In this document: positions 1 to 64,000 of the stretch, in pieces | Numbering within the stretch: the stretch's first letter is position 1 | Layout: each line of letters opens with the position of its first letter | Source: Escherichia coli | GTDB lineage: Bacteria; Pseudomonadota; Gammaproteobacteria; Enterobacterales; Enterobacteriaceae | NCBI RefSeq assembly: GCF_030013595.1 | Contig: NZ_CP122768.1 | Length of the DNA stretch: 64,000 bases | Direction: 5' to 3' (one strand) | Made by a program: the position numbers and the translations under genes | Notes under the pieces: model-generated | What the model was told of the DNA's origin: nothing | Seen by the model: only the letters and a program-made list of their open reading frames with translations | The model's database searches: none

Positions 1-522
1 GCTATCGATTTTACTCACCAGGTAGCCAATCGACACCACGCCGATGACTTTTCCATCGTCATCAAAGATTGGCGTTTTGGCACGCATCGCCATGCCAATT
101 GACCCTTTCCCGGTGATGAAGTAGCTCTCCCCATTCTCCAGCGCGCCCGGTTTGGTGAACTGCATAGGATAACCAATTTTCTCCGGATTAGGATGGTAAA
201 GACGAATCGAGTGCCGATCGCCAATCACCACATAATCGAAATCAGTATCTCTTTGTAATTTGTTAGCGATGGTCGCCAGCCTCTTGTAGTCACGCGTTTT
301 CACTGCGCTGATGATACTGTCATTAGAAGCAATAATTTTTGCCTGATTCATTGCCATGTCGCGCACATGAAGCGTTAAATAGTCCTCAAAACTGGCCGTA
401 AAATATTGCGCCAGGGCTGCAATGACAAATATTGAGAACACCAGAATCAGCAAAAAGATACGCAGCGGAAATGCCAGTCTTTGGAAAAATGCAAACTGTT
501 TATTCTCGTTAAGCTGCAACAT
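1..522 (-). CDS. dpiB: Citrate-sensing histidine kinase CitA/DpiB, N-terminal part only (gene runs off the window start)
   Basis: Reverse-strand translation from the ATG at 520-522 reads MLQLNENKQFAFFQRLAFPLRIF..., recognised as the N-terminal membrane/periplasmic region of CitA; divergent from citC as in E. coli. Confidence 0.8.
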   Translation of the reverse strand, partial: MLQLNENKQFAFFQRLAFPLRIFLLILVFSIFVIAALAQYFTASFEDYLTLHVRDMAMNQAKIIASNDSIISAVKTRDYKRLATIANKLQRDTDFDYVVIGDRHSIRLYHPNPEKIGYPMQFTKPGALENGESYFITGKGSIGMAMRAKTPIFDDDGKVIGVVSIGYLVSKIDS

Positions 523-901
523 TGTTTTCCTTGCGGGTTGTCCCGAGCCTCTTTGACGGATGTAATTAAAATGTTGAATCAAAATACATAGATATTAAAT
601 ATAATCGTGGCAAATTTTATTCATTAAATCAATTAAATCACTTAAACCTGCGGGTCATCTCGTAATTACATTAATTAAAAAACTTAAAACCATTAAATAA
701 ATAAAAAACCACTAACTCTATGTGAAATAAATCAAAATTTCACGCTGCAATACTCCTTAGGATGTATAGCGAAAGGAGAAAAAGATATACCTCGATCGCC
801 CCCCTTTCTCCCAAGTGAAAATAAAAGGTTATCAGTTTGCAACATCGAACAACATTCGTTGCAAATCGATAACAACATGCACCTTCAGGATACTATTTAT
901 T

Positions 902-1960
902 ATGTTCGGCAATGATATTTTCACCCGTGTAAAACGTTCAGAAAATAAAAAAATGGCGGAAATCGCCCAATTCCTGCATGAAAATGATTTGAGCGTTGAC
1001 ACCACAGTCGAAGTATTTATTACCGTAACCCGCGATGAAAAGCTTATCGCGTGCGGTGGAATTGCCGGAAATATTATTAAATGCGTTGCTATCAGTGAAT
1101 CCGTTCGCGGTGAAGGACTGGCGCTGACATTAGCCACTGAATTGATAAACCTCGCCTATGAGCGGCACAGCACGCATCTGTTTATTTATACCAAAACCGA
1201 ATACGAGGCGCTGTTCCGCCAGTGCGGTTTTTCCACGCTGACCAGTGTACCCGGCGTGATGGTGCTGATGGAAAACAGCGCCACGCGACTGAAACGCTAT
1301 GCCGAATCGCTGAAAAAATTTCGTCATCCAGGGAACAAGATTGGCTGCATTGTGATGAACGCCAATCCCTTTACGAATGGTCACCGTTATCTGATTCAAC
1401 AGGCTGCAGCACAGTGCGACTGGTTGCATCTGTTTTTAGTTAAAGAAGATTCTTCACGCTTTCCCTATGAAGACCGGCTGGATCTGGTGTTAAAAGGCAC
1501 CGCCGATATTCCACGCCTGACTGTGCATCGCGGCTCCGAATACATCATCTCCCGCGCTACGTTCCCTTGCTACTTCATTAAAGAACAGAGCGTCATTAAC
1601 CATTGTTACACCGAAATTGATCTGAAGATTTTCCGTCAGTACCTCGCTCCCGCGCTGGGTGTAACTCACCGCTTTGTCGGTACTGAACCCTTTTGTCGCG
1701 TTACCGCCCAGTACAACCAGGATATGCGCTACTGGCTGGAAACGCCGACTATCTCCGCACCGCCCATCGAACTGGTTGAAATTGAGCGGCTGCGTTACCA
1801 GGAGATGCCGATATCCGCTTCCCGGGTACGTCAACTGCTGGCGAAAAACGATCTCACGGCTATCGCGCCGCTGGTCCCTGCAGTCACGCTGCATTATTTG
1901 CAGAACCTGCTTGAGCACTCCCGCCAGGACGCGGCAGCTCGTCAAAAGACCCCCGCATGA
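902..1960 (+). CDS. citC: [Citrate (pro-3S)-lyase] ligase
   Basis: ORF 815-1960; start placed at the internal Met (MFGNDIFTRV...) to give the 352 aa I recall; first gene of the cit operon. Confidence 0.85.
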   Translation: MFGNDIFTRVKRSENKKMAEIAQFLHENDLSVDTTVEVFITVTRDEKLIACGGIAGNIIKCVAISESVRGEGLALTLATELINLAYERHSTHLFIYTKTEYEALFRQCGFSTLTSVPGVMVLMENSATRLKRYAESLKKFRHPGNKIGCIVMNANPFTNGHRYLIQQAAAQCDWLHLFLVKEDSSRFPYEDRLDLVLKGTADIPRLTVHRGSEYIISRATFPCYFIKEQSVINHCYTEIDLKIFRQYLAPALGVTHRFVGTEPFCRVTAQYNQDMRYWLETPTISAPPIELVEIERLRYQEMPISASRVRQLLAKNDLTAIAPLVPAVTLHYLQNLLEHSRQDAAARQKTPA

Positions 1961-1974
1961 GAAACAGGTGAAAA

Positions 1975-2271
1975 ATGAAAATAAACCAGCCCGCCGTTGC
2001 AGGCACCCTTGAGTCTGGGGATGTGATGATACGCATCGCCCCACTCGATACGCAGGATATCGACCTGCAAATCAACAGCAGCGTTGAGAAACAGTTTGGC
2101 GATGCAATTCGCACCACCATTCTGGACGTTCTCGCCCGCTACAACGTGCGCGGCGTACAGCTGAATGTCGATGACAAAGGCGCACTGGACTGCATTTTAC
2201 GTGCACGACTGGAAGCCCTGCTGGCACGCGCCAGCGGTATCCCGGCTCTGCCATGGGAGGATTGCCAATGA
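1975..2271 (+). CDS. citD: Citrate lyase acyl carrier protein (gamma subunit)
   Basis: 98-aa [27 protein letters not shown]...; position between citC and citE. Confidence 0.9.
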
Positions 2272-3176
2272 TTTCCGCTTCGCTGCAACAACGTAAAACT
2301 CGCACCCGCCGCAGCATGTTGTTTGTACCTGGTGCCAATGCCGCGATGGTCAGCAACTCCTTCATCTACCCGGCTGATGCCCTGATGTTTGACCTCGAAG
2401 ACTCCGTGGCATTGCGTGAAAAAGACACAGCCCGCCGCATGGTTTACCACGCGCTGCAACATCCGCTGTATCGCGATATTGAAACCATTGTGCGTGTAAA
2501 CGCGCTGGATTCCGAATGGGGTGTTAACGACCTGGAAGCCGTCGTTCGCGGTGGTGCGGACGTTGTGCGTCTGCCGAAAACCGATACCGCTCAGGATGTT
2601 CTGGATATCGAAAAAGAGATCCTGCGCATCGAAAAAGCCTGTGGTCGTGAACCCGGCAGCACCGGCTTGCTGGCGGCGATTGAATCTCCGCTGGGCATTA
2701 CCCGCGCAGTGGAAATCGCTCACGCTTCCGAGCGTTTGATCGGTATCGCCCTCGGTGCAGAAGACTATGTGCGCAACCTGCGTACAGAACGCTCCCCGGA
2801 AGGAACTGAACTGCTGTTCGCACGCTGCTCCATTTTGCAGGCCGCGCGCTCTGCGGGTATTCAGGCGTTCGATACCGTCTATTCCGACGCTAACAACGAA
2901 GCCGGATTCCTGCAAGAAGCCGCCCACATCAAACAGCTGGGCTTTGACGGCAAATCGCTGATCAACCCGCGTCAGATTGATCTGCTGCACAACCTCTACG
3001 CACCGACCCAGAAAGAAGTGGATCACGCCCGCCGCGTCGTAGAAGCCGCTGAAGCCGCCGCTCGCGAAGGCCTCGGCGTGGTTTCCCTGAATGGCAAGAT
3101 GGTGGACGGTCCGGTTATCGATCGCGCCCGTCTGGTGCTCTCCCGCGCAGAACTTTCCGGCATCCGCGAAGAATAA
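2268..3176 (+). CDS. citE: Citrate lyase beta subunit (citryl-CoA lyase)
   Basis: ORF 2253-3176; start at ATG 2268 ([10 protein letters not shown]...) gives 302 aa; ATGA overlap with the citD stop. Confidence 0.9.
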
Positions 3177-3186
3177 GGCAATCAAA

Positions 3187-4719
3187 ATGACGCAGAAAAT
3201 TGAACAATCTCAACGACAAGAACGGGTAGCGGCCTGGAATCGTCGCGCTGAATGCGATCTTGCCGCTTTCCAGAACTCGCCAAAGCAAACCTACCAGGCT
3301 GAAAAAGCGTGCGATCGCAAACTGTGCGCCAACCTGGAAGAAGCGATTCGTCGCTCGGGTTTACAGGACGGTATGACGGTTTCCTTCCATCACGCTTTCC
3401 GTGGCGGTGACCTGACCGTCAATATGGTGATGGACGTCATCGCGAAAATGGGCTTTAAAAACCTGACTCTGGCCTCCAGCTCCCTGAGTGATTGCCATGC
3501 GCCGCTGGTAGAACACATTCGCCAGGGCGTGGTTACCCGCATTTATACCTCTGGCCTGCGCGGTCCACTGGCGGAAGAAATCTCCCGTGGTCTGCTGGCG
3601 GAACCGGTGCAAATCCACTCTCACGGCGGACGTGTGCATCTGGTACAGAGCGGCGAACTGAATATCGACGTGGCTTTCCTCGGCGTCCCGTCCTGTGATG
3701 AATTTGGTAATGCCAACGGCTACACCGGTAAAGCCTGCTGCGGCTCCCTCGGCTATGCAATGGTTGATGCCGACAACGCGAAACAGGTTGTGATGCTCAC
3801 TGAAGAACTGCTGCCTTATCCACATAATCCGGCAAGCATTGAGCAAGATCAGGTTGATCTGATCGTCAAAGTTGATCGCGTTGGCGATGCCGCGAAAATC
3901 GGCGCTGGCGCGACCCGTATGACCACTAACCCGCGCGAACTGCTTATTGCCCGTAGCGCTGCGGATGTGATTGTCAACTCAGGCTACTTTAAAGAAGGTT
4001 TCTCCATGCAGACCGGCACCGGCGGCGCATCGCTGGCGGTAACCCGTTTCCTGGAAGACAAAATGCGTAGCCGCGATATTCGCGCCGACTTCGCCCTTGG
4101 CGGTATTACCGCAACGATGGTTGATCTGCACGAAAAAGGTCTGATCCGCAAACTGCTGGATGTACAGAGCTTTGACAGCCACGCGGCACAATCGCTGGCC
4201 CGTAACCCCAATCACATCGAAATCAGCGCCAACCAGTACGCTAACTGGGGTTCAAAAGGCGCATCGGTTGATCGTCTCGACGTGGTGGTACTGAGCGCGC
4301 TGGAAATTGACACCCAGTTCAACGTTAACGTGCTGACCGGCTCTGACGGCGTACTGCGTGGTGCTTCCGGTGGTCACTGCGATACCGCGATTGCCTCTGC
4401 ACTTTCCATCATCGTCGCACCGCTGGTACGCGGTCGTATTCCGACTCTGGTGGATAACGTGCTGACCTGCATCACCCCGGGCTCCAGTGTCGATATTCTG
4501 GTCACAGACCACGGTATCGCAGTTAACCCGGCACGTCCGGAATTGGCAGAACGTCTGCAGGAAGCGGGGATCAAAGTGGTTTCTATTGAGTGGCTGCGTG
4601 AACGTGCGCGTCTGCTGACCGGTGAACCACAGCCGATTGAATTCACCGACCGCGTCGTTGCCGTTGTGCGTTACCGCGATGGCTCGGTGATCGATGTTGT
4701 GCATCAGGTGAAGGAATAA
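3187..4719 (+). CDS. citF: Citrate lyase alpha subunit (citrate CoA-transferase)
   Basis: ORF 3091-4719; start at ATG 3187 (MTQKIEQSQRQE...) gives 510 aa. Confidence 0.9.
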   Translation: MTQKIEQSQRQERVAAWNRRAECDLAAFQNSPKQTYQAEKACDRKLCANLEEAIRRSGLQDGMTVSFHHAFRGGDLTVNMVMDVIAKMGFKNLTLASSSLSDCHAPLVEHIRQGVVTRIYTSGLRGPLAEEISRGLLAEPVQIHSHGGRVHLVQSGELNIDVAFLGVPSCDEFGNANGYTGKACCGSLGYAMVDADNAKQVVMLTEELLPYPHNPASIEQDQVDLIVKVDRVGDAAKIGAGATRMTTNPRELLIARSAADVIVNSGYFKEGFSMQTGTGGASLAVTRFLEDKMRSRDIRADFALGGITATMVDLHEKGLIRKLLDVQSFDSHAAQSLARNPNHIEISANQYANWGSKGASVDRLDVVVLSALEIDTQFNVNVLTGSDGVLRGASGGHCDTAIASALSIIVAPLVRGRIPTLVDNVLTCITPGSSVDILVTDHGIAVNPARPELAERLQEAGIKVVSIEWLRERARLLTGEPQPIEFTDRVVAVVRYRDGSVIDVVHQVKE

Positions 4720-4722
4720 GCC

Positions 4723-6127
<1,405 letters not shown>

Positions 6128-6176
6128 TAATTTAAGCACTTGATAAAATTGGAATATTAATTGTCGGAGAACCCGT

Positions 6177-7640
6177 ATGTCTTTAGCAAAAGATAATATA
6201 TGGAAATTATTGGCGCCCCTGGTGGTGATGGGTGTCATGTTTCTTATCCCTGTACCTGACGGTATGCCGCCGCAGGCGTGGCATTACTTTGCAGTGTTTG
6301 TGGCAATGATTGTCGGCATGATCCTCGAGCCAATTCCGGCAACGGCGATCAGTTTTATTGCGGTTACTATTTGCGTTATTGGCAGTAATTACCTGCTCTT
6401 TGATGCCAAAGAATTAGCTGACCCAGCGTTTAATGCGCAAAAACAGGCGCTGAAATGGGGTCTGGCTGGTTTTTCCAGCACCACGGTATGGCTGGTATTT
6501 GGCGCATTTATTTTTGCATTAGGGTATGAAGTTTCCGGGTTAGGCCGTCGTATTGCCCTTTTCCTGGTGAAATTCATGGGCAAACGCACGCTGACGTTGG
6601 GTTATGCGATTGTCATTATCGACATTCTGCTGGCACCGTTTACACCGTCCAACACCGCGCGTACCGGGGGTACGGTTTTTCCGGTCATTAAAAACCTGCC
6701 GCCGCTGTTTAAATCATTCCCGAACGATCCGTCCGCGCGTCGTATTGGCGGCTATTTGATGTGGATGATGGTCATTAGTACCAGTCTGAGTTCGTCCATG
6801 TTTGTCACCGGTGCGGCACCAAACGTGCTGGGTCTGGAGTTCGTCAGCAAAATTGCCGGTATCCAGATTAGCTGGTTGCAGTGGTTCCTCTGCTTCCTGC
6901 CGGTTGGGGTTATCTTGCTTATCATTGCGCCGTGGCTTTCCTACGTACTGTACAAACCGGAAATCACACACAGTGAAGAAGTGGCAACCTGGGCGGGTGA
7001 TGAACTAAAAACCATGGGTGCGCTGACGCGCAGAGAGTGGACGCTGATTGGCCTTGTATTGCTCAGCTTAGGTTTGTGGGTATTTGGCAGTGAAGTCATT
7101 AATGCTACTGCGGTAGGTCTGCTGGCAGTTTCGCTGATGCTGGCGCTGCACGTTGTGCCGTGGAAAGACATTACTCGCTATAACAGCGCATGGAACACGC
7201 TGGTCAACCTGGCAACGCTGGTTGTGATGGCTAATGGCCTGACCCGTTCTGGCTTTATCGACTGGTTCGCCAACACGATGAGTACACACCTGGAAGGCTT
7301 CTCACCAAACGCAACGGTGATTGTACTGGTTCTGGTGTTCTACTTTGCACACTACCTGTTTGCTAGCCTGTCTGCGCACACCGCAACCATGCTGCCGGTT
7401 ATTCTGGCCGTCGGTAAAGGTATTCCGGGCGTACCAATGGAACAACTGTGTATTCTGCTGGTGCTGTCTATCGGTATCATGGGCTGTCTGACGCCGTATG
7501 CAACCGGTCCTGGGGTGATTATTTACGGCTGTGGCTATGTGAAATCAAAAGATTACTGGCGTCTTGGCGCAATCTTCGGGGTGATTTACATCTCTATGTT
7601 GCTGTTGGTTGGCTGGCCGATTCTCGCCATGTGGAACTAA
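6177..7640 (+). CDS. citT: Citrate/succinate antiporter
   Basis: 487-aa highly hydrophobic ORF downstream of citG. Confidence 0.9.
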   Translation: MSLAKDNIWKLLAPLVVMGVMFLIPVPDGMPPQAWHYFAVFVAMIVGMILEPIPATAISFIAVTICVIGSNYLLFDAKELADPAFNAQKQALKWGLAGFSSTTVWLVFGAFIFALGYEVSGLGRRIALFLVKFMGKRTLTLGYAIVIIDILLAPFTPSNTARTGGTVFPVIKNLPPLFKSFPNDPSARRIGGYLMWMMVISTSLSSSMFVTGAAPNVLGLEFVSKIAGIQISWLQWFLCFLPVGVILLIIAPWLSYVLYKPEITHSEEVATWAGDELKTMGALTRREWTLIGLVLLSLGLWVFGSEVINATAVGLLAVSLMLALHVVPWKDITRYNSAWNTLVNLATLVVMANGLTRSGFIDWFANTMSTHLEGFSPNATVIVLVLVFYFAHYLFASLSAHTATMLPVILAVGKGIPGVPMEQLCILLVLSIGIMGCLTPYATGPGVIIYGCGYVKSKDYWRLGAIFGVIYISMLLLVGWPILAMWN

Positions 7641-7671
7641 TACGTTCGCCAAACGCTGAATAAATCATCAC

Positions 7672-7707
7672 GCCCGCCAGGTAAGCACACCTGGCGGGCT
7701 TTTTTAT
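7672..7707 (+). terminator. Rho-independent terminator after citT
   Basis: GC-rich inverted repeat cccgccagg / cctggcggg with a 9-nt loop, followed by a T-run (cttttttat). Confidence 0.75.
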
Positions 7708-7753
7708 GATTTAATAGATAGTATTCAGTGTATGTATGAGTTCCACACCCATT

Positions 7754-8560
7754 ATGAAAGCATTCTGGCGTAACGCCGCGTTGCTCGCGGTTTCTCTGCT
7801 TCCCTTCTCTTCTGCCAACGCCGTAGCGTTGCAGGCAAAACAGTATGGCGATTTTGATCGCTATGTCCTGGCCCTCTCATGGCAAACCGGATTTTGCCAG
7901 AGTCAACACGATCGAAATCGTAACGAACGAGATGAATGTCGCCTGCAAACCGAAACGACCAACAAAGCTGATTTTCTGACCGTACATGGTCTGTGGCCAG
8001 GATTGCCTAAATCGGTTGCTGCCCGTGGTGTTGATGAACGCCGCTGGATGCGCTTCGGTTGCGCTACTCGCCCAATCCCGAATCTACCAGAAGCGCGCGC
8101 CAGCCGAATGTGTTCATCGCCGGAAACCGGGTTATCGCTGGAAACGGCCGCTAAACTAAGTGAAGTCATGCCAGGAGCTGGCGGACGTTCCTGCCTGGAA
8201 CGCTACGAATATGCCAAACACGGTGCCTGCTTTGGTTTTGATCCAGACGCATACTTCGGCACGATGGTACGCCTGAATCAAGAAATTAAAGAGAGCGAAG
8301 CCGGAAAATTCCTTGCGGATAACTACGGTAAAACAGTGAGCCGCCGTGACTTTGACGCCGCCTTTGCCAAAAGCTGGGGAAAAGAGAACGTGAAAGCAGT
8401 TAAGCTAACGTGCCAGGGTAACCCTGCGTATTTGACTGAAATTCAGATCTCGATCAAAGCTGACGCCATCAACGCTCCGCTTTCTGCCAACTCATTCTTG
8501 CCACAACCACACCCAGGCAACTGTGGCAAAACCTTTGTGATTGATAAAGCAGGTTATTAA
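7754..8560 (+). CDS. rna: Periplasmic ribonuclease I
   Basis: ORF 7736-8560; start at MKAFWRNAALLAVSLLPFSSANA (signal peptide) gives 268 aa. Confidence 0.9.
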   Translation: MKAFWRNAALLAVSLLPFSSANAVALQAKQYGDFDRYVLALSWQTGFCQSQHDRNRNERDECRLQTETTNKADFLTVHGLWPGLPKSVAARGVDERRWMRFGCATRPIPNLPEARASRMCSSPETGLSLETAAKLSEVMPGAGGRSCLERYEYAKHGACFGFDPDAYFGTMVRLNQEIKESEAGKFLADNYGKTVSRRDFDAAFAKSWGKENVKAVKLTCQGNPAYLTEIQISIKADAINAPLSANSFLPQPHPGNCGKTFVIDKAGY

Positions 8561-8789
8561 TCCTCTGATTTACAAAACACGCTAATTCGTCTTCCATAAA
8601 CCATGACGATTAAGATTTATACATAATGCGCTACATTGAGGAATTCCCTGAATGTGACGCAAATCACTTCAAAGAGTGAGCAACAGTCAGTATCATCATG
8701 TGAGTTAAACCCTCGCCGCCTGACGGTGAGGGTTTTCTTTTGGGTATGTTTATCTGCGACACTCGCAGTACCGACGACATGGAGTAAAA

Positions 8790-9200
8790 ATGTCCAGACC
8801 AACTATCATCATTAACGACCTGGATGCCGAACGCATCGATATTCTGCTGGAGCAACCCGCCTATGCTGGTTTGCCAATCGCCGACGCGTTAAACGCAGAG
8901 TTGGATCGCGCCCAAATGTGTTCGCCAGAAGAGATGCCACACGACGTGGTGACAATGAACAGCCGGGTTAAATTCCGCAATCTTAGCGATGGCGAAGTGC
9001 GTGTGCGCACGCTGGTGTATCCGGCAAAAATGACCGACAGCAATACTCAGCTTTCCGTTATGGCTCCGGTAGGTGCTGCACTGCTGGGGCTGCGCGTTGG
9101 CGATTCCATTCACTGGGAACTTCCGGGCGGCGTTGCAACCCACCTTGAAGTGCTGGAACTCGAATACCAGCCAGAAGCTGCTGGCGACTACCTGCTTTAA
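8790..9200 (+). CDS. rnk: Regulator of nucleoside diphosphate kinase (GreA/GreB-like)
   Basis: 136-aa [25 protein letters not shown]... Confidence 0.9.
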
Positions 9201-9342
9201 TCCCATCTGCACAAGCGATAACTCGCTTTGCCCAGAGGATGCACTCGCATCCTCTTTCCGCTCAAATATCAACCAGATTTATCATTTTGCTCTTAAGCGC
9301 AGCATTCTAATCTGAACTGGTTATTCATCTGCGGAACCTCAT

Positions 9343-9432
9343 ATGAGCGAAGCTCTCGGTATCACTGCATTTTATATATTCATAGCCGCAATTATTGTTG
9401 CTGCAGTGCTATACCTTGAACAACGCTGGTAG
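9343..9432 (+). other. Candidate small hydrophobic ORF (29 codons), unconfirmed
   Basis: ATG at 9343 to TAG at 9430 translates MSEALGITAFYIFIAAIIVAAVLYLEQRW, a single predicted transmembrane helix; no strong Shine-Dalgarno seen. Confidence 0.25.
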
Positions 9433-9555
9433 CGCCTGGTTTTATTTATTTTCCAGCTCAATAGCAAATTCAGATCAAATCAGCCTCGCAAATCATAGAT
9501 TCATAACCAATAATGTGCTGTTATGTATACATGCAAAAACAAGGAGAGAATGCTT

Positions 9556-9984
9556 ATGTACAAAACAATCATCATGCCAGTGGATGTTTTCGAAATGGAA
9601 TTGAGCGACAAAGCGGTTCGCCACGCTGAATTCCTCGCCCAGGATGACGGAGTTATTCATCTACTTCACGTACTACCGGGGTCAGCCAGCCTGAGCCTGC
9701 ACCGTTTTGCCGCTGATGTACGTCGTTTTGAAGAGCATCTGCAACATGAAGCAGAAGAACGTTTGCAAACGATGGTCAGCCACTTCACCATCGATCCTTC
9801 CCGCATTAAGCAACATGTCCGTTTTGGTAGTGTGCGGGATGAAGTTAACGAGTTAGCGAAAGAACTTGATGCAGATGTAGTAGTGATTGGTTCGCGTAAC
9901 CCATCAATTTCAACTCATCTGTTGGGTTCTAACGCCTCGAGCGTGATCCGCCACGCCAATTTGCCGGTGCTGGTTGTGCGTTAA
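9556..9984 (+). CDS. uspG: Universal stress protein G
   Basis: ORF 9523-9984; start at [19 protein letters not shown]... gives 142 aa. Confidence 0.9.
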
Positions 9985-9999
9985 TTGCCAGAATAAATA

Positions 10000-10037
10000 T
10001 CCCGCCCTGCCCGGAGCCATCCCGGCGGGGCTTTTTA
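10000..10037 (+). terminator. Rho-independent terminator after uspG
   Basis: cccgcc ... ggcggg hairpin followed by gcttttt. Confidence 0.65.
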
Positions 10038-10044
10038 TTGCCAT

Positions 10045-10074
10045 AAAAAAGCCGCCAGGTTTGACCCCGGCGGC
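10045..10074 (-). terminator. Rho-independent terminator after ahpF
   Basis: On the minus strand a gccgcc / ggcggc hairpin is followed by a T-run (A-run 10045-10050 on plus). Confidence 0.65.
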
Positions 10075-10104
10075 TAAGCAATTGCAGGTGAATCTTACTT
10101 CTTC

Positions 10105-11670
10105 TTATGCTGTTTTGGTGCGAATCAGGTAGTCAAAAGCACTCAGAGAGGCTTTCGCACCTTCGCCAGTGGCGATGATGATCTGCTTGTACGGAACCGT
10201 TGTACAGTCACCCGCTGCGAACACGCCTTTCACGTTGGTTTCGCATTTCGCATCAATGATAATCTCGCCCATGCGGTTACGTTCGACTGCGCCTTCGAGC
10301 CAGTTGGTGTTCGGCAGCAGACCAATCTGCACGAAAATACCGGCCAGTTCGATGTTGTGAATATCGCCGCTGACACGATCTCGATATTCCAGACCTACGA
10401 CTTTGCTACCGTCGCCTTTCACTTCCGTGGTTTGCGCATTCAGAATAATGTCGACGTTTTTCAGGCTGCGCAGTTTGTCCTGCAGAACCTGGTCGGCTTT
10501 CATTTCTGGCGCAAATTCCAGCAGCGTTACGTGCTCAACGATACCCGCCAGGTCAATTGCCGCTTCCACGCCGGAGTTACCGCCGCCGATAACCGCTACG
10601 CGTTTACCTTTAAACAGCGGGCCGTCGCAGTGCGGGCAGTAGGTCACGCCTTTGGTGCGATACTGATCTTCGCCCGGAACGTTCATGTTGCGCCATTTTG
10701 CACCGGTCGCCACGATAATGCTGCGTGCTTTCAGTACCGCGCCAGAAGCTGTTTCAATCTGATGCAGGCCACCTTCAACCGCTGCCGGGATCAGTTTGCT
10801 GGCGCTCTGGCTGTCGATCACATCAACGTCGTATTCATCAACGTGAACTTTCAGCGCACCTGCCAGTTTCTGGCCTTCGGTCTTCGGTACAGAAATGTAG
10901 TTTTCGATATCAACGGTATCGAGGATCTGACCACCAAAACGTTCGCCCATCAAACCAGTACGGATACCTTTACGTGCGGAGTAAATTGCTGCCGCTGCAC
11001 CCGCCGGGCCGGAACCGACGATTAATACGTCATAAGCATCACGCTTGTTCAGCTCTTCTGCCGCACGTTTTTCCGCGCCAGTATCAATTTTGGCGACGAT
11101 TTCAGTCAACGTCATGCGACCCTGACCAAACTCTTTCCCGTTTACGAACACTGCCGGAACGCCCATCACGTTGCGATCGGTGATTTCGTTCTGGAAGGTG
11201 CCGCCGTCAATTGCAGTGTGCTTGATGCGCGGGTTCAGTACGCTCATCAGATTCAGCGCCTGCACCACATCCGGGCAGTTGTGGCAAGAGAGCGAGTAAT
11301 AGGTTTCGAATTCAAAATCACCGTCAATATGGCGAATCTGCTCCAGCAGAGACTGCGCTTCTTTCGACGGATGACCACCGGTCCACAACAACGCCAGTAC
11401 CAGCGAGGTAAACTCGTGGCCCAGCGGGGAACCTGCAAAACGTGGCCCCTGGTTGGAACCTGGGTTAGTGATCAGGAAAGACGGCTTACGCACCGGCAAG
11501 CTGTTATCTTCTTTAAAGGTGACTTTGTCTGACAGTTCTGCGATTTCAGCCAACAGTTCCTTGATTTCTGCCGATTTAGCGCTGTCATCCAGCGTGGCAA
11601 TTAACTCAACAGGCTTGGTCAATTTCTCAAGGTAAGCCTTGAGTTGAGTTTTCATATTTGTGTCGAGCAT
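10105..11670 (-). CDS. ahpF: Alkyl hydroperoxide reductase subunit F
   Basis: ORF 10105-11700; start at [17 protein letters not shown]... gives 521 aa; FAD/NAD disulfide reductase. Confidence 0.9.
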
Positions 11671-11840
11671 GTTTATCTCCTGGGCTTTAAACATCATCAT
11701 GCAAGCGGCCTCTGCGGCTACCTGGATGCAGCTTGCATCATGGTGCGGGGAAGAAAATCGGGTGCCGCAGCACCCGAAGAATTAGGTGAATTTCCGAAGT
11801 ATTTCGCGCCGGAGTTGGTAGCGCGAAAGACGAAGGAAAT

Positions 11841-12404
11841 TTAGATTTTACCAACCAGGTCCAGAGACGGAGCCAGAGTTGCTTCACCTTCTTTCCATTT
11901 AGCCGGGCAAACTTCACCTGGGTGAGAAGCTACGTACTGTGCTGCTTTGATTTTACGCAGCAGGTCAGACGCGTCACGGCCAATGCCTTCAGCGGTAACT
12001 TCGATTGCCTGGATGATACCCTGCGGGTCAACAACGAAGGTCGCACGGTCAGCCAGACCTTCATCTTCACGCATGTTGTCGAAGTTACGGGTCAGGGCGC
12101 CAGTCGGGTCGCCGATCATCGCATATTTGATTTTAGCGATGGTTTCAGAGCTGCTGTGCCATGCTTTGTGGGTGAAGTGAGTATCGGTAGATACTGCGTA
12201 TACGTCTACGCCCAGTTTCTGCAGTTCTTCGTAGTGGTCAGCAACGTCACCCAGTTCGGTCGGGCATACGAAAGTAAAGTCAGCCGGGTAGAAGAAGAAG
12301 ACGCTCCAGCGGCCTTCGGTATCTTTTTCGGTGATTTCGATGAATTCGCCGTTTTTGAATGCCTGGTTTTTAAAAGGTTTAATTTTGGTGTTAATCAAGG
12401 ACAT
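11841..12404 (-). CDS. ahpC: Alkyl hydroperoxide reductase subunit C (peroxiredoxin)
   Basis: 187-aa [24 protein letters not shown]... with the peroxiredoxin FTFVCPTE motif. Confidence 0.95.
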
Positions 12405-12775
12405 CTATACTTCCTCCGTGTTTTCGATGAGATGTAAGGTAACCAATTTTTGCCGATTCGGCTAATGCGTTTCCATTATCAAATCGATAAGTTTTACCTT
12501 ACAACCTTCGTAAGACAACTTTGTGAACTTTGCACCGCCAGCGGCGATAAAAAGTAAAATGGCCCCCTTTCCAGGTGACCGTGTAATCTGAACTACCCTT
12601 TGGTATCTTCAGCGCCTGCCTGCAGGCTGAGGTGTTGCCCTTACAAATGCAACAACGACATGGATTACAACACCCTCATAAACAAAGGGCAATCACCTGA
12701 TCTAAGCTCTTACCTATGACAGTGATAGGTTATGCCTTTTACCCGACTTTTGCACTGACTGAAAAGGACAAATTA

Positions 12776-13522
12776 ATGTTAAAAAAGATACTTTTACTGG
12801 CTCTGCTTCCTGCAATCGCCTTCGCAGAGGAACTTCCTGATCCAGTAAAAGCGATTGAAAAACAGGGCATTACAATCATCAAAACGTTCGATGCTCCCGG
12901 AGGAATGAAAGGTTATCTCGGCAAGTATCAGGATATGGGCGTCACCATCTACCTGACTCCAGATGGTAAGCACGCTATCTCCGGTTACATGTACAACGAG
13001 AAAGGTGAAAACCTGAGTAACACACTTATCGAAAAAGAAATTTACGCACCAGCCGGGCGCGAAATGTGGCAACGGATGGAACAATCCCACTGGCTCCTCG
13101 ACGGTAAAAAAGACGCGCCGGTCATTGTCTACGTCTTCGCCGATCCGTTCTGCCCATATTGTAAACAGTTCTGGCAGCAGGCTCGCCCGTGGGTTGATTC
13201 TGGCAAAGTGCAATTAAGAACATTGTTGGTTGGCGTTATCAAGCCAGAAAGCCCGGCGACAGCAGCGGCAATTCTTGCCTCCAAAGATCCCGCAAAAACC
13301 TGGCAAGAATATGAAGCCTCTGGTGGCAAGCTTAAGCTAAACGTGCCTGCAAACGTAAGTACAGAGCAAATGAAAGTGTTAAGCGACAACGAGAAACTGA
13401 TGGACGATCTGGGGGCAAATGTCACACCAGCTATCTACTACATGAGTAAGGAAAATACGCTGCAACAGGCCGTGGGGTTGCCCGATCAGAAAACGCTTAA
13501 TATCATTATGGGGAATAAATAA
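12776..13522 (+). CDS. dsbG: Periplasmic disulfide isomerase/chaperone DsbG
   Basis: ORF 12716-13522; start at [19 protein letters not shown] (signal peptide) gives 248 aa; CPYC active site present. Confidence 0.9.
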
Positions 13523-13729
13523 AAGATAATTCATGGATGGTTGAAATATATCCCTGTTTTTCAACCATCCTAAAAAAGCATGAATTGCTCGCTCTGCCCT
13601 AAGTGGCTGTGCTATTTTAGAAAAACTTAATTCTGAGTTAAGCAAAAAAACATAATACAAATAAATACAACAGCAACATTATTGAACAAATGAATGATTT
13701 ATAGAAGAGATAATATAACGGAGTATGTT

Positions 13730-14632
13730 ATGGCGAATCTTTATGACCTAAAAAAATTTGATCTGAATTTACTGGTCATATTTGAGTGCATTTATCAACA
13801 CCTCAGCATTAGCAAAGCAGCAGAATCATTATATATAACGCCCTCTGCTGTTAGTCAGTCGTTACAACGTTTACGCGCGCAATTTAATGACCCGTTATTC
13901 ATCCGCTCAGGGAAAGGTATCGCGCCGACTACGACAGGGTTAAACCTGCATCACCATCTTGAGAAGAATCTCCGAGGCCTTGAACAAACGATCAATATTG
14001 TTAATAAGTCTGAGCTAAAGAAAAATTTTATTATCTACGGTCCTCAGCTTATTTCTTGTACTAATAACAACATGCTAATCCGCTGTCTTAGACAAGATAC
14101 TTCAATCGATATAGAATGCCATGACATACTGCTTTCAGCTGAAAATGCCGAAGAACTGTTGGTTCAACGCAAAACTGACCTGGCAATTACACTACAACCA
14201 GTAATTAGCCGCTCTGTCATCTGCATGCCGTTACATACTATTCGCAATTCTCTTATATGTAGCAATAAACATCCTCGTATTACCGATACCAGTAACTATG
14301 AACAAATTATCGCCGAAGAATTCACCTTGTTGATATCTAAATCAGCAGGGATTGACGAAATTCAAATGGACATAGATGAACGTTTTATGAACCGTAAAGT
14401 TTCATTTCGCAGTTCTTCTTTGTTGACGATAATTAATAGTATTTCTGTTACTGACTTATTGGGCATTGTGCCCACCGAACTGTACGATTTACATCGTGAT
14501 TTTTTGAAGTTACAAGAGATAAAACTGGAACGACCACTTCCTGCGGTTAAACTTTATATTTCCTATAACAAGGCTTCGTTGAACAACCTTGTCTTCTCAC
14601 GATTCATAGATCGTTTAAATGATAGCTTCTGA
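13730..14632 (+). CDS. ybdO: LysR-family transcriptional regulator
   Basis: ORF 13694-14632; start at MANLYDLKKFDLNLLVIFE... gives 300 aa; N-terminal LysR-type HTH; region looks AT-rich by eye. Confidence 0.8.
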   Translation: MANLYDLKKFDLNLLVIFECIYQHLSISKAAESLYITPSAVSQSLQRLRAQFNDPLFIRSGKGIAPTTTGLNLHHHLEKNLRGLEQTINIVNKSELKKNFIIYGPQLISCTNNNMLIRCLRQDTSIDIECHDILLSAENAEELLVQRKTDLAITLQPVISRSVICMPLHTIRNSLICSNKHPRITDTSNYEQIIAEEFTLLISKSAGIDEIQMDIDERFMNRKVSFRSSSLLTIINSISVTDLLGIVPTELYDLHRDFLKLQEIKLERPLPAVKLYISYNKASLNNLVFSRFIDRLNDSF

Positions 14633-14778
14633 TTTATTACCACGGATAAATGTTATATTACGCATCAATTAATTCATTGTGTGAATATAAAATAATGTGC
14701 TCTATCTTGCTTCGTTTACCCTATAATTAACGGATTCATCTCACGAGTCACCCCGTAACGTTCAGAGAGCGTTTTCAG

Positions 14779-15999
14779 ATGTCTATTTATAAAATCCCGC
14801 TTCCACTGAATATTCTGGAAGCTGCAAAAGAACGTATTACCTGGACACTTAACACCCTACCCCGCGTCTGCGTTTCTTTTTCGGGTGGTAAAGATTCCGG
14901 ATTAATGCTGCATCTGACCGCCGAACTTGCCCGACAAATGGGCAAAAAAATTTGTGTTTTATTTATCGACTGGGAAGCTCAGTTCTCTTGCACCATTAAC
15001 TATGTTCAGTCTCTGCGCGAGTTGTACACCGATGTCATCGAAGAGTTTTACTGGATTGCGCTCCCGCTTACAACGCAAAATTCCCTATCACAATACCAAC
15101 CCGAATGGCAGTGCTGGGAACCTGATGTCGAATGGGTACGTCAGCCCCCGCAAGATGCGATAACCGATCCTGACTTTTTCTCCTTTTACCAGCCTGGCAT
15201 GACCTTCGAACAATTTGTGCGTGAGTTTGCCGAATGGTTTTCGCAAAAACGTCCGGCGGCGATGATGATCGGCATCCGTGCGGATGAGTCCTACAACCGT
15301 TTTGTCGCCATCGCCAGTTTAAATAAACAACGTTTTGCCGATGATAAGCCCTGGACTACTGCCGCACCAGGCGGTCATAGCTGGTACATTTACCCCATCT
15401 ACGACTGGAAAGTCGCTGATATCTGGACCTGGTATGCTAGCCATCAACGCCTCTGTAACCCACTGTATAATATAATGTATCAGGCAGGCGTTCCTCTACG
15501 TCATATGCGAATTTGCGAACCTTTTGGTCCGGAACAACGGCAAGGATTATGGCTCTATCACGTTATCGAACCGGATCGCTGGGCTGCTATGTGCGCACGA
15601 GTCAGCGGGGTAAAAAGTGGCGGCATTTACGCCGGACATGACAACCATTTTTATGGTCATCGGAAAATCCTCAAGCCCGAACATTTAGACTGGCAGGAGT
15701 ATGCATTATTGCTACTCAACAGCATGCCGGAGAAAACAGCTGAGCATTATCGCAATAAAATCGCCATTTATTTGCACTGGTATCAGAAAAAAGGCATCGA
15801 GGTTCCACAAACCCAGCAAGGGGACATTGGCGCGAAAGATATCCCCTCCTGGCGGCGAATATGCAAAGTTTTACTCAATAACGATTACTGGTGTCGGGCA
15901 TTATCATTTAGCCCGACCAAAGCGAAGAACTATCAGCGTTATAACGAACGAATAAAAGGAAAACGTCAGGAATGGGGGATACTATGCAACAACGATTAA
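14779..15999 (+). CDS. ybdN: PAPS-reductase-like PP-loop ATP pyrophosphatase family protein (IbrA-like)
   Basis: 406-aa ORF with the PP-loop motif SFSGGKDS near the N-terminus. Confidence 0.8.
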   Translation: MSIYKIPLPLNILEAAKERITWTLNTLPRVCVSFSGGKDSGLMLHLTAELARQMGKKICVLFIDWEAQFSCTINYVQSLRELYTDVIEEFYWIALPLTTQNSLSQYQPEWQCWEPDVEWVRQPPQDAITDPDFFSFYQPGMTFEQFVREFAEWFSQKRPAAMMIGIRADESYNRFVAIASLNKQRFADDKPWTTAAPGGHSWYIYPIYDWKVADIWTWYASHQRLCNPLYNIMYQAGVPLRHMRICEPFGPEQRQGLWLYHVIEPDRWAAMCARVSGVKSGGIYAGHDNHFYGHRKILKPEHLDWQEYALLLLNSMPEKTAEHYRNKIAIYLHWYQKKGIEVPQTQQGDIGAKDIPSWRRICKVLLNNDYWCRALSFSPTKAKNYQRYNERIKGKRQEWGILCNND

Positions 16000-16600
16000 C
16001 GCAGGATTTAACCCAATTTCTCGCCAGCTTGCCGGAAGACGATCGCATCAAAGCGATTAATGAAATCCGCATGGCGATCCATCAGGTTAGCCCCTTTCGA
16101 GAAGAGCCAGTGGATTGCGTTCTGTGGGTTAAAACAGCCAACTTATGCCTAATGATTACAACCCAAACAACGTGGCACCACCCGAAAAAAAACTGCTGAA
16201 AAAATCCATTGAAATAGATGGTTTTACCCAACCCATTGTGGTCACGCATACGGATAAAAATGCCCTGGAAATCGTGGATGGTTTTCACCGCCATGAAATT
16301 GGTAAAGGCTCATCATCGTTAAAATTACGCTTAAAAGGTTATTTGCCGGTGACCTGTCTGGAAGGTACGCGTAATCAACGCATCGCCGCGACTATTCGTC
16401 ATAACCGCGCTCGTGGACGTCACCAAATCACTGCCATGTCAGAAATCGTCCGTGAACTCAGCCAGTTGGGATGGGACGATCATAAAATTGGCAAAGAGCT
16501 GGGAATGGACAGCGACGAAGTGCTACGCCTGAAGCAAATTAACGGCCTGCAAGAGTTGTTTGCCGACCGTCAATATTCCCGCGCCTGGACGGTTAAATAG
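15972..16600 (+). pseudogene. ybdM: ParB/sulfiredoxin-like protein (IbrB-like), apparently frameshifted
   Basis: Two overlapping ORFs in different frames (15972-16199 and 16145-16600) together span 629 nt, one short of the 630 nt expected for the ~209-aa protein; second part carries a DGFHRH ParB-like motif. Confidence 0.6.
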
Positions 16601-17761
16601 CTAAAGCTGGCGCAGGCGTTCAGCTGCTGCCAGCAACGTCGATTCCTTCTTGGCAAAACAGAGACGAATCAGTTTATGTGGGAAGGGATCGGCGCAAAAC
16701 ACCGATAGCGGAATCGCCGCTACGCCGTGCTCCTGCGTCAGCCACTGGCAAAACTCAACGTCATCCAGGGTAGATACGGCGCTGTAATCCACCAGCAAAA
16801 AGTATGTACCTTCGCACGGTAAAATCTCCAGCCGGCTTTCATTTAAGGCATTCACCAGAATATCGCGCTTCTGGCGATAAAAGTCCGGTAACGCAAGATA
16901 ATGCTCAGGTTCTGCACGTAGCATATCGGCAAGCGCCAGCTGTGCCGGGGTATTCACCGAAAAGGTCAGATACTGATGTACCTTGCGAATTTCGGCACTG
17001 ATGGGCGCTGGCGCAACGCAATAACCCACTTTCCAGCCGGTCATATGATAGGTCTTGCCAAACGATGACACCGCCACCGCCCGCTCACGCAGCTGCGGAT
17101 GCGCCTGCACGCTGGCATGGCCCTGTTGTGAAAAGTTGATGTGCTCGTAAACTTCATCGCTAATGACAAAAATCTCGTGCCCGGCAATTGCCTGCCACAA
17201 AGCGGCGAAATCAGCCTGCTGCCAGACAGTTGCACTGGGGTTATGCGGGGTGTTGAGGATCACCAGTCGGGTGCGCTCGCTTAACAATGCGGCAAATTCC
17301 TGCCAGTCCACGCGAAAATGCGGTGGTTGCAGTGCAATACGTTTCACTATTCCCCCCGAAAGCGCGATGGCGGGCGCGTAACTGTCATAGCTGGGATCAA
17401 AGCAGATCACTTCATCACCATTGCGCACCAATGCGGTAATCGCTGCATATAACGCTTCCGTCGCCCCTGCCGTTACGGTGATATCGCTATCGGCATCCGG
17501 TTGATAGCCATACAGACGTTCCGTTTTCTGAGCAATCGCCTCGCGCAAGGCCTGCACGCCAGTCATAGGCGCGTATTGGTTTGCCCCCTGGGCAACGTGG
17601 TACGCCAGCCGCTCCTGCAAATAGCGCGGACCATCAAAATCAGGAAAGCCTTGCGACAGGTTAATCGCCTGGTGTTGCTGCGCCAGCGCGCTCATCTGGG
17701 TGAAAATAGTGGTGCCAAGTTGTGGAAGTTTGCTTTGTGGAATCAGAGGGTTATTTGTCAT
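16601..17761 (-). CDS. ybdL: PLP-dependent methionine aminotransferase
   Basis: 386-aa ORF MTNNPLIPQSKLPQLGTTIF...; class I/II aminotransferase. Confidence 0.85.
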   Translation of the reverse strand: MTNNPLIPQSKLPQLGTTIFTQMSALAQQHQAINLSQGFPDFDGPRYLQERLAYHVAQGANQYAPMTGVQALREAIAQKTERLYGYQPDADSDITVTAGATEALYAAITALVRNGDEVICFDPSYDSYAPAIALSGGIVKRIALQPPHFRVDWQEFAALLSERTRLVILNTPHNPSATVWQQADFAALWQAIAGHEIFVISDEVYEHINFSQQGHASVQAHPQLRERAVAVSSFGKTYHMTGWKVGYCVAPAPISAEIRKVHQYLTFSVNTPAQLALADMLRAEPEHYLALPDFYRQKRDILVNALNESRLEILPCEGTYFLLVDYSAVSTLDDVEFCQWLTQEHGVAAIPLSVFCADPFPHKLIRLCFAKKESTLLAAAERLRQL

Positions 17762-17869
17762 TTTTATTGTACCTGACGAAGTTGCGTGTTGAAGGCACTA
17801 TAACACGATGCTAGTATTTGGCAATCAAGACGTTTAGATGTCTAAATAAAACAATAAGGACAACACAAC

Positions 17870-18958
17870 ATGCCTCACAATCCTATCCGCGTGGTCGTCG
17901 GCCCGGCTAACTACTTTTCACATCCAGGAAGTTTCAATCACCTGCACGATTTTTTCACTGATGAACAACTTTCTCGCGCGGTGTGGATCTACGGCGAACG
18001 CGCCATTGCTGCGGCGCAAACAAAACTTCCGCCAGCGTTTGAACTGCCAGGGGCAAAGCATATTTTGTTTCGCGGCCATTGCAGCGAAAGCGATGTACAA
18101 CAACTGGCGGCTGAGTCCGGTGACGATCGCAGCGTGGTGATTGGCGTCGGCGGCGGCGCACTGCTCGACACCGCGAAAGCCCTCGCCCGCCGTCTCGGTC
18201 TGCCGTTTGTTGCCGTTCCGACGATCGCCGCCACCTGCGCCGCCTGGACACCGCTCTCCGTCTGGTATAACGATGCCGGACAGGCGCTGCATTATGAGAT
18301 TTTCGACGACGCCAATTTTATGGTGCTGGTGGAACCGGAGATTATCCTCAATGCGCCGCAAGAATATCTGCTGGCGGGGATCGGTGACACGCTGGCGAAA
18401 TGGTATGAAGCGGTGGTGCTGGCTCCGCAACCAGAAACGTTGCCGCTAACCGTGCGGCTAGGGATCAATAATGCGCAGGCTATTCGCGACGTCTTGTTAA
18501 ACAGTAGCGAACAGGCGCTGAGCGATCAGCAAAATCACCAGTTAACGCAATCATTTTGCGATGTGGTGGATGCGATTATCGCCGGAGGTGGAATGGTCGG
18601 TGGTCTGGGCGATCGTTTTACGCGTGTGGCGGCGGCCCATGCCGTGCATAACGGTCTAACCGTGCTGCCGCAAACCGAGAAGTTTCTTCACGGCACCAAA
18701 GTCGCCTACGGAATTCTGGTGCAAAGCGCCTTGCTGGGTCAGGATGATGTGCTGGCGCAATTAACTGGAGCGTATCAGCGTTTTCATCTGCCGACTACGC
18801 TGGCGGAGCTGGAAGTGGATATCAATAATCAGGCGGAGATCGACAAAGTGATTGCCCACACCTTGCGTCCGGTGGAATCCATTCATTACCTGCCGGTCAC
18901 GCTGACACCGGATACGTTGCGTGCAGCGTTCGAAAAAGTGGAATCGTTTAAAGCCTGA
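17870..18958 (+). CDS. hcxA: Glycerol-dehydrogenase-like hydroxycarboxylate dehydrogenase
   Basis: 362-aa ORF with iron-containing ADH/GldA-like glycine-rich stretch (VVIGVGGGALLDTAK); ybdH position. Confidence 0.8.
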   Translation: MPHNPIRVVVGPANYFSHPGSFNHLHDFFTDEQLSRAVWIYGERAIAAAQTKLPPAFELPGAKHILFRGHCSESDVQQLAAESGDDRSVVIGVGGGALLDTAKALARRLGLPFVAVPTIAATCAAWTPLSVWYNDAGQALHYEIFDDANFMVLVEPEIILNAPQEYLLAGIGDTLAKWYEAVVLAPQPETLPLTVRLGINNAQAIRDVLLNSSEQALSDQQNHQLTQSFCDVVDAIIAGGGMVGGLGDRFTRVAAAHAVHNGLTVLPQTEKFLHGTKVAYGILVQSALLGQDDVLAQLTGAYQRFHLPTTLAELEVDINNQAEIDKVIAHTLRPVESIHYLPVTLTPDTLRAAFEKVESFKA

Positions 18959-18967
18959 CGTACACAT

Positions 18968-19165
18968 TTAGCAGCAGCGCGCGCCGCCTTTTCCACCGTA
19001 GCGCGCGTCCTGCCGCTCACGGAAAAACTCTTCGTAGGTCATCGGCGTTTGATCGGGATGGTTAACCCGCATATGTTCGACATAGTTGTCGTAATCAGGC
19101 ATACCAATCATCAGTTTCGCCGCCTGACCTAAATATTTTCCGGCTTTTGCCAGTGAATCAAACAT
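18968..19165 (-). CDS. ybdD: Small DUF466 protein, co-transcribed with cstA
   Basis: 65-aa ORF immediately downstream of cstA on the same strand. Confidence 0.8.
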
Positions 19166-19277
19166 CTAAACCTCCGGTAATACAAATGCCCTCCTGAATT
19201 AAGAGGGCTTAATTGCTATCAACACGCTCGGGCTGAGAGTAAGGGGAACGCTCAGCACATCCCCCCTCACTCTGACT

Positions 19278-21383
19278 TTAGTGCGCGCCTTTCGCCTGCG
19301 CCACGATCTCCTCGACATTTTCCGGCATCGGCTCATACGGCGTTTCTTTCGCCGTTGGCTTCGGCTCTTTCAATGCCGCCAGTGCCGTCTTAATCGAGAA
19401 CAGTGCCAGAACCACCACGACCACCATAAAGAAGATGGTTAACCCGGCATCAAGACGGTTGTTGAACACCAGTTGCGCCAGTTGTGACTCAGTATACTGC
19501 GATGGAATATTGCCGCTGTCGATCATTGCCTGGAACTTGTTAGCAATCGCCAGGAAGCCGACTTTCGCATCCGGGCTAAACGCTTTCTGCCAGCCTGCGG
19601 TCAGGGTACAAATCAGCAGCCAGGCCGTTGGTACCAGCGCCACCCAGGCGTAACGTTGACGTTTCATTTTGAACAGCACCACAGCACAGAGCATCAGCGC
19701 CATCCCTGCCAGCATCTGGTTGGCAATACCAAACAGCGGCCACAGAGTGTTAATACCGCCCAGCGGATCGACCACCCCCTGATGCAGGAAGTAGCCCCAC
19801 GCCAGTACGCACAGCGCCGTTGCCAGCAGGTTAGCAGGCAGTGAATCGGTCCGTTTCAGGCCCGGAGACACCACGCCCAGCAGATCCTGCAACATAAAGC
19901 GCGCAGCACGCGTACCCGCATCCACCGCCGTCAGAATAAACAGTGCTTCAAACAGAATGGCGAAGTGATACCAGAACGCCACATCCATCATGCCGCCCAG
20001 CGCGCCGTGCAGAATGTAGGCCATCCCCACCGCCAGCGTCGGCGCACCGCCCGCACGGGAAATGATCGACTGTTCACCCACTTCGCTGGCAATCTGGTTG
20101 AGCGTATCTGGTGTAATGCTAAATCCCCAGCTACTCACCACTTGCGCTGCAGAAGCGACCACATCCGCCGTACCTGCCGGAGCCAGCACCGCCATCGGGC
20201 TGTTCATAGCGAAGTACACACCCGGATCGATGATACAGGCGGAAACCAGCGCCATAATCGCTACGAAGGATTCCATTAACATCCCGCCGTAGCCGATAAA
20301 ACACGCCTGCCCTTCGTTCGCCAGCATCTTCGGCGTGGTGCCGGAAGAGATCAGCGCATGGAAGCCAGACACCGCGCCACAGGCGATGGTGATAAACAGG
20401 AACGGGAACAGGTTACCGGTCCATACCGGGCCAGTACCATCAACAAATTTGGTCAGCGCAGGCATGGTCAGCGTCGGGCGCATAATCAAAATGCCTACCG
20501 CCAGACCGACGATAGTCCCGATTTTCAGGAAGGTAGAGAGGTAGTCACGCGGAGCCAGCAGCAGCCACACCGGCAGCACCGCCGCCACAAAACCGTAACC
20601 CACCAGCATCCAGGTCAGCTGCACGCCGGTAAAGTCAAAGTACGGTGCCCAGGTCGGGCTTTCTGCCACCCAGCCGCCAGAGATAATGGCGAAAATCAGG
20701 AACACCAGGCCGATGACCGACACTTCGCCAATACGCCCCGGACGCAGATAGCGCAGATAGATCCCCATAAACAGCGCCAGCGGAATAGTGAACGCAACGG
20801 TATACGTTCCCCACGGGCTATGAGTCAGGGCTTTCACCACGATCATCGCCAGCACGGCAAGGATAATGACCATGATCATAAAGCAGGCCACCAGCGCAAT
20901 CACCCCGGCGGTTGGCCCCATCTCTTCTTTGACCAACTCACCCAGCGAGCGACCATCGCGGCGCGTAGAAACAAACAGCATCATGAAATCCTGCACCGCA
21001 CCGGCGAGAACCACCCCAGCGAGCAGCCAGATCATCCCAGGCAGGTAACCCATTTGCGCCGCCAGTACCGGCCCAACCAACGGACCTGCTCCGGCAATGG
21101 CCGCAAAATGGTGACCGAACAGCACTTTTTTGTCCGTCGGCACATAGTCCAGCCCGTCGTTATGGCGCACCGCTGGCGTCATACGCGTCGGGTCAACCGC
21201 CAGCACATTTTTGGCGATATACAGCCCATAAAAACGGTAAGCGATCAGATAGATACAGACCGACGCCACCACAATCCACAGCGCGTTGATCTGTTCCCCA
21301 CGATTTAAAGCAATGTATCCCAGAGCAAATGCTCCCATTACAGAGAGCACTGTCCAGACGAGGTATTTCCCTGATTTGTTCAT
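19278..21383 (-). CDS. cstA: Carbon starvation protein A (peptide/pyruvate transporter)
   Basis: 701-aa polytopic membrane ORF MNKSGKYLVWTVLSVMGAFALGY... Confidence 0.9.
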   Translation of the reverse strand: MNKSGKYLVWTVLSVMGAFALGYIALNRGEQINALWIVVASVCIYLIAYRFYGLYIAKNVLAVDPTRMTPAVRHNDGLDYVPTDKKVLFGHHFAAIAGAGPLVGPVLAAQMGYLPGMIWLLAGVVLAGAVQDFMMLFVSTRRDGRSLGELVKEEMGPTAGVIALVACFMIMVIILAVLAMIVVKALTHSPWGTYTVAFTIPLALFMGIYLRYLRPGRIGEVSVIGLVFLIFAIISGGWVAESPTWAPYFDFTGVQLTWMLVGYGFVAAVLPVWLLLAPRDYLSTFLKIGTIVGLAVGILIMRPTLTMPALTKFVDGTGPVWTGNLFPFLFITIACGAVSGFHALISSGTTPKMLANEGQACFIGYGGMLMESFVAIMALVSACIIDPGVYFAMNSPMAVLAPAGTADVVASAAQVVSSWGFSITPDTLNQIASEVGEQSIISRAGGAPTLAVGMAYILHGALGGMMDVAFWYHFAILFEALFILTAVDAGTRAARFMLQDLLGVVSPGLKRTDSLPANLLATALCVLAWGYFLHQGVVDPLGGINTLWPLFGIANQMLAGMALMLCAVVLFKMKRQRYAWVALVPTAWLLICTLTAGWQKAFSPDAKVGFLAIANKFQAMIDSGNIPSQYTESQLAQLVFNNRLDAGLTIFFMVVVVVLALFSIKTALAALKEPKPTAKETPYEPMPENVEEIVAQAKGAH

Positions 21384-21563
21384 AGTTGTTATCCGTGTGC
21401 GTGTCCATAGAGATGTTACATTTTGTTTCTATAACATCTTTGTACAATTTAACAACACGGCAACCATGTAAATCGGAGTTGAAACCAATATTTAACTTAA
21501 CAATGTTAACTCGATCACTCCGTTAACCGAGTTTTCCTGCAATCTCATTTAATTCTGTCGGGC

Positions 21564-22725
<1,162 letters not shown>

Positions 22726-22726
<1 letters not shown>

Positions 22727-23583
22727 TATTTCACCTCGCGGGAGAGTAGCTTCCACCAGGCGTCGATGGTCGGGTTTTTCGCCAGCATGACAAAGTCGAT
22801 ATCGCCATGTACTTTGCGCCAGCGCGCCGCCAGCGCCATCATCCGCACCGAATCCAGACCGTAGTCGATCAGGTTGTCGTCATCGAACGGTTCATCGGAC
22901 TCGTCCAGCAACGGCAGGATCTCCTCACGCAGCGCCGCTTTGCTGGCGGGGATAGGTGCTGGCAGTAATTCTTCGGTCATCACCACCCGGCCAGAACGTC
23001 CGGCCACATATTTCAGCGACATCAAATGCTCGTCACGGCTGAAATCGGCCAGCGCATCTGCCACCATAAACGGTTTAATATCGCGCATAAATGCGTCGGT
23101 TGCGGTGGTCATACAGCCAATGTGGGCATATACCCCGGTAATAATCAGCTGGTTACGTCCACTCTCTTTGAGCATTTGCTCCAGCGGAGAACGATGAAAC
23201 GCGCTGTAGCGCCACTTCACCAGCACCGTGTCGTCGGCATCTGGCGTCAGGCTATCCACCACCTTTTGCTGTTCCGGCGAACGGGTCAGGCCAGGCCCCC
23301 ACATATCATTCAACAGCGCCCGATCTTCATCGCTCTGCTCTTTCGGCTGGGCGGTGTAATAAACCGGGATATTGTGCTGTTTGCAGTAGTCGCGTAGTGC
23401 CGCAATATTCGCGATCACCTGCTCCATCATCGGGCAGTTCTCGCCCCAGAAGCTGACAAAATAGTCCTGCATATCATGGATTAACAACGCGGCACGTTGC
23501 GGTTCAAAGGCCCAGTCGACTTTATTCTGCGGAATATCGTGAGACTCCGGCAGTGCGTAAGCCTGTAATTTTGGAATAGCCAT
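22726..23583 (-). CDS. entB: Isochorismatase / aryl carrier protein
   Basis: 285-aa ORF MAIPKLQAYALPESHDIPQNKVDW... Confidence 0.9.
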
Positions 23584-23596
23584 CGTGTTCTCTCCT

Positions 23597-25207
23597 TCAG
23601 GCTGATGCGCGTGACGCCAGCCACTGACGTAATTGTTTTTTATCGACTTTCCCGACCGCCGTCAGCGGAAGTGAATCTACACACTCCACGCGATCCGGTA
23701 ATTTAAATTCGGCAATACCCTGTTCACGCAGGAAACGACGCACCTGCACCGCGCGCAGCGGTTCTTTTACCACCAGATAAGCGCAGCTTTTTTCGCCCAT
23801 CAGCTCATCTTCCATGCTCACCAGTGCGGCGTAGATCACCGCCGGATGGCGCAGCAGCAGGTTTTCGATCTCTTCGGCAGCGATCTTCTCGCCGCCACGG
23901 TTAATCTGATCTTTCTCGCGCCCCTGCACGGTGATGTAACCCTCTGGATCAATAGAGATCAGATCGCCGGAACAGTAAAAACCGTTGGCATCAAAGGCGC
24001 TGGCATTGTGCTGCGGGCTTTTGTAATAGCCGCGGAAGGTGTACGGCCCGCGCGTCATCAGGCGTCCAACTTCCCCTTGCGGCAGTGGATTTCCTTCAGC
24101 ATCAGCAACCCACACTTCATCGTCCGGGCACATTGGGTAGCCCTGGGTATGGATAATTTTCTCCGCGCTATCATCAAGTCGGGTGTAGTTCACCAGCCCT
24201 TCCGCCATGCCAAACACCTGCTGCAACTGACAGCCAATCTCAGCGGGAATACGCGCCGCAAGGGTGGCAGAAAGACGGGCGCCGCCGACCTGTAACAGTT
24301 TCAGCGAGGCAAGCTGCGCCCGGCTTTCGCCTTCAGCCAGTGCCTGCAACCACAGGCTGACTGCTGGCGGCACCAGCGCGGTGACGTTCACCTGATGTTT
24401 TTCAATCAATGGGAAGCAGAGCGTGGCGCTGGGGTCGGCAGCCAGAACGACAGTACCGCCAGCGAGAAATACGCCCAGCGATCCCGGCGAACTCATGGCG
24501 TAGTTATGAGCCGCCGGGATCGCGCACAGGTAGCGTGTCTGTTGTGTGAACTGACAAATCTCGACGCTACGACGCACGCTGTAGTAGTAGTCGTTATGAG
24601 TGCGCGGGATCAGTTTCGGTGTGCCGGTGGTGCCGCCGGAAAGCTGGAAATAGGCCACTTCATCAGCAGGTGACGGCGTGGCAGTAAAATCCTCAGCCGG
24701 ATGGTTAATCGCATCCTGCAAGTTATGCTCACCGCTGTCGTTGTGCAGTTGCACCACGCGAATGGAGGAATGCTCTGCAACAAATGTATTGAGGAAATCA
24801 TCTCCGCTAAACAGCGCATGCTGGCGATCGGCAATCAGTAACGCCGGTTCAATCTGGCTGGCATAGGCGTTCAGTTCACTACGCTGATGGCTGAACAGCG
24901 CCAGCACCGGCGCAACGCCCAGTTTCAGCAGCGCGAAAAAGGTAATGTAAAGTTCAGCGACGTTACCCAGTTGTACCAGCGCGGTTTCACCAGGTTTAAT
25001 GCCCTGACGGCGCAAACTACACGCGAGGTTATCCGCCGCCTGATTCAGCTCCCGGTAACTCAACTGCCGCTCGCCGTCGATGACCGCGATGCTGTCGCTT
25101 GCGGCATGACGGGTCAGAATGTCGGTCAGCGGCAAATCCTGCCAGTAGCCTTTTTCCCGATAGCGACGGGAAAACTCTTCCGGCCAGCGGGTGAATGGAA
25201 TGCTCAT
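23597..25207 (-). CDS. entE: 2,3-dihydroxybenzoate-AMP ligase
   Basis: ORF 23597-25213; start at [12 protein letters not shown]... gives 536 aa; adenylation-domain motifs (SGGTTGTPK). Confidence 0.9.
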
Positions 25208-25216
25208 CCTCACTCC

Positions 25217-26392
<1,176 letters not shown>

Positions 26393-26406
26393 ATCATCCT
26401 CCACAA

Positions 26407-26440
26407 AATGATAAAGGCTTTAATAATGATTATCATTTAT
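26407..26440. promoter_or_regulatory. Fur box in the divergent entC / fepB promoter region
   Basis: aatgataaaggctttaataatgattatcatttat matches the GATAATGATAATCATTATC-type consensus. Confidence 0.7.
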
Positions 26441-26580
26441 ATTTTCGGTCGCTAACCTAAAAGCAAACGCGCACTATGTCAACTCTTGAGGTAACGCAAT
26501 CTGCAACTCGGGGTTGCATCTGGTTGTGGTTACAATGAAAATGAGAAGCATTAACTTCATTAATAACAGGAAGCTGATTT

Positions 26581-27537
26581 GTGAGACTCGTCCCGCTCTA
26601 CCGCAACGCCCTTCTATTAACAGGACTTTTGCTTTCAGGAATAGTCGCAGTTCAGGCCGCCGACTGGCCGCGTCAGATTACTGACAGCCGTGGCACTCAT
26701 TCCCTGGAAAGCCAGCCGCAGCGTATTGTTTCCACCAGCGTCACCCTGACCGGCTCACTGCTGGCGATTGATGCTCCAGTGATTGCCAGCGGCGCGACCA
26801 CGCCAAATAACCGCGTCGCGGATGACCAGGGCTTTTTACGCCAGTGGAGCAAGGTAGCGAAAGAACGCAAATTGCAACGACTCTATATCGGTGAACCAAG
26901 TGCCGAAGCCGTTGCCGCGCAAATGCCGGATCTGATTTTAATTAGCGCGACCGGCGGCGATTCGGCGCTGGCGCTGTATGATCAGCTTTCCACCATCGCC
27001 CCGACGTTAATCATCAATTACGACGACAAAAGCTGGCAGTCGCTGTTAACGCAACTTGGCGAAATTACCGGGCATGAGAAACAAGCGGCAGAGCGGATTG
27101 CACAGTTTGATAAGCAACTGGCGGCGGCGAAAGAGCAAATCAAATTACCGCCGCAGCCGGTCACTGCCATTGTCTATACCGCCGCTGCACACAGTGCCAA
27201 TCTCTGGACGCCGGAATCAGCACAAGGGCAGATGCTGGAACAACTCGGCTTTACGTTGGCGAAATTGCCCGCAGGGTTAAATGCCAGCCAAAGCCAGGGT
27301 AAGCGTCATGACATCATTCAGCTTGGTGGGGAAAATCTGGCTGCAGGGTTAAATGGCGAGTCACTATTCCTGTTCGCCGGTGATCAGAAAGATGCCGATG
27401 CGATTTATGCTAATCCGCTGCTCGCGCACCTGCCTGCAGTACAAAACAAGCAGGTTTATGCGCTGGGAACCGAGACGTTCCGTCTGGATTACTACAGCGC
27501 CATGCAAGTGCTGGAACGGCTTAAGGCGCTGTTTTAA
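26581..27537 (+). CDS. fepB: Periplasmic ferric enterobactin binding protein
   Basis: 318-aa ORF starting at GTG with a signal peptide ([26 protein letters not shown]). Confidence 0.9.
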
Positions 27538-27540
27538 GCA

Positions 27541-28791
27541 TTAACTGTCGGACGCTGTCACCTGCGGCGGCGTCTGGCGAAAACGCCGCAACTCCACCAG
27601 CACCAGCAATAACAATACGCCGATAATCAACAAACCAAAACCGCTTGCGCTTGCGGAAGCAACCGGTGTCATCATCGCGCCCAAACCGCCCAGCAGCGCC
27701 GCGCCTATGGCATCGCCCGTCACGTTTTGTGCCGTCCACAAACCGTTAATCCGCCCTAACATCGCTTCCGGGGTTTGCGTTTGCAGCATTGTATATTGCA
27801 GCAACGAACTAACCGCGCTCAGCCAGCCGAATAGCGCCAGACAAATCACGCCTAAAATCCACATCGGCATCAGGCCAAACAGCCCAATGGCGAGGAACGA
27901 TCCCAGCGTGGAGAGCAGCATCAATAACCCTGGTCGCGCGCTATGTGCCAGCTTCCCGCTGGTTAACGCGCCAATAGCCGCGCCGAGCGGGATCGCCGCA
28001 TAGAGAAAACCAATCTGTGCCGCCGACATCTGCCAGTTGTCAGCCAGCGCCGGATACAGTACCCGCACCGCACTCGCCATCGTCAATAAACCACCCAGCA
28101 GCGCAATCCCTCCCACCAGCGGGCTGGCGAGCAGAAAACGAAATCCTGCCAGTAATGATTTCAACGGATGCTCACGCGGCTGCGGTGGCGGTGGCAACGC
28201 CGGAAGGCTTAATAACGGCAGCAAGGTAATAAACGTGCCCGCCGCCGCCAGCCCGTAGTTCCAGGCTACGCCGCCGGTCGCCAGCAATAAACCGCCAATC
28301 ATAGGCGAAATCACCGACCCCAGACGCACGGTCAACATGGTGATCGCCCCGGCCTGCATTAAGTTTTCACGCCCTACCAGTGCAGGTGTCGCCGCCAGTA
28401 GCGCCGTAACGCCAAGCGATGCGAAAAAACCATCCCATAAACCGAGTAAATAGATTGCCAATAGAGATGGCTCCGGCAGCAGCGAGTTCAGGCACAGTCC
28501 AATGAAGCCAATGCCACAGGTGCCGCGCGCCAGCAAAATCACTTTTTTGCGCTCATAGCGATCCGCCAGCACACCGCCGACCATCAGGCCAACAAACATC
28601 GCGCCGCCGGTCAGCGTCACCGAAAGCCCCACCTGCCAGGTAGAATGCGTCATCATCTGGATCTGCACTGGTACCGCGACGCCGAGCAAACCCAGAGACA
28701 CAATTGAGATAAAACGAGCGAGGAATACTGCGCGAAACGCCGGGTGCGTTTTCAACAGGCTGAGGTTAAGCAGCCAGGATTGTTTATTCAT
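27541..28791 (-). CDS. entS: Enterobactin exporter (MFS)
   Basis: 416-aa hydrophobic [30 protein letters not shown]... Confidence 0.9.
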
Positions 28792-28864
28792 TACAATGCC
28801 TTGCCATCAAATATTTTAAATACCTATTCTTAGGCTGCACATGCTAACATATCCAAATAAGATC

Positions 28865-28890
28865 GATAACGATAATTAATTTCATTATCA
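28865..28890. promoter_or_regulatory. Fur box in the divergent entS / fepD promoter region
   Basis: gataacgataattaatttcattatca. Confidence 0.7.
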
Positions 28891-28901
28891 TGGAAGTTCG
28901 T

Positions 28902-29906
28902 ATGTCTGGTTCTGTTGCCGTGACACGCGCCATTGCCGTGCCCGGATTGCTGTTATTACTGATTATCGCGACGGCATTAAGCCTGCTCATTGGGGCAAAA
29001 TCACTCCCCGCTTCCGTAGTGCTGGAGGCCCTCTCCGGCACCTGCCAGAGCGCCGACTGCACCATCGTGCTCGACGCGCGGCTGCCGCGCACCCTTGCCG
29101 GTTTACTGGCAGGCGGCGCGCTTGGGCTTGCCGGGGCGTTAATGCAAACCCTCACCCGAAACCCACTTGCCGACCCCGGCTTGCTTGGCGTGAACGCCGG
29201 AGCCAGCTTTGCCATTGTGCTGGGTGCGGCGCTGTTTGGTTACTCTTCCGCACAGGAACAACTGGCGATGGCCTTCGCCGGGGCGCTGGTGGCCTCATTG
29301 ATTGTTGCCTTTACCGGCAGCCAGGGCGGCGGGCAGTTAAGTCCGGTGCGTTTAACCCTGGCGGGCGTGGCACTGGCGGCGGTGCTGGAAGGGCTGACCA
29401 GCGGCATCGCCCTGCTTAATCCTGACGTCTACGATCAGTTGCGTTTCTGGCAAGCCGGTTCGCTGGATATTCGTAATTTACACACCTTAAAAGTAGTGCT
29501 GATCCCGGTGCTGATCGCCGGAGTAACCGCGCTATTACTGAGCCGCGCACTGAACAGTTTAAGCCTTGGCAGTGACACAGCGACGGCGCTGGGCAGTCGC
29601 GTGGCGCGCACACAGTTGATTGGTCTGCTGGCGATTACCGTGCTTTGCGGTAGTGCAACGGCGGTAGTTGGCCCGATTGCCTTTATTGGCCTGATGATGC
29701 CGCACATGGCGCGCTGGCTGGTAGGTGCCGATCATCGCTGGTCGCTGCCCGTCACGCTACTTGCCACCCCTGCCCTGCTGCTGTTTGCCGATATCATCGG
29801 GCGGGTGATTGTGCCCGGCGAGTTGCGCGTTTCTGTGGTCAGTGCCTTTATTGGCGCACCGGTGCTGATCTTCCTCGTGCGACGTAAAACGCGAGGTGGC
29901 GCATGA
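28902..29906 (+). CDS. fepD: Ferric enterobactin ABC transporter permease
   Basis: ORF 28890-29906; start at MSGSVAVTRAIAVPGLL... gives 334 aa. Confidence 0.85.
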   Translation: MSGSVAVTRAIAVPGLLLLLIIATALSLLIGAKSLPASVVLEALSGTCQSADCTIVLDARLPRTLAGLLAGGALGLAGALMQTLTRNPLADPGLLGVNAGASFAIVLGAALFGYSSAQEQLAMAFAGALVASLIVAFTGSQGGGQLSPVRLTLAGVALAAVLEGLTSGIALLNPDVYDQLRFWQAGSLDIRNLHTLKVVLIPVLIAGVTALLLSRALNSLSLGSDTATALGSRVARTQLIGLLAITVLCGSATAVVGPIAFIGLMMPHMARWLVGADHRWSLPVTLLATPALLLFADIIGRVIVPGELRVSVVSAFIGAPVLIFLVRRKTRGGA

Positions 29907-30895
29907 TTTACGTCTCTCGCCGATTAATCATCACCTGTTTGCTGCTAATTACCGCCTGTGTGGTTGCAGGTATCTGGGGATTACGCAGCGGTACCGTCAC
30001 GCTGGAAACCTCGCAGGTATTCGCCGCGCTGATGGGCGATGCGCCGCGCAGTATGACGATGGTGGTCACCGAATGGCGTTTACCACGCGTGCTGATGGCG
30101 CTGTTAATTGGCGCGGCTCTGGGCGTCAGCGGCGCGATTTTTCAGTCGCTGATGCGTAACCCGCTCGGTAGCCCTGACGTAATGGGCTTTAACACCGGGG
30201 CGTGGAGCGGCGTGCTGGTGGCGATGGTGCTGTTTGGTCAGGACCTGACGGCTATCGCGCTGGCAGCAATGGCGGGCGGCATTGTCACCTCGTTGCTGGT
30301 CTGGCTGCTCGCCTGGCGTAACGGCATCGACACCTTTCGGTTGATTATTATTGGTATCGGCGTTCGCGCCATGCTGGTGGCCTTTAATACCTGGCTGTTG
30401 CTGAAAGCGTCTTTAGAAACGGCGCTAACAGCGGGTTTGTGGAATGCCGGATCGCTCAACGGCCTGACGTGGGCAAAAACCTCGCCTTCCGCACCCATCA
30501 TTATATTGATGCTAATTGCCGCCGCCTTACTGGTACGCCGGATGCGCTTGCTGGAAATGGGCGATGATACCGCGTGTGCGCTGGGCGTCAGCGTCGAACG
30601 TTCGCGGCTGTTAATGATGCTGGTCGCCGTAGTGCTTACCGCAGCTGCCACTGCCCTGGCGGGGCCGATTTCCTTTATTGCTTTAGTCGCGCCACACATT
30701 GCCCGCCGCATTAGCGGCACCGCTCGCTGGGGGCTGACCCAGGCGGCGCTGTGCGGGGCGTTGTTATTACTGGCGGCCGATCTCTGCGCCCAACAACTGT
30801 TTATGCCGTATCAACTTCCGGTTGGCGTCGTTACCGTCAGCCTCGGCGGTATTTACCTTATCGTCTTGTTAATTCAGGAGTCTCGCAAAAAATGA
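29903..30895 (+). CDS. fepG: Ferric enterobactin ABC transporter permease
   Basis: 330-aa ORF overlapping the fepD stop by 4 nt. Confidence 0.9.
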   Translation: MIYVSRRLIITCLLLITACVVAGIWGLRSGTVTLETSQVFAALMGDAPRSMTMVVTEWRLPRVLMALLIGAALGVSGAIFQSLMRNPLGSPDVMGFNTGAWSGVLVAMVLFGQDLTAIALAAMAGGIVTSLLVWLLAWRNGIDTFRLIIIGIGVRAMLVAFNTWLLLKASLETALTAGLWNAGSLNGLTWAKTSPSAPIIILMLIAAALLVRRMRLLEMGDDTACALGVSVERSRLLMMLVAVVLTAAATALAGPISFIALVAPHIARRISGTARWGLTQAALCGALLLLAADLCAQQLFMPYQLPVGVVTVSLGGIYLIVLLIQESRKK

Positions 30896-31707
30896 CCGAA
30901 TCAGTAGCCCGTTTGCGTGGCGAACAGTTAACCCTCGGATATGGCAAATATACCGTTGCGGAAAATCTGACTGTAGAAATACCTGATGGTCACTTCACGG
31001 CAATTATCGGGCCAAATGGCTGCGGTAAATCCACGTTACTGCGTACCTTAAGCCGCCTGATGACGCCTGCTCACGGGCATGTCTGGCTGGATGGTGAGCA
31101 CATTCAACATTACGCCAGTAAAGAGGTTGCACGCCGGATTGGCCTGTTGGCGCAAAATGCCACCACGCCGGGCGATATCACCGTGCAGGAGCTGGTGGCG
31201 CGTGGACGTTACCCACATCAACCGCTGTTTACCCGCTGGCGGAAAGAAGATGAAGAGGCAGTCACAAAAGCGATGCAGGCCACGGGAATAACTCATCTGG
31301 CAGATCAAAGCGTGGATACCCTTTCTGGCGGACAACGCCAGCGAGCGTGGATCGCGATGGTGCTGGCCCAGGAAACGGCAATTATGCTGCTCGACGAACC
31401 CACGACCTGGCTGGATATCAGTCATCAGATTGATCTACTGGAACTGCTAAGCGAACTGAACCGCGAGAAAGGCTATACCCTGGCGGCAGTGCTGCACGAT
31501 CTTAATCAGGCCTGTCGTTACGCCAGTCATTTGATTGCATTGCGGGAAGGGAAAATTGTTGCTCAGGGAGCGCCGAAGGAGATTGTCACTGCTGAATTGA
31601 TCGAGCGCATTTATGGTCTGCGCTGCATGATTATTGACGATCCGGTAGCCGGAACGCCGCTTGTGGTGCCGCTCGGACGAACGGCACCTTCAACTGCCAA
31701 GATTTAA
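30892..31707 (+). CDS. fepC: Ferric enterobactin ABC transporter ATPase
   Basis: ORF 30751-31707; start at MTESVARLRGEQLTLGY... gives 271 aa; Walker A GPNGCGKST; ATGA overlap with fepG. Confidence 0.9.
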   Translation: MTESVARLRGEQLTLGYGKYTVAENLTVEIPDGHFTAIIGPNGCGKSTLLRTLSRLMTPAHGHVWLDGEHIQHYASKEVARRIGLLAQNATTPGDITVQELVARGRYPHQPLFTRWRKEDEEAVTKAMQATGITHLADQSVDTLSGGQRQRAWIAMVLAQETAIMLLDEPTTWLDISHQIDLLELLSELNREKGYTLAAVLHDLNQACRYASHLIALREGKIVAQGAPKEIVTAELIERIYGLRCMIIDDPVAGTPLVVPLGRTAPSTAKI

Positions 31708-32837
31708 ACTAAGTGCTCTTCCACCACGGCATCCTGTTTTCTGGATGCCATCGCATGGCGCAACAGCACGCCACCACAAGCCACCATCCCGCCGATCATC
31801 GCAGAAAGGATCACAATAATCGCCTTACCCGGACCGTCTTTTTTCACTGGCAATGACGGGCTTAACTGATATTTAAACGGCGTAAAATTCACATCGTTGA
31901 TATTTGCTTTTGTTAGCTGCTCAACAAGATACTGACGATTACGTAATTCACCGTTCAGTTCCGCAACGTCAGTAACCGCTTTTTCAATTTCCAGTTTGCG
32001 TTCAATACCGTCTGCGCCGAGAGAAATAGAGAAATCGGGGTCATCTTTAACGGCCTGACCATTACTGTAAACGGGCTTTTTAATTCCTGCCGCGTTAGCA
32101 ATGTCGAGTGAATAATTGAGGCGCTGAATGTTTGCATCAAGTTGATTTTTCGTTTTAATGCGGTCCTGAGCCAGTTTTTCTTTTTCAAACTGGGTTTTGA
32201 TCTCCAGTTTATTACGGACGTTTTCTATCGACTCTTTCACCACCAACGCAGAGATATAATCGATATACCCGCTCAAAACGGTCTGCGCCTCTTCACTGGT
32301 TGGCGCGGTAAAACTTAGCGTCCAGGAGGTATACAGTGACGGTTCATCTTTTTTCTTACTGGCATTGTCATCAACCGCTTTCATTTTTTCGCTCAATGCG
32401 ACAATTGCGCGATGCAAATCCAGTTCGTCGATTTTCGCCTCTTTTAATTGGTCCATCACATAAGGTGTTGAGCGCAGGTACTCTTCCAGCAAGCTAACTG
32501 ACTGAAACTTCTTGATAAACAGGTTAAATGCTTCTGTACGATCAATTTTGATATCCAGATCCAGCACACGAAGCTTAGTGAATGTTTTCTCAAGCGCCTG
32601 CCACTGAACAGGTTCTGGAGGCGTGACAACCGCCGCGCTGGTCCATTTTTGCGGCAGGATGAAAGAGATCAGTAAACCTGCGCAGGCAAACGCAAAAACG
32701 ACCGCCATGACCGTTTTTTTGGCCCGCCATAAAACTTCAATTAGATTAAGTAAATCAATTTCATTATTACTGGGCGACGCCAGAGGATACTCGGGAAAAT
32801 GAGCGTCACTTCCCTGTTTAATATTCAGTGATGACAT
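31704..32837 (-). CDS. fepE: Polysaccharide co-polymerase-like protein FepE
   Basis: 377-aa ORF MSSLNIKQGSDAHFPEYPLASPSNNEIDLLNLIEVLWRAKK... Confidence 0.85.
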   Translation of the reverse strand: MSSLNIKQGSDAHFPEYPLASPSNNEIDLLNLIEVLWRAKKTVMAVVFAFACAGLLISFILPQKWTSAAVVTPPEPVQWQALEKTFTKLRVLDLDIKIDRTEAFNLFIKKFQSVSLLEEYLRSTPYVMDQLKEAKIDELDLHRAIVALSEKMKAVDDNASKKKDEPSLYTSWTLSFTAPTSEEAQTVLSGYIDYISALVVKESIENVRNKLEIKTQFEKEKLAQDRIKTKNQLDANIQRLNYSLDIANAAGIKKPVYSNGQAVKDDPDFSISLGADGIERKLEIEKAVTDVAELNGELRNRQYLVEQLTKANINDVNFTPFKYQLSPSLPVKKDGPGKAIIVILSAMIGGMVACGGVLLRHAMASRKQDAVVEEHLV

Positions 32838-33052
32838 GGGGTATAACCTGAAAATGAGTCCAATAGGGGGAAATCTCCACGGCGCTCACTTTACCAGTTG
32901 GTGAGAATTATCCGAAGCTGAAGTTTGTAAATTCCTTCCACTGAATGCAACATTCACTCTATTTAAGAGAAATATCCACCAAACTTATAAATTAAATAAA
33001 TGATAAACCCATAATTATTTCCTGTAATTATGGGTTTATCGATAATATTAAT

Positions 33053-36000
33053 TTACCTGTTTAGCGTAGCGCGAATAATCGGCCCAATTTTTTCAAACGC
33101 CCCTGGAGAGATAATATCCACATGCGCACAATCCTGACGATAGATATCCAGCTCCGCAATCCACGGCGACCAGGCGCGTTCGGGACTCATACCTTGCTGA
33201 AGCGTGCGTTCAGCAACAAACAGCGTCGCTTTACCGTCAAACGGTACGCTATGAGCAGTCGTCAGCAGGCGCACAGCATCAGCGTAGTTGCCTTCAATGG
33301 TGGTAAACAACTCCGTTGAAGTACTTCCCTGCTGTGCCGCCAGGAAGGCCTCGCGCTCGCGGTTAATCTCCGCCAGCACTTCCGGATCCAGACCATTAGC
33401 TTCTTTTTCCTGCCAGTTTTGCGTTTCTGGCGGCCAGGTATCCAGCAAGCCAAGAAATGCCACCTGTTCGCCACGGGCACGCAGTCGCGCCGCAATGCCC
33501 TGCGCCAGCGTACCGCCAAGTGAATAACCCAGCAGGTAATATGGGCCGTGCGGTTGTTGTTCAAGTAACGTTGCCAGATGCGCTTCGCAGACTTCATCCA
33601 GATTTGCCGCCGTCTGCATGGGGCCACTGGGGCGCGGCGACTGAATGCCGATAATCGACCATTGTGGATCGAGATAACGCGAGAGCACGCTGAACTGCCA
33701 GGCAAAACCGGAGGCCGGATGGAAACAAAACAGCGTCGGGCCATTACCTTCACGCAACGGCAGAATGGTTTCGAATCCCATGCGCCGGGAGCTGTCTTCT
33801 TCCCCATCAATAATCGTTGCCAGTTTAGCGACGGTTGACGCAACCATCACCTGCCCCGGCGTCACCTGACGGGCAAACTGCCGACTTAACTGCGCTGCCA
33901 GTTTCATTGCCAGTAGTGAATGACCGCCAAGCGCGAAGAAATCAGCATCGGCATCCTGCACGTCACAACCCAGCAACGACGAGAATGCCGCGGCGATAAT
34001 CGTTTCACTGCCCGCTTTCGGCGTACGCCCCGGTGCTTGTGCCTTCAGTTCAGGCAACGGTAAGGCTTTGCGATCCAGCTTGCCGTTGGCGCTAAGCGGC
34101 AACTGCGGAAGTTGCAGCAGAACCACGGGCACCATATGCGGTGGCAATGTTTCGCGCAACTGCGCCTGCAATGCAGTGGTATCCAGCGGCAGGCCTGATT
34201 GCGACACCAGATACCCAACCAACTGACGCGCATCGCCTCCCGTTGCGGCAGCCTGGTTAATGACGCAGGCGTGGGTCACGGCCTGTTCAACGTCCGGCAG
34301 CGCCTGCATCACGCGATCGATTTCGCCCAGTTCGATACGCTGCCCGCGAATTTTTAGCTGATCGTCACTGCGCCCGAGGTACTCCACCGCGCCGTTATCC
34401 AGCCAGCGGGCAACGTCTCCGGTACGGTACATCCGTTCACCAGGGGCAAAAGGATCGGCAATAAAGCGACTGGCGGTCAGATCGGGTCGTCCAAGATACC
34501 CCTGCGCCAGTTGAATACCGGTGAGATAGAGATCACCTGCCACACCCGGCGGCACCGGATGCATCATCGCATCAAGAATACGCAGGCCCGTATTCCACAC
34601 CGGATAACCAATCGGCACACTGCTGCCGCGCACCTGTGCCAGTTCCTCGCCAAAAGCCGGATACCAGCTGACATCTACCGCCGCTTCCGTCGGGCCATAT
34701 AGATTATGCAACGGCACGCTGGTTAACTGTTGCCATTCGCGGCATAAATCAGCGGGTAAGGCCTCACCACTACAGAAAACCTGTTTCAACGTCGCGCAAT
34801 TCTGACGAGCGGTTTGCGGAGTCAGCGGTGCAACAAATGCCGCCAGCATCGACGGCACAAAGTGCGTGGTCGTTACGCCATATTCGGCAAAGAATTGCTG
34901 CATAGCGAGCGGGTCGCGGTGCGCTTCCGGTTCAGCCATCACCAGTTTAGCCCCGGCAATAAACGGCCAGAAAAACTCCCACACCGAGACATCAAAACTG
35001 CACGGCGTTTTTTGGGCAACGATATCATCGCCTGTAAGCGGGTAGTGGTTTTGCATCCAAAGCAAGCGGTTAACGATAGCCGTCTGCCCGACCATTACCC
35101 CTTTTGGTCTGCCGGTGGAACCGGAGGTAAAGATGATATAAGCCGTGTGGTGCGGTTGTGAAAGTTGCAGCGGCGCACTGCCCTGCGGTGTAAGCGGGGC
35201 GTTATAGCAAAGGCTGGTTAAATCTGGAACATCGGCAAAGCGCGGCAGTTGATCGTCGGTGGTGATTAACAGCGACGGACGCGCATCTTCCAGCATCATT
35301 TTCAGGCGATCGTCCGGATAGCCGGTATCCAGCGGTAACCAGGCCGCACCTGTTTCAACAATCGCATGTAGTGCCAGAGTCAAAAAGACCGAGCGCGGTA
35401 GCGCCACCGCCACGCTGTCGCCTGGTTTAACGCCGCGCTCACGCAGCAGATTCGCCAGCGCCACCACCTGCTCGCGCATTTCCCGATAGCTGAACAGATA
35501 ACGCGCATCTGCCAGCGCCGGAGCATCCGGTGTTTTTGCCGCTTGTTCTGCCACCAGCGCGCTCAGCGTGGTTTCTGGAATCTCAACCTGAGTGGCGTTG
35601 ATCTGCGCCAGCTGCACATATTCACCTGGCAGCATAATATCGACATCGCCGCACAACAGCGCCGGATCCGCGGCGAACTGGGCAATCAGCATTTTCAGGC
35701 GTTCAGCATGTTGAATTAACGTTGGCTCATCGTAACGCTGTTTATTGGCGAGGATCTCAATACTCAAATCACCGTGTTCATCCGGGAACAGGGCCAGTTC
35801 AAGGTCATTAACCGGACCGGTTGCCAGGGTATGGGTTTGCGTCTGAACACCAGGAATATCCAGTTGGTAATCAAATACCTTGATATTGAGTACCGGACCG
35901 AACAGCGGTTCCTCTCCTGCCGCTCGCCCGCTGTCACGGACAATTTGTTCGGCATCGTAACGTTGATGGCGGCGCATTTTTTTCAGTTGTGCTGCCAGTC

Positions 36001-36934
36001 GGGTTGCCAGTTCAGGCAGCGTTTCTTGCTCCGCAATATGAATACCCAGCGGCAAAACGTTGAGCACGGGTCCGGTAGCCGTCAGCGCCGCCGAGCCCAG
36101 TCGACGCATAAAGATAAATCCGGCGGCGTAGTCCATGCGATTGCACAATCGCCCCAGCCATAAGGCCGTCAGCGCAAGGGCTAAATCGGTACGCTGCACA
36201 CCTGAAAGTTGCGTAGCCAGCTGGCGGAATTCCCCGTCGGTAAATTCCAGTTTCAGGCGCAAAATATCTGCCGAAGCGCTGCGCCCCGGTAAAGGTGCCG
36301 GAGAAAGTGACGCGGGCGGCGGCAGTTGACGACGCTGTTCCGCCCAGAATGCCGCATCACGCTGCCAGGCTTCGCTTTCGCGGTATTGCTGGTACTCCTC
36401 CACTACATCAGCGAAAGGCGTAAACGGCGAAGCAGGCGTTGGTTCGCCACGCAGCCATGCGCAGTAAATATTGGCGATCTGGCGAGTAATGGCCGGGAAA
36501 CTGAAGCCATCGACCAGCAAATGGTGATAACGCTGATACCAGTACCAGCGGTTATCCGCCACCTGATTGAGCTGATGAAAGACCAGCGGTTTGCCGCTGT
36601 CGGCACGTAGATTTTGCTGTAAATCCGCCTGCATTAATGCCTGCGCAGTACCGTGCGGATCAATGTTGGTTCGCAGGTCGATAATTTCTGGTAGTTCAAA
36701 CGTCAGCGCATCATCGACCCATTGCCAGACTTCGCCGTTATCTTCCGTAAAACGCATCCGCAGCGTATCTGCTTGCGCTAATCCGGCAACCACCGCGCGG
36801 GCCAGTAATGGCGCATCAACCTCTCCGGTTAACTCAACGTAATGCGCCACGCTCCAGGCGGAGGGTAAATCCGACAGTTTTTCTGCCATCCAGATGCCGG
36901 GCTGTGCGGCGACCAATGGTAAATGCTGGCTCAT
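33053..36934 (-). CDS. entF: Enterobactin synthase component F (NRPS: C-A-PCP-TE, serine-activating)
   Basis: ORF 33053-37072; start at MSQHLPLVAAQPGIWMAEK... gives 1293 aa; adenylation (FTSGSTGRPKG), PCP (GGHSLLAMK) and thioesterase (GYSLGG) motifs. Confidence 0.9.
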   Translation of the reverse strand: MSQHLPLVAAQPGIWMAEKLSDLPSAWSVAHYVELTGEVDAPLLARAVVAGLAQADTLRMRFTEDNGEVWQWVDDALTFELPEIIDLRTNIDPHGTAQALMQADLQQNLRADSGKPLVFHQLNQVADNRWYWYQRYHHLLVDGFSFPAITRQIANIYCAWLRGEPTPASPFTPFADVVEEYQQYRESEAWQRDAAFWAEQRRQLPPPASLSPAPLPGRSASADILRLKLEFTDGEFRQLATQLSGVQRTDLALALTALWLGRLCNRMDYAAGFIFMRRLGSAALTATGPVLNVLPLGIHIAEQETLPELATRLAAQLKKMRRHQRYDAEQIVRDSGRAAGEEPLFGPVLNIKVFDYQLDIPGVQTQTHTLATGPVNDLELALFPDEHGDLSIEILANKQRYDEPTLIQHAERLKMLIAQFAADPALLCGDVDIMLPGEYVQLAQINATQVEIPETTLSALVAEQAAKTPDAPALADARYLFSYREMREQVVALANLLRERGVKPGDSVAVALPRSVFLTLALHAIVETGAAWLPLDTGYPDDRLKMMLEDARPSLLITTDDQLPRFADVPDLTSLCYNAPLTPQGSAPLQLSQPHHTAYIIFTSGSTGRPKGVMVGQTAIVNRLLWMQNHYPLTGDDIVAQKTPCSFDVSVWEFFWPFIAGAKLVMAEPEAHRDPLAMQQFFAEYGVTTTHFVPSMLAAFVAPLTPQTARQNCATLKQVFCSGEALPADLCREWQQLTSVPLHNLYGPTEAAVDVSWYPAFGEELAQVRGSSVPIGYPVWNTGLRILDAMMHPVPPGVAGDLYLTGIQLAQGYLGRPDLTASRFIADPFAPGERMYRTGDVARWLDNGAVEYLGRSDDQLKIRGQRIELGEIDRVMQALPDVEQAVTHACVINQAAATGGDARQLVGYLVSQSGLPLDTTALQAQLRETLPPHMVPVVLLQLPQLPLSANGKLDRKALPLPELKAQAPGRTPKAGSETIIAAAFSSLLGCDVQDADADFFALGGHSLLAMKLAAQLSRQFARQVTPGQVMVASTVAKLATIIDGEEDSSRRMGFETILPLREGNGPTLFCFHPASGFAWQFSVLSRYLDPQWSIIGIQSPRPSGPMQTAANLDEVCEAHLATLLEQQPHGPYYLLGYSLGGTLAQGIAARLRARGEQVAFLGLLDTWPPETQNWQEKEANGLDPEVLAEINREREAFLAAQQGSTSTELFTTIEGNYADAVRLLTTAHSVPFDGKATLFVAERTLQQGMSPERAWSPWIAELDIYRQDCAHVDIISPGAFEKIGPIIRATLNR

Positions 36935-37149
36935 TGCGCCTCCTGCAACTGGGTGAAATTCGACGGTGTCAGAGTACGCCAGTGGGCTTCCAGCCACTGC
37001 TGGCAGGACGCCTGTGACTGCGGCTGACACACAACGTCCCAGCCTGCCGGTAAGGCGCATTGTTGCGGCCACAGACTGAATTGCCCCTGCGCATTGCGCA
37101 AAATGTAAAACGCTCCCTGCGGATCATCGAAGGGATTACTGAATGCCAT
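36931..37149 (-). CDS. ybdZ: MbtH-like protein
   Basis: ORF 36931-37155; start at MAFSNPFDDPQGAFYILRN... gives 72 aa with conserved Trp residues; overlaps the entF start. Confidence 0.85.
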   Translation of the reverse strand: MAFSNPFDDPQGAFYILRNAQGQFSLWPQQCALPAGWDVVCQPQSQASCQQWLEAHWRTLTPSNFTQLQEAQ

Positions 37150-37151
37150 AT

Positions 37152-38354
37152 TCAACTCCTGTCATGGAAAAGTGGTTGCCAGAGGTCGATTAGCCCCTGC
37201 ATCAAGCCACCGCGCCAACAAAGCGCATCATGTCCGCCGTCAACCTGACGCCAGAAAATGGATTCTTTTATAGGGTGTAATTGCGCATACAGCGCCTGAT
37301 TGGCCCGCATGATCATCGGCTCGCGAATACCCGCTTCCAGCACAATGCGCAGACCTTCGGCGCTAACTTCACCAGTTTTTAGCTGTTCAAGTAACACGCC
37401 CTCTTGCTGCCCGCCCCGATGCGGCCACCAGTATGATCCTGACTGGCTTAATACACAGCCAAAGCGTTCAGGCCAGTTTAGTCCGGCATACAGCGCGGAA
37501 AGCCCACCAAAACTCTGCCCGGCGACCACGGTGCGATCGGCGCGATCGCTAAAAGGGGCAATAGCTTTCACCAGGGGTAATAACTCTTGCTGTACTGCCA
37601 GCCAGAAATCCGCATTACACGGCAGTTCGTAAGCGCGGTGCGTGGTGTCGATAGCGTCGATCAACACATACACGGCGGGAGGAAGTTGCCGACGATGGGT
37701 CAACGAAGTCAGCACAGGCCAGACGGGCATACTCTGCGCCCAAAATTCACCATCAAGCAAAACTGCCAGCGGGCGTTCTTCTGCTGTTGCATCGCCGGTG
37801 GTAAAAATCCATACACGGCGTGAATTTTTCAACCGTTCACTTTTCCAGATAATTTCTTTGGCAGGCGTTTCTGGCGCTTGCGGACAATCCCATCCCGGTT
37901 GCAGAGGCGCTTGCGGCATTTCGAGTGCAGAAACAGCGTGCCCTCGCCCGCCTTTCCAGCTTTGTGGATTCAGCGGATCGGCTATCGCCTGGGGTAATAG
38001 TTTTCGCCAGCCTTCACGTAATTCGAGGCGATCGGGGGATGGTGCAGAAAAAATGTCATCGCGTTCGGTGGGAATAAAGCAGTAGCTGCCGCGCCAGTTG
38101 GCATTGAGCTGTGTCGTCCACTGCCAGACGTTGGTGCCTGCAATTCGCTGCATCGACTGGGGCTGGCTGTTCTGATGGTGATCGGTCACACCAGTGATGT
38201 AGACCCATACGCGCTTTATCGTCGAGTATTCTTCAGAACCTTGGGGATCACGCCACCAGAAAGTAACCTCAAACATTTCGTCATTCAGACGCTGCCATTC
38301 CGGGCCATGTTTCGACTGCCACCAGCTCTCACTTCCTACTTTTAACGCCGTCAC
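37152..38354 (-). CDS. fes: Enterochelin (ferric enterobactin) esterase
   Basis: 400-aa ORF MTALKVGSESWWQSKHGPEWQRL... with esterase GQSFGG motif. Confidence 0.9.
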   Translation of the reverse strand: MTALKVGSESWWQSKHGPEWQRLNDEMFEVTFWWRDPQGSEEYSTIKRVWVYITGVTDHHQNSQPQSMQRIAGTNVWQWTTQLNANWRGSYCFIPTERDDIFSAPSPDRLELREGWRKLLPQAIADPLNPQSWKGGRGHAVSALEMPQAPLQPGWDCPQAPETPAKEIIWKSERLKNSRRVWIFTTGDATAEERPLAVLLDGEFWAQSMPVWPVLTSLTHRRQLPPAVYVLIDAIDTTHRAYELPCNADFWLAVQQELLPLVKAIAPFSDRADRTVVAGQSFGGLSALYAGLNWPERFGCVLSQSGSYWWPHRGGQQEGVLLEQLKTGEVSAEGLRIVLEAGIREPMIMRANQALYAQLHPIKESIFWRQVDGGHDALCWRGGLMQGLIDLWQPLFHDRS

Positions 38355-38406
38355 ACCATAACCCCATGTTTACTGTGCAATTTTTCATTGATTGCAGAAA
38401 TATATT

Positions 38407-38440
38407 GATAATATTATTGATAACTATTTGCATTTGCAAT
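38407..38440. promoter_or_regulatory. Fur box(es) in the divergent fes / fepA promoter region
   Basis: gataatattattgataactatttgcatttgc. Confidence 0.7.
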
Positions 38441-38596
38441 AGCGTAATGGCGCGCCGTGGGAAGCGCGGACATTAATTAACCAACTGCACTGAGTGTCTT
38501 TCAGGATCAAAGGTTTTCGCGGTAGCGGGATGCGTCGTGTTGATGACGACCATGCCCGACAGTTGCAATTCGTGGCAAAAATGCAGGAATAAAACA

Positions 38597-40837
38597 ATGA
38601 ACAAGAAGATTCATTCCCTGGCCTTGTTGGTCAATCTGGGGATTTATGGGGTAGCACAGGCACAAGAGCCAACCGATACTCCTGTTTCACATGACGATAC
38701 CATTGTCGTTACCGCCGCCGAGCAGAACTTGCAGGCGCCTGGCGTTTCGACCATCACCGCAGATGAAATCCGCAAAAACCCGGTTGCCCGCGATGTGTCG
38801 GAGATCATCCGTACCATGCCAGGCGTTAACCTGATCGGTAACTCCACCAGTGGTCAGCGTGGGAATAACCGACAGATTGATATTCGCGGCATGGGTCCGG
38901 AAAACACGCTGATTTTGATTGACGGCAAGCCGGTAAGCAGCCGTAACTCGGTGCGTCAGGGCTGGCGTGGCGAGCGCGATACCCGTGGTGATACCTCCTG
39001 GGTGCCACCTGAAATGATTGAACGTATTGAAGTTCTGCGTGGTCCGGCGGCTGCGCGTTATGGCAACGGCGCGGCGGGCGGCGTGGTTAACATCATTACC
39101 AAAAAAGGCAGTGGTGAGTGGCACGGCTCCTGGGACGCATATTTCAATGCGCCAGAACATAAAGAGGAAGGTGCCACCAAACGCACTAACTTTAGCCTCA
39201 CCGGTCCGCTGGGCGACGAATTCAGCTTTCGCTTGTATGGCAACCTCGACAAAACTCAGGCTGACGCGTGGGATATCAACCAGGGCCATCAGTCCGCGCG
39301 TGCCGGAACCTATGCCACGACGTTACCAGCCGGGCGCGAAGGGGTGATCAATAAAGATATTAACGGCGTGGTGCGCTGGGACTTCGCACCATTGCAATCG
39401 CTGGAACTGGAAGCGGGTTACAGCCGCCAGGGTAACCTGTATGCGGGCGATACCCAGAACACCAACTCTGACGCTTACACTCGCTCGAAATATGGCGATG
39501 AAACCAACCGTCTGTATCGCCAGAACTACTCGCTGACATGGAACGGCGGCTGGGATAACGGCGTGACCACCAGCAACTGGGTGCAGTACGAACATACCCG
39601 TAACTCGCGTATTCCGGAAGGTCTGGCGGGCGGCACAGAAGGGAAATTTAACGAAAAAGCGACACAGGATTTCGTCGATATCGATCTCGATGACGTGATG
39701 CTGCACAGCGAAGTTAACCTGCCGATTGATTTCCTCGTTAACCAGACGCTGACGCTGGGTACGGAGTGGAATCAGCAGCGGATGAAGGACTTGAGTTCCA
39801 ACACCCAGGCGCTCACCGGGACGAATACCGGCGGCGCTATTGATGGCGTGAGTGCGACAGACCGTAGCCCATATTCAAAAGCAGAAATTTTCTCGCTGTT
39901 TGCCGAAAACAATATGGAGCTGACTGACAGCACCATCGTAACGCCGGGGCTGCGTTTCGATCATCACAGCATTGTTGGCAATAACTGGAGTCCGGCTCTA
40001 AACATATCGCAAGGTTTAGGCGATGACTTCACGCTGAAAATGGGCATTGCCCGTGCTTATAAAGCGCCGAGTCTGTACCAGACTAACCCAAACTACATTC
40101 TCTACAGTAAAGGTCAGGGCTGCTATGCCAGCGCGGGCGGCTGCTATCTGCAAGGTAATGATGACCTGAAAGCGGAAACCAGCATCAACAAAGAGATTGG
40201 TCTGGAGTTCAAACGCGACGGCTGGCTGGCGGGCGTCACCTGGTTCCGTAACGATTATCGCAATAAGATTGAAGCGGGCTATGTGGCTGTAGGGCAAAAC
40301 GCAGTCGGCACCGATCTCTATCAGTGGGATAACGTACCGAAAGCGGTGGTTGAAGGTCTGGAAGGATCGTTAAACGTACCGGTTAGCGAAACGGTGATGT
40401 GGACCAATAACATCACTTATATGCTGAAGAGTGAAAACAAAACCACGGGCGACCGTTTGTCGATCATCCCGGAGTATACGTTGAACTCAACGCTGAGCTG
40501 GCAGGCACGGGAAGATTTGTCGATGCAAACGACCTTCACCTGGTACGGCAAGCAGCAGCCGAAGAAGTACAACTATAAAGGTCAGCCAGCGGTTGGACCG
40601 GAAACCAAAGAAATCAGCCCGTACAGCATTGTTGGCCTGAGCGCGACCTGGGATGTAACGAAGAATGTCAGTCTGACCGGCGGCGTGGACAACCTGTTCG
40701 ACAAACGTTTGTGGCGTGCGGGTAATGCCCAGACCACAGGCGATCTGGCAGGAGCCAACTATATCGCCGGTGCCGGGGCATATACCTATAACGAGCCGGG
40801 ACGTACGTGGTATATGAGCATTAATACTCACTTCTGA
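38597..40837 (+). CDS. fepA: TonB-dependent ferric enterobactin outer membrane receptor
   Basis: ORF 38537-40837; start at MNKKIHSLALLVNLGIYGVAQA gives 746 aa; TonB box DTIVVTA; C-terminal aromatic residue. Confidence 0.9.
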   Translation: MNKKIHSLALLVNLGIYGVAQAQEPTDTPVSHDDTIVVTAAEQNLQAPGVSTITADEIRKNPVARDVSEIIRTMPGVNLIGNSTSGQRGNNRQIDIRGMGPENTLILIDGKPVSSRNSVRQGWRGERDTRGDTSWVPPEMIERIEVLRGPAAARYGNGAAGGVVNIITKKGSGEWHGSWDAYFNAPEHKEEGATKRTNFSLTGPLGDEFSFRLYGNLDKTQADAWDINQGHQSARAGTYATTLPAGREGVINKDINGVVRWDFAPLQSLELEAGYSRQGNLYAGDTQNTNSDAYTRSKYGDETNRLYRQNYSLTWNGGWDNGVTTSNWVQYEHTRNSRIPEGLAGGTEGKFNEKATQDFVDIDLDDVMLHSEVNLPIDFLVNQTLTLGTEWNQQRMKDLSSNTQALTGTNTGGAIDGVSATDRSPYSKAEIFSLFAENNMELTDSTIVTPGLRFDHHSIVGNNWSPALNISQGLGDDFTLKMGIARAYKAPSLYQTNPNYILYSKGQGCYASAGGCYLQGNDDLKAETSINKEIGLEFKRDGWLAGVTWFRNDYRNKIEAGYVAVGQNAVGTDLYQWDNVPKAVVEGLEGSLNVPVSETVMWTNNITYMLKSENKTTGDRLSIIPEYTLNSTLSWQAREDLSMQTTFTWYGKQQPKKYNYKGQPAVGPETKEISPYSIVGLSATWDVTKNVSLTGGVDNLFDKRLWRAGNAQTTGDLAGANYIAGAGAYTYNEPGRTWYMSINTHF

Positions 40838-40875
40838 TGCTAACGTCAGATTGTTGACAAAGTGCGCGTAGTTCA

Positions 40876-40975
40876 TGCCGGATGCGGCGTGAACGCCTTA
40901 TCCGGCCTACAAAAATCTTGCCAATTCAATATATTGCAGGACCACGTAGGCCTGATAAGCGTAGCGCATCAGGCA
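40876..40975. repeat. REP / BIME-like palindromic units between fepA and entD
   Basis: gccggatgcggcgtgaacgccttatccggcctac, then an inverted partner gtaggcctgataagcgtagcgcatcaggc. Confidence 0.7.
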
Positions 40976-41011
40976 GTTTTGCGTTTGTCATCAGTCTCTA
41001 ATATGGTCGAC

Positions 41012-41632
41012 ATGAAAACTACGCATACCGCCCTCCCCTTTGCCGGAAATACGCTGCATTTTGTTAAGTTCGATCCGGCGAGTTTTCGCGAGCAGGATTT
41101 ACTCTGGCTGCCACACTACGCACAACTGCAACACGCTGGACGTAAACGTAAAACAGAGCATTTAGCTGGACGAATCGCTGCTGTTTATGCCTTGCGGGAA
41201 TATGGCTATAAATATGTGCCCGCTATCGGCGAGCTACGCCAACCTGTGTGGCCTGCGGAGGTATACGGCAGTATTAGCCACTGCGGGACTACGGCATTAG
41301 CCGTGGTATCTCGTCAACCGATTGGCATTGATATCGAAGAGATTTTCTCTGTACAAACCGCAAGAGAATTGACAGACAACATTATTACACCAGCAGAACA
41401 CGAGCGACTCGCAGAATGCGGTTTAACCTTTTCTCTGGCGCTAACACTGGCATTTTCCGCCAAAGAGAGCGCATTTAAGGCAAGCAAGATACAGGCCGCT
41501 CAAGGTTTTCTGGATTATCAGATAATTAGCTGGAATAAACAGCAGATCATCATTCGACTAGAGGATGAGCAGTTTGCTGTGCACTGGCAGATAAAAGAAA
41601 AAATAGTCATAACGCTGTGCCAACACGATTAA
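41012..41632 (+). CDS. entD: Enterobactin synthase phosphopantetheinyl transferase
   Basis: Within ORF 40862-41632; start at MKTTHTALPFAGNTLHF... gives 206 aa. Confidence 0.85.
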   Translation: MKTTHTALPFAGNTLHFVKFDPASFREQDLLWLPHYAQLQHAGRKRKTEHLAGRIAAVYALREYGYKYVPAIGELRQPVWPAEVYGSISHCGTTALAVVSRQPIGIDIEEIFSVQTARELTDNIITPAEHERLAECGLTFSLALTLAFSAKESAFKASKIQAAQGFLDYQIISWNKQQIIIRLEDEQFAVHWQIKEKIVITLCQHD

Positions 41633-41742
41633 TTGACAACATCTGGTACGATTCGCCCGCAGCCATTGCTGACCGCGGGCGAAAGTGTAAAACAGGTGCC
41701 TTACCACCCTGACCTGACAACCGGATATGCGGGGATTACTCC

Positions 41743-43080
41743 CATAAGCGCTAACTTAAGGGTTGTGGTATTACGCCTGATATGATTTAACGTGCCGATG
41801 AATTACTCTCACGATAACTGGTCAGCAATTCTGGCCCATATTGGTAAGCCCGAAGAACTGGATACTTCGGCACGTAATGCCGGGGCTCTAACCCGCCGCC
41901 GCGAAATTCGTGATGCTGCAACTCTGCTACGTCTGGGGCTGGCTTACGGCCCCGGGGGGATGTCATTACGTGAAGTCACTGCATGGGCTCAGCTCCATGA
42001 CGTTGCAACATTATCTGACGTGGCTCTCCTGAAGCGGCTGCGGAATGCCGCCGACTGGTTTGGCATACTTGCCGCACAAACACTTGCTGTACGCGCCGCA
42101 GTTACGGGTTGTACAAGCGGAAAGAGATTGCGTCTTGTCGATGGAACAGCAATCAGTGCGCCCGGGGGCGGCAGCGCTGAATGGCGACTACATATGGGAT
42201 ATGATCCTCATACCTGTCAGTTCACTGATTTTGAGCTAACCGACAGCAGAGACGCTGAACGGCTGGACCGATTTGCGCAAACGGCAGACGAGATACGCAT
42301 TGCTGACCGGGGATTCGGTTCGCGTCCCGAATGTATCCGCTCACTTGCTTTTGGAGAAGCTGATTATATCGTCCGGGTTCACTGGCGAGGATTGCGCTGG
42401 TTAACTGCAGAAGGAATGCGCTTTGACATGATGGGTTTTCTGCGCGGGCTGGATTGCGGTAAGAACGGTGAAACCACTGTAATGATAGGCAATTCAGGTA
42501 ATAAAAAAGCCGGAGCTCCCTTTCCGGCACGTCTCATTGCCGTATCACTTCCTCCCGAAAAAGCATTAATCAGTAAAACCCGACTGCTCAGCGAGAATCG
42601 TCGAAAAGGACGAGTAGTTCAGGCGGAAACGCTGGAAGCAGCGGGCCATGTGCTATTGCTAACATCATTACCGGAAGATGAATATTCAGCAGAGCAAGTG
42701 GCTGATTGTTACCGTCTGCGATGGCAAATTGAACTGGCTTTTAAGCGGCTCAAAAGTTTGCTGCACCTGGATGCTTTGCGTGCAAAGGAACCTGAACTCG
42801 CGAAAGCGTGGATATTTGCTAATCTACTCGCCGCATTTTTAATTGACGACATAATCCAGCCATCGCTGGATTTCCCCCCAGAAGTGCCGGATCCGAAAAG
42901 AAGAACTAACTCGTTGTGGAGAATAACAAAAATGGTCATCTGGAGCTTACAGGTGGCCATTCGTGGGACAGTATCCCTGACAGCCTACAAAACGCAATTG
43001 AAGAACGCGAGGCATCGTCTTAACGAGGCACCGAGGCGTCGCATTCTTCAGATGGTTCAACCCTTAAGTTAGCGCTTATG
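41743..43080 (+). mobile_element. IS186 insertion sequence (IS4 family), complete, 1338 bp
   Basis: 23-bp terminal inverted repeats cataagcgctaacttaagggttg (41743-41765) and caacccttaagttagcgcttatg (43058-43080); identical 10-bp direct repeats ggattactcc at 41733-41742 and 43081-43090. Confidence 0.9.
41960..43072 (+). CDS. insL: IS186 transposase (DDE)
   Basis: ORF 41792-43072; start placed at MSLREVTAWAQL... to give the ~370 aa I recall for InsL; start uncertain. Confidence 0.75.
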   Translation: MSLREVTAWAQLHDVATLSDVALLKRLRNAADWFGILAAQTLAVRAAVTGCTSGKRLRLVDGTAISAPGGGSAEWRLHMGYDPHTCQFTDFELTDSRDAERLDRFAQTADEIRIADRGFGSRPECIRSLAFGEADYIVRVHWRGLRWLTAEGMRFDMMGFLRGLDCGKNGETTVMIGNSGNKKAGAPFPARLIAVSLPPEKALISKTRLLSENRRKGRVVQAETLEAAGHVLLLTSLPEDEYSAEQVADCYRLRWQIELAFKRLKSLLHLDALRAKEPELAKAWIFANLLAAFLIDDIIQPSLDFPPEVPDPKRRTNSLWRITKMVIWSLQVAIRGTVSLTAYKTQLKNARHRLNEAPRRRILQMVQPLS

Positions 43081-43101
43081 GGATTACTCCCCGCACAACG
43101 G

Positions 43102-43254
43102 CTACTTCTTCGGTTCGTAAGCGAGAACAGCCTTAAACTCAATATTACGTTCCTTCACCGTAAACTCACACAGCGAGTCTCCGACCAGAAGCGTAAATCC
43201 CAGTACCGTCAAACACAGCACTATGACTGCCACAAGGGCATATTTCGTCAGCAT
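43102..43254 (-). CDS. hokE: Hok-family small toxic membrane peptide (type I toxin)
   Basis: Minus-strand 50-codon [53 protein letters not shown], typical Hok; stop codon lies 21 bp from the IS186 target duplication. Confidence 0.85.
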
Positions 43255-43680
43255 GTTTATATTGCCTCCATGCGAAGAAGGGACTACCATCCAAATTGTC
43301 TGGTTTGGAGTGGCAGCCCCAGGGTTGATAGAAATATCTCCTGGGGCTTCATCTTTCCAGACCTCAGAGTAAACCTGAAACCGGAAAGCTTCAGGCACCC
43401 GCCGTTATCTTACCCTTCCTCAGCAAAATAGCTGTTTATTTATACAGTGAGTCCTGTTTCGGACTTCTCACTCCTCATTTGATCAACTGAAGCTGAACCC
43501 GTTTTTTTCTGCATGCCTCAATCGTCAAAATTCTTCGCCACCAGCCAGCTCTGCCATAACTTGTCACATTGCAGAAGTAGCCAAACTTCTTCAGTCACAA
43601 TCAGTTCACCATCACCAAAAAAAGAAACATTCCAGAACTTCCGCATCTCGCCCAGTCGCTCCCACTTCTATACTGAATAG

Positions 43681-44823
<1,143 letters not shown>

Positions 44824-44888
44824 GTCGGGAATTGCCTTACAGAAGAATATCCCTGACAATGGTGTTTTAACTTACATTTAACAATGTT

Positions 44889-45137
44889 ATGAAACACCCT
44901 TTAGAAACCTTGACCACCGCAGCAGGCATTTTGCTGATGGCTTTCCTCTCTTGCCTGCTGCTTCCCGCCCCCGCATTGGGGCTGACGCTGGCACAAAAAC
45001 TGGTGACCACGTTCCATCTGATGGATCTTAGCCAGCTTTACACTTTATTGTTTTGTCTGTGGTTTTTAGTGCTGGGCGCTATTGAGTATTTTGTTCTGCG
45101 CTTTATCTGGCGACGCTGGTTCTCGCTGGCGGATTAA
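44889..45137 (+). CDS. ybdJ: Small inner membrane protein (DUF1158)
   Basis: 82-aa hydrophobic ORF. Confidence 0.7.
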
Positions 45138-45201
45138 ACGTCGATTATCGCCGAACTTCGCGGCATACTTTGCTTATTCTCCTTCGCCTAAAGGAACGTT
45201 T

Positions 45202-45585
45202 ATGGATAAGCAATCACTGCACGAAACGGCGAAACGCCTGGCCCTTGAGTTACCCTTTGTCGAGCTTTGCTGGCCTTTTGGCCCGGAGTTCGATGTTTTT
45301 AAAATTGGCGGCAAGATTTTTATGCTGTCGTCGGAGCTGCGCGGCGTCCCCTTTATCAATCTGAAGTCCGATCCACAAAAATCCCTGCTAAATCAGCAAA
45401 TATACCCAAGCATCAAGCCAGGGTATCACATGAATAAAAAGCACTGGATTTCGGTGTATCCCGGCGAGGAAATCTCCGAAGCGTTACTTCGCGATCTGAT
45501 CAACGATTCGTGGAATCTGGTGGTTGATGGTCTGGCTAAACGCGATCAAAAACGACTGCGTCCTTACTCAACCGTAAATCAATAG
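45202..45585 (+). CDS. ybdF: Conserved protein of unknown function
   Basis: In ORF 45082-45585; start placed at [19 protein letters not shown]...; exact start uncertain. Confidence 0.65.
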
Positions 45586-45663
45586 CGCATTTTTCTCGCT
45601 TACCATTTCATCTCGATCCTTGTAATCTGCTGGCACGCAAAATTACTTTCACATGGAGTCTTT

Positions 45664-46317
45664 ATGGATATCATTTCTGTCGCCTTAAAGCGTCATTCCA
45701 CTAAGGCATTTGATGCCAGCAAAAAACTAACCCCGGAACAGGCCGAGCAGATCAAAACTCTCCTGCAATACAGCCCATCCAGCACCAACTCCCAGCCGTG
45801 GCATTTTATTGTTGCCAGCACGGAAGAAGGTAAAGCGCGTGTTGCCAAATCCGCTGCCGGTAATTACGTGTTCAACGAGCGTAAAATGCTTGATGCCTCG
45901 CACGTTGTGGTGTTCTGTGCAAAAACCGCGATGGACGATGCCTGGCTGAAGCTGGTTGTTGACCAGGAAGATGCCGATGGCCGCTTTGCCACGCCGGAAG
46001 CGAAAGCCGCGAACGATAAAGGTCGCAAGTTCTTCGCCGATATGCACCGTAAAGATCTGCATGATGATGCAGAGTGGATGGCAAAACAGGTTTATCTCAA
46101 CGTCGGCAACTTCCTGCTCGGCGTGGCGGCGCTGGGTCTGGACGCGGTACCCATCGAAGGTTTTGACGCCGCAATCCTCGATGCAGAATTTGGTCTGAAA
46201 GAGAAAGGCTACACCAGTCTGGTAGTTGTTCCGGTGGGTCATCACAGCGTTGAAGATTTTAACGCTACGCTGCCGAAATCTCGTCTGCCGCAAAACATCA
46301 CCTTAACCGAAGTGTAA
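45664..46317 (+). CDS. nfsB: Oxygen-insensitive NAD(P)H nitroreductase
   Basis: 217-aa [56 protein letters not shown]... Confidence 0.95.
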
Positions 46318-46376
46318 TTCTCTCTTGCCGGGCATCTGCCCGGCTATTTCCCCTCAGATTCTCCTGATTTGCATAA

Positions 46377-47672
<1,296 letters not shown>

Positions 47673-47673
47673 T

Positions 47674-47712
47674 TAAAAAAACCGCTCTTATCGAATGGAT
47701 GAGAGCGGTTTC
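47674..47712. terminator. Bidirectional rho-independent terminator between convergent ybdG and pheP
   Basis: A-run, hairpin accgctct / agagcggt, then T-run. Confidence 0.7.
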
Positions 47713-47752
47713 GGATGGTTGACATCATTTTGTCGGATACGGCGTGAATGCC

Positions 47753-49129
47753 TTATTTCCGACGCAGCGTTTTAAACGCTACAAACAGGAATACAATCCA
47801 CACTGGCAGCAGAATCGCTGACAAGCGCATATCATCCATCGTGCACATCAGCAGCAAAATCATGCCGAGGAAGGCGATGCAGAGATAGTTGCCGAACGGA
47901 TAGAGCAGCGCCTTAAACTGTGTTTCACGCCCCTGACGACGCATCGCTGCACGAAAACGCAGATGCGCCAGGCAGATCATAATCCAGTTCAACAGCAGCG
48001 TTGCTACCACCAGCGCCATCAGCAGACCAAACGCTTTTTGCGGCAGCAGATAGTTGATTAACACCACCAGCGAAGTGATCGCTCCGGAAAGCATCAGCGA
48101 GTTAATCGGCACACCGCGACGGCTGACGCGAGTCAAAAACTTTGGCGCATTACCCTGCACTGAAAGGCCAAACAGCATCCGACTGTTAGAATAAACCCCG
48201 CTGTTATACACCGATAACGATGCCACCAGAATGACGAAGTTCAGCGCAGAAGCTACCACGTTGCTGTCGAGATTATGGAAAATCATCACAAACGGGCTAC
48301 TGTTGGATTTCACTTCCACCCACGGATAGAGTGCCAGTAAAACCACCAGTGAGCCGATATAAAACAGCAGGATGCGATACACCACCTGATTCACTGCTTT
48401 AGGGATGCTTTTTTCCGGATCGCGCGCTTCAGCGGCAGTAATCCCAATCAACTCCAGACCGCCGAAAGAGAACATAATTACCGCCAGCGACAAAATCAGC
48501 CCATTCCAGCCGGTGGCAAAAAAACCACCGTAGCGCCAGAGGTTGTCGATACTGGCTTTCTCGCCGCCGTGACCAGAAAACAGCAGCCACAGACCAAAGC
48601 CGATCATACCGATGATCGCCAGCACTTTAATCAGCGCAAACCAGAACTCGGTTTCGCCATATAAGCGCACGTTCACCAGGTTAACGGCGTTGATGATAAT
48701 AAAGAAGGCGGCAGCCCAAATCCACGTTGGAACATCCGGGAACCAGTACTGCATATAGATGCCCGCAGCGGTCAACTCTGCCATTCCCACCAGCACGAAC
48801 ATCACCCAGTAGTTCCAGCCAGAGAGGAAGCCCGCAAACGGTCCCCAGTATTTATAGGCAAAGTGGGCAAATGAACCGGATACCGGCTCTTCGACCACCA
48901 TCTCGCCGAGCTGGCGCATAATCAGGAAAGCGATGATCCCAGCGACGCCGTAGCCCAGCAATACAGCCGGACCCGCCATCTGAATCGCCGGGCCAATGCC
49001 AAGAAACAGACCAGTACCAATTGCGCCACCCAGCGCAATCAGTTGAATATGACGGTTATGTAATCCGCGATGAAGCGTCGGCTCTTGATTCGACGCAGTA
49101 TCTTCCGATACGGTTGACGCGTTTTTCAC
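47753..49129 (-). CDS. pheP: Phenylalanine-specific permease (APC family)
   Basis: ORF 47753-49165; start placed at the GTG (49127-49129) giving MKNASTVSEDTASNQEP... and 458 aa. Confidence 0.85.
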   Translation of the reverse strand: MKNASTVSEDTASNQEPTLHRGLHNRHIQLIALGGAIGTGLFLGIGPAIQMAGPAVLLGYGVAGIIAFLIMRQLGEMVVEEPVSGSFAHFAYKYWGPFAGFLSGWNYWVMFVLVGMAELTAAGIYMQYWFPDVPTWIWAAAFFIIINAVNLVNVRLYGETEFWFALIKVLAIIGMIGFGLWLLFSGHGGEKASIDNLWRYGGFFATGWNGLILSLAVIMFSFGGLELIGITAAEARDPEKSIPKAVNQVVYRILLFYIGSLVVLLALYPWVEVKSNSSPFVMIFHNLDSNVVASALNFVILVASLSVYNSGVYSNSRMLFGLSVQGNAPKFLTRVSRRGVPINSLMLSGAITSLVVLINYLLPQKAFGLLMALVVATLLLNWIMICLAHLRFRAAMRRQGRETQFKALLYPFGNYLCIAFLGMILLLMCTMDDMRLSAILLPVWIVFLFVAFKTLRRK

Positions 49130-49230
49130 GCCTTTCCCCTGTGTGTCTTTTTTGTTGAGGGGCACCTTTTAACATTTAGTGCCCATCGTCGCAAGACACA
49201 ATCCACACGGTTAAACCGGGTATCCTGCTT

Positions 49231-52200
49231 TTATTTCCGTACCCGATGTCGGTGCAGCCACATCAGCTTATACGCCGCCGGGATAATAAACAGCGACAGC
49301 AAAGGCGCGGTGATCATGCCGCCAATCATCGGCGCGGCAATCCGGCTCATCACCTCTGAACCTGCTCCCGTTCCCCACAGAATCGGCAGCAGACCAGCGA
49401 TAATCACCGCCACCGTCATCGCTTTCGGGCGCACGCGCAGGACCGCGCCGTGATACAACGCCTCATCCAGCTTCTGCTCGCTGAATGTTTGCGGATTATT
49501 CAACGACGGCTCGGCCTCTATGGCGTGACGTAAATACATCAGCATCACCACGCCAAATTCGGCGGCGACCCCGGCAAGGGCAATAAAACCGGTGCCCGTC
49601 GCCACGGAAAGATGAAAGCCCATCCACCACAGCAACCAGATGCCACCCACCAGCGCAAACGGTACGCTGCTGATAATCAGCAACGCTTCGCCCACCCGAC
49701 GGAACGCCAAATACAACAGCACGAAGATGATCATCAACGTCATCGGCACCATGAGTTTCAGCTTATGGTTGGCGCGTTCCAGTAGCTCGAACTGCCCGGA
49801 GAATGCCACGCTGGTGCCCGGTTTTAACTGTACTTTTTCAGCTATCGCTTTTTGCAGATCGTGAACCACCGACACTATGTCACGATCGCGGGCATCGATA
49901 TAAATCCAGCTCGTCGGGCGCGCATTCTCGGTTTTCAGCATCGACGGTCCGGTAGAGACTTTAACGTCAGCCACGTCTGCCAGGGTGATTTGCTGCTTCA
50001 TCGGCGTCAGAATCGGCAACTGGCGCAGCGCCTGCGGACTATCGCGCCAGCTTTGCGGATAACGCAGATTAATTGGATAACGGGCAATCCCTTCCACCGT
50101 TTCGCCAACCATCGCCCCGCCCACCGCAGATGTCACAAACAATTGCACATCCGCCACCGTCATACCGTAACGCGCGGCTTTTTCACGGTTAATCTCAACG
50201 TTGATATAGCGCCCACCTTCCAGACGCTCGGCAAGCGCAGAAGCTACGCCTGGCACCGTTCGCGCCACTTCTTCAATTTGCTCCGCCATCGCGTCGATAT
50301 CCGCCAGCACAGTGCCGGAAACTTTAATGCCGATGGGGCTTTTAATGCCGGTTGAGAGCATATCGATACGGTTACGAATTGGCGGCACCCACAGATTCGC
50401 CAGCCCCGGCAGACGCACGGTGTTATCCAGTTCCTCAATGATTTTGTCCATCGTCATGCCTGGCCGCCACTGATCTTGTGGCTTAAGCTGGATGGTCGTT
50501 TCTACCATCTCCAGCGGAGCAGAATCGGTGGCGGTTTCCGCTTTCCCGGTTTTGCCAAATACCCGCGCCACTTCAGGTACGCTCATAATCAGCTTGTCGG
50601 TTTTTTGCAGCATACTCGCCGCCTCTGCTGCGGAAATCCCCGGCAGCGTCGATGGCATATACAACAAGTCGCCTTCATTGATCTGCGGTAAAAATTCCCC
50701 GCCAACTTTATTGAGCGGCCAGAGAACCGTCAGCACCGAAAGCGCTGCCACCAGCAGCGTGGTTTTTGGCCAGTGCAGTACTTTCAGCAACAGCGGATGA
50801 TAAGCACGAATCAAAAAGCGATTGAGCGGGTTACTGCTTTCTGGCGGAATTTTGCCACGGATCCAGTAACCCATCAGGATAGGGATCACTATGATCGCCA
50901 GCAGCGCCGCACCCGCCATCGCATACGTTTTGGTGAACGCCAGCGGGCCAAACAGACGCCCTTCCTGCCCTTCCAGGGTGAAGATCGGGATAAACGACAA
51001 CGTGATAATCAGCAGACTGATAAACAACGCCGGACCCACTTCAACAGACGCATCGGTGATCACCTGCCAGCGCGTTTTATTATCCAGCGTGGCGTCAGGA
51101 TGCTGGTGCTGCCACTCTTCCAGCCGTTTATGCGCATTCTCGATCATGACGATAGCGGCATCGACCATCGCCCCGACGGCAATCGCAATGCCGCCCAGCG
51201 ACATAATATTGGCGTTCAGTCCCTGAAATTGCATGACAATAAAAGCAATACACAACCCCAGCGGCAACGAAATAATCGCCACCAGCGCCGAGCGCACATG
51301 CCAGAGAAACAGCGCACAGACTACCGCCACCACAATAAACTCTTCCAGCAACTTGCCGCTGAGGTTGTCGATGGCGCGGTCAATGAGCTGGCTGCGATCG
51401 TATGTTGTAACTATCTCCACGCCTTCCGGCAGACTACTTTTCAGCGTTTCCAGTTTGTCTTTCACGGCGGCGATCACTTCTCGGGCGTTTTTGCCGGAGC
51501 GCAGGATCACCACCCCGCCCGCCACTTCGCCTTCGCCGTTCAGTTCGGCAATGCCCCGGCGCATCTCCGGGCCAATCTGGACCTTCGCAACATCGCGCAG
51601 ATAAACGGGCACGCCATTTTCACTGGCTTTTAAAACGATGTGATTAAAGTCGTCGAGCGTTTGCAGATAGCCGCTGGCGCGCACCATATATTCCGCTTCC
51701 GCCAGTTCGATCGACGAACCGCCCGCTTCCTGGTTTGAAGCATCCAGCGCGCTTTTTACTTCGGCGAGACTGATGCCATATTGCGCCAGGCGCTGAGGAT
51801 CGATAACCACCTGATACTCTTTCACCACACCGCCTACCGACGCCACTTCCGCAACGTCAGGAATGGTTTTCAGCTCATATTTGAGAAACCAGTCCTGCAA
51901 TGAGCGTAAATCGGCAAGATCGTGCTTACCGCTGCGATCCACCAGTGCATATTCATAGATCCAGCCAACACCCGTGGCATCTGGCCCCAGCTCGGCGCTG
52001 ACTCCCGCAGGGAGCTTACCCTGTACCTGGTTGAGGTACTCCAGCACCCGCGAACGCGCCCAGTACGGATCGGTGCCATCTTCGAAAATGACATACACAT
52101 AAGAGTCGCCAAACTGCGAGAAACCGCGCACAGTCTTCGCGCCAGGCACCGACAACATGGTGGTGGTTAGCGGATAAGTCACCTGATTTTCAACGATTTG

Positions 52201-52374
52201 CGGTGCCTGACCGGGATAGCTGGTTTTAATAATCACCTGCACATCGGAGAGATCCGGCAGCGCATCCACTGGCGTGTTAATGATGGTCCAGGTGCCCCAG
52301 ATACTCAGAAACAACGCGCCCATCAGTACCAGAAAACGGTTCGCCACCGAGCGACGAATAATCCATTCAATCAT
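49231..52374 (-). CDS. cusA: Cu(I)/Ag(I) efflux RND inner membrane pump
   Basis: 1047-aa [30 protein letters not shown]... Confidence 0.95.
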
Positions 52375-52385
52375 TGGTTATTCCC

Positions 52386-53609
52386 TCAATGCGCATGGGT
52401 AGCACTTTCAGAGCGAATCCGCTCCAGTGCGCCAGAAATATTGGCTTCGGAATCAATCAGGAACAGGCCGCTGGAAACCACCTTTTCACCTTCCGCCAGA
52501 CCAGAGCGTAACGCGGTGACGCCTTGCGATGCCTGGAAAACGGCAACGCGTTTCGGTACAAAGCGCCCGTCGGCATCAACGGTAATCACCCGCTGTTCGC
52601 TGCCGGTATCAATCAGCGCTTGTGACGGAATGAGCAGCATCGGTTCGCTGGCGGTGTTGAGTTGCAACCAGGCGTTCATTCCCGGCTTTAGCGCCTCGTC
52701 GGTGTTGTCGACTTCCAGGCGCAACTGCAGCGTGCGGGTCGCGGCATCCACGCCAGGTAGTAGCGTCCATTTGCGAATGGTGAGTGTTTTATCCGGTCGC
52801 GCCGGAACGGTGAGCGTAAACTGCGAGGCATCTTTCACCAGCCAGGCGATGGACTCCGGGATCGCAGCAGTGACCCACACCGGATCCATACCCTGAATTT
52901 TCGCTACCACGTTATCTTTGGCGATATTCATTCCCGCGCGCAGATCAAACGCGGTGATCACGCCATCAATGGGTGCTTTGAGCGTAAAGCGAGTCTGGAT
53001 TTTTTGCGTGGCAATCAGGCGGCGAATATCCGCCTCCGGCATTCCCGCCAGTCGCAGTCGCTCAAGAATGCCTTCAGTCTGGGTCGCCGTACCGCCGGTT
53101 TCGCGCAGCAGTAAATACTCACTCTGCGCTTCCACCCAGTCAGGAATGGTCAGGTCGAGAAGCGGCGCGCCCTTTTGTACTTTATCGCCCACGGTAAGCG
53201 GATACACCTTGTCGATAAACCCGGCGGCGCGGGCCTGCACAATGGCATACTGATACTCGTTGTAACTGACATTCGCCGGGAAACTCTGGGAAAAAGTCAG
53301 CGGCCCGCGCGTGACGGTAGCCGTTTTCACCCCCAGATTCTGCGTCTGAGTCGGGTCAATGCGCACACCAGACGCAGAACTCTCTTCATCGGCATATTTC
53401 GGCACCAGATCCATATCCATAAACGGCGATTTACCTGGTTTATCGAACCGCGTATTGGGATACATCGGGTCGTACCAGAATAATATTTTACGTTCTGCGG
53501 TCGACGTTTTTTCTGCGGGCGGTTCCGCCTTTGCAAACCAGGTAAAACCTGCCGCAGAAATAATACCGCCCGCGATCATGCTGCCGATAATAAGCGCGAT
53601 TTTTTTCAT
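52386..53609 (-). CDS. cusB: Cu(I)/Ag(I) efflux membrane fusion protein
   Basis: 407-aa ORF upstream of cusA. Confidence 0.9.
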   Translation of the reverse strand: MKKIALIIGSMIAGGIISAAGFTWFAKAEPPAEKTSTAERKILFWYDPMYPNTRFDKPGKSPFMDMDLVPKYADEESSASGVRIDPTQTQNLGVKTATVTRGPLTFSQSFPANVSYNEYQYAIVQARAAGFIDKVYPLTVGDKVQKGAPLLDLTIPDWVEAQSEYLLLRETGGTATQTEGILERLRLAGMPEADIRRLIATQKIQTRFTLKAPIDGVITAFDLRAGMNIAKDNVVAKIQGMDPVWVTAAIPESIAWLVKDASQFTLTVPARPDKTLTIRKWTLLPGVDAATRTLQLRLEVDNTDEALKPGMNAWLQLNTASEPMLLIPSQALIDTGSEQRVITVDADGRFVPKRVAVFQASQGVTALRSGLAEGEKVVSSGLFLIDSEANISGALERIRSESATHAH

Positions 53610-53624
53610 CTCATTAAACCTGGG

Positions 53625-53957
53625 TTACTGGCTGACTTTAATATCCTGTAATAAAGAAAGGTTGCCCTGCTGGACAAAATTAAACGCCACTTTGTCGCCG
53701 GTTTTAATTTCACTCATTTTCGTCTGCGGGGTGATGGTAAAGCGCATGGTCATCTCCGGCCAGTTCACGGCTGCAATCGGATCGTGATGGATGGTGATTT
53801 TTTTGCTTTCCAGATCAACACCTTTTACCACGCCAGTGGCGCTAATAACCTGTTGTTGTGCTTCGCTCATGGTTTCATGATGATGTTCGTTAGCCTGGGC
53901 ATTAAAGCCAATAACGGTAAACAGACTAAACATTGCGACTTGCAGTGCTTTTTTCAT
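53625..53957 (-). CDS. cusF: Periplasmic copper/silver metallochaperone
   Basis: 110-aa ORF with signal peptide. Confidence 0.9.
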   Translation of the reverse strand: MKKALQVAMFSLFTVIGFNAQANEHHHETMSEAQQQVISATGVVKGVDLESKKITIHHDPIAAVNWPEMTMRFTITPQTKMSEIKTGDKVAFNFVQQGNLSLLQDIKVSQ

Positions 53958-53980
53958 TTATTCTCTCCTGGAGTTAAAAA

Positions 53981-55363
53981 TTATTGCTGCCAACCGCCCC
54001 CTAAGGCGGTATATAAAGAAATTTCGTTAACCTGACGGGCATAATTCAGGTCAAGTAAAGTTTGTCGGGTTGCAAATAAAGAACGCTCAGCATCCAGCAC
54101 TTCCAGATAGCTTACTGCGCCGTGCTGATATAATGCCCGCGCCCGTTGCAGGGTAATTTGCAGCGACGCCAGATAACGCTGCTGGGCGCTGATTTGATCG
54201 TTCAGGCTTTGACGTAATGCCAGCGCATCTGCCACTTCTTTAAAGGCGTTCTGGATTTTCTGTTCATAATTCACCACCGACTGCTGCTGGCGAATTTCGG
54301 CGATATCCAGATTGGCCTGGTTACGTTCGGCATTAAAAATGGGGATCTCAATTTTGGGTATAAAATTCCACATCCCGCTGCTGGCGTTAAATAATGACGA
54401 CAGATCGCTGCTGGCGGTTGATATTCCGCTGGTCAGGCTGATAGACGGGAAAAATGCCGCGCGTGCAGCACCAATATTGGCATTAGCCGCCATTAACGCA
54501 TGTTCAGCTTCCATAATATCCGGGCGCTGCAATAAGATTTGCGACGACAAGCCCGCCGGTAATTTAACGCTTTGCAGGCTGTCGCTGTTTACTGTCTGCG
54601 CTTGCGGCAGCTTGCCGTAGCTTCCCAATAACAGTTGCAATGCATTATTCGCCTGCGCCAGTTCCCCCTGACGTTTAGCGATGTCGCTACGGGTACTTTC
54701 AATCACCCCGCGAGCCTGTTCCAGCGCCAGAACATTACTGCTACCTGTCAACAGTTGTTTTTCAACAAACGCATATGACTGCTGATAATTACGCAGCGTT
54801 TCTTCGGCTATTTGTAATTGTGCATAAGCCAGTTGCTGATTGAAATAGCTTTGTGCGACATTAGAAACCAGCAGAATATGCACCGCGCGCTGGGCTTCCT
54901 CAGTGGCTAAATAATTTTGGCGCTCGGCTTCGCTCATGTTCTTTAAGCGACCGAAAAAATCGAGATCAAAGCTGGCGTTAAGGCCAGTCGAGAACTCCCG
55001 CGTCGAGGCTGAATCGCCTTTAAGATTGCCGCTCCAGCTGCCGCTGCCCTCGCCATTGAGCTGTGGGTAGCGGTCGGCATCGGTCAGACGATATTGCGCC
55101 CGCGCTTCCTGCACTTTCAGCGTCGCCATGCGCAAATCCCGGTTATTCACCAGCGCCTCGCTAATCAGCGTCTTCACCTGATTATCAACAAAAAAGGTGC
55201 GCCAGCCCGCGTTCTGGTAGTTATCTGCTGCGTTAACCAGGCCGTTCTGGTTGAGTGAGAACTGCTGCGGCACGGGCATTGCCGGGCGCTGATAATCCGG
55301 TGCCAGTGAACAACCGGTTAGCGCAAGGGCCACACAAAATGGCAGAAGTTTACAAGGAGACAT
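53981..55363 (-). CDS. cusC: Cu(I)/Ag(I) efflux outer membrane factor (lipoprotein)
   Basis: 460-aa ORF with lipobox LTGCS; exact start uncertain by a few codons. Confidence 0.9.
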   Translation of the reverse strand: MSPCKLLPFCVALALTGCSLAPDYQRPAMPVPQQFSLNQNGLVNAADNYQNAGWRTFFVDNQVKTLISEALVNNRDLRMATLKVQEARAQYRLTDADRYPQLNGEGSGSWSGNLKGDSASTREFSTGLNASFDLDFFGRLKNMSEAERQNYLATEEAQRAVHILLVSNVAQSYFNQQLAYAQLQIAEETLRNYQQSYAFVEKQLLTGSSNVLALEQARGVIESTRSDIAKRQGELAQANNALQLLLGSYGKLPQAQTVNSDSLQSVKLPAGLSSQILLQRPDIMEAEHALMAANANIGAARAAFFPSISLTSGISTASSDLSSLFNASSGMWNFIPKIEIPIFNAERNQANLDIAEIRQQQSVVNYEQKIQNAFKEVADALALRQSLNDQISAQQRYLASLQITLQRARALYQHGAVSYLEVLDAERSLFATRQTLLDLNYARQVNEISLYTALGGGWQQ

Positions 55364-55432
55364 AGGCTCATAATTTCTGGTGATTTTATGCCGCCAACTT
55401 TACTCGCCAGGCTCTGATTTTCCGGTGACAGG

Positions 55433-55454
55433 AAAATGACAAAATTGTCATTTT
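55433..55454. promoter_or_regulatory. CusR box in the divergent cusC / cusR promoter region
   Basis: Perfect palindrome aaaatgacaaaattgtcatttt. Confidence 0.8.
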
Positions 55455-55519
55455 GCCAATAAGCGATTGCCATCTGATCCCGCTACTCTAGAATTGCCCG
55501 GGCAACATGCGGAGGAAAT

Positions 55520-56203
55520 ATGAAACTGTTGATTGTCGAAGATGAAAAGAAAACCGGAGAATACTTGACCAAAGGGTTAACCGAAGCCGGTTTTGTGGTC
55601 GATTTGGCCGACAACGGGCTGAATGGCTACCATCTGGCGATGACCGGTGATTATGACCTGATAATCCTCGATATTATGCTGCCAGACGTGAACGGCTGGG
55701 ATATCGTGCGTATGTTGCGTTCCGCCAATAAAGGGATGCCGATTCTGTTGCTTACCGCGCTTGGCACCATTGAACATCGCGTCAAGGGGCTGGAGTTGGG
55801 GGCCGATGACTATCTGGTGAAGCCGTTCGCTTTTGCTGAACTGCTGGCGCGGGTGCGCACTCTCCTGCGGCGCGGGGCGGCGGTGATTATCGAAAGTCAG
55901 TTTCAGGTTGCCGATCTGATGGTCGATCTCGTCAGCCGCAAAGTCACCCGCAGCGGCACGCGCATCACTTTGACCAGTAAAGAATTTACTTTGCTGGAGT
56001 TTTTCCTCCGCCATCAGGGTGAAGTGCTGCCCCGCTCGCTTATCGCCTCGCAGGTGTGGGACATGAATTTCGACAGCGATACCAACGCCATTGATGTGGC
56101 GGTGAAGCGGCTGCGCGGCAAAATCGACAACGACTTTGAGCCGAAGCTGATTCAAACCGTGCGCGGCGTGGGCTACATGCTTGAGGTGCCGGATGGTCAG
56201 TAA
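55520..56203 (+). CDS. cusR: Copper-responsive response regulator (OmpR family)
   Basis: 227-aa [28 protein letters not shown]... Confidence 0.95.
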
Positions 56204-57635
56204 GCCATTTCAGCGCCCGTTTTCGCTGGCAACCCGCCTGACCTTTTTTATCAGCCTCGCCACCATCGCGGCGTTTTTCGCCTTTGCATGGATCATGATC
56301 CACTCGGTAAAAGTGCATTTTGCCGAGCAGGATATTAATGATTTAAAAGAGATTAGCGCCACCCTTGAACGGGTACTTAATCACCCTGACGAAACGCAAG
56401 CCCGACGCTTAATGACGCTGGAAGATATCGTCAGTGGTTATTCCAATGTGTTGATCTCCCTGGCAGATAGCCACGGTAAAACGGTATATCACTCCCCCGG
56501 TGCGCCCGATATCCGCGAGTTTGCACGTGATGCCATACCCGATACAGACGCGCGGGGTGGCGAGGTGTATCTCCTTTCCGGCCCGACAATTATGATGCCG
56601 GGCCACGGTCACGGGCATATGGAACACAGCAACTGGCGGATGATTAACTTGCCGGTTGGCCCGTTGGTGGACGGCAAACCGATTTATACGCTCTACATTG
56701 CGCTTTCGATCGATTTTCATCTTCATTACATAAATGATTTGATGAATAAACTTGTAATGACCGCATCGATCATTAGCATCCTGATCGTCTTTATCGTGCT
56801 GTTGGCGGTACATAAAGGTCACGCGCCGATCCGCAGCGTCAGCCGTCAAATCCAGAACATTACCTCGAAAGATCTCGACGTTCGCCTTGACCCGCAGACC
56901 GTGCCGATTGAGCTGGAACAGTTGGTACTGTCGTTCAACCATATGATCGAGCGTATTGAGGATGTCTTTACCCGCCAGTCCAATTTCTCAGCGGATATCG
57001 CCCACGAAATTCGTACACCGATTACGAATCTCATAACGCAAACCGAAATCGCCCTCAGCCAGTCGCGCAGCCAGAAGGAGCTTGAAGATGTGCTCTACTC
57101 TAATCTCGAAGAGCTGACGCGAATGGCGAAAATGGTCAGCGATATGTTGTTTCTCGCCCAGGCCGATAACAACCAGTTAATCCCCGAAAAGAAAATGCTC
57201 AACCTGGCGGATGAAGTCGGCAAAGTGTTCGATTTTTTCGAGGCGTTAGCGGAAGATCGCGGCGTGGAGTTGCAGTTTGTTGGTGACGAGTGTCAGGTTG
57301 CGGGCGATCCGCTGATGTTGCGTCGGGCGTTAAGCAACCTGCTTTCGAACGCCCTGCGTTATACGCCAACCGGAGAGACAATTGTAGTGCGCTGTCAAAT
57401 GGTCGATCACCAGGTGCAAGTTTCCGTCGAAAACCCCGGTACGCCCATTGCGCCCGAACACTTACCGCGATTGTTTGACCGTTTCTATCGCGTTGACCCC
57501 TCCCGTCAGCGAAAAGGCGAAGGTAGCGGCATTGGTCTGGCGATAGTGAAATCGATAGTTGTCGCGCATAAAGGCACGGTTGCAGTAACGTCAGATGCTC
57601 GGGGGACAAGGTTTGTTATCACATTACCCGCTTAA
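56193..57635 (+). CDS. cusS: Copper-sensing histidine kinase
   Basis: ORF 56181-57635; start at [16 protein letters not shown]... gives 480 aa; overlaps the cusR stop. Confidence 0.9.
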
Positions 57636-57784
57636 TTATTCAGCAAACGGCAACTTTTATAACCAGTGTAAAAATAACGTGCCGCAATAGTCATACCTAT
57701 TAATGGTAAAAAGCTGTCACAATTCATAAAAAACCTTAATATACGCCACCCTAAACATAACCAGCGTTAATGTAAGGTTTTTGT

Positions 57785-60022
57785 GTGGACTGGCTTCTTG
57801 ATGTTTTTGCTACCTGGCTCTACGGCTTAAAAGTAATCGCGATAACGTTAGCGGTCATCATGTTCATCAGCGGGCTGGACGATTTTTTTATTGATGTCGT
57901 CTACTGGGTACACCGCATTAAACGCAAGTTGAGTGTTTATCGCCGCTACCCGCGAATGAGTTACCGCGAACTGTATAAACCAGATGAAAAACCGTTAGCG
58001 ATCATGGTTCCGGCGTGGAATGAAACGGGCGTCATCGGCAATATGGCCGAGCTGGCGGCGACCACGCTCGACTATGAAAACTATCATATCTTTGTTGGCA
58101 CCTACCCCAACGACCCCGATACTCAGCGTGATGTTGATGAAGTGTGCGCTCGCTTCCCAAACGTGCATAAGGTAGTCTGCGCGCGTCCTGGCCCCACCAG
58201 CAAAGCCGACTGCCTGAACAACGTGCTGGACGCCATCACCCAGTTTGAGCGTAGCGCCAATTTCGCTTTTGCTGGTTTTATTCTGCATGACGCCGAAGAC
58301 GTAATTTCACCGATGGAATTGCGTCTGTTCAACTATCTGGTCGAGCGTAAAGATCTGATTCAGATCCCGGTATACCCATTCGAACGCGAATGGACGCACT
58401 TCACCAGCATGACTTACATTGATGAGTTTTCAGAACTGCATGGCAAAGATGTTCCGGTGCGTGAAGCCCTCGCCGGACAGGTGCCCAGCGCAGGCGTCGG
58501 TACTTGTTTCAGCCGCCGCGCCGTGACCGCACTGTGAGCTGACGGTGACGGTATTGCTTTCGACGTGCAGAGTCTTACTGAAGATTACGACATTGGTTTC
58601 CGCCTGAAAGAAAAAGGTATGACGGAAATTTTTGTCCGTTTTCCGGTGGTGGACGAAGCCAAAGAACGCGAGCAGCGTAAATTTTTACAGCACGCACGGA
58701 CGTCAAACATGATCTGCGTGCGCGAATATTTCCCCGATACCTTTTCGACTGCGGTTCGACAAAAATCTCGCTGGATCATCGGCATTGTTTTCCAGGGCTT
58801 TAAAACCCACAAATGGACCTCCAGCCTGACGCTGAACTACTTTCTCTGGCGCGACCGCAAAGGGGCAATCAGTAACTTTGTCAGCTTCCTCGCGATGCTG
58901 GTGATGATCCAGCTTTTGCTGTTACTGGCGTATGAAAGTTTGTGGCCCGATGCCTGGCATTTCCTTTCTATTTTCAGCGGCAGCGCATGGTTAATGACCC
59001 TGCTGTGGCTAAACTTTGGTTTGATGGTTAACCGCATCGTGCAGCGGGTGATTTTTGTCACTGGCTACTACGGTCTGACGCAGGGGCTGCTATCTGTCCT
59101 GCGTCTTTTCTGGGGCAACCTGATTAACTTCATGGCCAACTGGCGCGCGTTAAAACAGGTACTTCAACACGGCGATCCACGTCGCGTCGCGTGGGATAAA
59201 ACAACGCATGACTTCCCCAGCGTGACTGGCGATACCCGCTCGTTGCGCCCGTTAGGCCAAATTCTGCTGGAAAATCAGGTCATCACTGAAGAACAACTCG
59301 ATACAGCACTGCGTAATCGCGTCGAAGGTCTACGCCTGGGCGGTTCAATGCTGATGCAGGGGCTGATTAGCGCCGAACAGCTGGCACAGGCGCTGGCAGA
59401 GCAAAACGGCGTGGCGTGGGAGTCGATCGACGCCTGGCAGATCCCTTCATCACTGATTGCCGAAATGCCGGCCTCCGTGGCGCTGCATTATGCAGTACTG
59501 CCGCTGCGTCTGGAAAATGATGAGTTAATTGTCGGCAGTGAAGATGGTATTGACCCGGTTTCGCTGGCGGCCCTGACGCGTAAAGTCGGACGCAAAGTGC
59601 GTTACGTCATTGTTCTGCGGGGACAAATTGTCACGGGGTTACGCCACTGGTATGCGCGCCGACGCGGTCACGATCCGCGGGCAATGTTGTACAATGCGGT
59701 TCAGCATCAGTGGCTCACGGAACAGCAGGCCGGTGAAATCTGGCGGCAATATGTGCCGCATCAGTTCCTGTTCGCCGAAATACTGACCACGCTCGGTCAT
59801 ATTAATCGTTCAGCAATTAACGTGTTGTTATTGCGCCATGAACGTAGTTCTCTGCCGCTCGGCAAGTTTTTGGTCACCGAAGGCGTTATCAGCCAGGAAA
59901 CGTTGGATCGCGTCCTGACAATTCAACGCGAATTACAAGTTTCGATGCAATCACTATTACTCAAAGCAGGTTTAAACACAGAACAGGTTGCGCAACTGGA
60001 GTCCGAAAATGAAGGAGAATAA
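57785..60022 (+). pseudogene. nfrB: Phage N4 adsorption protein B (inner membrane glycosyltransferase-like) interrupted by an in-frame TGA
   Basis: ORFs 57785-58537 and 58565-60022 are in the same frame, separated only by TGA at 58535-58537; total 745 sense codons plus stop, matching full-length NfrB as I recall it. Confidence 0.7.
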
Positions 60023-62981
60023 CCTTAATCGCGTCATCGGATGGTCTGGTTTACTGCTGACGTCTTTATTGAGTACCAGCGCACTCGCAGACAATATCGG
60101 CACCAGCGCAGAAGAGCTGGGGCTGAGCGATTATCGCCATTTTGTTATTTATCCCCGTCTCGACAAGGCGCTGAAGGCACAGAAAAATAACGACGAAGCA
60201 ACCGCCATCCGCGAATTTGAATATATACACCAGCAGGTGCCGGATAATATTCCGCTAACTTTATACCTTGCGGAAGCCTATCGCCATTTTGGTCATGATG
60301 ACCGGGCGCGGCTGTTACTTGAGGATCAACTGAAACGTCACCCAGGAGATGCCCGACTTGAGCGCAGTCTGGCGGCTATTCCAGTTGAAGTGAAAAGCGT
60401 TACGACTGTTGAAGAACTGCTTGCCCAGCAAAAAGCGTGCGATGCTGCGCCGACCCTGCGTTGTCGCAGTGAAGTTGGGCAGAATGCCCTGCGGCTGGCA
60501 CAATTACCTGTCGCCAGAGCGCAACTGAACGATGCGACGTTTGCTGCATCGCCGGAAGGAAAAACGCTGCGAACCGATCTGCTGCAACGGGCAATCTACC
60601 TGAAGCAATGGTCCCAGGCAGATACGCTATACAATGAAGCACGCCAGCAGAACACATTAAGCGCGGCAGAACGCCGCCAGTGGTTTGATGTGCTTCTTGC
60701 CGGGCAGCTGGACGATCGGATCCTGACGCTGCAATCACAGGGGATCTTCACCGATCCGCAGTCATATATTACTTACGCGACCGCGCTGGCTTATCGTGAC
60801 GAAAAAGCACGCCTCCAGCGTTATCTCATTGAAAATACTCCGCTATTTACCACGGACGCCCAAGAGAAAAGTTGGCTCTATCTGTTATCTAAATACAGCG
60901 CCAACCCCGTTCTGGCGTTGGCGAATTATACGGTACAGTTTGCCGATAACCGCCAGTATGTTGTTGGCGCGACGCTACCGGTGCTGTTAAAAGAAGGTCA
61001 GTACGACGCAGCGCAAAAACTGCTCGCCACCCTCCCCGCCAATGAAATGCTTGAGGAGCGTTATACCGTTAGCGTGGCGACCCGTAACAAGGCTGAAGCT
61101 CTGCGTCTGGCACGATTGCTGTATCAGCAAGAACCGGCAAATCTTACCCGCCTGGATCAACTGACCTGGCAACTGATGCAGAACGAGCAGTCACGTGAAG
61201 CTGCCGATTTATTGCTGCAACGCTATCCTTTCCAGGGCGATGCGCGTGTCAGCCAGACTTTAATGGCGCGACTGGCGTCTCTGCTGGAAAGTCATCCTTA
61301 CCTGGCAACTCCGGCGAAGGTGGCGATTTTATCGAAACCCTTACCGCTGGCGGAGCAACGTCAGTGGCAAAGTCAGTTGCCGGGTATTGCAGATAATTGC
61401 CCGGCAATAGTTCGCTTGCTGGGCGATATGTCGCCTTCCTACGATGCCGCCGCCTGGAACCGTCTGGCAAAGTGTTATCGGGACACGCTACCCGGTGTGG
61501 CGTTGTATGCATGGCTTCAGGCCGAACAACGACAACCGAACGCCTGGCAACATCGTGCGGTAGCCTATCAGGCGTATCAGGTTGAGGACTACGCCACCGC
61601 ACTGGCGGCCTGGCAGAAAATCAGTCTTCACGACATGAGCAATGAGGATCTGCTTGCTGCTGCCAATACCGCCCAGGCGGCAGGAAATGGTGCGGCTCGC
61701 GATCGCTGGCTTCAGCAGGCAGAACAACGTGGGCTGGGAAACAATGCCCTCTACTGGTGGCTGCATGCGCAACGTTACATTCCTGGTCAGCCGGAACTCG
61801 CACTGAACGATCTCACGCGCTCAATCAATATTGCGCCTTCTGCCAACGCTTACGTTGCGCGGGCGACAATTTATCGCCAACGTCATAATGTCCCGGCGGC
61901 GGTGAGTGATTTGCGCGCCGCGCTGGAACTGGAACCGAATAATAGCAACACCCAGGCAGCGCTCGGTTACGCCTTGTGGGATAGCGGTGATATCGCACAG
62001 TCGCGGGAAATGCTCGAACAGGCGCATAAAGGGCTACCGGACGATCCGGCACTTATCCGACAACTGGCCTACGTGAACCAGCGTCTGGATGACATGCCTG
62101 CGACGCAGCACTACGCCCGGCTGGTGATTGATGACATTGATAATCAGGCGCTGATAACCCCACTGACCCCAGAGCAAAATCAGCAACGCTTCAATTTCCG
62201 CCGTCTGCATGAGGAGGTCGGTCGCCGCTGGACGTTCAGTTTCGATTCTTCCATCGGCTTGCGTTCCGGCGCGATGAGTACCGCTAACAATAATGTCGGC
62301 GGCGCAGCGCCAGGGAAAAGCTATCGTAGCTACGGGCAACTGGAAGCCGAGTACCGCATCGGACGCAATATGCTGCTGGAAGGCGACCTGCTCTCAGTTT
62401 ATAGCCGCGTCTTTGCCGATACCGGAGAAAACGGGGTGATGATGCCGGTGAAAAATCCGATGTCCGGCACCGGTCTGCGCTGGAAGCCGCTGCGCGATCA
62501 GATCGTTTTCCTCGCCGTCGAACAGCAGTTGCCGCTGAACGGGCAAAATGGCGCATCCGATACCATGCTGCGCGCCAGCGCCTCATTCTTTAATGGCGGC
62601 AAATACAGCGACGAATGGCACCCGAACGGTTCAGGCTGGTTTGCCCAAAACCTGTACCTCGATGCGGCGCAATATATCCGCCAGGATATTCAGGCGTGGA
62701 CGGCAGATTATCGCGTAAGCTGGCATCAGAAGGTAGCTAACGGACAGACTATTGAGCCTTACGCTCACGTTCAGGACAACGGCTATCGTGATAAAGGCAC
62801 TCAGGGCGCGCAGCTTGGCGGTGTCGGGGTCCGCTGGAATATCTGGACCGGCGAGACGCACTACGACGCCTGGCCGCACAAAGTCAGTCTCGGCGTCGAG
62901 TATCAACATACCTTTAAGGCGATTAATCAACGTAACGGAGAGCGCAACAACGCGTTTCTCACCATTGGAGTGCACTGGTAA
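60009..62981 (+). CDS. nfrA: Phage N4 adsorption protein A (outer membrane, TPR-containing)
   Basis: ORF 59988-62981; start at MKENNLNRVIGWSGLLLTSLLSTSALA gives 990 aa; overlaps the nfrB 3' end. Confidence 0.85.
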   Translation: MKENNLNRVIGWSGLLLTSLLSTSALADNIGTSAEELGLSDYRHFVIYPRLDKALKAQKNNDEATAIREFEYIHQQVPDNIPLTLYLAEAYRHFGHDDRARLLLEDQLKRHPGDARLERSLAAIPVEVKSVTTVEELLAQQKACDAAPTLRCRSEVGQNALRLAQLPVARAQLNDATFAASPEGKTLRTDLLQRAIYLKQWSQADTLYNEARQQNTLSAAERRQWFDVLLAGQLDDRILTLQSQGIFTDPQSYITYATALAYRDEKARLQRYLIENTPLFTTDAQEKSWLYLLSKYSANPVLALANYTVQFADNRQYVVGATLPVLLKEGQYDAAQKLLATLPANEMLEERYTVSVATRNKAEALRLARLLYQQEPANLTRLDQLTWQLMQNEQSREAADLLLQRYPFQGDARVSQTLMARLASLLESHPYLATPAKVAILSKPLPLAEQRQWQSQLPGIADNCPAIVRLLGDMSPSYDAAAWNRLAKCYRDTLPGVALYAWLQAEQRQPNAWQHRAVAYQAYQVEDYATALAAWQKISLHDMSNEDLLAAANTAQAAGNGAARDRWLQQAEQRGLGNNALYWWLHAQRYIPGQPELALNDLTRSINIAPSANAYVARATIYRQRHNVPAAVSDLRAALELEPNNSNTQAALGYALWDSGDIAQSREMLEQAHKGLPDDPALIRQLAYVNQRLDDMPATQHYARLVIDDIDNQALITPLTPEQNQQRFNFRRLHEEVGRRWTFSFDSSIGLRSGAMSTANNNVGGAAPGKSYRSYGQLEAEYRIGRNMLLEGDLLSVYSRVFADTGENGVMMPVKNPMSGTGLRWKPLRDQIVFLAVEQQLPLNGQNGASDTMLRASASFFNGGKYSDEWHPNGSGWFAQNLYLDAAQYIRQDIQAWTADYRVSWHQKVANGQTIEPYAHVQDNGYRDKGTQGAQLGGVGVRWNIWTGETHYDAWPHKVSLGVEYQHTFKAINQRNGERNNAFLTIGVHW

Positions 62982-63872
62982 ATGCGTAAGTTCATTTTCG
63001 TATTGCTGACACTGCTTTTGGTCAGCCCTTTTTCCTTTGCGATGAAAGGTATTATCTGGCAACCACAAAACCGTGATAGTCAGGTTACCGATACCCAGTG
63101 GCAGGGGCTGATGAGTCAGTTACGTTTGCAAGGCTTCGATACCCTGGTTTTGCAATGGACTCGTTACGGCGATGCATTCACCCAGCCAGAACAGCGCGCG
63201 TTATTGTTTAAGCGTGCAGCAGCTGCGCAACAGGCTGGCCTGAAGCTGATTGTCGGGCTGAATGCCGATCCGGAATTTTTTATGCACCAGAAACAGTCAT
63301 CCGCGGCGCTGGAAAGCTATCTTAATCGCCTGCTGGCTGCCGATCTCCAGCAAGACAGATTATGGAGCGCCGCGCCTGGCGTAACGCCGGATGGCTGGTA
63401 CATCAGCGCGGAAATTGACGACCTGAACTGGCGCAGCGAAGCCGCCCGTCAACCGTTGCTGACATGGTTAAACAACGCGCAGCGGTTGATTAGCGATGTT
63501 TCAGCAAAACCGGTTTATATCAGTAGTTTTTTCGCCGGAAACATGTCGCCCGATGGCTATCGCCAACTGCTGGAACAAGTTAAAACAACCGGCGTTAATG
63601 TCTGGGTGCAGGATGGCAGCGGCGTGAATAAACTTACCGCTGAACAGCGTGAACGTTATCTACAGGCCAGCGCCGATTGCCAGAGTTCCGCCCCAGCAAG
63701 CGGCATTGTTTATGAACTGTTTGTCGCCGGCAAAGGCAAAACCTTTACAGCGAAACCGAAACCGGATGCAGAGATCGCCTCGCTGTTAGCGAAACGTTCC
63801 TCTTGCGGTAAAGACACGCTCTATTTCTCTCTGCGCTATTTGCCCATCGCACACGGCATTCTCGAGTATTAA
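62982..63872 (+). CDS. ybcH: Conserved protein of unknown function downstream of nfrA
   Basis: 296-aa ORF with N-terminal signal-like sequence MRKFIFVLLTLLLVSPFSFA, starting immediately at the nfrA stop. Confidence 0.75.
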   Translation: MRKFIFVLLTLLLVSPFSFAMKGIIWQPQNRDSQVTDTQWQGLMSQLRLQGFDTLVLQWTRYGDAFTQPEQRALLFKRAAAAQQAGLKLIVGLNADPEFFMHQKQSSAALESYLNRLLAADLQQDRLWSAAPGVTPDGWYISAEIDDLNWRSEAARQPLLTWLNNAQRLISDVSAKPVYISSFFAGNMSPDGYRQLLEQVKTTGVNVWVQDGSGVNKLTAEQRERYLQASADCQSSAPASGIVYELFVAGKGKTFTAKPKPDAEIASLLAKRSSCGKDTLYFSLRYLPIAHGILEY

Positions 63873-64000
63873 ATCCCCTCCAGGTAAGTCGGGTACGACC
63901 TGACTTACCACTTTCGCTCTCGTCAGAATTCCATCAAGATTAATTGCTAAAAAGCATGCTAAAGAAAGAAGATCGTTATCGGCGAACGGGCCGATCACTC

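What the first reader, a model, noticed from the sequence alone, without database searches (positions are those of the whole stretch)
33005..33038. Perfect palindrome between entF and fepE
aaacccataatta ... taattatgggttt is a 13-bp-arm inverted repeat in an AT-rich spacer. It could be an intra-operon attenuator or terminator (or RNase processing site) separating entF from fepE, or a protein binding site; the neighbouring sequence ataaatgataaacc also looks Fur-box-like.
Basis: seen in the sequence. Interest (0 to 1): 0.2.

Follow-up and report, generated by a model that had tools for sequence, protein, structure and literature searches.

The report
Transcription terminator after entF gene
The palindrome is real and is most likely an ordinary hairpin-plus-U-tract transcription terminator that ends the iron-regulated fes-ybdZ-entF transcript, so that the next gene, fepE (an O-antigen length regulator), runs mainly from its own promoter.

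Summary
The perfect inverted repeat has 16-bp arms (33002-33017 / 33025-33040, 7-nt loop). It is the only perfect inverted repeat of 13 bp or more in the 64-kb window; none appeared in 60 shuffles.

The window is the E. coli enterobactin cluster in reverse orientation. entF and fepE are both on the minus strand. On that strand the hairpin starts 12 nt after the entF stop and is followed by AUUUAUUUAAUUUAU. K-12 has a 13-bp stem followed by UUUUUUAUUUGUUU.

A hairpin with a T-rich tail sits at the same place in 23 of 24 entF-fepE spacers from Escherichia, Salmonella, Citrobacter and Intestinirhabdus. Eleven of 16 pairs show compensatory changes. Many G·U pairs exist only on the entF-sense strand. 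Loop length varies from 3 to 11 nt. These points indicate an RNA hairpin, not a protein operator.

The published fepE promoter (RcsB box, extended -10, mapped Salmonella start site) lies about 90-120 nt downstream of the hairpin. In a published CFT073 fur mutant, entF rises 294-fold and fepE only 4.9-fold.

The Fur-box idea fails: the best match has 8 of 19 mismatches, against 3-4 for the true Fur boxes in the same window.

Verdict: an ordinary, somewhat leaky intrinsic terminator. Low interest.

The parts
33053..33055 (-). entF stop codon (TAA). The entF coding sequence is 33053-36934 on the minus strand.
   Evidence: ORF list. RefSeq entF annotation of near-identical E. coli genomes ends at the same position. 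tblastn with the EntF C-terminus.
33025..33040 (-). 5' arm of the terminator hairpin in the entF-sense RNA (GAUAAACCCAUAAUUA). The stem starts 12 nt after the entF stop codon.
   Evidence: The core 13 pairs are conserved with covariation.
33018..33024 (-). Hairpin loop (CAGGAAA in the RNA).
   Evidence: Loop sequence and length vary among orthologues, from 3 to 11 nt.
33002..33017 (-). 3' arm of the terminator hairpin (UAAUUAUGGGUUUAUC).
   Evidence: The C-G pairs at the stem base are the most conserved: column pair 18-40 is C-G in 23 of 23 sequences.
32985..33001 (-). U-rich tail after the stem (AUUUAUUUAAUUUAUAA). Counted from the GGG block it reads UUUAUCAUUUAUUU.
   Evidence: The terminator-like scan hit on the minus strand. 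T-rich tails of 5-9 T in 10 nt follow the stem in 22 orthologous spacers.
32971..32983 (-). Counterpart (TTTGGTGGATATT) of the published H-NS footprint TTTGCTGGTTATT in the EHEC fepE promoter region. It starts 19 nt past the 3' end of the hairpin.
   Evidence: PMC8669466. Match with 2 mismatches in the window. Exact footprint sequence at the same position in a 5.45-Mb cattle E. coli genome, strain 130.
32902..32915 (-). RcsB box TCGGATAATTCTCA of the fepE promoter, 78 nt upstream of the fepE ATG.
   Evidence: It fits the published consensus TN(G/A)GAN4TC(T/C)NA. It sits where the Salmonella box bound by RcsB in EMSA and footprinting sits, at -79 from the ATG (PMC7913699). A match to this consensus 74-79 nt upstream of the fepE ATG in 20 of 25 spacers (one more at -145).
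32888..32896 (-). Inferred extended -10 element of the fepE promoter (TGGTAAAGT). The inferred transcription start is near 32880, giving a 5' UTR of about 43 nt.
   Evidence: A conserved block CTG-TA-A-T follows the RcsB box in all genera. The position is inferred from the Salmonella start site, which lies 36 nt downstream of the box start and 43 nt upstream of the ATG (PMC7913699). It has not been mapped in this strain.
31704..32837 (-). fepE / wzz(fepE), the LPS O-antigen chain-length regulator and the gene downstream of the terminator.
   Evidence: ORF list. RefSeq annotation.

Best explanation
The palindrome encodes a Rho-independent (intrinsic) transcription terminator at the 3' end of entF. 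RNA polymerase transcribing the Fur-repressed fes-ybdZ-entF unit (minus strand of the window) passes the entF stop codon. It then makes a hairpin: 16 bp in this strain, with a conserved 13-bp core and a CCC/GGG block at its base. A U-rich tract follows, and most transcripts end there. A minority read through into fepE. fepE is otherwise transcribed from its own promoter, which is controlled by RcsB and H-NS and lies about 90-120 nt downstream of the hairpin. The element therefore insulates an O-antigen chain-length gene from the several-hundred-fold iron-starvation induction of the enterobactin genes.

Shown here: the anatomy, the strand, conservation and covariation, and the position relative to the published promoter. 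Taken from the literature: the drop in Fur-dependent induction across the spacer. Inferred: that transcript 3' ends actually form at the U-tract.
For: 1. Anatomy on the entF-sense strand. The stem starts 12 nt after the stop codon and has 16 perfect pairs, 4 of them G-C. Hairpin energy is -18.2 kcal/mol alone and -24.4 kcal/mol in an 86-nt context, with z = -6.4. It is followed by AUUUAUUUAA. The consensus scan flags it as terminator-like on the minus strand only.

2. The K-12 allele has the textbook form: AAACCCAUAAUUA-loop-UAAUUAUGGGUUU followed by UUUAUUUGUUUG.

3. A scan of one genome per species found entF next to fepE in 20 loci from Escherichia, Citrobacter, Salmonella and Intestinirhabdus. 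Of 24 distinct orthologous spacers, 23 have a hairpin of 10-18 pairs starting 12-39 nt after the entF stop. Each is followed by a T-rich run.

4. Covariation on the 23-sequence alignment. 90% of cells are paired, against 36-52% when the 3' partners are slid by 1-3 columns. Eleven of 16 pairs have changes on both sides. The covariation score is 0.435 against 0.195 in shuffles, reached by 0 of 500 shuffles. RNAalifold independently predicts the 13-bp core, with 9 compensatory pairs.

5. Within E. coli there is one compensatory double change (AUUAACCC / GGGUUAAU in an O113:H21 strain). Two single changes give G·U pairs. The divergent spacer allele found in about 517 genomes keeps the hairpin with two compensated pairs.

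6. Strand. The core has 27 G·U cells and only 4 A·C cells. In most Citrobacter lineages (10 of 13 spacers) the sense hairpin is 5-14 kcal/mol more stable than its complement. T-rich tails occur only on the sense side.

7. The hairpin persists in the minimum-energy and centroid folds of a 261-nt context. No competing structure appears.

8. The fepE promoter lies downstream of the hairpin. An RcsB box and an extended -10 element are conserved across genera. The box sits at the position validated in Salmonella by a mapped start site, EMSA and footprinting (PMC7913699). fepE promoter fusions are active on their own in EHEC and E. coli (PMC8669466; PMC11619404). The same promoter module precedes fepE homologues that are not next to entF in 32 of 52 loci.

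9. Expression. In CFT073, fur-/wt RNA-seq fold changes are fes 388, ybdZ 158, entF 294 and fepE 4.9 (PMC7157518, Table S1). In an ExPEC strain in serum, fes, ybdZ and entF are induced at least 2-fold and fepE is not (PMC4145685).
Against: No transcript 3'-end map was available. The supplements of one E. coli Term-seq study held no entF or fepE entry, probably because entF is repressed in iron-replete media.

The stem is AT-rich, with only 3-4 G-C pairs.

In this strain the U-tract is interrupted: UUUAUCAU follows the GGG block, where K-12 has UUUUUUAU. Efficiency here may therefore be lower than in K-12.

fepE still rises 4.9-fold in the CFT073 fur mutant, and databases list fes-ybdZ-entF-fepE as one operon. 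Termination is thus incomplete.

Fold changes are not absolute transcript levels. A high basal fepE level from its own promoter would also shrink the ratio.

The orthologous hairpins were first located by a hairpin scan in each spacer. That is a mild selection bias, although the alignment used for covariation was made on sequence alone.
Confidence: 0.85

Rival explanations
1. It is a regulated attenuator. The hairpin terminates conditionally, and read-through into fepE is tuned by a signal such as iron status, translation of the entF 3' end, or a factor. This would couple O-antigen chain length to iron starvation.
For: Termination is evidently incomplete: fepE rises 4.9-fold in the CFT073 fur mutant. 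The stem starts only 12-15 nt after the entF stop codon in Escherichia, so a terminating ribosome could in principle interfere; this is inference. E. coli alleles differ in the U-tract.
Against: No alternative (anti-terminator) pairing appears in the 261-nt fold. Nothing is conserved upstream of the stem besides the entF coding sequence. The distance from stop codon to stem varies from 12 to 39 nt among genera, which argues against a conserved ribosome-coupled mechanism. Ordinary leaky termination explains the data.
Confidence: 0.07
2. It is a palindromic DNA operator bound by a dimeric regulator, for example Fur or a regulator of the fepE promoter.
For: It is a perfect DNA palindrome in an AT-rich regulatory spacer that binds H-NS and RcsB nearby.
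Against: Spacing between the half-sites varies from 3 to 11 nt across orthologues. The arms change by compensatory and G·U-type substitutions, which preserve RNA pairing but not a DNA recognition sequence. The best Fur-consensus match in the spacer has 8 of 19 mismatches, against 3-4 for the real Fur boxes in the window. The CFT073 Fur ChIP-seq table lists a peak summit for the fes-ybdZ-entF-fepE operon only on the fes row; it is the same value as on the fepA row. The published H-NS and RcsB sites lie downstream of the hairpin, not on it.
Confidence: 0.03
3. It is an RNA processing or stability element: an RNase III or RNase E site, or a 3' stabilising hairpin of a processed entF mRNA. The 3' end would be made by cleavage and trimming, not by termination.
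For: It is a long perfect duplex, 16 bp in this strain. A stable 3' hairpin also protects mRNA from exonucleases, and any intrinsic terminator does this as a side effect.
Against: The duplex is only 13 bp in most E. coli and 10-18 bp in other genera. That is short for RNase III, which usually needs about two helical turns; this figure is from general knowledge, not tested here. The conserved T-rich run immediately 3' of the stem on the sense strand is the signature of termination and is not needed for processing.
Confidence: 0.04
4. It is a bidirectional terminator that also stops plus-strand transcription, for example fepDGC transcripts that run antisense through fepE.
For: The perfect palindrome folds equally well on the plus strand in E. 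coli, at -24.9 kcal/mol. fepC and fepE converge with a 4-bp overlap, which leaves no room for a terminator between them.
Against: On the plus strand the stem is followed by AUCGAUAAUA, with 3 U in 10 nt, and the scan reports no plus-strand hit. In Citrobacter the plus-strand version of the hairpin is 5-14 kcal/mol weaker. The antisense-side tails contain only 0-4 T.
Confidence: 0.03

Closest known systems
Canonical Rho-independent (intrinsic) terminators of Enterobacteriaceae
   Same: A hairpin with G-C pairs at its base is followed directly by a U-tract on the transcribed strand. It lies a few nucleotides after a stop codon. An A-rich stretch upstream can extend the stem by pairing with the U-tract. 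The element is conserved by compensatory change rather than by sequence.
   Different: The stem is unusually AT-rich (3-4 G-C pairs out of 13-16) and long. In this strain the U-tract is interrupted (UUUAUCAUUUAUUU). No 3'-end or in vitro termination data were available to me.
Leaky internal terminators that set unequal expression within annotated operons
   Same: The element lies inside a database-annotated operon (fes-ybdZ-entF-fepE) and separates genes whose induction differs about 60-fold. Some read-through remains.
   Different: The downstream gene has its own promoter and an unrelated function (O-antigen chain length, not enterobactin). In other genera it occurs away from entF with the same promoter module. 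The 'operon' is therefore better seen as two adjacent units.
Fur box (iron box, consensus GATAATGATAATCATTATC)
   Same: AT-rich, with scattered GATAA and ATAAT strings near the palindrome.
   Different: The best match is 11 of 19, at background level. The true Fur boxes in the same window match 15-16 of 19.

Membership tests
Intrinsic (Rho-independent) terminator | A stable stem-loop in the nascent RNA on the strand of the upstream gene | tested here: met
   16 perfect pairs. Energy is -18.2 kcal/mol for the hairpin alone and -24.4 kcal/mol in an 86-nt context, z = -6.4. It persists in a 261-nt context fold.
Intrinsic (Rho-independent) terminator | A U-rich tract immediately 3' of the stem | tested here: met
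   The tail is AUUUAUUUAA, with 6 U in 10 nt, and passes the scan's threshold. It is weaker than the K-12 tail UUUAUUUGUU, with 8 in 10. Orthologues have 5-9 T in 10 nt.
Intrinsic (Rho-independent) terminator | Position just downstream of a stop codon, in the same orientation | tested here: met
   The stem begins 12 nt after the entF TAA. The distance is 12-39 nt in orthologues.
Intrinsic (Rho-independent) terminator | Structure, not sequence, maintained in evolution | tested here: met
   Eleven of 16 pairs have compensatory changes, 90% of cells are paired, and 0 of 500 shuffles reach the covariation score. Slid controls pair at 36-52%. RNAalifold predicts the same core.
Intrinsic (Rho-independent) terminator | Transcript 3' ends at the U-tract in vivo, or factor-independent termination in vitro | not testable with these tools
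   No entF or fepE entries in the held supplements of an E. coli Term-seq study. Other candidate data sets had no held supplements. The only indirect support is published RNA-seq: entF 294-fold against fepE 4.9-fold in fur-/wt.
Fur box | A close match to the 19-bp consensus GATAATGATAATCATTATC | tested here: not met
   The best match in 32840-33060 has 8 of 19 mismatches; about 340 window positions do as well or better. The control Fur boxes at 28871 and 26422 have 3-4 mismatches.
Fur box | Fur occupancy in vivo | tested here: inconclusive
   The published CFT073 ChIP-seq table lists a peak summit for this operon only on the fes row, with the same value on the fepA row. The fepE row has none. 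The raw peak list was not examined.
Palindromic protein operator | Conserved half-site sequence and fixed spacing | tested here: not met
   The loop (spacer) ranges from 3 to 11 nt. Arm sequences diverge, with compensatory and G·U-type changes.
Repeated palindromic element (REP, MITE and similar) | Multiple copies per genome | tested here: not met
   The arm sequence occurs only at this site in the window. There is one place per genome in 1281 E. coli genomes. It sits at the orthologous position across genera.
RNase III substrate | A duplex of about two helical turns (about 20 bp) | tested here: not met
   16 bp here and 13 bp in most E. coli. The length requirement is from general knowledge. 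Cleavage itself is not testable here.

The most novel reading that the evidence does not exclude
The terminator's strength may differ between E. coli lineages. Three allele types were seen: the K-12 type UUUUUU tract, the UUUAUC tract with an extended 15-16-bp stem as in this window, and the divergent spacer in about 517 genomes. Such differences would set how much iron starvation (Fur derepression of fes-ybdZ-entF) spills over into fepE. The element would then be a tunable link between iron limitation in the host and very-long O-antigen chain production.
Probability: 0.1. Interest if true: 0.35.

Novelty: new member of a known kind. Interest (0 to 1): 0.12.

Why it matters
It matters little beyond annotation hygiene. 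Databases and many transcriptome papers list fes-ybdZ-entF-fepE as one Fur- and CRP-controlled operon. The terminator, together with the separately published fepE promoter, explains why fepE behaves differently from fes, ybdZ and entF in iron-limitation data sets. It also argues that fepE, a Wzz-type O-antigen length regulator, should be treated as its own transcription unit with only minor read-through. The kind of element is textbook. I found no paper in the searchable library that names this particular terminator, though it is probably present in genome-wide terminator prediction catalogues that I could not query.

Tried and rejected
1. Fur box. A consensus mismatch scan of the whole window, with the cluster's own Fur boxes as positive controls, put the spacer at background level.

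2. Known RNA families. An Rfam scan of 32600-33300 at E <= 10 gave only sub-threshold eukaryotic microRNA and snoRNA hairpin look-alikes, all far below their gathering scores.

3. Repeat or mobile element. The arm motif is single-copy in the window and in E. coli genomes.

4. Direct 3'-end evidence. The supplements of PMC7815308 contained no entF or fepE entries. PMC9023263, PMC4161252 and PMC12259150 had no supplements held as text. Literature searches for entF or fepE with 'terminator', 'rho-independent', 'cotranscribed' or 'read-through' found nothing relevant.

5. Overall sense-versus-antisense stability test. It was not significant across all 24 sequences (Wilcoxon p = 0.10), because the Escherichia and Salmonella stems are pure Watson-Crick palindromes. 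The asymmetry is large only in Citrobacter. The automated tail count in that same script was confounded by extended minimum-energy pairings, so I rely on the tail counts.

6. Citrobacter sp. MGH106 is the one spacer without a clean hairpin plus T-tail. It has a 347-nt spacer with an extra stretch that contains a different strong hairpin, and a decayed copy of the orthologous stem.

7. I did not test whether entF is still followed by a terminator in genera where fepE is elsewhere.

Full report
**What is there**

Positions 33005-33017 read AAACCCATAATTA, and 33025-33037 are the exact reverse complement. Perfect complementarity continues for three more pairs, giving 16-bp arms at 33002-33017 and 33025-33040 around a 7-nt loop. 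It is the only perfect inverted repeat with arms of 13 bp or more and a short loop in the whole 64-kb window. Sixty dinucleotide-preserving shuffles of the window produced none of 13 bp or more. As RNA it folds at -24.4 kcal/mol on the minus strand and -24.9 kcal/mol on the plus strand in an 86-nt context. The z-scores are about -6.5, and no shuffle folded as well.

**Context**

The 341 nt around the site match 5409 of 5426 complete E. coli genomes. In all of them the flanking genes are annotated as entF and wzz(fepE). In the window both genes are on the minus strand: entF at 33053-36934 and fepE at 31704-32837.

On that strand the order of features is as follows.

- The entF stop codon, TAA.
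- A 12-nt gap.
- The hairpin GAUAAACCCAUAAUUA-CAGGAAA-UAAUUAUGGGUUUAUC.
- The tail AUUUAUUUAAUUUAUAA.
- About 150 more nucleotides of AT-rich spacer, ending at the fepE ATG.

The consensus scan reports this as a terminator-like site on the minus strand and finds nothing on the plus strand.

**Variation within E. coli**

K-12 carries AAACCCAUAAUUA-CAGAAAA-UAAUUAUGGGUUU followed by UUUAUUUGUUUG. That is a 13-bp stem with an A-tract before it and a textbook U-tract after it. The window's version differs at the stem base: a leading G, and UUUAUC in place of UUUUUU. This lengthens the perfect duplex to 16 bp but interrupts the U-tract.

The window's version is rare. Its exact 72-nt stretch matches at 99% or more in 2 genomes, while the K-12 stretch does so in 1424. 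About 517 genomes carry a strongly diverged spacer, the Ecol_244 type. It still has a hairpin at the same place: AAAACCAUAAUC-loop-GAUUAUGGUUUU followed by UUUAUUC. Two of its pairs are changed on both sides relative to K-12.

A sample of other alleles showed further pairing-preserving changes.

- One has a compensatory double change: AUUAACCC / GGGUUAAU in an O113:H21 strain.
- Two have single changes that create G·U pairs on the entF-sense strand.

**Comparison across genera**

A scan of one genome per species with the FepE protein returned 77 loci. entF lies directly upstream of fepE in 20 of them, from Escherichia, Citrobacter, Salmonella and Intestinirhabdus. In Enterobacter, Lelliottia, Trabulsiella, Buttiauxella, Cedecea and others the fepE homologue lies elsewhere.

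Of 24 distinct entF-fepE spacers, 23 carry a hairpin of 10-18 pairs that begins 12-39 nt after the entF stop. Each is followed by a T-rich run. In S. enterica subsp. diarizonae I read the hairpin directly. The exception is Citrobacter sp. MGH106. Its spacer is enlarged, with a different strong hairpin and a decayed copy of the orthologous stem.

On a sequence-based alignment of the 23 hairpins, the covariation figures were as follows.

| Measure | Observed | Control |
|---|---|---|
| Cells forming standard pairs | 90% | 36-52% when the 3' partners are slid by 1-3 columns |
| Pairs changed on both sides | 11 of 16 | - |
| Covariation score | 0.435 | 0.195 in shuffles; 0 of 500 reach the observed value |

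RNAalifold predicts the same 13-bp core unaided. The C-G pairs at the stem base are the most conserved positions. Loop sequence and length (3-11 nt) are free to vary.

**Which strand, and RNA or DNA**

The core helix contains 27 G·U cells and only 4 A·C cells. G·U pairs become A·C mismatches on the other strand, so the structure is maintained for the entF-sense RNA. In most Citrobacter lineages (10 of 13 spacers) the sense hairpin is 5-14 kcal/mol more stable than its complement. The T-rich tail is present only on the sense side. Variable arm spacing and wobble-type substitutions are what an RNA hairpin tolerates and a dimeric DNA operator does not. The 261-nt fold that includes the entF 3' end keeps the hairpin and shows no competing structure.

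**The downstream promoter**

Published work on Salmonella places a mapped fepE start site 43 nt upstream of the ATG. An RcsB box, TCGGATAATTCTGA, lies 79 nt upstream of the ATG and is bound by phosphorylated RcsB in EMSA and DNase protection (PMC7913699). The window has TCGGATAATTCTCA at 32902-32915, 78 nt upstream of the ATG. It is followed by a conserved extended -10-like TGGTAAAGT at 32888-32896. This block is the best-conserved part of the spacer across all four genera. I infer a start near 32880.

In EHEC a fepE promoter-gfp fusion is active, and H-NS footprints on TTTGCTGGTTATT (PMC8669466). That sequence sits about 20 nt beyond the hairpin's 3' end in a cattle E. coli genome, strain 130. 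It corresponds to 32971-32983 in the window. An E. coli fepE promoter fusion also responds to SdiA (PMC11619404). The same box-plus-(-10) module precedes fepE homologues that are not next to entF in 32 of 52 loci. The hairpin is therefore outside the fepE transcript made from this promoter. It belongs to the entF 3' untranslated region.

**Expression data from the literature**

| Study | fes | ybdZ | entF | fepE |
|---|---|---|---|---|
| UPEC CFT073, RNA-seq fur-/wt fold change (PMC7157518, Table S1) | 388 | 158 | 294 | 4.9 |
| ExPEC O78 in heat-inactivated serum (PMC4145685) | induced at least 2-fold | induced at least 2-fold | induced at least 2-fold | not induced |
| K-12 pressure study, iron-acquisition table as shown in the retrieved passages (PMC6049941) | 5.8-fold | 3.5-fold | 13.7-fold | not seen |

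- In the CFT073 table, the Fur ChIP-seq summit for this operon is listed only on the fes row, with the same value on the fepA row.
- In the ExPEC study, fepE appears only in the complement-dependent gene set.

This pattern fits an efficient but leaky terminator plus an independent promoter. Fold changes are not absolute levels, so a high basal fepE level would also compress the ratio. These data are supportive rather than decisive.

**The Fur-box suggestion**

I scanned the whole window for the 19-bp Fur consensus, using the cluster's own Fur boxes as controls. The entS-fepD and fepB-entC boxes score 3-4 mismatches. The fes-fepA region scores 6. About 340 positions in the window score 8 or fewer. 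In 33% G+C DNA this is background.

**Other checks**

- Rfam gives only sub-threshold eukaryotic hairpin look-alikes.
- The arm motif is single-copy, so it is not a REP- or MITE-type repeat.
- No held Term-seq supplement lists entF or fepE.
- No paper in the searchable library names this terminator.

**Conclusion**

The palindrome is an ordinary intrinsic terminator at the end of the Fur-regulated fes-ybdZ-entF transcript (confidence about 0.85).

- **Shown here:** its anatomy, its strand, its conservation by covariation across four genera, and its position upstream of the fepE promoter.
- **From the literature:** the roughly 60-fold drop in Fur-dependent induction across the spacer, and the existence of the fepE promoter.
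- **Inferred:** that 3' ends actually form at the U-tract, and how efficient the interrupted U-tract of this strain's allele is.

The protein-site and Fur-box alternatives are not supported. The only mildly novel possibility left open is that allele differences in the terminator tune how much iron starvation spills over into O-antigen chain-length control.

Noticed in passing
window 32902-32915 (-); L001 (K-12) and L004 (strain 789), same position: The RcsB box of the fepE promoter is intact in the window (TCGGATAATTCTCA). In K-12 and in ExPEC strain 789 it reads TCGGATAATTATCA, which breaks the conserved TCT half-site. This may mean that RcsB control of fepE is lost in those lineages.
   Followed up: partly
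window 32838-33052; L002 1559-1804: About 517 of 5426 complete E. coli genomes carry a strongly diverged entF-fepE spacer, 246 nt against 215 nt (Ecol_244 type). Only three features stay recognisable: the terminator hairpin, the RcsB box and the last ~25 nt before the ATG. The flanking genes are about 94-95% identical at the protein level (tblastn). This looks like an old allelic replacement or a recombination patch.
   Followed up: partly
window 31704-31707: fepC (plus strand, ends 31707) and fepE (minus strand, ends 31704) converge and overlap by 4 bp. Neither has room for a terminator of its own, so fepDGC transcripts must run antisense into fepE, and fepE transcripts into fepC, unless Rho stops them.
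   Followed up: no
window 32744-32768: The best Fur-consensus matches near the finding (6 of 19 mismatches, two overlapping sites) lie inside the 5' part of the fepE coding sequence, not in the spacer. They are probably chance matches in AT-rich coding DNA.
   Followed up: no
window 7672-7699 (+): This is the second-longest perfect inverted repeat in the window: GCCCGCCAGGT-AAGCAC-ACCTGGCGGGC followed by TTTTTTATGA. It is a G+C-rich canonical terminator-like site on the plus strand.
   Followed up: partly
L013 (Citrobacter sp. MGH106), spacer between the entF stop and fepE (about 1154-1500): The spacer is enlarged to 347 nt. An extra stretch carries a strong 15-bp hairpin (ACCCCAGTCACTTAT-CAG-GTAAGTGACTGGGGT) without a T-tail, and the orthologous terminator stem has decayed. 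It may be an inserted small element.
   Followed up: no
L022-L081 (fepE homologues not next to entF): fepE is linked to entF only in Escherichia, Citrobacter, Salmonella and Intestinirhabdus. In Enterobacter, Lelliottia, Trabulsiella, Pseudocitrobacter and others it lies elsewhere. In 32 of 52 such loci it keeps the same RcsB-box and -10 promoter module.
   Followed up: partly

Follow-up and report, generated by a model that had tools for sequence, protein, structure and literature searches.

The MbtH-like gene ybdZ and its tight junctions with fes and entF in an Escherichia coli enterobactin locus

Genes and features of the locus

The enterobactin genes fes, ybdZ and entF follow each other on the minus strand of the Escherichia coli DNA analysed here, a stretch of 64,000 nucleotides termed “the window”, as judged from the ORF coordinates (Table 1). 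Window positions 25001-50000 are collinear with the annotated ent/fep cluster of CB209, to which they are 97.9% identical. This collinearity and the equivalog assignments of Fes and EntF place the three genes in an ent/fep cluster, where their neighbours are fepA, entD, fepE, fepCGD, entS, fepB and entCEBAH.

Table 1. Coordinates of genes and sequence features around ybdZ in the window
Feature	Position	Strand	Basis
fes, enterochelin (ferric enterobactin) esterase, 400 aa	37152..38354	-	ORF; stop TGA 37154-37152; NF007758; Pfam Enterochelin_N and Esterase; RefSeq gene of the same length
Shine-Dalgarno sequence of ybdZ, AGGAG	37156..37160	-	Within the final fes codons GAC AGG AGT TGA; ATG 6 nt downstream
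Spacer AT, 2 nt, between fes stop TGA and ybdZ ATG	37150..37151	-	Sequence; RefSeq coordinates agree
ybdZ, MbtH-like protein, 72 aa	36931..37149	-	ATG 37149-37147; stop TGA 36933-36931; PF03621; PDB 5JA1_B; RefSeq ybdZ
Shine-Dalgarno sequence of entF, AGGAGG	36939..36944	-	In the codons CAG GAG GCG CAA, which encode part of the variable C-terminal tail of YbdZ; entF ATG 4 nt downstream
ATGA overlap of entF ATG (36934-36932) and ybdZ TGA (36933-36931)	36931..36934	-	Sequence; RefSeq annotations
entF, enterobactin NRPS (C-A-PCP-TE), 1293 aa	33053..36934	-	NF007605; Pfam Condensation, AMP-binding, PP-binding and Thioesterase; PDB 5JA1_A over full length
Fur-box-like array of GATAAT-type hexamers, divergent fes/fepA promoter region	38401..38437	unassigned	Weak consensus matches, 6-7 mismatches to the 19-mer

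An earlier note, made from the sequence alone, had named the flanking genes fes and entF and called the small gene between them MbtH-like, proposing a profile search as the check and a failed assignment as the refutation. The search bore out all three identities. YbdZ scores 77.1 bits with Pfam PF03621 (MbtH), for which the gathering score is 27 bits (E = 6.8e-22); residues 4-54 cover profile positions 2-52 of 53. Fes and EntF match the NCBIfam equivalogs NF007758 (705.5 bits, cut-off 222) and NF007605 (2800.5 bits, cut-off 2400), respectively. YbdZ is furthermore identical in 69 of 72 residues to chain B of PDB 5JA1, the protein co-crystallised with EntF, and its RefSeq product name is “enterobactin biosynthesis protein YbdZ”. 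A search of the NCBIfam profiles matched YbdZ to 0 families, which reflects the content of that library, since Pfam and PDB identify the protein.

With 72 codons, ybdZ has the size of the stand-alone small proteins of the MbtH family (about 70 residues), and it adjoins the adenylation-domain gene entF, whose start it overlaps; the same adjacency is found in 39 other species. The protein carries the motifs S25-L-W27-P28 (SxWP) and P34-A-G36-W37 (PxGW), each of which supplies one of the two tryptophans in contact with the adenylation domain. All 41 orthologues have W27, P28, P34, G36 and W37, residues that also align with MbtH homologues whose structures have been solved. At the C-terminus, where the MbtH family often has WTDxRP, YbdZ reads W57-R-T-L-T-P62. 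WTDxRP is frequent in the family rather than a requirement for membership, and the deviation is no argument against an MbtH assignment, because the same one has been described for the experimentally validated YbdZ (PMC7593251). Beyond P62 the orthologues, which are 67-73 aa long, vary in both sequence and length. The gene between fes and entF is ybdZ of E. coli, and nothing counts against this identity.

Earlier work has already established the gene, its membership in the MbtH family, the partnership with EntF, for which crystal structures exist, and the location within a Fur-regulated operon, and annotations of thousands of E. coli genomes give an identical layout. As a discovery the locus therefore offers little; the modest added value of the present analysis lies in a correction of the fes/ybdZ junction, which is not an overlap, and in a comparison of the junctions across the Enterobacteriaceae.

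The two junctions of ybdZ and their conservation

The earlier note had proposed that the start of ybdZ overlaps the fes stop region and that its stop overlaps the start of entF. The second half of this claim holds: ybdZ ends and entF begins within one ATGA at 36934-36931, a 4-nt overlap. The first half does not, since the fes/ybdZ junction reads TGA-AT-ATG, with a 2-nt spacer in place of an overlap, and only the Shine-Dalgarno (SD) sequence of ybdZ is contained in fes. The RefSeq annotations of HCP5S3_I2, K-12 MG1655 and CB209 all show this 2-nt gap and 4-nt overlap.

An overlap with fes would arise only if ybdZ began at TTG 37155, which would yield a 74-aa product and a start fused to the fes stop as TTGA. 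The ORF listing does reach back to this codon (36931..37155), and TTG-A does overlap the fes TGA. Yet TTG 37155 abuts AGGAG directly, leaving zero spacing for an SD, and beyond Escherichia and Citrobacter other codons, TCT, TTT and TGT among them, take its place, whereas all 41 aligned loci have the ATG that lies 6 nt further downstream. In these loci the upstream GGAG is likewise invariant, at a spacing of 5-6 nt. Moreover, RefSeq places the start at the ATG, and the residues encoded from there, MAFSNPFD, are where the matches to Pfam and PDB start. We consider initiation at TTG very improbable and have rejected it in favour of the ATG.

In analogy to NRPSs with a fused MbtH domain, YbdZ could in principle be joined to EntF at the other junction if ribosomes made a programmed -1 frameshift close to the stop codon of ybdZ. 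Such fused proteins exist, PDB 4GR4 and 6N8E being among the matches; the reading frame of entF is indeed -1 with respect to that of ybdZ, and in the window it stays open for 46 codons upstream of the ATG (ORF 33053..37072). This openness, however, is not conserved, its extent varying by genus between 9 and 100 codons, and in several genera ybdZ and entF are separated by 9-10 nt with in-frame stop codons. Inspection of the ybdZ/entF junction revealed no slippery heptamer, and YbdZ and EntF form separate chains in the crystal structure (PMC10510592). Lacking a slippery site and a conserved open frame, the fusion is scarcely credible and was dropped; we retain two separate genes that share ATGA.

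Within E. coli the arrangement is close to universal. The ybdZ region is present in 5412 of 5426 complete genomes, and a 30-mer spanning the fes/ybdZ junction occurs exactly in 5402 of the 5426. For the 30-mer at the ATGA junction, the version of the window is found exactly in 250 genomes and the K-12 variant, which carries a synonymous GCA for GCG, in 5036, together 5286 of the 5426. The near-universal occurrence of these junction sequences indicates that the arrangement is no chance feature of the window.

The earlier note had also suggested that the conservation of the overlaps be checked across enterobactin clusters, and here the outcome was divided: order and close packing recur in all 39 other Enterobacteriaceae species-level loci, but the ATGA overlap in only 23. 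Among the remaining loci, seven have an 8-nt overlap, one a 1-nt spacer and eight a TAAGGAG-type spacer of 9-10 nt, the 10-nt form occurring in Kosakonia and Phytobacter, such that the ybdZ/entF distance among genera is -8, -4, +1, +9 or +10 nt. The fes/ybdZ spacer measures 2-30 nt overall and 10-30 nt outside Escherichia. No junction lies outside the range of -8 to +30 nt. Ahead of entF, nearly all of the 41 loci have an SD-like, G-rich motif, in a few of them degenerate (e.g., AGGTG or AGGAC). As read from these alignments, close packing and gene order are conserved, along with an SD-like motif ahead of ybdZ and of entF, and the exact overlap is not, a result that tempers any claim that the ATGA overlap is itself functional.

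The tight fes-ybdZ-entF arrangement is ordinary within the ent/fep cluster. In the CB209 annotation, the pairs fepD-fepG and fepG-fepC each overlap by 4 nt, entA-entB overlaps by 1 nt, and entH and entA are separated by a 2-nt gap.

Expression of the operon and the role of YbdZ

A consensus scan of positions 32800-38700, a weak form of evidence, found no promoter-like or terminator-like site at 36900-37200. The operon fes-ybdZ-entF-fepE is listed under Fur and CRP regulation (PMC4145685, Table 2). Compared with the 19-mer Fur consensus, the fes/fepA intergenic region offers at best a weak array of GATAAT-type hexamers with 6-7 mismatches, and the idea of a strong Fur box immediately before fes was accordingly discarded. 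With the operon and its regulation by Fur taken from PMC4145685, the array presumably marks the iron-regulated start of the fes-ybdZ-entF(-fepE) transcript. Elsewhere in the window, a single site matches the Fur 19-mer with no more than three mismatches. It lies at 28871-28889, around the predicted start of fepD and just past the start of entS, and is probably the divergent control region of these two genes.

PMC7593251, which summarises biochemical and genetic data, describes YbdZ as needed for enterobactin, as raising the solubility and activity of EntF and as acting at a 1:1 stoichiometry. For the YbdZ of K-12/BL21, 96% identical to the protein of the window, 1:1 binding to the EntF adenylation domain is established, as is the need for YbdZ in efficient serine activation. 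Structures of EntF-YbdZ are described in PMC10510592. The statement of the earlier note that MbtH-like proteins activate NRPS adenylation domains agrees with what both papers report for this pair.

Taken together, we regard it as highly likely that ybdZ is the second gene of an iron-repressed fes-ybdZ-entF-fepE operon and encodes a 72-aa MbtH-like helper of EntF, tightly packed between its neighbours; the binding, the requirement for enterobactin, the operon and the control by Fur are drawn from the literature. Like its K-12/BL21 counterpart, YbdZ would bind the adenylation domain of EntF one-to-one and thereby support serine activation and enterobactin production. fes, ybdZ and entF have almost no intergenic DNA between them and would be co-transcribed, and this packing would ensure that the helper YbdZ is co-expressed with the synthetase EntF. 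Some of the ribosomes that terminate on ybdZ probably re-initiate on entF. Independent initiation is equally possible, because ybdZ and entF each possess a strong SD of their own.

Translational coupling of fes, ybdZ and entF is plausible, as suggested by the proximity of the genes on the same strand, with a near-zero distance at both junctions (the 2-nt spacer and the 4-nt ATGA overlap). Pettis and McIntosh reportedly described coupled expression of fes and entF in 1987. In the window, the predicted anti-SD duplexes amount to -6.9 kcal/mol for ybdZ and -10.3 kcal/mol for entF. In silico folding of 160-nt pieces, which is not decisive, gave mean unpaired probabilities at positions -14..+5 of 0.51 for ybdZ and 0.41 for entF, close to the averages of 0.41 and 0.44 over the whole pieces. 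The predicted folding thus gave no clear signal that mRNA structure masks either start, a common though not obligatory mechanism of coupling.

Alternatively, the overlaps may be a neutral by-product of operon compaction: the ybdZ stop would float in an unconstrained C-terminal tail, initiation would occur independently at the SD of each gene, and ATGA would have no coupling function. We take this to be a serious contender, whose chances fall somewhat short of even. It is in keeping with the variation of both junctions among the 39 species, where nearly every locus retains an SD-like motif, and with the variable length and sequence of YbdZ after P62. The strong anti-SD pairing, the lack of a predicted sequestering structure and the comparable overlaps at fepD-fepG and fepG-fepC point the same way. 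It is harder to reconcile with a ybdZ/entF junction that is kept within -8 to +10 nt in all 39 species and is overlapping or at most 1 nt apart in 31 of them, a distance generally efficient for termination-reinitiation. The order of helper, then synthetase, is moreover invariant, and a 1:1 complex (PMC7593251) would gain from matched synthesis.

Going further than co-expression, the near-zero junction and the order of helper and synthetase might serve co-translational assembly, with YbdZ being released where translation of EntF starts and binding and chaperoning the nascent adenylation domain. This idea is compatible with the sequence data and, in our estimation, unlikely. If it were true, the tight junction, and not the exact overlap, would be selected, as a means to enforce a local 1:1 supply. 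The reading that we favour is the more general one, that of a tightly packed operon in which YbdZ is made together with EntF.

Comparison with known systems

The closest relative is YbdZ of E. coli K-12 (b4511; PDB 5JA1 with EntF), which is the same gene in the same position, also with 72 aa, 69 of them identical, and with an identical geometry of the fes and entF junctions. Compared with the YbdZ of PDB 5JA1, the protein of the window has three conservative substitutions, V32A, I39V and T63S, and compared with K-12 the gene carries a synonymous change of GCA to GCG just before ATGA. Judged by these sequence differences, a functional difference between the two proteins would not be expected.

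At the level of the family, YbdZ matches M. tuberculosis MbtH (2KHR), P. aeruginosa PA2412 (2PST), TioT and the MLP domain of SlgN1 (4GR4). Common to YbdZ and the MbtH family are the length of about 70 aa, an N-terminal NPFD, an interface tryptophan in each of the motifs SxWP and PxGW, and an adjacent gene for an NRPS adenylation domain. The C-terminal WTDxRP of the family sets it apart from YbdZ, which has WRTLTP.

With regard to the junctions, ATGA-type stop/start overlaps are classic sites of translational coupling in trpE-trpD and trpB-trpA. Like cistrons of this type, fes, ybdZ and entF lie on the same strand, with no intervening promoter or terminator signal and with stop and start within 0-4 nt of each other. 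Unlike in the coupled trp cistrons, a strong SD belongs to ybdZ and to entF each, and the overlap varies among genera; coupling at this locus would be a likeness suggested by gene arrangement.

Junctions between fes, ybdZ and entF

The genes fes, ybdZ and entF are adjacent, and all three are read from the minus strand (reverse complement). The ybdZ stop codon and the entF start codon share an ATGA tetranucleotide, a 4-nt overlap that agrees with the earlier note. The fes/ybdZ overlap claimed in the same note does not exist: stop and start codon are 2 nt apart, and only the ybdZ Shine-Dalgarno (SD) sequence lies inside fes. RefSeq annotation gives the same 2-nt gap and 4-nt overlap in three strains, HCP5S3_I2 (100% identical to the window across 701 nt), K-12 MG1655 and CB209.

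Features of the fes-ybdZ-entF region and its surroundings (window coordinates, except for K-12 MG1655)
Feature	Position	Strand	Remarks
ybdZ SD, AGGAG	37160-37156	-	within final fes codons
fes 3' end, stop TGA	37154-37152	-	reads ...TTC CAT GAC AGG AGT TGA
fes/ybdZ spacer, AT	37151-37150	-	2 nt
ybdZ start, ATG	37149-37147	-	reads ATG GCA TTC AGT AAT CCC
ybdZ stop, TGA	36933-36931	-	72 codons; ends ...CAG GAG GCG CAA TGA
entF start, ATG	36934-36932	-	reads ATG AGC CAG CAT TTA CCA...
Fur-box-like array, GATAAT-type	38401-38437		divergent fes/fepA promoter region; weak match to 19-mer consensus
Best Fur-box match	28871-28889		around predicted fepD start, just past entS start
AT-rich hairpin, long	33002-33040	-	16 pairs, T-rich tail; directly after entF stop, between entF and fepE
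IS186, complete copy	41740-43083		between entD and hokE/sokE locus
sok antitoxin RNA	43246-43400	-	Rfam RF01794, 83.7 bits; adjoins IS186 copy
ES036 (CssrF) sRNA	40912-40953	+	Rfam, 42.2 bits (gathering score 37.6); fepA-entD intergenic region
rnk leader	8636-8744	+	Rfam, 124.9 bits; ordinary for region
STnc70 sRNA	12549-12642	-	Rfam, 44.1 bits; ordinary for region
K-12 MG1655 RefSeq genes	fes 612737-613939; ybdZ 613942-614160; entF 614157-618038

ORF calling places fes, ybdZ and entF at 37152..38354, 36931..37155 and 33053..37072, the latter two being mechanical extensions to upstream TTG and GTG codons. A ybdZ start at TTG 37155, which would create a TTGA overlap with fes, was rejected: the codon adjoins the SD sequence with zero spacing, non-start codons take its place outside Escherichia and Citrobacter, and the ATG is invariant in 41 of 41 aligned loci. 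Counting back from the ATG, the entF frame has no stop for 46 codons and spans most of ybdZ in a different frame (33053-37072, minus strand). Because this open stretch is not conserved among genera (9 to 100 codons in genera other than that of the window), it is probably due to chance. A YbdZ-EntF fusion by frameshifting was likewise discarded, in view of this variation, the lack of a slippery site and the stop-containing spacer of several genera.

Of 5426 complete E. coli genomes, 5412 contain the 701-nt region at an identity of at least 95%, and 5402 have an exact copy of the 30-mer across the fes/ybdZ junction. For the window's 30-mer across the ATGA junction the figure is only 250: the majority of strains have a synonymous GCA where the window has GCG, two codons before the ybdZ stop, and this variant, with ATGA unchanged, is exact in 5036 genomes. 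The CB209 annotation shows comparable junctions elsewhere in the cluster, with 4-nt overlaps at fepD-fepG and fepG-fepC, a 1-nt overlap at entA-entB and a 2-nt gap at entH-entA; the packing of fes-ybdZ-entF is not unusual for the ent/fep cluster.

Conservation across enterobactin clusters

Scanning one genome per species yielded 41 loci with close YbdZ relatives, nearly all from Enterobacteriaceae. Pieces of 600 nt from 39 usable loci were aligned with the window and locus L001, and distances were scripted. The gene order is constant. Between fes and ybdZ, the five further Escherichia loci have a 2-nt spacer and the 34 loci of other genera one of 10-30 nt, and an invariant GGAG precedes the ybdZ ATG by 5-6 nt (41 aligned loci). 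At the ybdZ/entF junction, 23 of the 39 loci have the 4-nt ATGA overlap, seven an 8-nt overlap of the ATGAnTGA or ATGACTAA type, one a 1-nt spacer and eight a 9-10-nt spacer. In this last class an SD sequence directly follows the ybdZ stop (mostly TAAGGAG; TGAGGAA in one), and nearly all loci bear an SD-like G-rich motif ahead of the entF start, degenerate in a few (AGGTG, AGGAC). Of the overlaps proposed earlier, the conserved part across clusters is the tight packing; the exact ATGA is not conserved, and fes and ybdZ overlap in none of the loci.

In the alignment of 41 proteins (67-73 aa), the invariant core comprises P6, F7, D8, G12, F14, L26, W27, P28, C31, P34, G36, W37, C49, W52, L53 and P62. 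Since the tail past P62 varies in sequence and length, the ybdZ stop floats in an unconstrained stretch that also provides the entF ribosome-binding site, which explains why the overlap class shifts between genera and the junction still stays tight.

Two loci carry doubtful labels. A 223-nt scaffold (L007, 1-223) assigned to Lactobacillus johnsonii ATCC 33200 codes for a YbdZ with 94% identity and probably represents E. coli DNA contaminating the assembly. The contig labelled Chryseobacterium sp. 18061 (L027) is nearly identical in the aligned region to that of Citrobacter sp. 18056 (L028), a sign of possible mislabelling or of a mixed culture.

Transcription and translational coupling

The operon fes-ybdZ-entF-fepE is listed under Fur and CRP control (PMC4145685). 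Together with the Fur-box-like array at the divergent fes/fepA promoter and a consensus scan finding no promoter-like or terminator-like site in 36900-37200, this makes co-transcription and co-expression of fes, ybdZ and entF secure. The hairpin behind entF could attenuate read-through into fepE, though the listed operon includes fepE. The best Fur-box match, the sole one in the window with at most 3 mismatches to the 19-mer consensus (0 expected by chance), probably belongs to the entS/fepD divergent control region because of its position relative to both starts.

Proximity makes translational coupling of the three genes plausible, especially from ybdZ to entF, where a ribosome terminating on ybdZ would sit on the entF start. 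Against coupling, both downstream cistrons carry strong SD sequences of their own (predicted anti-SD duplexes: ybdZ -6.9, entF -10.3 kcal/mol), folding predicts no clear masking of the ybdZ and entF start regions by mRNA structure, and the exact ybdZ/entF overlap is not kept between genera. We consider the case for functional coupling about evenly balanced. Pettis and McIntosh reportedly described coupled fes/entF expression in 1987.

YbdZ among MbtH-like proteins

The gene is, with essential certainty, ybdZ itself, in identity and role. Its product matches Pfam MbtH (PF03621; E = 6.8e-22, 77.1 bits, gathering score 27), confirming the family proposed before, and is identical at 69 of 72 positions to PDB 5JA1 chain B ("Enterobactin biosynthesis protein YbdZ"); remoter PDB matches include MbtH, PA2412 and further MbtH-like proteins with solved structures. 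The lack of a model matching YbdZ in the NCBIfam search is a matter of library content only. A spurious ORF is ruled out by the Pfam and PDB matches and by conservation. The fes and entF products score above the cut-offs of their NCBIfam equivalog models (enterochelin esterase, 705.5 bits against 222; EntF, 2800.5 against 2400), and the match of EntF to 5JA1 chain A is full-length.

Over a 25-kb stretch the sequence is collinear with the annotated strain CB209, at 97.9% identity; the wider window is an ordinary E. coli ent/fep region. Its IS186 copy, present in CB209 and missing from HCP5S3_I2, shares 99.9% identity with K-12 IS186B, compared with only about 96.3-96.9% between the flanks and K-12; it occupies the K-12 insertion site in reversed orientation. 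The sok match corresponds to the type I toxin-antitoxin locus sokE/hokE.

Enterobactin production requires YbdZ, which makes EntF more soluble and catalytically more active, and proteins of the MbtH-like type act in 1:1 stoichiometry with adenylation domains (PMC7593251); EntF was crystallised with YbdZ on its adenylation domain (5JA1; PMC10510592). Nothing is new about ybdZ, its family or its role, and the small additions are the corrected fes/ybdZ junction and tight packing, rather than overlap, as the conserved trait. HMM match, size, core motifs and genomic association make YbdZ a member of the MbtH-like family; its C-terminus reads WRTLTP instead of the family motif WTDxRP, a departure already described (PMC7593251).

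Follow-up and report, generated by a model that had tools for sequence, protein, structure and literature searches.

An IS186 insertion beside hokE in Escherichia coli: a recurrent hot-spot event and a one-base allele that hints at how the transposase may be made

Introduction

Is an IS186 copy found next to the toxin gene hokE of an Escherichia coli strain an inherited mark of the K-12 lineage or an insertion of its own, and what would its presence mean for hokE and for the element itself? In laboratory E. coli, IS186 ranks among the four insertion sequences with the highest activity, with hot spots at lon, fimA and menC, and the disabling or deregulation of hokE by the IS186 copy that K-12 carries beside it was inferred long ago. 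An initial annotation of the locus studied here had described a complete IS186 with a 10-bp target-site duplication, 21 nt away from the hokE stop codon, had read this arrangement as a marker of the K-12 lineage and had suggested that the element could alter the folding of the hokE mRNA 3' end. We have analyzed the locus within its window, i.e., the whole stretch of 64 kb of E. coli DNA under study. An IS186 beside hokE is an ordinary event of an already known kind, with a known element, a known hot spot and a known gene. The most interesting aspect of the locus is a one-base difference within the element that hints at how IS186-like transposases are probably made.

The element and its target site

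The element lies at positions 41743-43080 of the window (1338 bp including its ends), with its transposase on the + strand, and was identified by its identity to K-12 IS186B minus one C. It ends in perfect 23-bp inverted repeats, CATAAGCGCTAACTTAAGGGTTG, the left one (IRL) at 41743-41765 on the + strand and the right one (IRR) at 43058-43080 on the - strand, and these are the only matches to this sequence in the 64-kb window (n = 2 versus a chance expectation of 0.00). At both sides there is a copy of the target-site duplication GGATTACTCC, at 41733-41742 and 43081-43090, recognized in the sequence and by comparison with the empty site of a closely related strain (L014, see below). Owing to the C...G termini of the element, the identical run flanking it is in fact 12 nt long (GGGATTACTCCC), so that the duplication measures between 10 and 12 bp depending on the ends chosen. 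With 23-bp inverted repeats, near-identity to the K-12 copies and a duplication of about 10 bp in a target that follows the GGGG(N6/N7)CCCC rule (PMC5009759), the element belongs to IS186.

Most of the structural description in the initial annotation held on re-inspection. The length of exactly 1338 bp and the perfect 23-bp inverted repeats are correct, the identical 10-bp direct repeats are present on both sides, neither imperfect nor absent, and the hokE stop codon lies, as stated, 11 nt away from the duplication and 21 nt away from the inverted repeat. The target is indeed a typical one for IS186, as it reads GGGG-ATTACT-CCCC, a canonical GGGG(N6)CCCC, in the genome in which the site is empty. 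The term complete was accurate for the ends, which are intact, but not for the transposase, in which a 1-nt deletion alters the canonical frame. This deletion is the sole difference from K-12 IS186B over 1339 bp. Both K-12 copies, IS186A and IS186B, are 1339 bp long by the same boundaries and have a run of seven C (C7), and the C6 run of the window copy (42874-42879) accounts for its being 1 nt shorter.

Relation to K-12 and to the closest genome

The closest complete genome is that of E. coli HCP5S3_I2 (L014), from pig faeces in the UK, with 99.97-99.98% identity to the window over 40.5 kb, a stretch in which we found 10 substitutions and one indel in a run of A. In this strain the site is uninterrupted (...GCGGGGATTACTCCCCGC..., with GGGG-ATTACT-CCCC), and its alignment to the window falls into two blocks that overlap by exactly 12 nt (GGGATTACTCCC). 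This empty-site comparison verifies the boundaries of the element and the GGGG-N6-CCCC context. In K-12, as had been claimed, there is an IS186 at 21 nt from hokE: in MG1655, IS186B (NC_000913.3, 608010-609348 by the inverted repeat boundaries) occupies exactly the same site, and neither the duplication nor the distance to the hokE stop codon differs. The comparison of the junction with K-12 and other strains, which the initial annotation had proposed, gave thus the same site, with K-12 reversed.

The equality of site, duplication and 21-nt distance is what would be expected if both strains had inherited the same ancestral event, which would make the junction a lineage marker. However, the orientation is opposite. 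The window transposase gene converges on hokE while the K-12 insL2 is co-directional with it, and on the entD side the junction sequence that follows the 23-bp repeat common to both is TGGTATTACG in the window and AACCATCTGA in K-12. Besides, the window flanks are only 94-97% identical to those of K-12, against 99.97% to the empty-site strain, and the target is a canonical hot-spot motif, repeatedly struck in either orientation (PMC5009759). The opposite orientation and the empty site of the relative suffice to refute shared ancestry with the K-12 insertion, to which we give practically no chance.

An older insertion of the K-12 type could also have been inverted in place, either by recombination between the 23-bp repeats or by excision followed by re-insertion. 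The identical duplication and the perfect inverted repeats agree with this, and for the same reason such an inversion would have left no scar. But the closest complete genome (L014) has a clean empty site, and homologous recombination works poorly on repeats as short as 23 bp. De novo insertion either way round at one single site is, moreover, documented (PMC5009759, PMC3045373). All this makes an in-place inversion very improbable. A third possibility is a misassembly. Of the 5,426 complete E. coli genomes, 2,220 contain IS186, usually in several places (median 5 in those that have it), and assemblers can misplace copies of such a multi-copy element. Against this stand the precise duplication in a canonical target at both junctions and the presence of the same entD-side junction, in the same orientation, in 234 complete genomes, so that we hold an artefact for exceedingly improbable.

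We are left with an insertion that took place independently of the one in K-12. Among the complete genomes with the element in the window orientation, none exceeded 98.0% identity to the window over 25 kb. The insertion seems to be recent and private to the source lineage, since the site of HCP5S3_I2 is empty and the genomes with the same orientation come no closer than 98.0%.

A recurrent hot spot

The state of the site was surveyed in 5,426 complete E. coli genomes by using 500-nt junction queries at a coverage of at least 80%. The site was empty in 2,897 genomes, had IS186 in the K-12 orientation in 1,667 and in the window orientation in 234. The insertions in the K-12 orientation are found on two or more flank haplotypes that differ widely, one represented by Ecol_545 (99.2% identity over the junction query) and the other by K-12 itself, the entD-side flank of which is 92.5% identical to the window.

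There is prior evidence of the same behavior at other targets of the element. Lee et al. (2016) found GGGG(N6/N7)CCCC at 59 new IS186 insertions, and only 19 N6 sites are present in the K-12 genome, single sites being struck repeatedly and in both orientations (PMC5009759). At the hot spot of the lon promoter, the opposite orientation of an insertion served to prove that it had arisen independently (PMC3045373). Within the 64-kb window, we found no further sites of the GGGG(N6/N7)CCCC type besides the hokE target. In K-12 the paralogue hokC has also been hit, IS186A being inserted in the equivalent sequence GGGG-ATCACT-CCCC, convergent with hokC and at a distance of 22 nt from its stop.

The site beside hokE is a recurrent hot-spot target and not a lineage marker. 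This part of the initial annotation has to be abandoned, given the opposite orientation, the much closer similarity of the flanks to an empty-site strain than to K-12 and the occupation of the site in about 1,900 of the 5,426 genomes. The IS186-hokE junction is thus unusable as a marker of K-12 or of any lineage, and the hairpin in the hok 3' UTR appears as a hot spot that has been struck many times and in both orientations.

Consequences for the hokE mRNA

The insertion leaves the hokE coding sequence intact (43102-43254, - strand, 50 aa, with the stop TAG at 43102-43104), as deduced from the ORF and from the RefSeq annotation of homologous loci. Upstream of it, the 5' leader of the mRNA including the Sok target region was recognized at 43246-43400 on the - strand (Rfam RF01794, 83.7 bits versus a gathering score of 59). 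Its match places the 5' end of the mRNA at about 43400 and the 5' terminal tac element, GGGUGCCU, at 43393-43400 (- strand). An ORF of about 50 aa of the Hok type, together with a hok leader and Sok region, identify the locus as a member of hok/sok. In a search of positions 41000-44000 against Rfam with permissive thresholds, the sok/hok leader model was the only match, with no RNA family inside the IS. A consensus scan for promoters gave no promoter-like sites, and one for terminators gave 2 terminator-like sites versus 2.1 expected.

We rebuilt the uninterrupted hokE transcript by deleting from the locus the IS together with one of the two duplicated copies and obtained its minimum free energy (MFE) fold. 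In this fold, nucleotides 1-8 pair with AGGCACCU, located at 41694-41701 on the - strand, an fbi-like element at the 3' end of the hokE mRNA that in the window is severed from the gene by the IS. The predicted pairing involves 8 bp and comes from one MFE fold of a single sequence. Between the stop codon and the fbi-like element, the IS186 target itself folds as a hairpin, GCGGGG-AGUAAU-CCCCGC, that the insertion has split into a distal half at 41729-41742 and a proximal half at 43081-43094, as indicated by sequence and fold. The end-pairing of the rebuilt mRNA corresponds to the tac/fbi pairing described for hok of plasmid R1, where it holds the full-length mRNA in a closed form that sequesters the mok Shine-Dalgarno and cannot be translated, until a slow 3' processing generates the translatable form, to which the Sok RNA binds (PMC9841398).

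In the window the insertion has moved the fbi-like element 1,348 bp further away from hokE. The antisense RNA of the IS was searched for AGGCACC, which was absent. When the disrupted locus was folded with four different 3' ends, the 5' end paired locally in three of them and in the remaining one a fortuitous long-range pairing appeared. The end-pairing of tac and fbi within one transcript, which is the other hallmark of hok/sok, is thus predicted for the rebuilt, IS-free mRNA only. The suggestion that the IS alters the 3' folding of the hokE mRNA is plausible in view of the fold of the rebuilt molecule. From this in silico fold and the published hok/sok model we infer that the stable and inert pool of hokE mRNA would be unable to form, and therefore the hokE/sokE module has most likely been disabled or deregulated by the insertion. 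The phenotypic consequence may nevertheless be nil, as intact chromosomal hok loci have been reported without post-segregational killing (bioRxiv 10.1101/2025.08.07.668861). In about one third of the complete E. coli genomes hokE is separated in this way from its 3' control element, which bears on whether chromosomal hok loci are functional.

Putting these data together, we find it very likely that the locus has suffered a recent and independent cut-and-paste insertion of IS186 into a preferred target, separating hokE from fbi, with the hokE/sokE module likely disabled or deregulated. IS186, a member of the IS4 family with a DDE transposase, would have entered by cut-and-paste at GGGG-ATTACT-CCCC, the motif that makes up the stem of the putative hairpin in the 3' UTR of the hokE mRNA. 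Staggered cleavage and repair would have duplicated GGATTACTCC. hokE, its leader and the Sok region would have remained intact, with 1,348 bp added between the hokE stop and the 3' fbi, an element that would normally pair with the 5' end of the mRNA and hold the full-length transcript inert and stable.

The transposase ORF and the C6 allele

The transposase ORF of the window copy extends over 41798-43072 on the + strand and codes for 424 aa plus a stop (Pfam DDE_Tnp_1, E 2.4e-26). It is a DDE transposase with the Y-(2)-R-(3)-E-(6)-K signature, and the YREK motif reads YRLRWQIELAFKRLK. The NCBIfam model transpos_IS4_1 gave 132.7 bits versus a cut-off of 115, and this model ends ahead of the C-terminal part discussed below. 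An AlphaFold model of the ORF (pLDDT 82) had in a fold search a single PDB match, the Tn5 transposase (E 1e-8), while the sequence-profile search of the transposase against PDB gave no match.

Residues 1-360, ending in ...SLDFPP, are those of the 370-aa InsL of K-12, and from residue 361 on the protein continues into a tail that is normally found in the +1 frame. With C6 in place of C7 the frame of InsL is joined in frame to this tail, the peptide at the 0/+1 junction being ...SLDFPPEVPDPK, and the ORF stops within the right inverted repeat at 424 aa instead of at 370 aa. The window copy lacks in consequence the canonical 370-aa InsL frame, which goes with the C7 run.

The allele is found elsewhere. 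The exact 424-aa protein is recorded on 130 contigs, and C6 copies appear in 146 of the 2,718 IS186-bearing records. One of them is a re-sequenced MG1655, for which reason some of the C6 records are probably homopolymer errors of long-read sequencing. Against pure error, independent assemblies of O104:H4 share C6. In the comparison of the window with L014 the sole indel over 40 kb of flank was also located in a homopolymer, the run of A already mentioned. The C6 of the window may be real or a homopolymer sequencing error.

A conserved tail in the +1 frame

The 64 extra residues align with the C-termini of distant IS4-family transposases that are encoded in a single frame and have 425-442 aa. 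Closer relatives have been annotated as proteins of 361-368 aa, and all of them end at the same D-S/F-P-P point and have the same tail in the +1 frame. We scanned for relatives using one genome per GTDB species and obtained 79 loci from Proteobacteria, Acidobacteria, Bacillota, Verrucomicrobia, Planctomycetota, Myxococcota and other groups. The tail was in the +1 frame in 50 of the 69 that could be classified and in the same frame in 13. Another 6 had it nominally in the -1 frame, with weak tail scores or variants in the length of the C run, and the remaining 10 loci were incomplete.

In an alignment of 26 sequences with 31-68% identity, W374 and R415 of the tail are invariant. The tail was modelled as two helices with pLDDT of about 80-88. 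The counterpart of this two-helix tail in Tn5 is needed for synapsis. Substitutions between related pairs, counted at codon positions 1, 2 and 3 of the +1 frame, were 64, 47 and 110, respectively. The invariant residues, the helical model and the excess of substitutions at third positions speak for translation of the tail. As in a slippage cassette, the downstream part of the protein lies in the +1 frame and is conserved at the protein level.

The frame junction

At the point where both frames meet there is a pyrimidine tract, TTTCCCCCC (42871-42879, + strand), with C6 here and C7 in K-12. Directly 5' of this T/C run, within the transposase gene, is a predicted hairpin, AATCCAGC-CATC-GCTGGATT (42853-42872, + strand), supported by covariation of the homologous helix in relatives. 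A heteropolymeric pyrimidine tract with a hairpin of the nascent RNA directly 5' is the other component of a slippage cassette. Among the +1-frame loci listed, the pyrimidine tract at the junction ends in at least four C in 57 of 58, and in at least five in 56 of 58. Most of the same-frame relatives are devoid of such a C run. Examples of the junction are GGACTCTCCCCCC|TGA and TTTTTCCCCC|TGG, IS186 being GGATTTCCCCCCC|AGA.

Of 45 distinct loci, 35 had a hairpin with a stem of 5 bp or more shortly before the run. In about 30 of these the stem is G+C-rich, has a loop of 3-6 nt and ends 8-12 nt before the last C. The mean stem at the junction was 5.0 bp versus 2.7 bp in shuffled sequences. Over 16 sequences in register, a helix of 6 bp was paired in 91.7% of the cells, whereas shuffled sequences gave 72.7% and none of 500 shuffles came as high. 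Changes on both sides were seen in five of the six pairs, and controls slid along the sequence reached at most 50%. These figures lean towards structure, since the subset was picked for register. RNAalifold, applied to 24 junction sequences out of register, gave a helix of 3 bp only, and for this reason the pairs were counted on the in-register subset.

The junction looks like the architecture of programmed transcriptional slippage. The loss of one C from the mRNA could also be replaced by +1 ribosomal frameshifting at CCC_AGA or CCC_UGA. CCC_UGA is a known shift-prone site, with +1 cases in the Listeria phage gene tsh and in E. coli pheL (PMC5009743). It appears at 16 of 57 listed +1-frame junctions, a list that includes 7 loci fetched before the species scan, and IS186 itself has CCC_AGA, with a rare Arg codon. 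In contrast to known CCC_UGA frameshift sites, though, many IS186 relatives have ordinary A-site codons (UGG, UAC, UCU), and they have an upstream hairpin at the distance of the RNA-DNA hybrid. The heterogeneity of the A-site codons and the position of the hairpin make slippage the better fit, and we rank ribosomal frameshifting below it as the alternative recoding mechanism.

We consider it probable, as judged from sequence comparison, that in IS186 and in a broad clade of the IS4 family the complete transposase is not obtained by ordinary decoding. The 370-aa InsL would then be the unshifted, truncated product, and the 424-aa enzyme, with its conserved two-helix tail, would be obtained only when the mRNA loses one C at the cassette formed by the hairpin and the T/C tract. 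The likeliest route would be transcriptional slippage stimulated by the hairpin, with +1 ribosomal frameshifting as the alternative. The C6 copy of the window would be a natural "pre-slipped" allele, making the full-length protein constitutively. If this is true, the standard annotation of InsL as a 370-aa protein is incomplete, and E. coli itself harbors a natural case of hairpin-dependent heteropolymeric slippage that could be easily tested.

Comparison with known systems

The insertion in the window shares with IS186B-hokE of K-12 the element, the target GGGG-ATTACT-CCCC, the duplication and the distance of 21 nt, and differs from it in the reversed orientation, in having C6 instead of C7 and in the host lineage. 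The pair formed by IS186A and hokC in K-12 resembles it in another way, as the target is the paralogous 3'-UTR hairpin, there is a duplication of 10-12 bp and the transposase converges on hok, yet it affects another hok paralogue at another chromosomal locus. The lon hot spot is similar to the hokE site in that one exact position is struck recurrently and in both orientations, with a duplication that comprises the core plus flanking G/C (PMC5009759, PMC3045373). The difference is that the insertion at lon destroys a promoter whereas the one beside hokE splits the 3' UTR of an mRNA.

Regarding the transposase, the absence of frameshift has been stated as a hallmark of the IS4 family (PMC2266710), which would need revision if the mechanism proposed here is true. 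A review of recoding from 2016 lists only IS1, IS3, IS5 and IS630 as the IS families that use frameshifting, and states that no IS with +1 ribosomal frameshifting had been identified. In the accessible literature we found no description of recoding of the IS186 type, and an earlier one is possible (Sharma, 2011; Penno, 2015). The closest known case is an IS of Roseiflexus, in which, according to reviews (PMC5009743, PMC6211511), experiments have demonstrated that a hairpin directly 5' of T5C5 makes the E. coli RNA polymerase drop one C. That element has been reported as a member of the IS630 family, unlike IS186, which belongs to IS4, has the junction near the C-terminus, past the catalytic domain, and presents a case built on sequence data. 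In both a hairpin is followed by a T/C tract, which in the IS186 group ends 8-11 nt after the hairpin and is T5C5 in several of the relatives and T3C7 in IS186, and in this group the loss of exactly one C, as seen in transcripts of the Roseiflexus IS, would join both frames.

The C6/C7 junction of the IS186 transposase gene

Within the transposase gene of the IS186 copy (window 41743-43080), a hairpin followed by a T/C run occupies positions 42853-42879 and ends in a run of six C residues (42874-42879), which is C7 in both IS186A and IS186B of K-12 MG1655. The change from C7 to C6 joins the 370-aa InsL frame of K-12 to a conserved tail that otherwise lies in the +1 frame. Of the 69 classifiable relatives, which come from many phyla, 50 keep this tail in the +1 frame, preceded by a covarying hairpin and a pyrimidine or C run. 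The junction looks like a site of programmed transcriptional slippage or, alternatively, of +1 frameshifting.

Over 40.5 kb of flanking sequence, the window and E. coli HCP5S3_I2, the nearest complete genome and one with an empty site, differ by a single indel, a homopolymer of A7 vs A8 at position 43617. This A run is intergenic, located between sokE/hokE and ybdK. Either the two strains truly differ here or one of the two assemblies contains a sequencing error in the homopolymer, a question that is relevant to the trust placed in the C6 run of the window.

Sequences surrounding hokE and its duplication in other strains

A terminator-like hairpin, GCCGGAAAGGGAGCTCCGGC followed by TTTTTTATTA, is found on the minus strand at 42509-42528, inside IS186 and antisense to the transposase. 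Given the orientation of the element in the window, transcripts reading through from hokE would reach the GCCGGAAAGGGAGCTCCGGC hairpin after about 550 nt of IS sequence. Terminator-like sites in the region were no more numerous than expected by chance. An inverted repeat with 14-bp arms, TTCGCCCGCAGCCA and TGACCGCGGGCGAA (41652-41683), separates the stop codon of entD from the fbi-like element. Provided that the hokE transcript extends that far, the repeat is predicted to fold into a strong hairpin; it lacks a downstream U-run on both strands.

A 117-aa ORF on the plus strand (43078-43431) runs antisense to both hokE and the hokE leader. RefSeq counterparts of this ORF are annotated as 'hypothetical protein' and frequently flagged as frameshifted or pseudogenes, and the ORF most probably reflects a spurious gene call across the hok/sok RNA region.

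In some strains the whole hokE unit is tandemly duplicated between entD and ybdK, as in E. coli Z1002 (positions 2810-3466 of its locus, L003). The duplicated locus contains two hokE CDSs, two matches to the Rfam sok model and two copies of a 91-nt 3' segment carrying the fbi element. Matches in two pieces suggest that strains of E. coli W, O157:H7 and O103:H2 also have such a duplication, and multiple hokE copies were noted in the E. coli W genome paper (PMC3032704).

Follow-up and report, generated by a model that had tools for sequence, protein, structure and literature searches.

The 64,000-nucleotide stretch of Escherichia coli DNA analyzed here (the window) carries a hokE/sokE type I toxin-antitoxin locus that has been split in its 3' untranslated region by an IS186 element and is probably crippled in its regulation, while the toxin gene, the antitoxin gene and both of their promoters are undamaged. 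An earlier annotation made from the letters of the sequence alone (the first-pass annotation) had cautioned that chromosomal hok loci are often inactivated. The caution was well placed, as the 3' untranslated region does contain an IS186 copy, a lesion of the class found in hokE and hokC of K-12, but the lesion itself had been missed. In K-12, insertion elements are considered to have inactivated hokA, hokC and hokE (PMC12214031), and Pedersen and Gerdes took K-12 hokE and hokC to be inactivated by lesions of the class seen in the window (summarized in PMC12214031). Inactivation is not to be equated with silence, however: K-12 hokE, which bears a similar lesion, is still transcribed, and approximately 40% of its transcripts are edited (PMC12214031).

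Toxin gene, leader and antisense RNA

The hokE coding sequence occupies positions 43102..43254 of the minus strand, from an ATG at 43254 to a TAG at 43104-43102, and comprises 50 codons plus the stop; its Shine-Dalgarno sequence, GGAGG, lies at 43269-43265. The 50-codon Hok reading frame of the first-pass annotation is thus present, and the disruption that its authors had allowed for upon re-inspection was not found. The product matches the Hok/Gef family in Pfam (PF01848, HOK_GEF) over profile positions 1-42 of 42 with 34 bits against a cutoff of 22, and it is identical to WP_000956465.1, the RefSeq HokE of the IS-free relative L006, whose hokE locus is likewise identical. The gene is flanked by entD and fepA on one side and by ybdK, ybdJ, ybdF and nfsB on the other, and the order entD-hokE-ybdK is common to K-12 and eight other strains; hokE took this position in all E. 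coli genomes inspected. On sequence grounds, the profile scores and the 100% identity to annotated hokE loci exclude a chance match. Protein family, RNA family, entD/ybdK synteny and identity to annotated hokE/sokE together bear out the naming of the gene as hokE and of the locus as a chromosomal one of the hok/sok type. The first-pass annotation gave no strand; all the features it describes lie on the minus strand.

Codon 46 of hokE (43117..43119, minus strand) reads UAC and is followed by a G at 43116, a site at which A-to-I editing by TadA would recode Tyr46 to Cys and so supply the second cysteine of HokE. In K-12, the hokE mRNA is edited by TadA at this codon in approximately 40% of transcripts (PMC12214031), and the window matches the K-12 sequence in this region. 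A local hairpin around codon 46 received no support, the predicted fold being no better than those of shuffled sequences (z = -0.44).

Upstream of the toxin gene, the Rfam family RF01794 ("sok") matches 43246-43400 on the minus strand from end to end (model positions 1-157; score 83.7 bits, gathering score 59; E = 9e-19). This model follows the hok mRNA strand, starting at nucleotide 1 of the transcript and ending at the hok AUG, and thereby marks the region in which leader and sok overlap, not the 60-nt Sok RNA alone. Together with alignment to the leaders of R1, hokB and hokC and with the predicted folds, the match defines a hokE mRNA leader at 43255..43400 (minus strand). The untranslated leader that had been claimed for 43255-43500 is therefore real, but it stops near 43400, where the RF01794 match ends. 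By homology, we propose that the mRNA begins at approximately 43400 (GGGUGCCUGA...). Its 5' end would be formed by the tac element, GGGUGCCU (43393..43400, minus strand), which pairs with the distal fbi element in the folds described below; further into the leader, also on the minus strand, lie a ucb-like element (nt 53-61; 43348-43340), a GGGG equivalent to SDmok (43320-43317) and a predicted Sok-target hairpin (nt 81-121; 43320-43280).

The regulatory elements were placed by aligning the window with K-12 hokE, hokC, hokB and R1-type hok/sok. In this alignment, a hexamer stands 6 nt upstream of the mRNA start at every locus, reading TAAGAT in hokE, TATAAT in hokC, TAGGAT in hokB and TATGAT in R1, and its position relative to tac suggests that TAAGAT (43407..43412, minus strand) is the -10 element of the hokE promoter. 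There is no good -35. The -35 region is overlapped by a LexA (SOS) box at 43430..43449, which reads CACTGTATAAATAAACAGCT on the hok strand (CTGT-N8-ACAG at 43432-43447) and is identical to the K-12 sequence; a pattern search located two such sites in the 64 kb, compared to 0.5 expected. In the literature, hokE is listed among the classical LexA-box genes, with a heterology index of 4.9 (PMC11228462; PMC2826370). A consensus sigma-70 scan of 41550-43720 returned no site, but its negative outcome carries no information, as the cutoff of 9/12 also misses the strong Sok promoter of R1 (7/12) and the sokE promoter (8/12).

The antisense promoter that the first-pass annotation expected in the leader region was found by alignment with the R1 Sok promoter. 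It consists of a -35 hexamer, TTGCCT (43263-43268), a 17-nt spacer and a -10 hexamer, TACCAT (43286-43291), spans 43263..43291 on the plus strand, and aligns hexamer by hexamer with the R1 promoter (TTGCGC-17-TATCCT); it is invariant in 10/10 hokE copies. The -10 ends 6 nt before the annotated 5' end of SokE. The gene itself, of roughly 59-60 nt, lies at 43298..43357 (plus strand) if the ends annotated for K-12 sokE (b4835) hold for the window, to which they were transferred through the alignment. As so delimited, SokE is perfectly complementary to leader nt 44-103 and is predicted to form a hairpin rich in GC, preceded by nine unpaired 5' nucleotides and followed by a U-rich tail (-24.9 kcal/mol, z = -2.85). 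At the level of sequence only, the region thus encodes an antisense Sok RNA that overlaps the leader and is equipped with a promoter and a terminator hairpin. With sokE and its promoter, tac, candidate pairings of the ucb/SD/dcb type and fbi all located, the lack of an antisense promoter or of conserved regulatory elements that might have told against a hok/sok-type locus does not apply.

The first-pass annotation also reported a longer frame extending upstream of the toxin gene on the same strand. Such a frame does exist, running in frame with hokE for 98 codons from a GTG at 43398 to 43102 on the minus strand, but it is unconserved. We regard it as extremely improbable that this frame is a real gene, encoding either a Mok-Hok fusion or an N-terminally extended toxin. 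It is open in the window, and the Mok of R1 and of hokC is indeed an in-frame 19-codon extension of Hok; yet its GTG falls at mRNA +3, leaving no space for a ribosome-binding site, and the Pfam match covers residues 53-94 only. Moreover, K-12 and other alleles carry indels of one and two bases at +62 and +99 that destroy the frame upstream of +99, and it is because the 1-nt indels at these two positions break the frame that the allele comparison marks the 98-codon ORF as a coincidence. Furthermore, hokE lacks the canonical mok AUG that R1, hokC and hokB have at the homologous position of the alignment: it reads CUCCAAACCAG there, and the other loci read ...AUAUG... or ...GAAUG.... The sole candidate start for a mokE, an AUG in frame with hokE and 12 codons before its start codon (43288..43290, minus strand), has no clear Shine-Dalgarno sequence; this AUG and the next 12 codons are conserved across alleles with one synonymous change, and the K-12 annotation includes no mokE. 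Given that the canonical mok AUG is absent from the sequence, the translational coupling of hokE may differ from that of R1.

IS186 in the 3' hairpin

Immediately beyond the toxin gene, the window contains an IS186 element (IS4 family; IS421-like in RefSeq) of 1338 bp at 41743..43080, oriented on the plus strand. It is bounded by 23-bp terminal inverted repeats, CATAAGCGCTAACTTAAGGGTTG, at 41743 and 43058, and its transposase ORF (DDE_Tnp_1, 93 bits) lies on the plus strand, convergent with hokE. The element is 99.9% identical to IS186A and IS186B of K-12, from which it is set apart by one apparent indel in a C run at 42873/42874. Both of its ends are flanked by a 10-bp target-site duplication, GGATTACTCC, at 41733..41742 (left copy) and 43081..43090 (right copy). 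The length of about 1.34 kb, the 23-bp repeats, the DDE transposase, the 10-bp duplication and the target motif are all features that define IS186. The locus had been taken to begin at 43081, which is the first base past the right inverted repeat; this limit leaves outside the locus the fbi element and one half of a hairpin, which lie at 41689-41742.

IS-free strains L001 and L006 display the empty site, GCGGGGATTACTCCCCGC. On the hok strand, a 3' hairpin, GCGGGG-AGUAAU-CCCCGC, begins 3 nt past the stop codon, and IS186 has been placed in its loop, 21 nt after the hokE stop codon. The insertion site, GCGGGG-ATTACT-CCCCGC, is a perfect GGGG-N6-CCCC target of IS186. This target, GGGG(N6/N7)CCCC, is rare and palindromic, and the element can consequently use it in either orientation (PMC5009759). 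Since the 3' hairpin of hok happens to be this rare motif, the lesion recurs independently. In the window, the 5' half of the split stem-loop (GCGG-GGAGUAAUCC) remains beside the gene at 43081..43094 (minus strand), including the right duplication copy at 43081-43090, whereas the 3' end of the transcription unit is orphaned on the far side of the element at 41689..41742 (minus strand), where the 3' half of the hairpin (41742-41729), fbi (AGGCACCU, 41701-41694) and a U tract are found. The fbi element, identified by its coordinates, the fold and pair counts among paralogs, is separated from hokE by 1348 bp of IS186 and duplication, or roughly 1.35 kb. A consensus scan places the first terminator-like site on the hokE-sense strand about 570 nt inside IS186, a hairpin with a U tract at 42509..42528 (minus strand), which could possibly form the 3' end of a chimeric hokE-IS186 transcript of about 900 nt.

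Predicted folding and its probable consequences for regulation

The regulation of hok mRNA has been described by a model built upon the elements tac, fbi, ucb and dcb (PMC9841398), and structure prediction with comparison to plasmid R1, which had been recommended as a check on the locus, recovers its central pairing. All structural statements made here are thermodynamic predictions. In the 364-nt mRNA reconstructed without IS186, nt 1-8 (tac) pair with nt 352-359 (fbi) in both the MFE and the centroid folds, and the molecule as a whole folds at -152.1 kcal/mol (z = -8.0), a value equaled by 0/100 shuffles. The same end pairing is predicted for R1-type hok, hokB and hokC, which served as positive controls. 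Across the four paralogs, 93.5% of tac-fbi pairs are formed in register, compared to 31-52% when the strands are slid, and two positions have changed on both sides of the helix, from U-A to C-G and from C-G to U-A. As a shuffle statistic the covariation is weak with only four paralogs, 65/500 shuffles reaching the observed value, and more can be learned from sliding the register and from counting individual pairs. No variation was seen in tac, in fbi, in the promoter of sokE or at the 3' end of the ORF among 10 hokE copies, which elsewhere diverge by as much as 6%.

This closure of the two ends is predicted for IS-free relatives and for the window once IS186 is removed, but it is absent from the window as it stands. 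In transcripts without fbi, whether processed or chimeric (345, 400 and 901 nt), tac is predicted to pair locally, and the hairpin of nt 81-121 forms, presenting the target of the SokE tail. In the full-length MFE fold, nt 53-61 pair with 78-86. The local partner of tac varies among fbi-less folds, being nt 54-58 in some and nt 25-34 when the RNA ends at nt 335, and the R1 control missed the tac-ucb pairing. What these models support is local pairing of tac in the absence of fbi, although the exact partner is not robust. The 3' hairpin is likewise altered, from -25.5 kcal/mol in the ancestral sequence to -18.5 kcal/mol at the chimeric junction, where a different structure involves the end of the IS.

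By homology to R1, the ancestral locus would have operated through weak, LexA-repressed transcription yielding a full-length mRNA held closed by tac-fbi, the leader of which would open only as the 3' end was slowly trimmed back to a protective hairpin. The opened mRNA would then be either bound by SokE and cut by RNase III or, when SokE was lacking, translated into a membrane-depolarizing peptide. In the window, by contrast, the toxin transcript would read into IS186, antisense to the transposase gene, and, having neither fbi nor the protective hairpin, its leader would fold from the outset like that of the processed form. Because fbi and the hairpin have been lost, such a transcript would be accessible to both SokE and 3' exonucleases as soon as it is made, leaving no latent pool of toxin mRNA to accumulate. 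It should be added that IS-free chromosomal hok loci (hokA, hokC) showed no post-segregational killing (bioRxiv 10.1101/2025.08.07.668861), and on this account the ancestral hokE locus may also not have worked like R1.

Two other readings of the locus must be weighed against regulatory crippling by IS186. In the first, the insertion would be without practical effect, hokE being an SOS-inducible module in which cleavage of LexA lifts hokE transcription beyond the capacity of SokE, independently of fbi or 3' processing. This is unlikely. In its favor, the toxin ORF, its Shine-Dalgarno sequence, its promoter and the LexA box are all intact and identical to those of IS-free relatives, hokE is named among the LexA-box toxin genes, and transcripts without fbi are predicted to be open and translatable. 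To this may be added that the hokE mRNA of K-12 is present and edited despite IS186 (PMC12214031) and that overexpression of the HokE coding sequence is toxic (bioRxiv 10.1101/2025.08.07.668861). In K-12, however, AZT failed to induce hokE (0.47-fold), whose expression did not depend on lexA (PMC11228462), and fluoroquinolone persistence was unchanged when hokE and five other SOS toxin genes were deleted. Furthermore, toxicity is abolished when the last 3' stem-loop of the processed R1 hok mRNA, the protective one, is destabilized (PMC9841398), and it is this stem-loop that IS186 has split.

In the second reading, the locus would be a decaying relic, its toxin and antitoxin both unexpressed and free of selection. 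An IS insertion in hokE, the loss of the gene or the presence of IS150 in its leader in other strains, and the fact that no phenotype has been reported for its deletion might all be cited in its favor. We nonetheless judge it decidedly improbable: neither the hokE ORF nor the promoters carry a disabling mutation, tac and fbi, like the antisense promoter and the end of the toxin ORF, have stayed invariant across alleles up to 6% different elsewhere, an identical HokE is encoded in many genomes, the locus is duplicated in many strains, and the insertion looks recent, its flanks being the same as those of IS-free relatives. Crippled regulation of an otherwise undamaged toxin-antitoxin pair thus remains the reading that we prefer.

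Known relatives and the spread of the insertion

The hokE/sokE pair, its LexA box, the editing of its mRNA and its interruption by IS186 are all already known from E. coli K-12. The locus of MG1655 (hokE/sokE, b4415/b4835, with IS186B) resembles that of the window in its position between entD and ybdK and in its leader, sokE, tac, fbi and LexA box, and IS186B has entered at the identical target site, again flanked by this 10-bp duplication. The two nevertheless differ in that the transposase gene is convergent with hokE in the window and co-directional with it in K-12, the orientation of the IS being opposite; in that residue 8 of HokE is Val in the window and Ala in K-12; and in the region of the SokE 5' tail and its target, where a 1-nt indel and two substitutions separate them. 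An opposite IS orientation, a different allele of the SokE target and an independent, recent insertion are the only departures of the window from the K-12 case. The hokC/sokC (gef) locus of K-12 carries IS186A in the equivalent 3' hairpin, GGCGGGG-ATCACT-CCCCGCC, likewise a perfect IS186 target, again with a 10-bp duplication and, as in the window, with the transposase convergent with hok; it is, however, a paralog at another locus, approximately 89-91% identical over the matched part and with an in-frame mokC annotated.

With hok/sok of plasmid R1 (parB), the window shares a Hok-family toxin and an antisense Sok whose promoter and hairpin are homologous, as well as tac-fbi end pairing with compensatory changes, candidate pairings of the ucb/SD/dcb type and a GC-rich 3' stem-loop. 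In contrast to R1, hokE is chromosomal, bears a LexA box at its toxin promoter, lacks the canonical mok AUG and does not encode Cys46, having in its place an editable Tyr codon. In the window, moreover, IS186 parts fbi and the 3' stem-loop from the gene, and delayed activation of the R1 type consequently cannot operate. Other toxin loci with LexA boxes resemble hokE in that the box governs the toxin promoter only, the antisense RNA being constitutive (PMC2826370); they belong to unrelated toxin families with different RNA architectures, and they respond robustly to SOS, in contrast to hokE, for which induction is seen only inconsistently (PMC11228462).

An origin of the window from K-12 was considered and rejected. 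The IS is oriented differently, and in 5,426 complete E. coli genomes no full-length match to the junction region exceeded 98.8%. From the duplication onward, 7.9 kb are 100% identical to two pig isolates in which hokE is IS-free and present in a single copy. When the IS and one copy of the duplication are removed, the window equals the IS-free sequence of L006 over the whole hokE unit; over 5.85 kb, the two differ only in an apparent A7/A8 run difference near 43616, outside the mRNA, and in one SNP in fepA. As the flanks match IS-free relatives, the insertion in the window is recent and independent of that in K-12. Among approximately 5420 complete E. coli genomes, locus-specific junction queries of 920 nt detected IS186 at the hokE site in the K-12 orientation in 1282 and in the orientation of the window in 216, in agreement with a separate count of 1,504, such that about 28% of complete genomes are occupied. 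Shorter junction queries of 120 nt, which returned 1056 and 1874 genomes, at odds with that separate count, were discarded because paralogous hok loci bearing IS186 (e.g., hokC) cover at least 80% of the query. The remaining genomes are mostly IS-free at hokE, often with a tandem duplication of the gene, and a few have lost hokE; some other strains carry IS150 in the hokE leader. A HokE protein of identical sequence is encoded in many genomes.

The arrangement of the window, opposite to K-12 in the orientation of its IS, is present and annotated in 216 complete genomes, and its significance beyond correct annotation is small. It is conceivable that the association of hok with IS186 is itself functional, with the LexA-run hokE promoter tying transposase expression to DNA damage and a latent-mRNA killer becoming constitutively Sok-controlled, but we think this improbable. 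If it were true, read-through from hokE would run in sense into IS186 in the K-12 orientation or antisense to the transposase in that of the window, and the coupling could be positive or negative. For annotation, the locus is best marked as IS-interrupted, fbi and one half of the 3' hairpin lying 1.35 kb from the gene. The strain of the window and its near-identical IS-free relatives also constitute a natural isogenic pair with which to probe the 3' end of a chromosomal hok mRNA.

Insertion sequences in hok loci

In K-12, the copy IS186A lies inside the hokC 3' hairpin, GGCGGGG-ATCACT-CCCCGCC, with the duplication GGATCACTCC (L007, the hokC region, K-12 14900-17400). This hairpin is equivalent to that of hokE, and thus two K-12 IS186 copies occupy hok 3' hairpins, which match the rare IS186 target motif. 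Within the 64-kb window, the hokE hairpin is accompanied by no further GGGG-N6/7-CCCC site. Strain 15.03CC presents a different element at the hokE locus: an IS150 copy (86-1455 of the strain's locus, L015) stands in place of the hokE body, leaving the promoter-proximal part alone, from the equivalent of window position ~43320 onward. A second IS family has therefore struck this locus, which recalls the IS150 in K-12 hokA/mokA.

Tandem copies of hokE/sokE in IS-free strains

In many IS-free E. coli, O157:H7 among them, the entire hokE/sokE unit of ~500 bp is tandemly duplicated. The two hokE copies of one such strain lie at 1021-1173 and 1523-1675 (L001), and the duplication is also found in three further loci (L010, L011 and L014). 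Most of the divergence between the two copies falls in the SokE 5'-tail/target region (mRNA +87 to +101), and indels occur at +62 and +99; such differences could lessen cross-talk between the two Sok RNAs.

Antisense frame and homopolymer differences

On the plus strand, a 117-codon ORF (43078-43431), whose ATG start lies within the IS186 right inverted repeat, runs antisense to hokE and its leader and spans both. RefSeq annotates a "hypothetical protein" on this hokE-antisense strand in most genomes, frequently flagged as frameshifted, and the ORF in the window is probably a spurious antisense frame.

The IS186 copy in the window carries a run of six C (42874-42879) where K-12 IS186A, K-12 IS186B and strain CH4796 have seven. 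The transposase changes frame near residue 361 as a result, and its ORF, which ends at 43072, is 424 aa long instead of 370. The difference is either a true frameshift or an assembly error in the homopolymer. Between hokE and ybdK (~43616-43624), the window reads A7 against A8 in strain CH4796 and in the otherwise identical IS-free relatives, which are pig isolates. This is the second homopolymer difference inside 1 kb, and it heightens the suspicion of sequencing error.

LexA-type and RNA matches elsewhere in the window

A second match to the LexA-box pattern CTGT-N8-ACAG, CTGTGGGTTAAAACAG (16122-16137, plus strand), lies immediately upstream of an ORF at 16145-16600, has a GC-rich centre and probably arose by chance. 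Three other Rfam matches exceed their gathering scores: the rnk leader (8636-8744, plus strand, 124.9 bits), STnc70 (12549-12642, minus strand, 44.1 bits) and, within entD, ES036/CssrF (40912-40953, plus strand, 42.2 bits).

Follow-up and report, generated by a model that had tools for sequence, protein, structure and literature searches.

The CusR operator between the divergent cusC and cusR genes of Escherichia coli and its conserved surroundings

The CusR box of E. coli is given as AAAATGACAAnnTTGTCATTTT in PMC11195947 (citing Munson 2000), which places it in the interval separating the divergently transcribed cusRS and cusC(F)BA operons. The DNase-I-footprinted CusR site is printed in its K-12 context in the S1 Text of PMC9725139, and these two sources trace the K-12 site to Munson et al. 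2000 and to Yamamoto and Ishihama 2005. In genomic SELEX, a single strong peak for CusR and a single peak for HprR fell into the cusRS/cusCFBA spacer (PMC8249747). An information footprint appears in the cusC promoter upon copper addition (PMC12132413), and induction of a PcusC-gfp reporter requires CusRS (PMC8966772). When a PcusR-yfp reporter was assayed with and without 500 µM CuSO4, the authors estimated an about 5-fold induction, and the cusR promoter was described as autoregulated with a single binding site (PMC9725139). In the supplement of that study (S1 Text), the head-to-head arrangement of the site was considered atypical for regulators of the OmpR/PhoB family, phospho-CusR was able to bind head-to-tail in SELEX experiments and an additional half-site downstream of the footprinted site was suggested as possible.

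Related regulators use similar sites. The consensus of CopR/PcoR/AgrR-type regulators is ATKACANNNNTGTMAT (PMC7380067), and in the AgrR box of Cupriavidus metallidurans this inverted repeat is accompanied by in-phase direct repeats. Binding and activation by AgrR draw on the inverted repeat as well as on the in-phase direct repeat next to the promoter: mutations of the former nearly abolished activation and mutation of the latter largely reduced it (PMC7380067). AgrR is a different regulator from a different organism and was studied in its unphosphorylated state, and it is AgrR for which the role of the direct repeat was established. The box at hiuH-hprR (CATTACAAAATTGTAATG) is built on the same 6-4-6 inverted-repeat plan, and both CusR and HprR recognise it, at different affinities, but its half-site is TTACA instead of the TGACA of the cus box and it belongs to a different locus outside our window. 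For PhoB, a K-12 ChIP-seq site at cusR/cusC was reported (TGTCATTTTTCTGTCACC at 595521) with an enrichment of 3 compared with 14-20 at phoE and phoA, and cusC expression was about 4-fold lower in the delta-phoB strain than in the wild type (50 vs 208; PMC10294691).

The CusR box in the E. coli window

Here, we analysed a stretch of E. coli DNA of 64,000 nucleotides (the window), in which the original prediction had placed a CusR box between cusC and cusR. The coordinates of the relevant features are summarized in Table 1. The 22-mer AAAATGACAAAATTGTCATTTT lies within the 156-bp cusC-cusR spacer, and the surrounding sequence of the window reads ...GGTGACAGGAAAATGACAAAATTGTCATTTTGCCAATAAG... When compared with the published box AAAATGACAAnnTTGTCATTTT, it showed 0 mismatches and it was unique in the window. 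The spacer of K-12 MG1655 (NC_000913.3, 595444-595599) aligned base for base with that of the window, and the sole difference was position 55432, which adjoins the box on its outside and is G in the window but A in K-12. In this alignment, the box of the window occupies the position of the DNase-I-footprinted K-12 site. The two strains agree in the 22-mer, the length of the spacer, the order of the genes and the promoter hexamers, and nothing of substance distinguishes our locus from the K-12 system. The assignment of 55433-55454 as CusR site was thus borne out by both the published sequence and the footprinted K-12 context. We also considered whether the published site might lie elsewhere in this spacer, which would have contradicted the assignment, and found that it falls on 55433-55454. 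The feature had been recorded as an expected one, intended as positive control, and it is indeed an ordinary and already published CusR operator.

Table 1. Genes and sequence elements at the cus locus (window coordinates)
Feature	Position	Strand	Remarks
cusA	49231-52374	-	
cusB	52386-53609	-	
cusF	53625-53957	-	NCBIfam NF007348, 205.5 bits (cut-off 143)
cusC	53981-55363	-	First gene of cusCFBA; ORF, RefSeq annotation, NCBIfam NF007347, 898.1 bits (cut-off 598)
PcusC -10 TAAAGT	55397-55402	-	TAnnnT at fixed distance in 8 promoters
Fourth repeat ATCAG (consensus aaCAg)	55414-55418	-	Degenerate; 11 bp downstream of third half-site
Pho-box-like direct repeat TGTCATTTTCCTGTCACC	55424-55441	-	Proximal CusR-box arm plus third half-site
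Third half-site TGTCAC	55425-55430	-	Direct repeat of cusC-proximal arm, 11-bp phasing; about -40 to -35 of PcusC
CusR box	55433-55454	.	AAAATGACAA-AA-TTGTCATTTT; 10-nt arms, 2-nt spacer
6-4-6 core ATGACA-AAAT-TGTCAT	55436-55451	.	16 bp; fits ATKACANNNNTGTMAT with 0 mismatches
PcusR	55467-55494	+	-35 TTGCCA 55467-55472, 16-bp spacer, -10 TAGAAT 55489-55494
cusR	55520-56203	+	Response regulator binding the box; ORF, RefSeq annotation, NCBIfam NF007346 (equivalog), 507.9 bits (cut-off 420)
cusS	56193-57635	+	Cu(I)/Ag(I) sensor histidine kinase; position mapped from locus L001; NCBIfam NF007345, 978.8 bits (cut-off 423)

The region 55364-55519, which had been described as the divergent promoter region, is exactly the intergenic spacer, since cusC starts at 55363 on the minus strand and cusR at 55520 on the plus strand. 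A 356-bp segment round the site was 100% identical to E. coli strain 104, where the match is annotated cusC / cusR, and was found in 5335 of the 5426 complete E. coli genomes. The annotated gene order is pheP, cusA, cusB, cusF, cusC on one strand and cusR, cusS on the other. For CusR, CusS, CusC and CusF, every NCBIfam score exceeded its curated cut-off, and the open reading frames, the RefSeq annotation and the NCBIfam matches all place the box between the divergent cusCFBA and cusRS operons.

The box had been called a perfect 22-bp palindrome. The repeat finder gave two 10-nt arms with 100% complementarity (55433-55442 and 55445-55454). The AA between them (55443-55444) lacks self-complementarity, and the element is therefore a 10-N2-10 inverted repeat. 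A search of the 64-kb window for perfect inverted repeats (arm length 10 nt or more, spacer no longer than 4 nt) gave this element alone; block shuffles contained 0.23 such repeats on average. Shuffling of the 156-bp spacer produced no repeat of this kind in 5000 trials. The pattern AAAATGACAANNTTGTCATTTT had a single match in the window even when up to 3 mismatches were allowed, and 0 matches in 100 shuffles. The inverted repeat of the CusR box is well beyond chance. Its core at 55436-55451 has the 6-4-6 inverted-repeat structure of the copper-box family (CopR/PcoR/SilR/AgrR-type), and the consensus of AgrR-type sites fits it exactly.

Other signals in the window were recorded as well. A second stretch, ATGACGGTTATGTAAT at 49049-49064, fitted the 6-4-6 consensus with one mismatch and is located in the 5' part of the pheP coding sequence just downstream of cusA. 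We rejected this candidate as being at chance level, since at least 2 matches occurred in 7 of 100 shuffles. Rfam matches reaching the gathering score were found elsewhere in the window for the rnk leader (8636-8744), the small RNAs STnc70 (12549-12642) and ES036 (40912-40953), and the sok antitoxin RNA of a hok/sok-type locus (43246-43400).

Divergent promoters and additional repeats on the cusC side

In the promoter scan, the hexamers of PcusR showed 10 of 12 consensus matches. The published label "PcusR -35" stands at TGGCAA, which is the reverse complement of TTGCCA (PMC9725139 S1 Text), and the -10 hexamer TAGAAT is kept in the sil, Enterobacter and Lelliottia spacers. With a cusR transcription start that probably lies near 55501, the box would be centred at about -57 to -58 of PcusR. 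For PcusC, the published reporter fragment carries -35, -10 and +1 labels and ends ...GAGTAAAGTTGGCGGC (PMC9725139 S1 Text), which is seven bases past the TAAAGT hexamer. The PcusC start is thus likely to fall within 55390-55396, and with a start near 55390 the box would span about -64 to -43 with its centre at about -53.5. Both centre positions (-53.5 and -57.5) are approximate, because the starts were deduced from conserved hexamers and from the labels of published reporter constructs.

Read on the cusC strand, the region runs ATGACAATTTTGTCAT-tttcc-TGTCAC-cggaaa-ATCAG-agcctggcgag-TAAAGT and thus carries a third half-site and a degenerate fourth repeat downstream of the box. We compared this arrangement in a box-anchored, ungapped and non-redundant set of 8 promoters (E. 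coli and Enterobacter cusC; plasmid silC, pcoE and silE; loci of Denitrificimonas, Providencia and Collimonas). All 8 promoters have GTCA in the third half-site, without exception and at an identical ungapped distance from the box. In the fourth repeat, which falls into the -35/-10 spacer of PcusC at an estimated -29 to -24, every promoter has the CA, and the A, A and G around it each occur in 7 or more of the 8. The order common to all of them is core, 5 bp, xGTCAy, 6 bp, aaCAg, 11 bp and TAnnnT. The pattern of the third and fourth half-sites was also located at 2146-2151 and 22185-22190 of locus L002. On the cusR side of the E. coli box no symmetrical extra half-site was found (CAATAA at +11, AATAAG at +12), and the sil spacer has TGTAAT at +12 on the side of the regulator gene.

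Two further repeats touch this segment. A 20-nt direct repeat (80% identical) consists of AGGCTCATAATTTCTGGTGA at 55364-55383, which abuts the cusC start codon, and AGGCTCTGATTTTCCGGTGA at 55409-55428, which covers the region of the third and fourth half-sites; the copies are 45 bp apart and the similarity may be due to chance. An imperfect inverted repeat, ATTTTCCGGT / ACAGGAAAAT (9 of 10 positions, 55417-55437), has the third half-site at its centre and extends into the edge of the box. This repeat is weakened by the K-12 allele at 55432 and is therefore probably incidental.

Together, the third half-site and the box arm nearest to cusC form a good Pho box (TGTCATTTTCCTGTCACC, positions 55441 to 55424 on the minus strand) with two TGTCA-type direct repeats at 11-bp phasing. 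It is the counterpart of the K-12 PhoB ChIP-seq site and differs from TGTCATTTTTCTGTCACC by one spacer base at 55432 (TTTTCC in the window, TTTTTC in K-12). Since it overlaps an arm of the CusR box and matches the PhoB site, phosphate-starvation and copper signals converge on overlapping DNA. In pho promoters, the Pho box lies about 10 bp upstream of the -10 hexamer (10 bp at phoA), where it takes the place of the -35 element. This placement was not found at PcusC, where 22 bp separate the end of the 18-mer from the conserved TAAAGT downstream. Judged from the hexamer positions, it would lie about one helical turn farther from the -10 hexamer than in classical pho promoters.

Conservation of the box and related sites

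A 60-bp region round the box was present in 5237 of the 5426 complete E. coli genomes. Here, 3290 records were identical to the window and 1767 had the K-12 A at 55432 as sole change, so that G is the commoner E. coli allele at this position. A rare variant of the box, AAAATGACAATACTGTCATTTT, in which the centre and the innermost base of one arm are changed, occurred in 2 of about 5240 records (E. coli N96, L003 151-210, and strain 2017-02-2CC).

When the cus spacer was compared with the diverged plasmid silC-silR spacer, the conserved islands were the box arms, GGTGACAG, ACTTTAC and TAGAAT. The plasmid boxes ATGACAATGTTGTCAT (silC-silR), ATGACAAAGATGTCAT (silE) and ATGACAATTTTGTCAC (pcoE), which are targets of SilR, PcoR and CusR, have the 6-4-6 core in common with cus, and their promoters show the same ungapped spacing to the third half-site and to a TAnnnT -10 hexamer as cusC. 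In contrast, the boxes depart from cus in the central 4 bp and in the outer A/T runs, the remaining spacer has diverged, and the silE and pcoE promoters do not face a divergent regulator gene. On an IncHI2 sil/pco plasmid, the cus-type core was found upstream of pcoE and silE, and PcoR-type ATTACA boxes upstream of pcoA.

We also scanned a collection of species-representative genomes with the pattern AATGACAANNTTGTCATT (16 specified bases), which gave at least 120 matching stretches that serve as examples and not as a census. Among the matches listed, six loci (Enterobacter, Lelliottia, Denitrificimonas, Providencia, Collimonas and a metagenome-assembled contig) have a CusR homologue (58-89% identity) at 67-91 bp from the box; the taxonomic assignment of the metagenome-assembled contig (L096) is unreliable and the contig is a near-duplicate of the Denitrificimonas locus. 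On a sil plasmid, the box likewise stands beside a CusR homologue, within the same ranges of distance and identity. Among the matches listed, the box is thus conserved beside homologous regulator genes in other taxa.

Most matches listed for AATGACAANNTTGTCATT are unrelated to CusR loci and many of them are in Collinsella contigs; a longer pattern would be more specific. In several dozen Collinsella contigs among the matches listed, the pattern occurs with no CusR homologue nearby, which suggests an unrelated conserved palindrome that may be an operator or a repeat element. The copA-copR spacer of Ralstonia solanacearum (L126 2880-2915) contains ATTACAGTTTGGTCAT and then, toward the regulator, GTCAT at 11-bp phasing; on the other side a TGAC-containing repeat lies 11 bp off. 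This CopR-type locus has the same design of inverted plus direct repeats.

Function of the operator and alternative readings

Taken together, these data indicate with a probability of roughly 0.95 that 55433-55454 is the operator of the E. coli CusS/CusR system, where one site serves two divergent promoters. According to this mechanism, rising periplasmic Cu(I) or Ag(I) would cause CusS to phosphorylate CusR, and a CusR dimer would then bind the box at both arms (core ATGACA-N4-TGTCAT) and activate two divergent sigma-70 promoters from this one site. PcusC on the left would drive the cusCFBA efflux pump with the box centred near -53.5, and PcusR on the right, with the box centre near -57 to -58, would provide modest positive autoregulation of cusRS. 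HprR, a CusR paralogue responding to peroxide or hypochlorite, would use the same box, and the TGTCAC and AACAG-type repeats probably help to position an activator protomer at the -35 region and let PhoB bind. The autoregulated two-component control that had been proposed for this region agrees with the about 5-fold response of PcusR-yfp to copper and with the description of the cusR promoter as autoregulated (PMC9725139). CusR binding at this sequence and the copper- and CusRS-dependent induction of cusC are documented in the literature; what the present analysis contributes is the sequence identity, the uniqueness, the gene context and the conserved geometry.

A different view of the cusC promoter is that its functional unit is not the palindrome but a head-to-tail array of direct repeats (TGTCAT, TGTCAC, AACAG, 11-bp phasing), with the distal palindrome arm mainly adding affinity or serving the divergent cusR promoter. 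Such an array would resemble classical promoters of the OmpR/PhoB family, and it gains from the ungapped conservation across 8 promoters, complete for the GTCA of the third half-site and nearly complete for the fourth repeat, from the head-to-tail binding of phospho-CusR in SELEX and the possible additional half-site (PMC9725139 S1 Text), and from the large loss of AgrR activation upon mutation of the promoter-proximal repeat (PMC7380067). Nevertheless, we regard it as rather unlikely. The published footprint and consensus correspond to the palindrome, mutations of the inverted repeat nearly abolished AgrR activation (PMC7380067), and the conservation of the third half-site could instead reflect contacts of PhoB or RNA polymerase. 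Moreover, the palindrome is kept at the non-divergent pcoE and silE promoters, so that bidirectionality does not explain the distal arm.

In another reading, the site would be above all a PhoB operator for phosphate starvation and the palindrome incidental. The K-12 ChIP-seq site TGTCATTTTTCTGTCACC and the about 4-fold lower cusC expression in delta-phoB (PMC10294691) speak for such a function, and the same 18-mer with one spacer change is present in the window. Against it, the PhoB site comprises a single box arm together with the third half-site, and the distal arm is equally conserved; the ChIP enrichment is low (3 vs 14-20 at phoE and phoA; PMC10294691); and CusR binding, copper dependence and CusRS dependence are documented (PMC8249747, PMC12132413, PMC8966772, PMC9725139). 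The 22-bp distance of the 18-mer from the -10 hexamer also differs from the 10 bp of phoA, and we consider a primary PhoB operator highly improbable. Least probable of all, with hardly any weight left, is that the AT-rich inverted repeat arose by chance, or is an RNA hairpin or terminator, and does not serve as a protein operator. As single-stranded DNA the region can fold (-7.7 kcal/mol, z-score -2.45), but the repeat was absent from 5000 spacer shuffles and 100 window shuffles, no terminator-like site was detected in 55300-55600 and the Rfam search gave no RNA family match at the box. Across the homologues, we saw no compensatory changes that preserve pairing but alter the arm sequence; the arm sequence itself is conserved across distant taxa, beyond the ability to pair. 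Since the box lies upstream of both presumed transcription starts, it would not be transcribed. The shuffles, the terminator and Rfam searches and the arm conservation effectively refute this reading.

Within the reading as CusR operator, the conserved geometry leaves room for a tentative extension, to which we give somewhat less than even odds: the 22-bp box may be just the high-affinity part of a longer, 11-bp-phased operator (core-5 bp-TGTCAC-6 bp-AACAG-11 bp- -10) shared by the cusC, silC, pcoE and silE promoters. This proposal, drawn from the promoter alignment, is not new in kind, since it has been hinted at for CusR (PMC9725139 S1 Text) and shown for AgrR, and the conserved extra half-sites are a modest refinement of a known site. 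If it is true, phospho-CusR (and SilR) would extend head-to-tail from the palindrome onto the promoter-proximal repeats over the -35 region. Such an operator would bring the head-to-head site into line with the head-to-tail binding usual in the OmpR/PhoB family, and it would explain why PhoB is also able to activate cusC.

As a positive control, the locus indicates that a real regulatory site was recognised and correctly placed from the raw sequence. The convergence of CusR, HprR and PhoB control at this site is nothing new. For E. coli, the site means a single control point on the CusCFBA pump, through which CusS/CusR relays copper and silver, HprR oxidative signals and PhoB phosphate starvation.

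Follow-up and report, generated by a model that had tools for sequence, protein, structure and literature searches.

NfrB is a c-di-GMP-activated glycosyltransferase of the inner membrane that makes a ManNAc-based glycan, the initial receptor of phage N4, with NfrA as the outer-membrane component (PMC8669469, PMC8669472), so that the preliminary description of this DNA was inexact in calling nfrB a phage N4 receptor gene. According to Junkermeier and Hengge, NfrB carries the processive GT2 signatures DxD, TED and QxxRW, has two membrane helices and binds c-di-GMP through its MshEN domain (Kd ~1 uM); none of the D169A, D267A and W330A variants restored N4 plating, and strains lacking nfrB or nfrA were not lysed by N4, with ybcH being dispensable (PMC8669469). 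The same model is presented by Sellner et al., who named the product NGR, a ManNAc-based glycan also used by Vequintavirinae, phi92-like phages and Enquatrovirus, and who report that Vequintavirinae and phi92-like phages depend likewise on nfrB and wecB (PMC8669472). In both accounts, deletion of nfrB or nfrA leads to N4 resistance (PMC8669469, PMC8669472). Inactivated alleles have also been found outside targeted genetics: natural lesions of nfrB and dgcJ, comprising insertion elements, deletions and premature stops, occur for example in all E. coli B strains according to Sellner et al. 2021 (PMC8669472), and a laboratory-selected nfrB W391* mutation in strain TK001 gave phage resistance that was rescued by complementation (PMC12548472).

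The stretch of DNA analyzed here (hereafter the window) is 64,000 nt of an E. coli genome (contig NZ_CP122768.1, assembly GCF_030013595.1) in which nfrB is interrupted at codon 251. We consider it probable, at roughly 0.88, that this is a genuine, vertically inherited nfrB nonsense allele of one young E. coli clone, created by a T->G change at 58536 that turned Leu251 from TTA into TGA. The closest comparison is with the nfrB null and active-site mutants of K-12, which concern the same gene in the same nfrB-nfrA-ybcH operon with its 14-nt overlap and in which the glycosyltransferase is lost and N4 no longer adsorbs or plates (PMC8669469, PMC8669472). Those mutants, however, are laboratory deletions or single-residue substitutions, whereas the window holds a natural nonsense mutation known from its sequence. 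The W391* allele of TK001 is, like ours, a single-base nfrB nonsense mutation, but it truncates the gene 140 codons later and was obtained by deliberate selection with phage. The natural lesions of Sellner et al. belong to the same class, natural NGR loss through disruption of nfrB, although the passage that reports them names no alleles. The specific L251* TGA allele appears to be undescribed, as we found no account of it in the literature searched on nfrB, though database records hold it as two proteins.

The frame is laid out as the preliminary description had claimed, opening at GTG 57785, meeting an in-phase TGA at 58535-58537 and running on to a normal stop at 60020-60022. Its count of 745 sense codons needs a small correction: the full length of 745 aa for NfrB stands, but the frame contains 250 sense codons before the TGA and 494 after it, making 744 sense codons plus the TGA at the position of Leu251. 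The gene, inactivated by this single internal stop, occupies 57785..60022 on the plus strand (745 codon positions and the terminal stop), the strand on which its parts, nfrA and ybcH also lie, and is collinear with the annotated nfrB of K-12 and three other genomes. Translation signals are in place upstream, with a Shine-Dalgarno UAAGG at 57773-57777 and a gtGTG start (GTG 57785-57787; together 57773..57787), in agreement with the listing of nfrB among gtGTG-start genes with a UAAGG Shine-Dalgarno sequence (PMC9841429). Two open reading frames in the same phase were listed mechanically, 57785..58537 (250 aa) and 58565..60022 (485 aa). The first corresponds to the N-terminal fragment and its TGA and retains the first membrane helix and the DxD motif (DAED 169-172). 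The remainder of the gene, 58538..60022, would be untranslated; the 485-aa frame from GTG 58565 lies within it, and it holds TED 265-267, QKSRW 326-330, membrane helices and the MshEN c-di-GMP-binding domain.

Chance adjacency of two open reading frames was ruled out by a two-piece match to the NCBIfam equivalog NF008411 (NfrB) and by an indel-free alignment to annotated nfrB of K-12, C4, HCP5S3_I2 and 18KM2445. The N-terminal piece matches profile positions 1-244 with 531.8 bits and the C-terminal piece positions 256-722 with 749 bits; the cut-off of 1170 bits is exceeded by the two summed and by neither singly. A 301-base query around the stop matched 5,058 of 5,426 complete RefSeq E. coli genomes, where the annotation reads 'cyclic di-3',5'-guanylate-activated glycosyltransferase NfrB'; four of the matches to this part of nfrB were on plasmids rather than chromosomes. 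The surroundings are those of K-12, with the order cusRS, nfrB, nfrA, ybcH collinear with annotated genomes and the operon context, including the 14-nt overlap of nfrB and nfrA, preserved. Downstream, nfrA (60009..62981, 990 aa) is intact, its start overlapping the nfrB end by those 14 nt, with zero differences from the annotated collinear genome and a match to NF007302 of 1884 bits over residues 1-990. The third operon gene, ybcH (62982..63872, 296 aa, DUF4434), is intact as well (NF007404, 517.9 bits over 1-296). The uninterrupted 745-codon frame that marks a functional NfrB member is broken by the TGA at codon 251 and, judged on its sequence, the locus is a remnant of the nfrB gene and not a functional member of the family.

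To identify the ancestral codon, we compared the window base by base with K-12 and the three complete genomes most similar to it (C4, HCP5S3_I2 from a pig and 18KM2445 from a dog), an alignment that the preliminary description had proposed. Codon 251 is TTA (Leu) in all four, indicating that the stop at 58535..58537 was made by one T->G transversion at 58536. Against K-12, the window nfrB has 45 differences, 43 of them synonymous, the two exceptions being the stop and R43H. Codon 43 (57911..57913) is CAC (His) here and CGC (Arg) in the four references, a derived G->A change at 57912. With Leu251 and Arg43 restored, the protein is exactly K-12 NfrB, a sequence present on at least 1,000 contigs. 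That only these two residues differ from the K-12 protein indicates that the decay is recent, and the proposal of a single recent nonsense substitution was borne out by the ancestral TTA in every reference, by R43H as the sole other amino-acid change and by intact nfrA and ybcH. For the distribution of the mutation, we ran megablast with a 41-mer centered on the variant base, in which every 28-base word includes the variant, so that a match requires that base. The G version at 58536 matched none of the 5,426 complete RefSeq E. coli genomes, and the T version, serving as positive control, matched 2,976 of them. A 41-mer centered on the A at 57912 likewise found no match among these 5,426 genomes.

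The preliminary description had named a sequencing error as the alternative, in which the true codon would be TTA and the TGA a fault of sequencing or assembly. Some assembly error is conceivable, given that two homopolymers in the window differ by 1 bp from those of its nearest relative, with a frameshift of ybdM in one case; however, the change at 58536 is a substitution in a non-repetitive context and not a homopolymer indel, and different projects, short-read ones included, have yielded seven other assemblies or read sets with the same G. The seven aligned carriers (GCA_002233385.1, GCA_002925925.1, GCA_002517595.1, GCA_021649105.1, GCA_021649405.1, SRR10990793 and ERR4899786) all read GCACTGTGAGCTGAC at the site and show 0-2 changes from the window over 6.8-15.4 kb. 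The exact 250-aa product is indexed as STE74310.1 / UniRef100_A0A376JY67 on about 36 contigs, and the 485-aa product is also on 36. An error in this one assembly thus has a negligible probability.

The carriers vary among themselves, with a T/C polymorphism at 49876, a C->G change at 59363 (L527V, in the dead distal part of nfrB), an A->C change at 61080 (nfrA T358P, in two assemblies) and, in SRR10990793, a 1-bp deletion at 61525 that frameshifts nfrA. The shared TGA and this variation together indicate that the allele is inherited in a young, diversifying clone and is not an artefact of one assembly. They also bear on whether the mutation was selected not in nature but while a single strain was handled or stored in the laboratory. 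STE74310.1 presumably belongs to a culture-collection genome, judging from the style of its accession, which would suit such an origin; yet the carriers are many separate assemblies and runs, mutually diverged at 49876, 59363 and 61080 and by the deletion at 61525, pointing to a circulating clone rather than a single stock and leaving a laboratory origin very unlikely. Of the complete genomes, HCP5S3_I2 (pig faeces, UK) is the nearest; it is collinear across the window, from which 18 SNPs, two 1-bp indels and an insertion element separate it, and its codon 251 is TTA. Three of the 18 SNPs fall in nfrB (binomial P about 0.02) and three of the four variable sites among carriers fall in the nfr operon (P about 0.18), an enrichment that is suggestive only, both values being post hoc and based on small numbers.

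In HCP5S3_I2 itself, GTA stands in place of the GTG start of nfrB (window position 57787), with the PGAP start called 51 nt downstream at ATC, and judged from the sequence this start-codon change may be a separate nfrB hit in a sister lineage. LCP30S3_I5 matches the window nfrB with a score equal to that of HCP5S3_I2 (records NZ_CM149870.1 and NZ_CM149862.1 for these strains).

As to the expected effect of the stop, Pfam places the GT2 domain of K-12 NfrB at residues 70-382 and MshEN (PF05157) at 542-628, and in the conceptual translation the motifs DAED, TED and QKSRW begin at 169, 265 and 326, so that the DxD motif precedes the stop and the other two follow it. The C-terminal fragment scores 73.2 bits for the c-di-GMP motif NF053729, against a cut-off of 38. 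Translation would stop at residue 250, partway through the GT2 domain, and the product would keep DxD but would be without TED, QxxRW, the membrane helices and MshEN, the domain that receives c-di-GMP from DgcJ. Such a cell would have no NfrB polymerase activity, would export no ManNAc-based exopolysaccharide (NGR) through NfrA and would not adsorb N4 or other NGR-dependent phages (Enquatrovirus, Vequintavirinae, phi92-like). Because the stop separates D169 from D267, W330, the helices and MshEN, and because the published single substitutions abolish N4 plating, loss of NfrB activity, absence of NGR and resistance to N4-type phages are the expected consequences. O-antigen, capsule, dgcJ and wecB, which could bear on N4 sensitivity even with an intact nfrB, lie outside the window.

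The neighboring genes could also be affected. Rho-dependent polarity and translational coupling are the general basis for such an effect: about 1.47 kb of untranslated mRNA would precede nfrA, and the 14-nt overlap, which could couple translation of nfrB and nfrA, would not be reached by ribosomes, so that nfrA and ybcH expression may be reduced. We regard this polar decrease as plausible.

The interrupted gene might instead still work: the UGA could undergo programmed recoding, as selenocysteine or by efficient readthrough, or residues 1-250 could reassemble with a second polypeptide, restarted at GTG 58565, into an active enzyme. Of the E. coli stop codons UGA is the leakiest, with measurable basal readthrough, and both halves of nfrB are otherwise undamaged, with nfrA and ybcH intact. 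Against this, codon 251 is TGA in none of the 5,426 complete genomes and a sense codon in at least 2,976, which argues against a conserved recoding site, and the 71-nt segment that begins with the stop is no more stably folded than shuffled controls (minimum free energy -14.7 kcal/mol versus a shuffled mean of -15.8, z = 0.42), with no stable hairpin just 3' of the UGA and nothing resembling SECIS. Programmed recoding or a SECIS element was rejected as unlikely, given this shuffled-like fold and the lack of conservation of the UGA among orthologues. The two-polypeptide version faces the lack of a Shine-Dalgarno sequence before GTG 58565, and the restart product would be without D169 and the N-terminal piece without D267 and W330, each of which is singly essential (PMC8669469). 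The operon is, moreover, decaying further in some carriers, with one nfrA frameshift and two cases of nfrA T358P. Retained function is therefore very unlikely indeed, although readthrough of the UGA could yield a small amount of full-length protein with Trp251, at most a trace.

We also looked up the two possible intermediates between the ancestral and the window allele, His43 with Leu251 and Arg43 with a stop at 251; for the truncated form the search was for products of exactly 250 residues, a design in which only codon-251 events could surface. His43 combined with Leu251 was found on a K-12-like nfrB haplotype 44-45 nt from the window (6-12 contigs), indicating that the R43H substitution arose at least twice, since this haplotype is unrelated. 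One run with a full-length H43 NfrB, SRR17311827, has its nfrA called as two pieces of 705 and 295 aa (6045-9016 of the stretch compared), which like the frameshifted nfrA of SRR10990793 is another instance of operon decay. Arg43 with a 250-aa product was found in SRR5688555 and in the complete genome CFSAN061770 (NZ_CP023142.1), which have identical nfrB sequences with TAA at codon 251, flagged in CFSAN061770 as an 'internal stop' by PGAP. Both candidate combinations exist, but they were rejected as ancestors of the window allele: they lie on unrelated haplotypes and represent independent events, the Arg43 and stop-251 combination reflecting either TAA or a contig that breaks off at an IS5 insertion. 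As the haplotypes read, the two candidate intermediates are uninformative about the order in which R43H and L251* arose within the window clone.

The same search revealed other lesions at this codon. TAA at this position is likewise present in ERR987417, on a second haplotype 50 nt from that of SRR5688555 and CFSAN061770, and at least six further assemblies of at least three haplotypes have contigs that end at 58533-58535. In the complete genome N4220121 (NZ_CP114227.1), IS5 is inserted at TTAG (58535-58538) with a 4-bp duplication (IS5 at 2801-4004 of the stretch compared). IS26, within-sample polymorphism and prophage integration had been candidates for the contig ends and were dropped once N4220121 showed IS5 with the TTAG duplication exactly there. 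The target rule of IS5 is YTAR, and the TTAG at codon 251 is an IS5 target on several unrelated nfrB haplotypes. The T->G, T->A and IS5 hits show that codon 251 has been destroyed in at least three different ways. The TAA251 of CFSAN061770 and the IS5 insertion of N4220121 resemble the window allele in affecting codon 251 and in a predicted 250-aa product, recorded as a PGAP 'internal stop' or as incomplete fragments, but they arose by T->A or by IS5 insertion, and the nfrB haplotypes that carry them are different ones (20-50 nt apart), indicating that these lesions are independent in origin.

Such recurrence raises the possibility that natural losses of the NGR pathway truly converge on codon 251 (CTG-TTA-GCT). 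Because the search was confined to products of exactly 250 residues, however, recurrence does not prove a hot spot. N-terminal NfrB fragments form a cluster of 1,718 distinct members that come in many lengths, and among 5,057 complete genomes only 3 have a break within 50 bases of the codon. We regard convergence on this codon as doubtful; should the hits exceed what mutation supply and look-up bias provide, they would point to strong recurrent selection against the surface glycan in wild E. coli, by phages or through the cost of the glycan.

The window allele is a loss-of-function mutation of an ordinary kind, recent and inherited within a clone; it joins many independent natural nfrB knock-outs and reveals no new mechanism. 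Natural nfrB loss is frequent and polyphyletic, as Sellner et al. had already noted (PMC8669472). What the allele adds is one circulating clone predicted to be without the NfrB-made glycan, and so refractory to N4, Vequintavirinae and phi92-like phages, a predicted resistance that is useful for phage choice and for interpreting host range. It also provides a minimally perturbed natural knock-out in which the cost and benefit of a c-di-GMP-controlled exopolysaccharide could be tested.

Elsewhere in the window, comparison with HCP5S3_I2 revealed several further differences. Of 12 coding SNPs outside nfrB (window 1-57000), 9 are non-synonymous, a proportion compatible with a very recent split or with errors left in one of the assemblies. 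At about 16131-16134, within ybdM, a four-A run replaces the five of HCP5S3_I2 and shifts the frame after about residue 54, which could be a real pseudogene or a homopolymer assembly error. An intergenic seven-A run (eight in HCP5S3_I2) lies at about 43617-43623, upstream of ybdK. Beside hokE, at 41744-43079, there is a 1,336-bp insertion absent from HCP5S3_I2, with the ends CATAAGCGCTAACTTAAGGGTTG and the direct repeat GGGGATTACTCC, that encodes an IS4-family transposase (NF033592, 132.7 bits). We take it to be IS186, which occupies a similar position in K-12, and it is probably the reason why the short-read contigs of the carrier clone start here.
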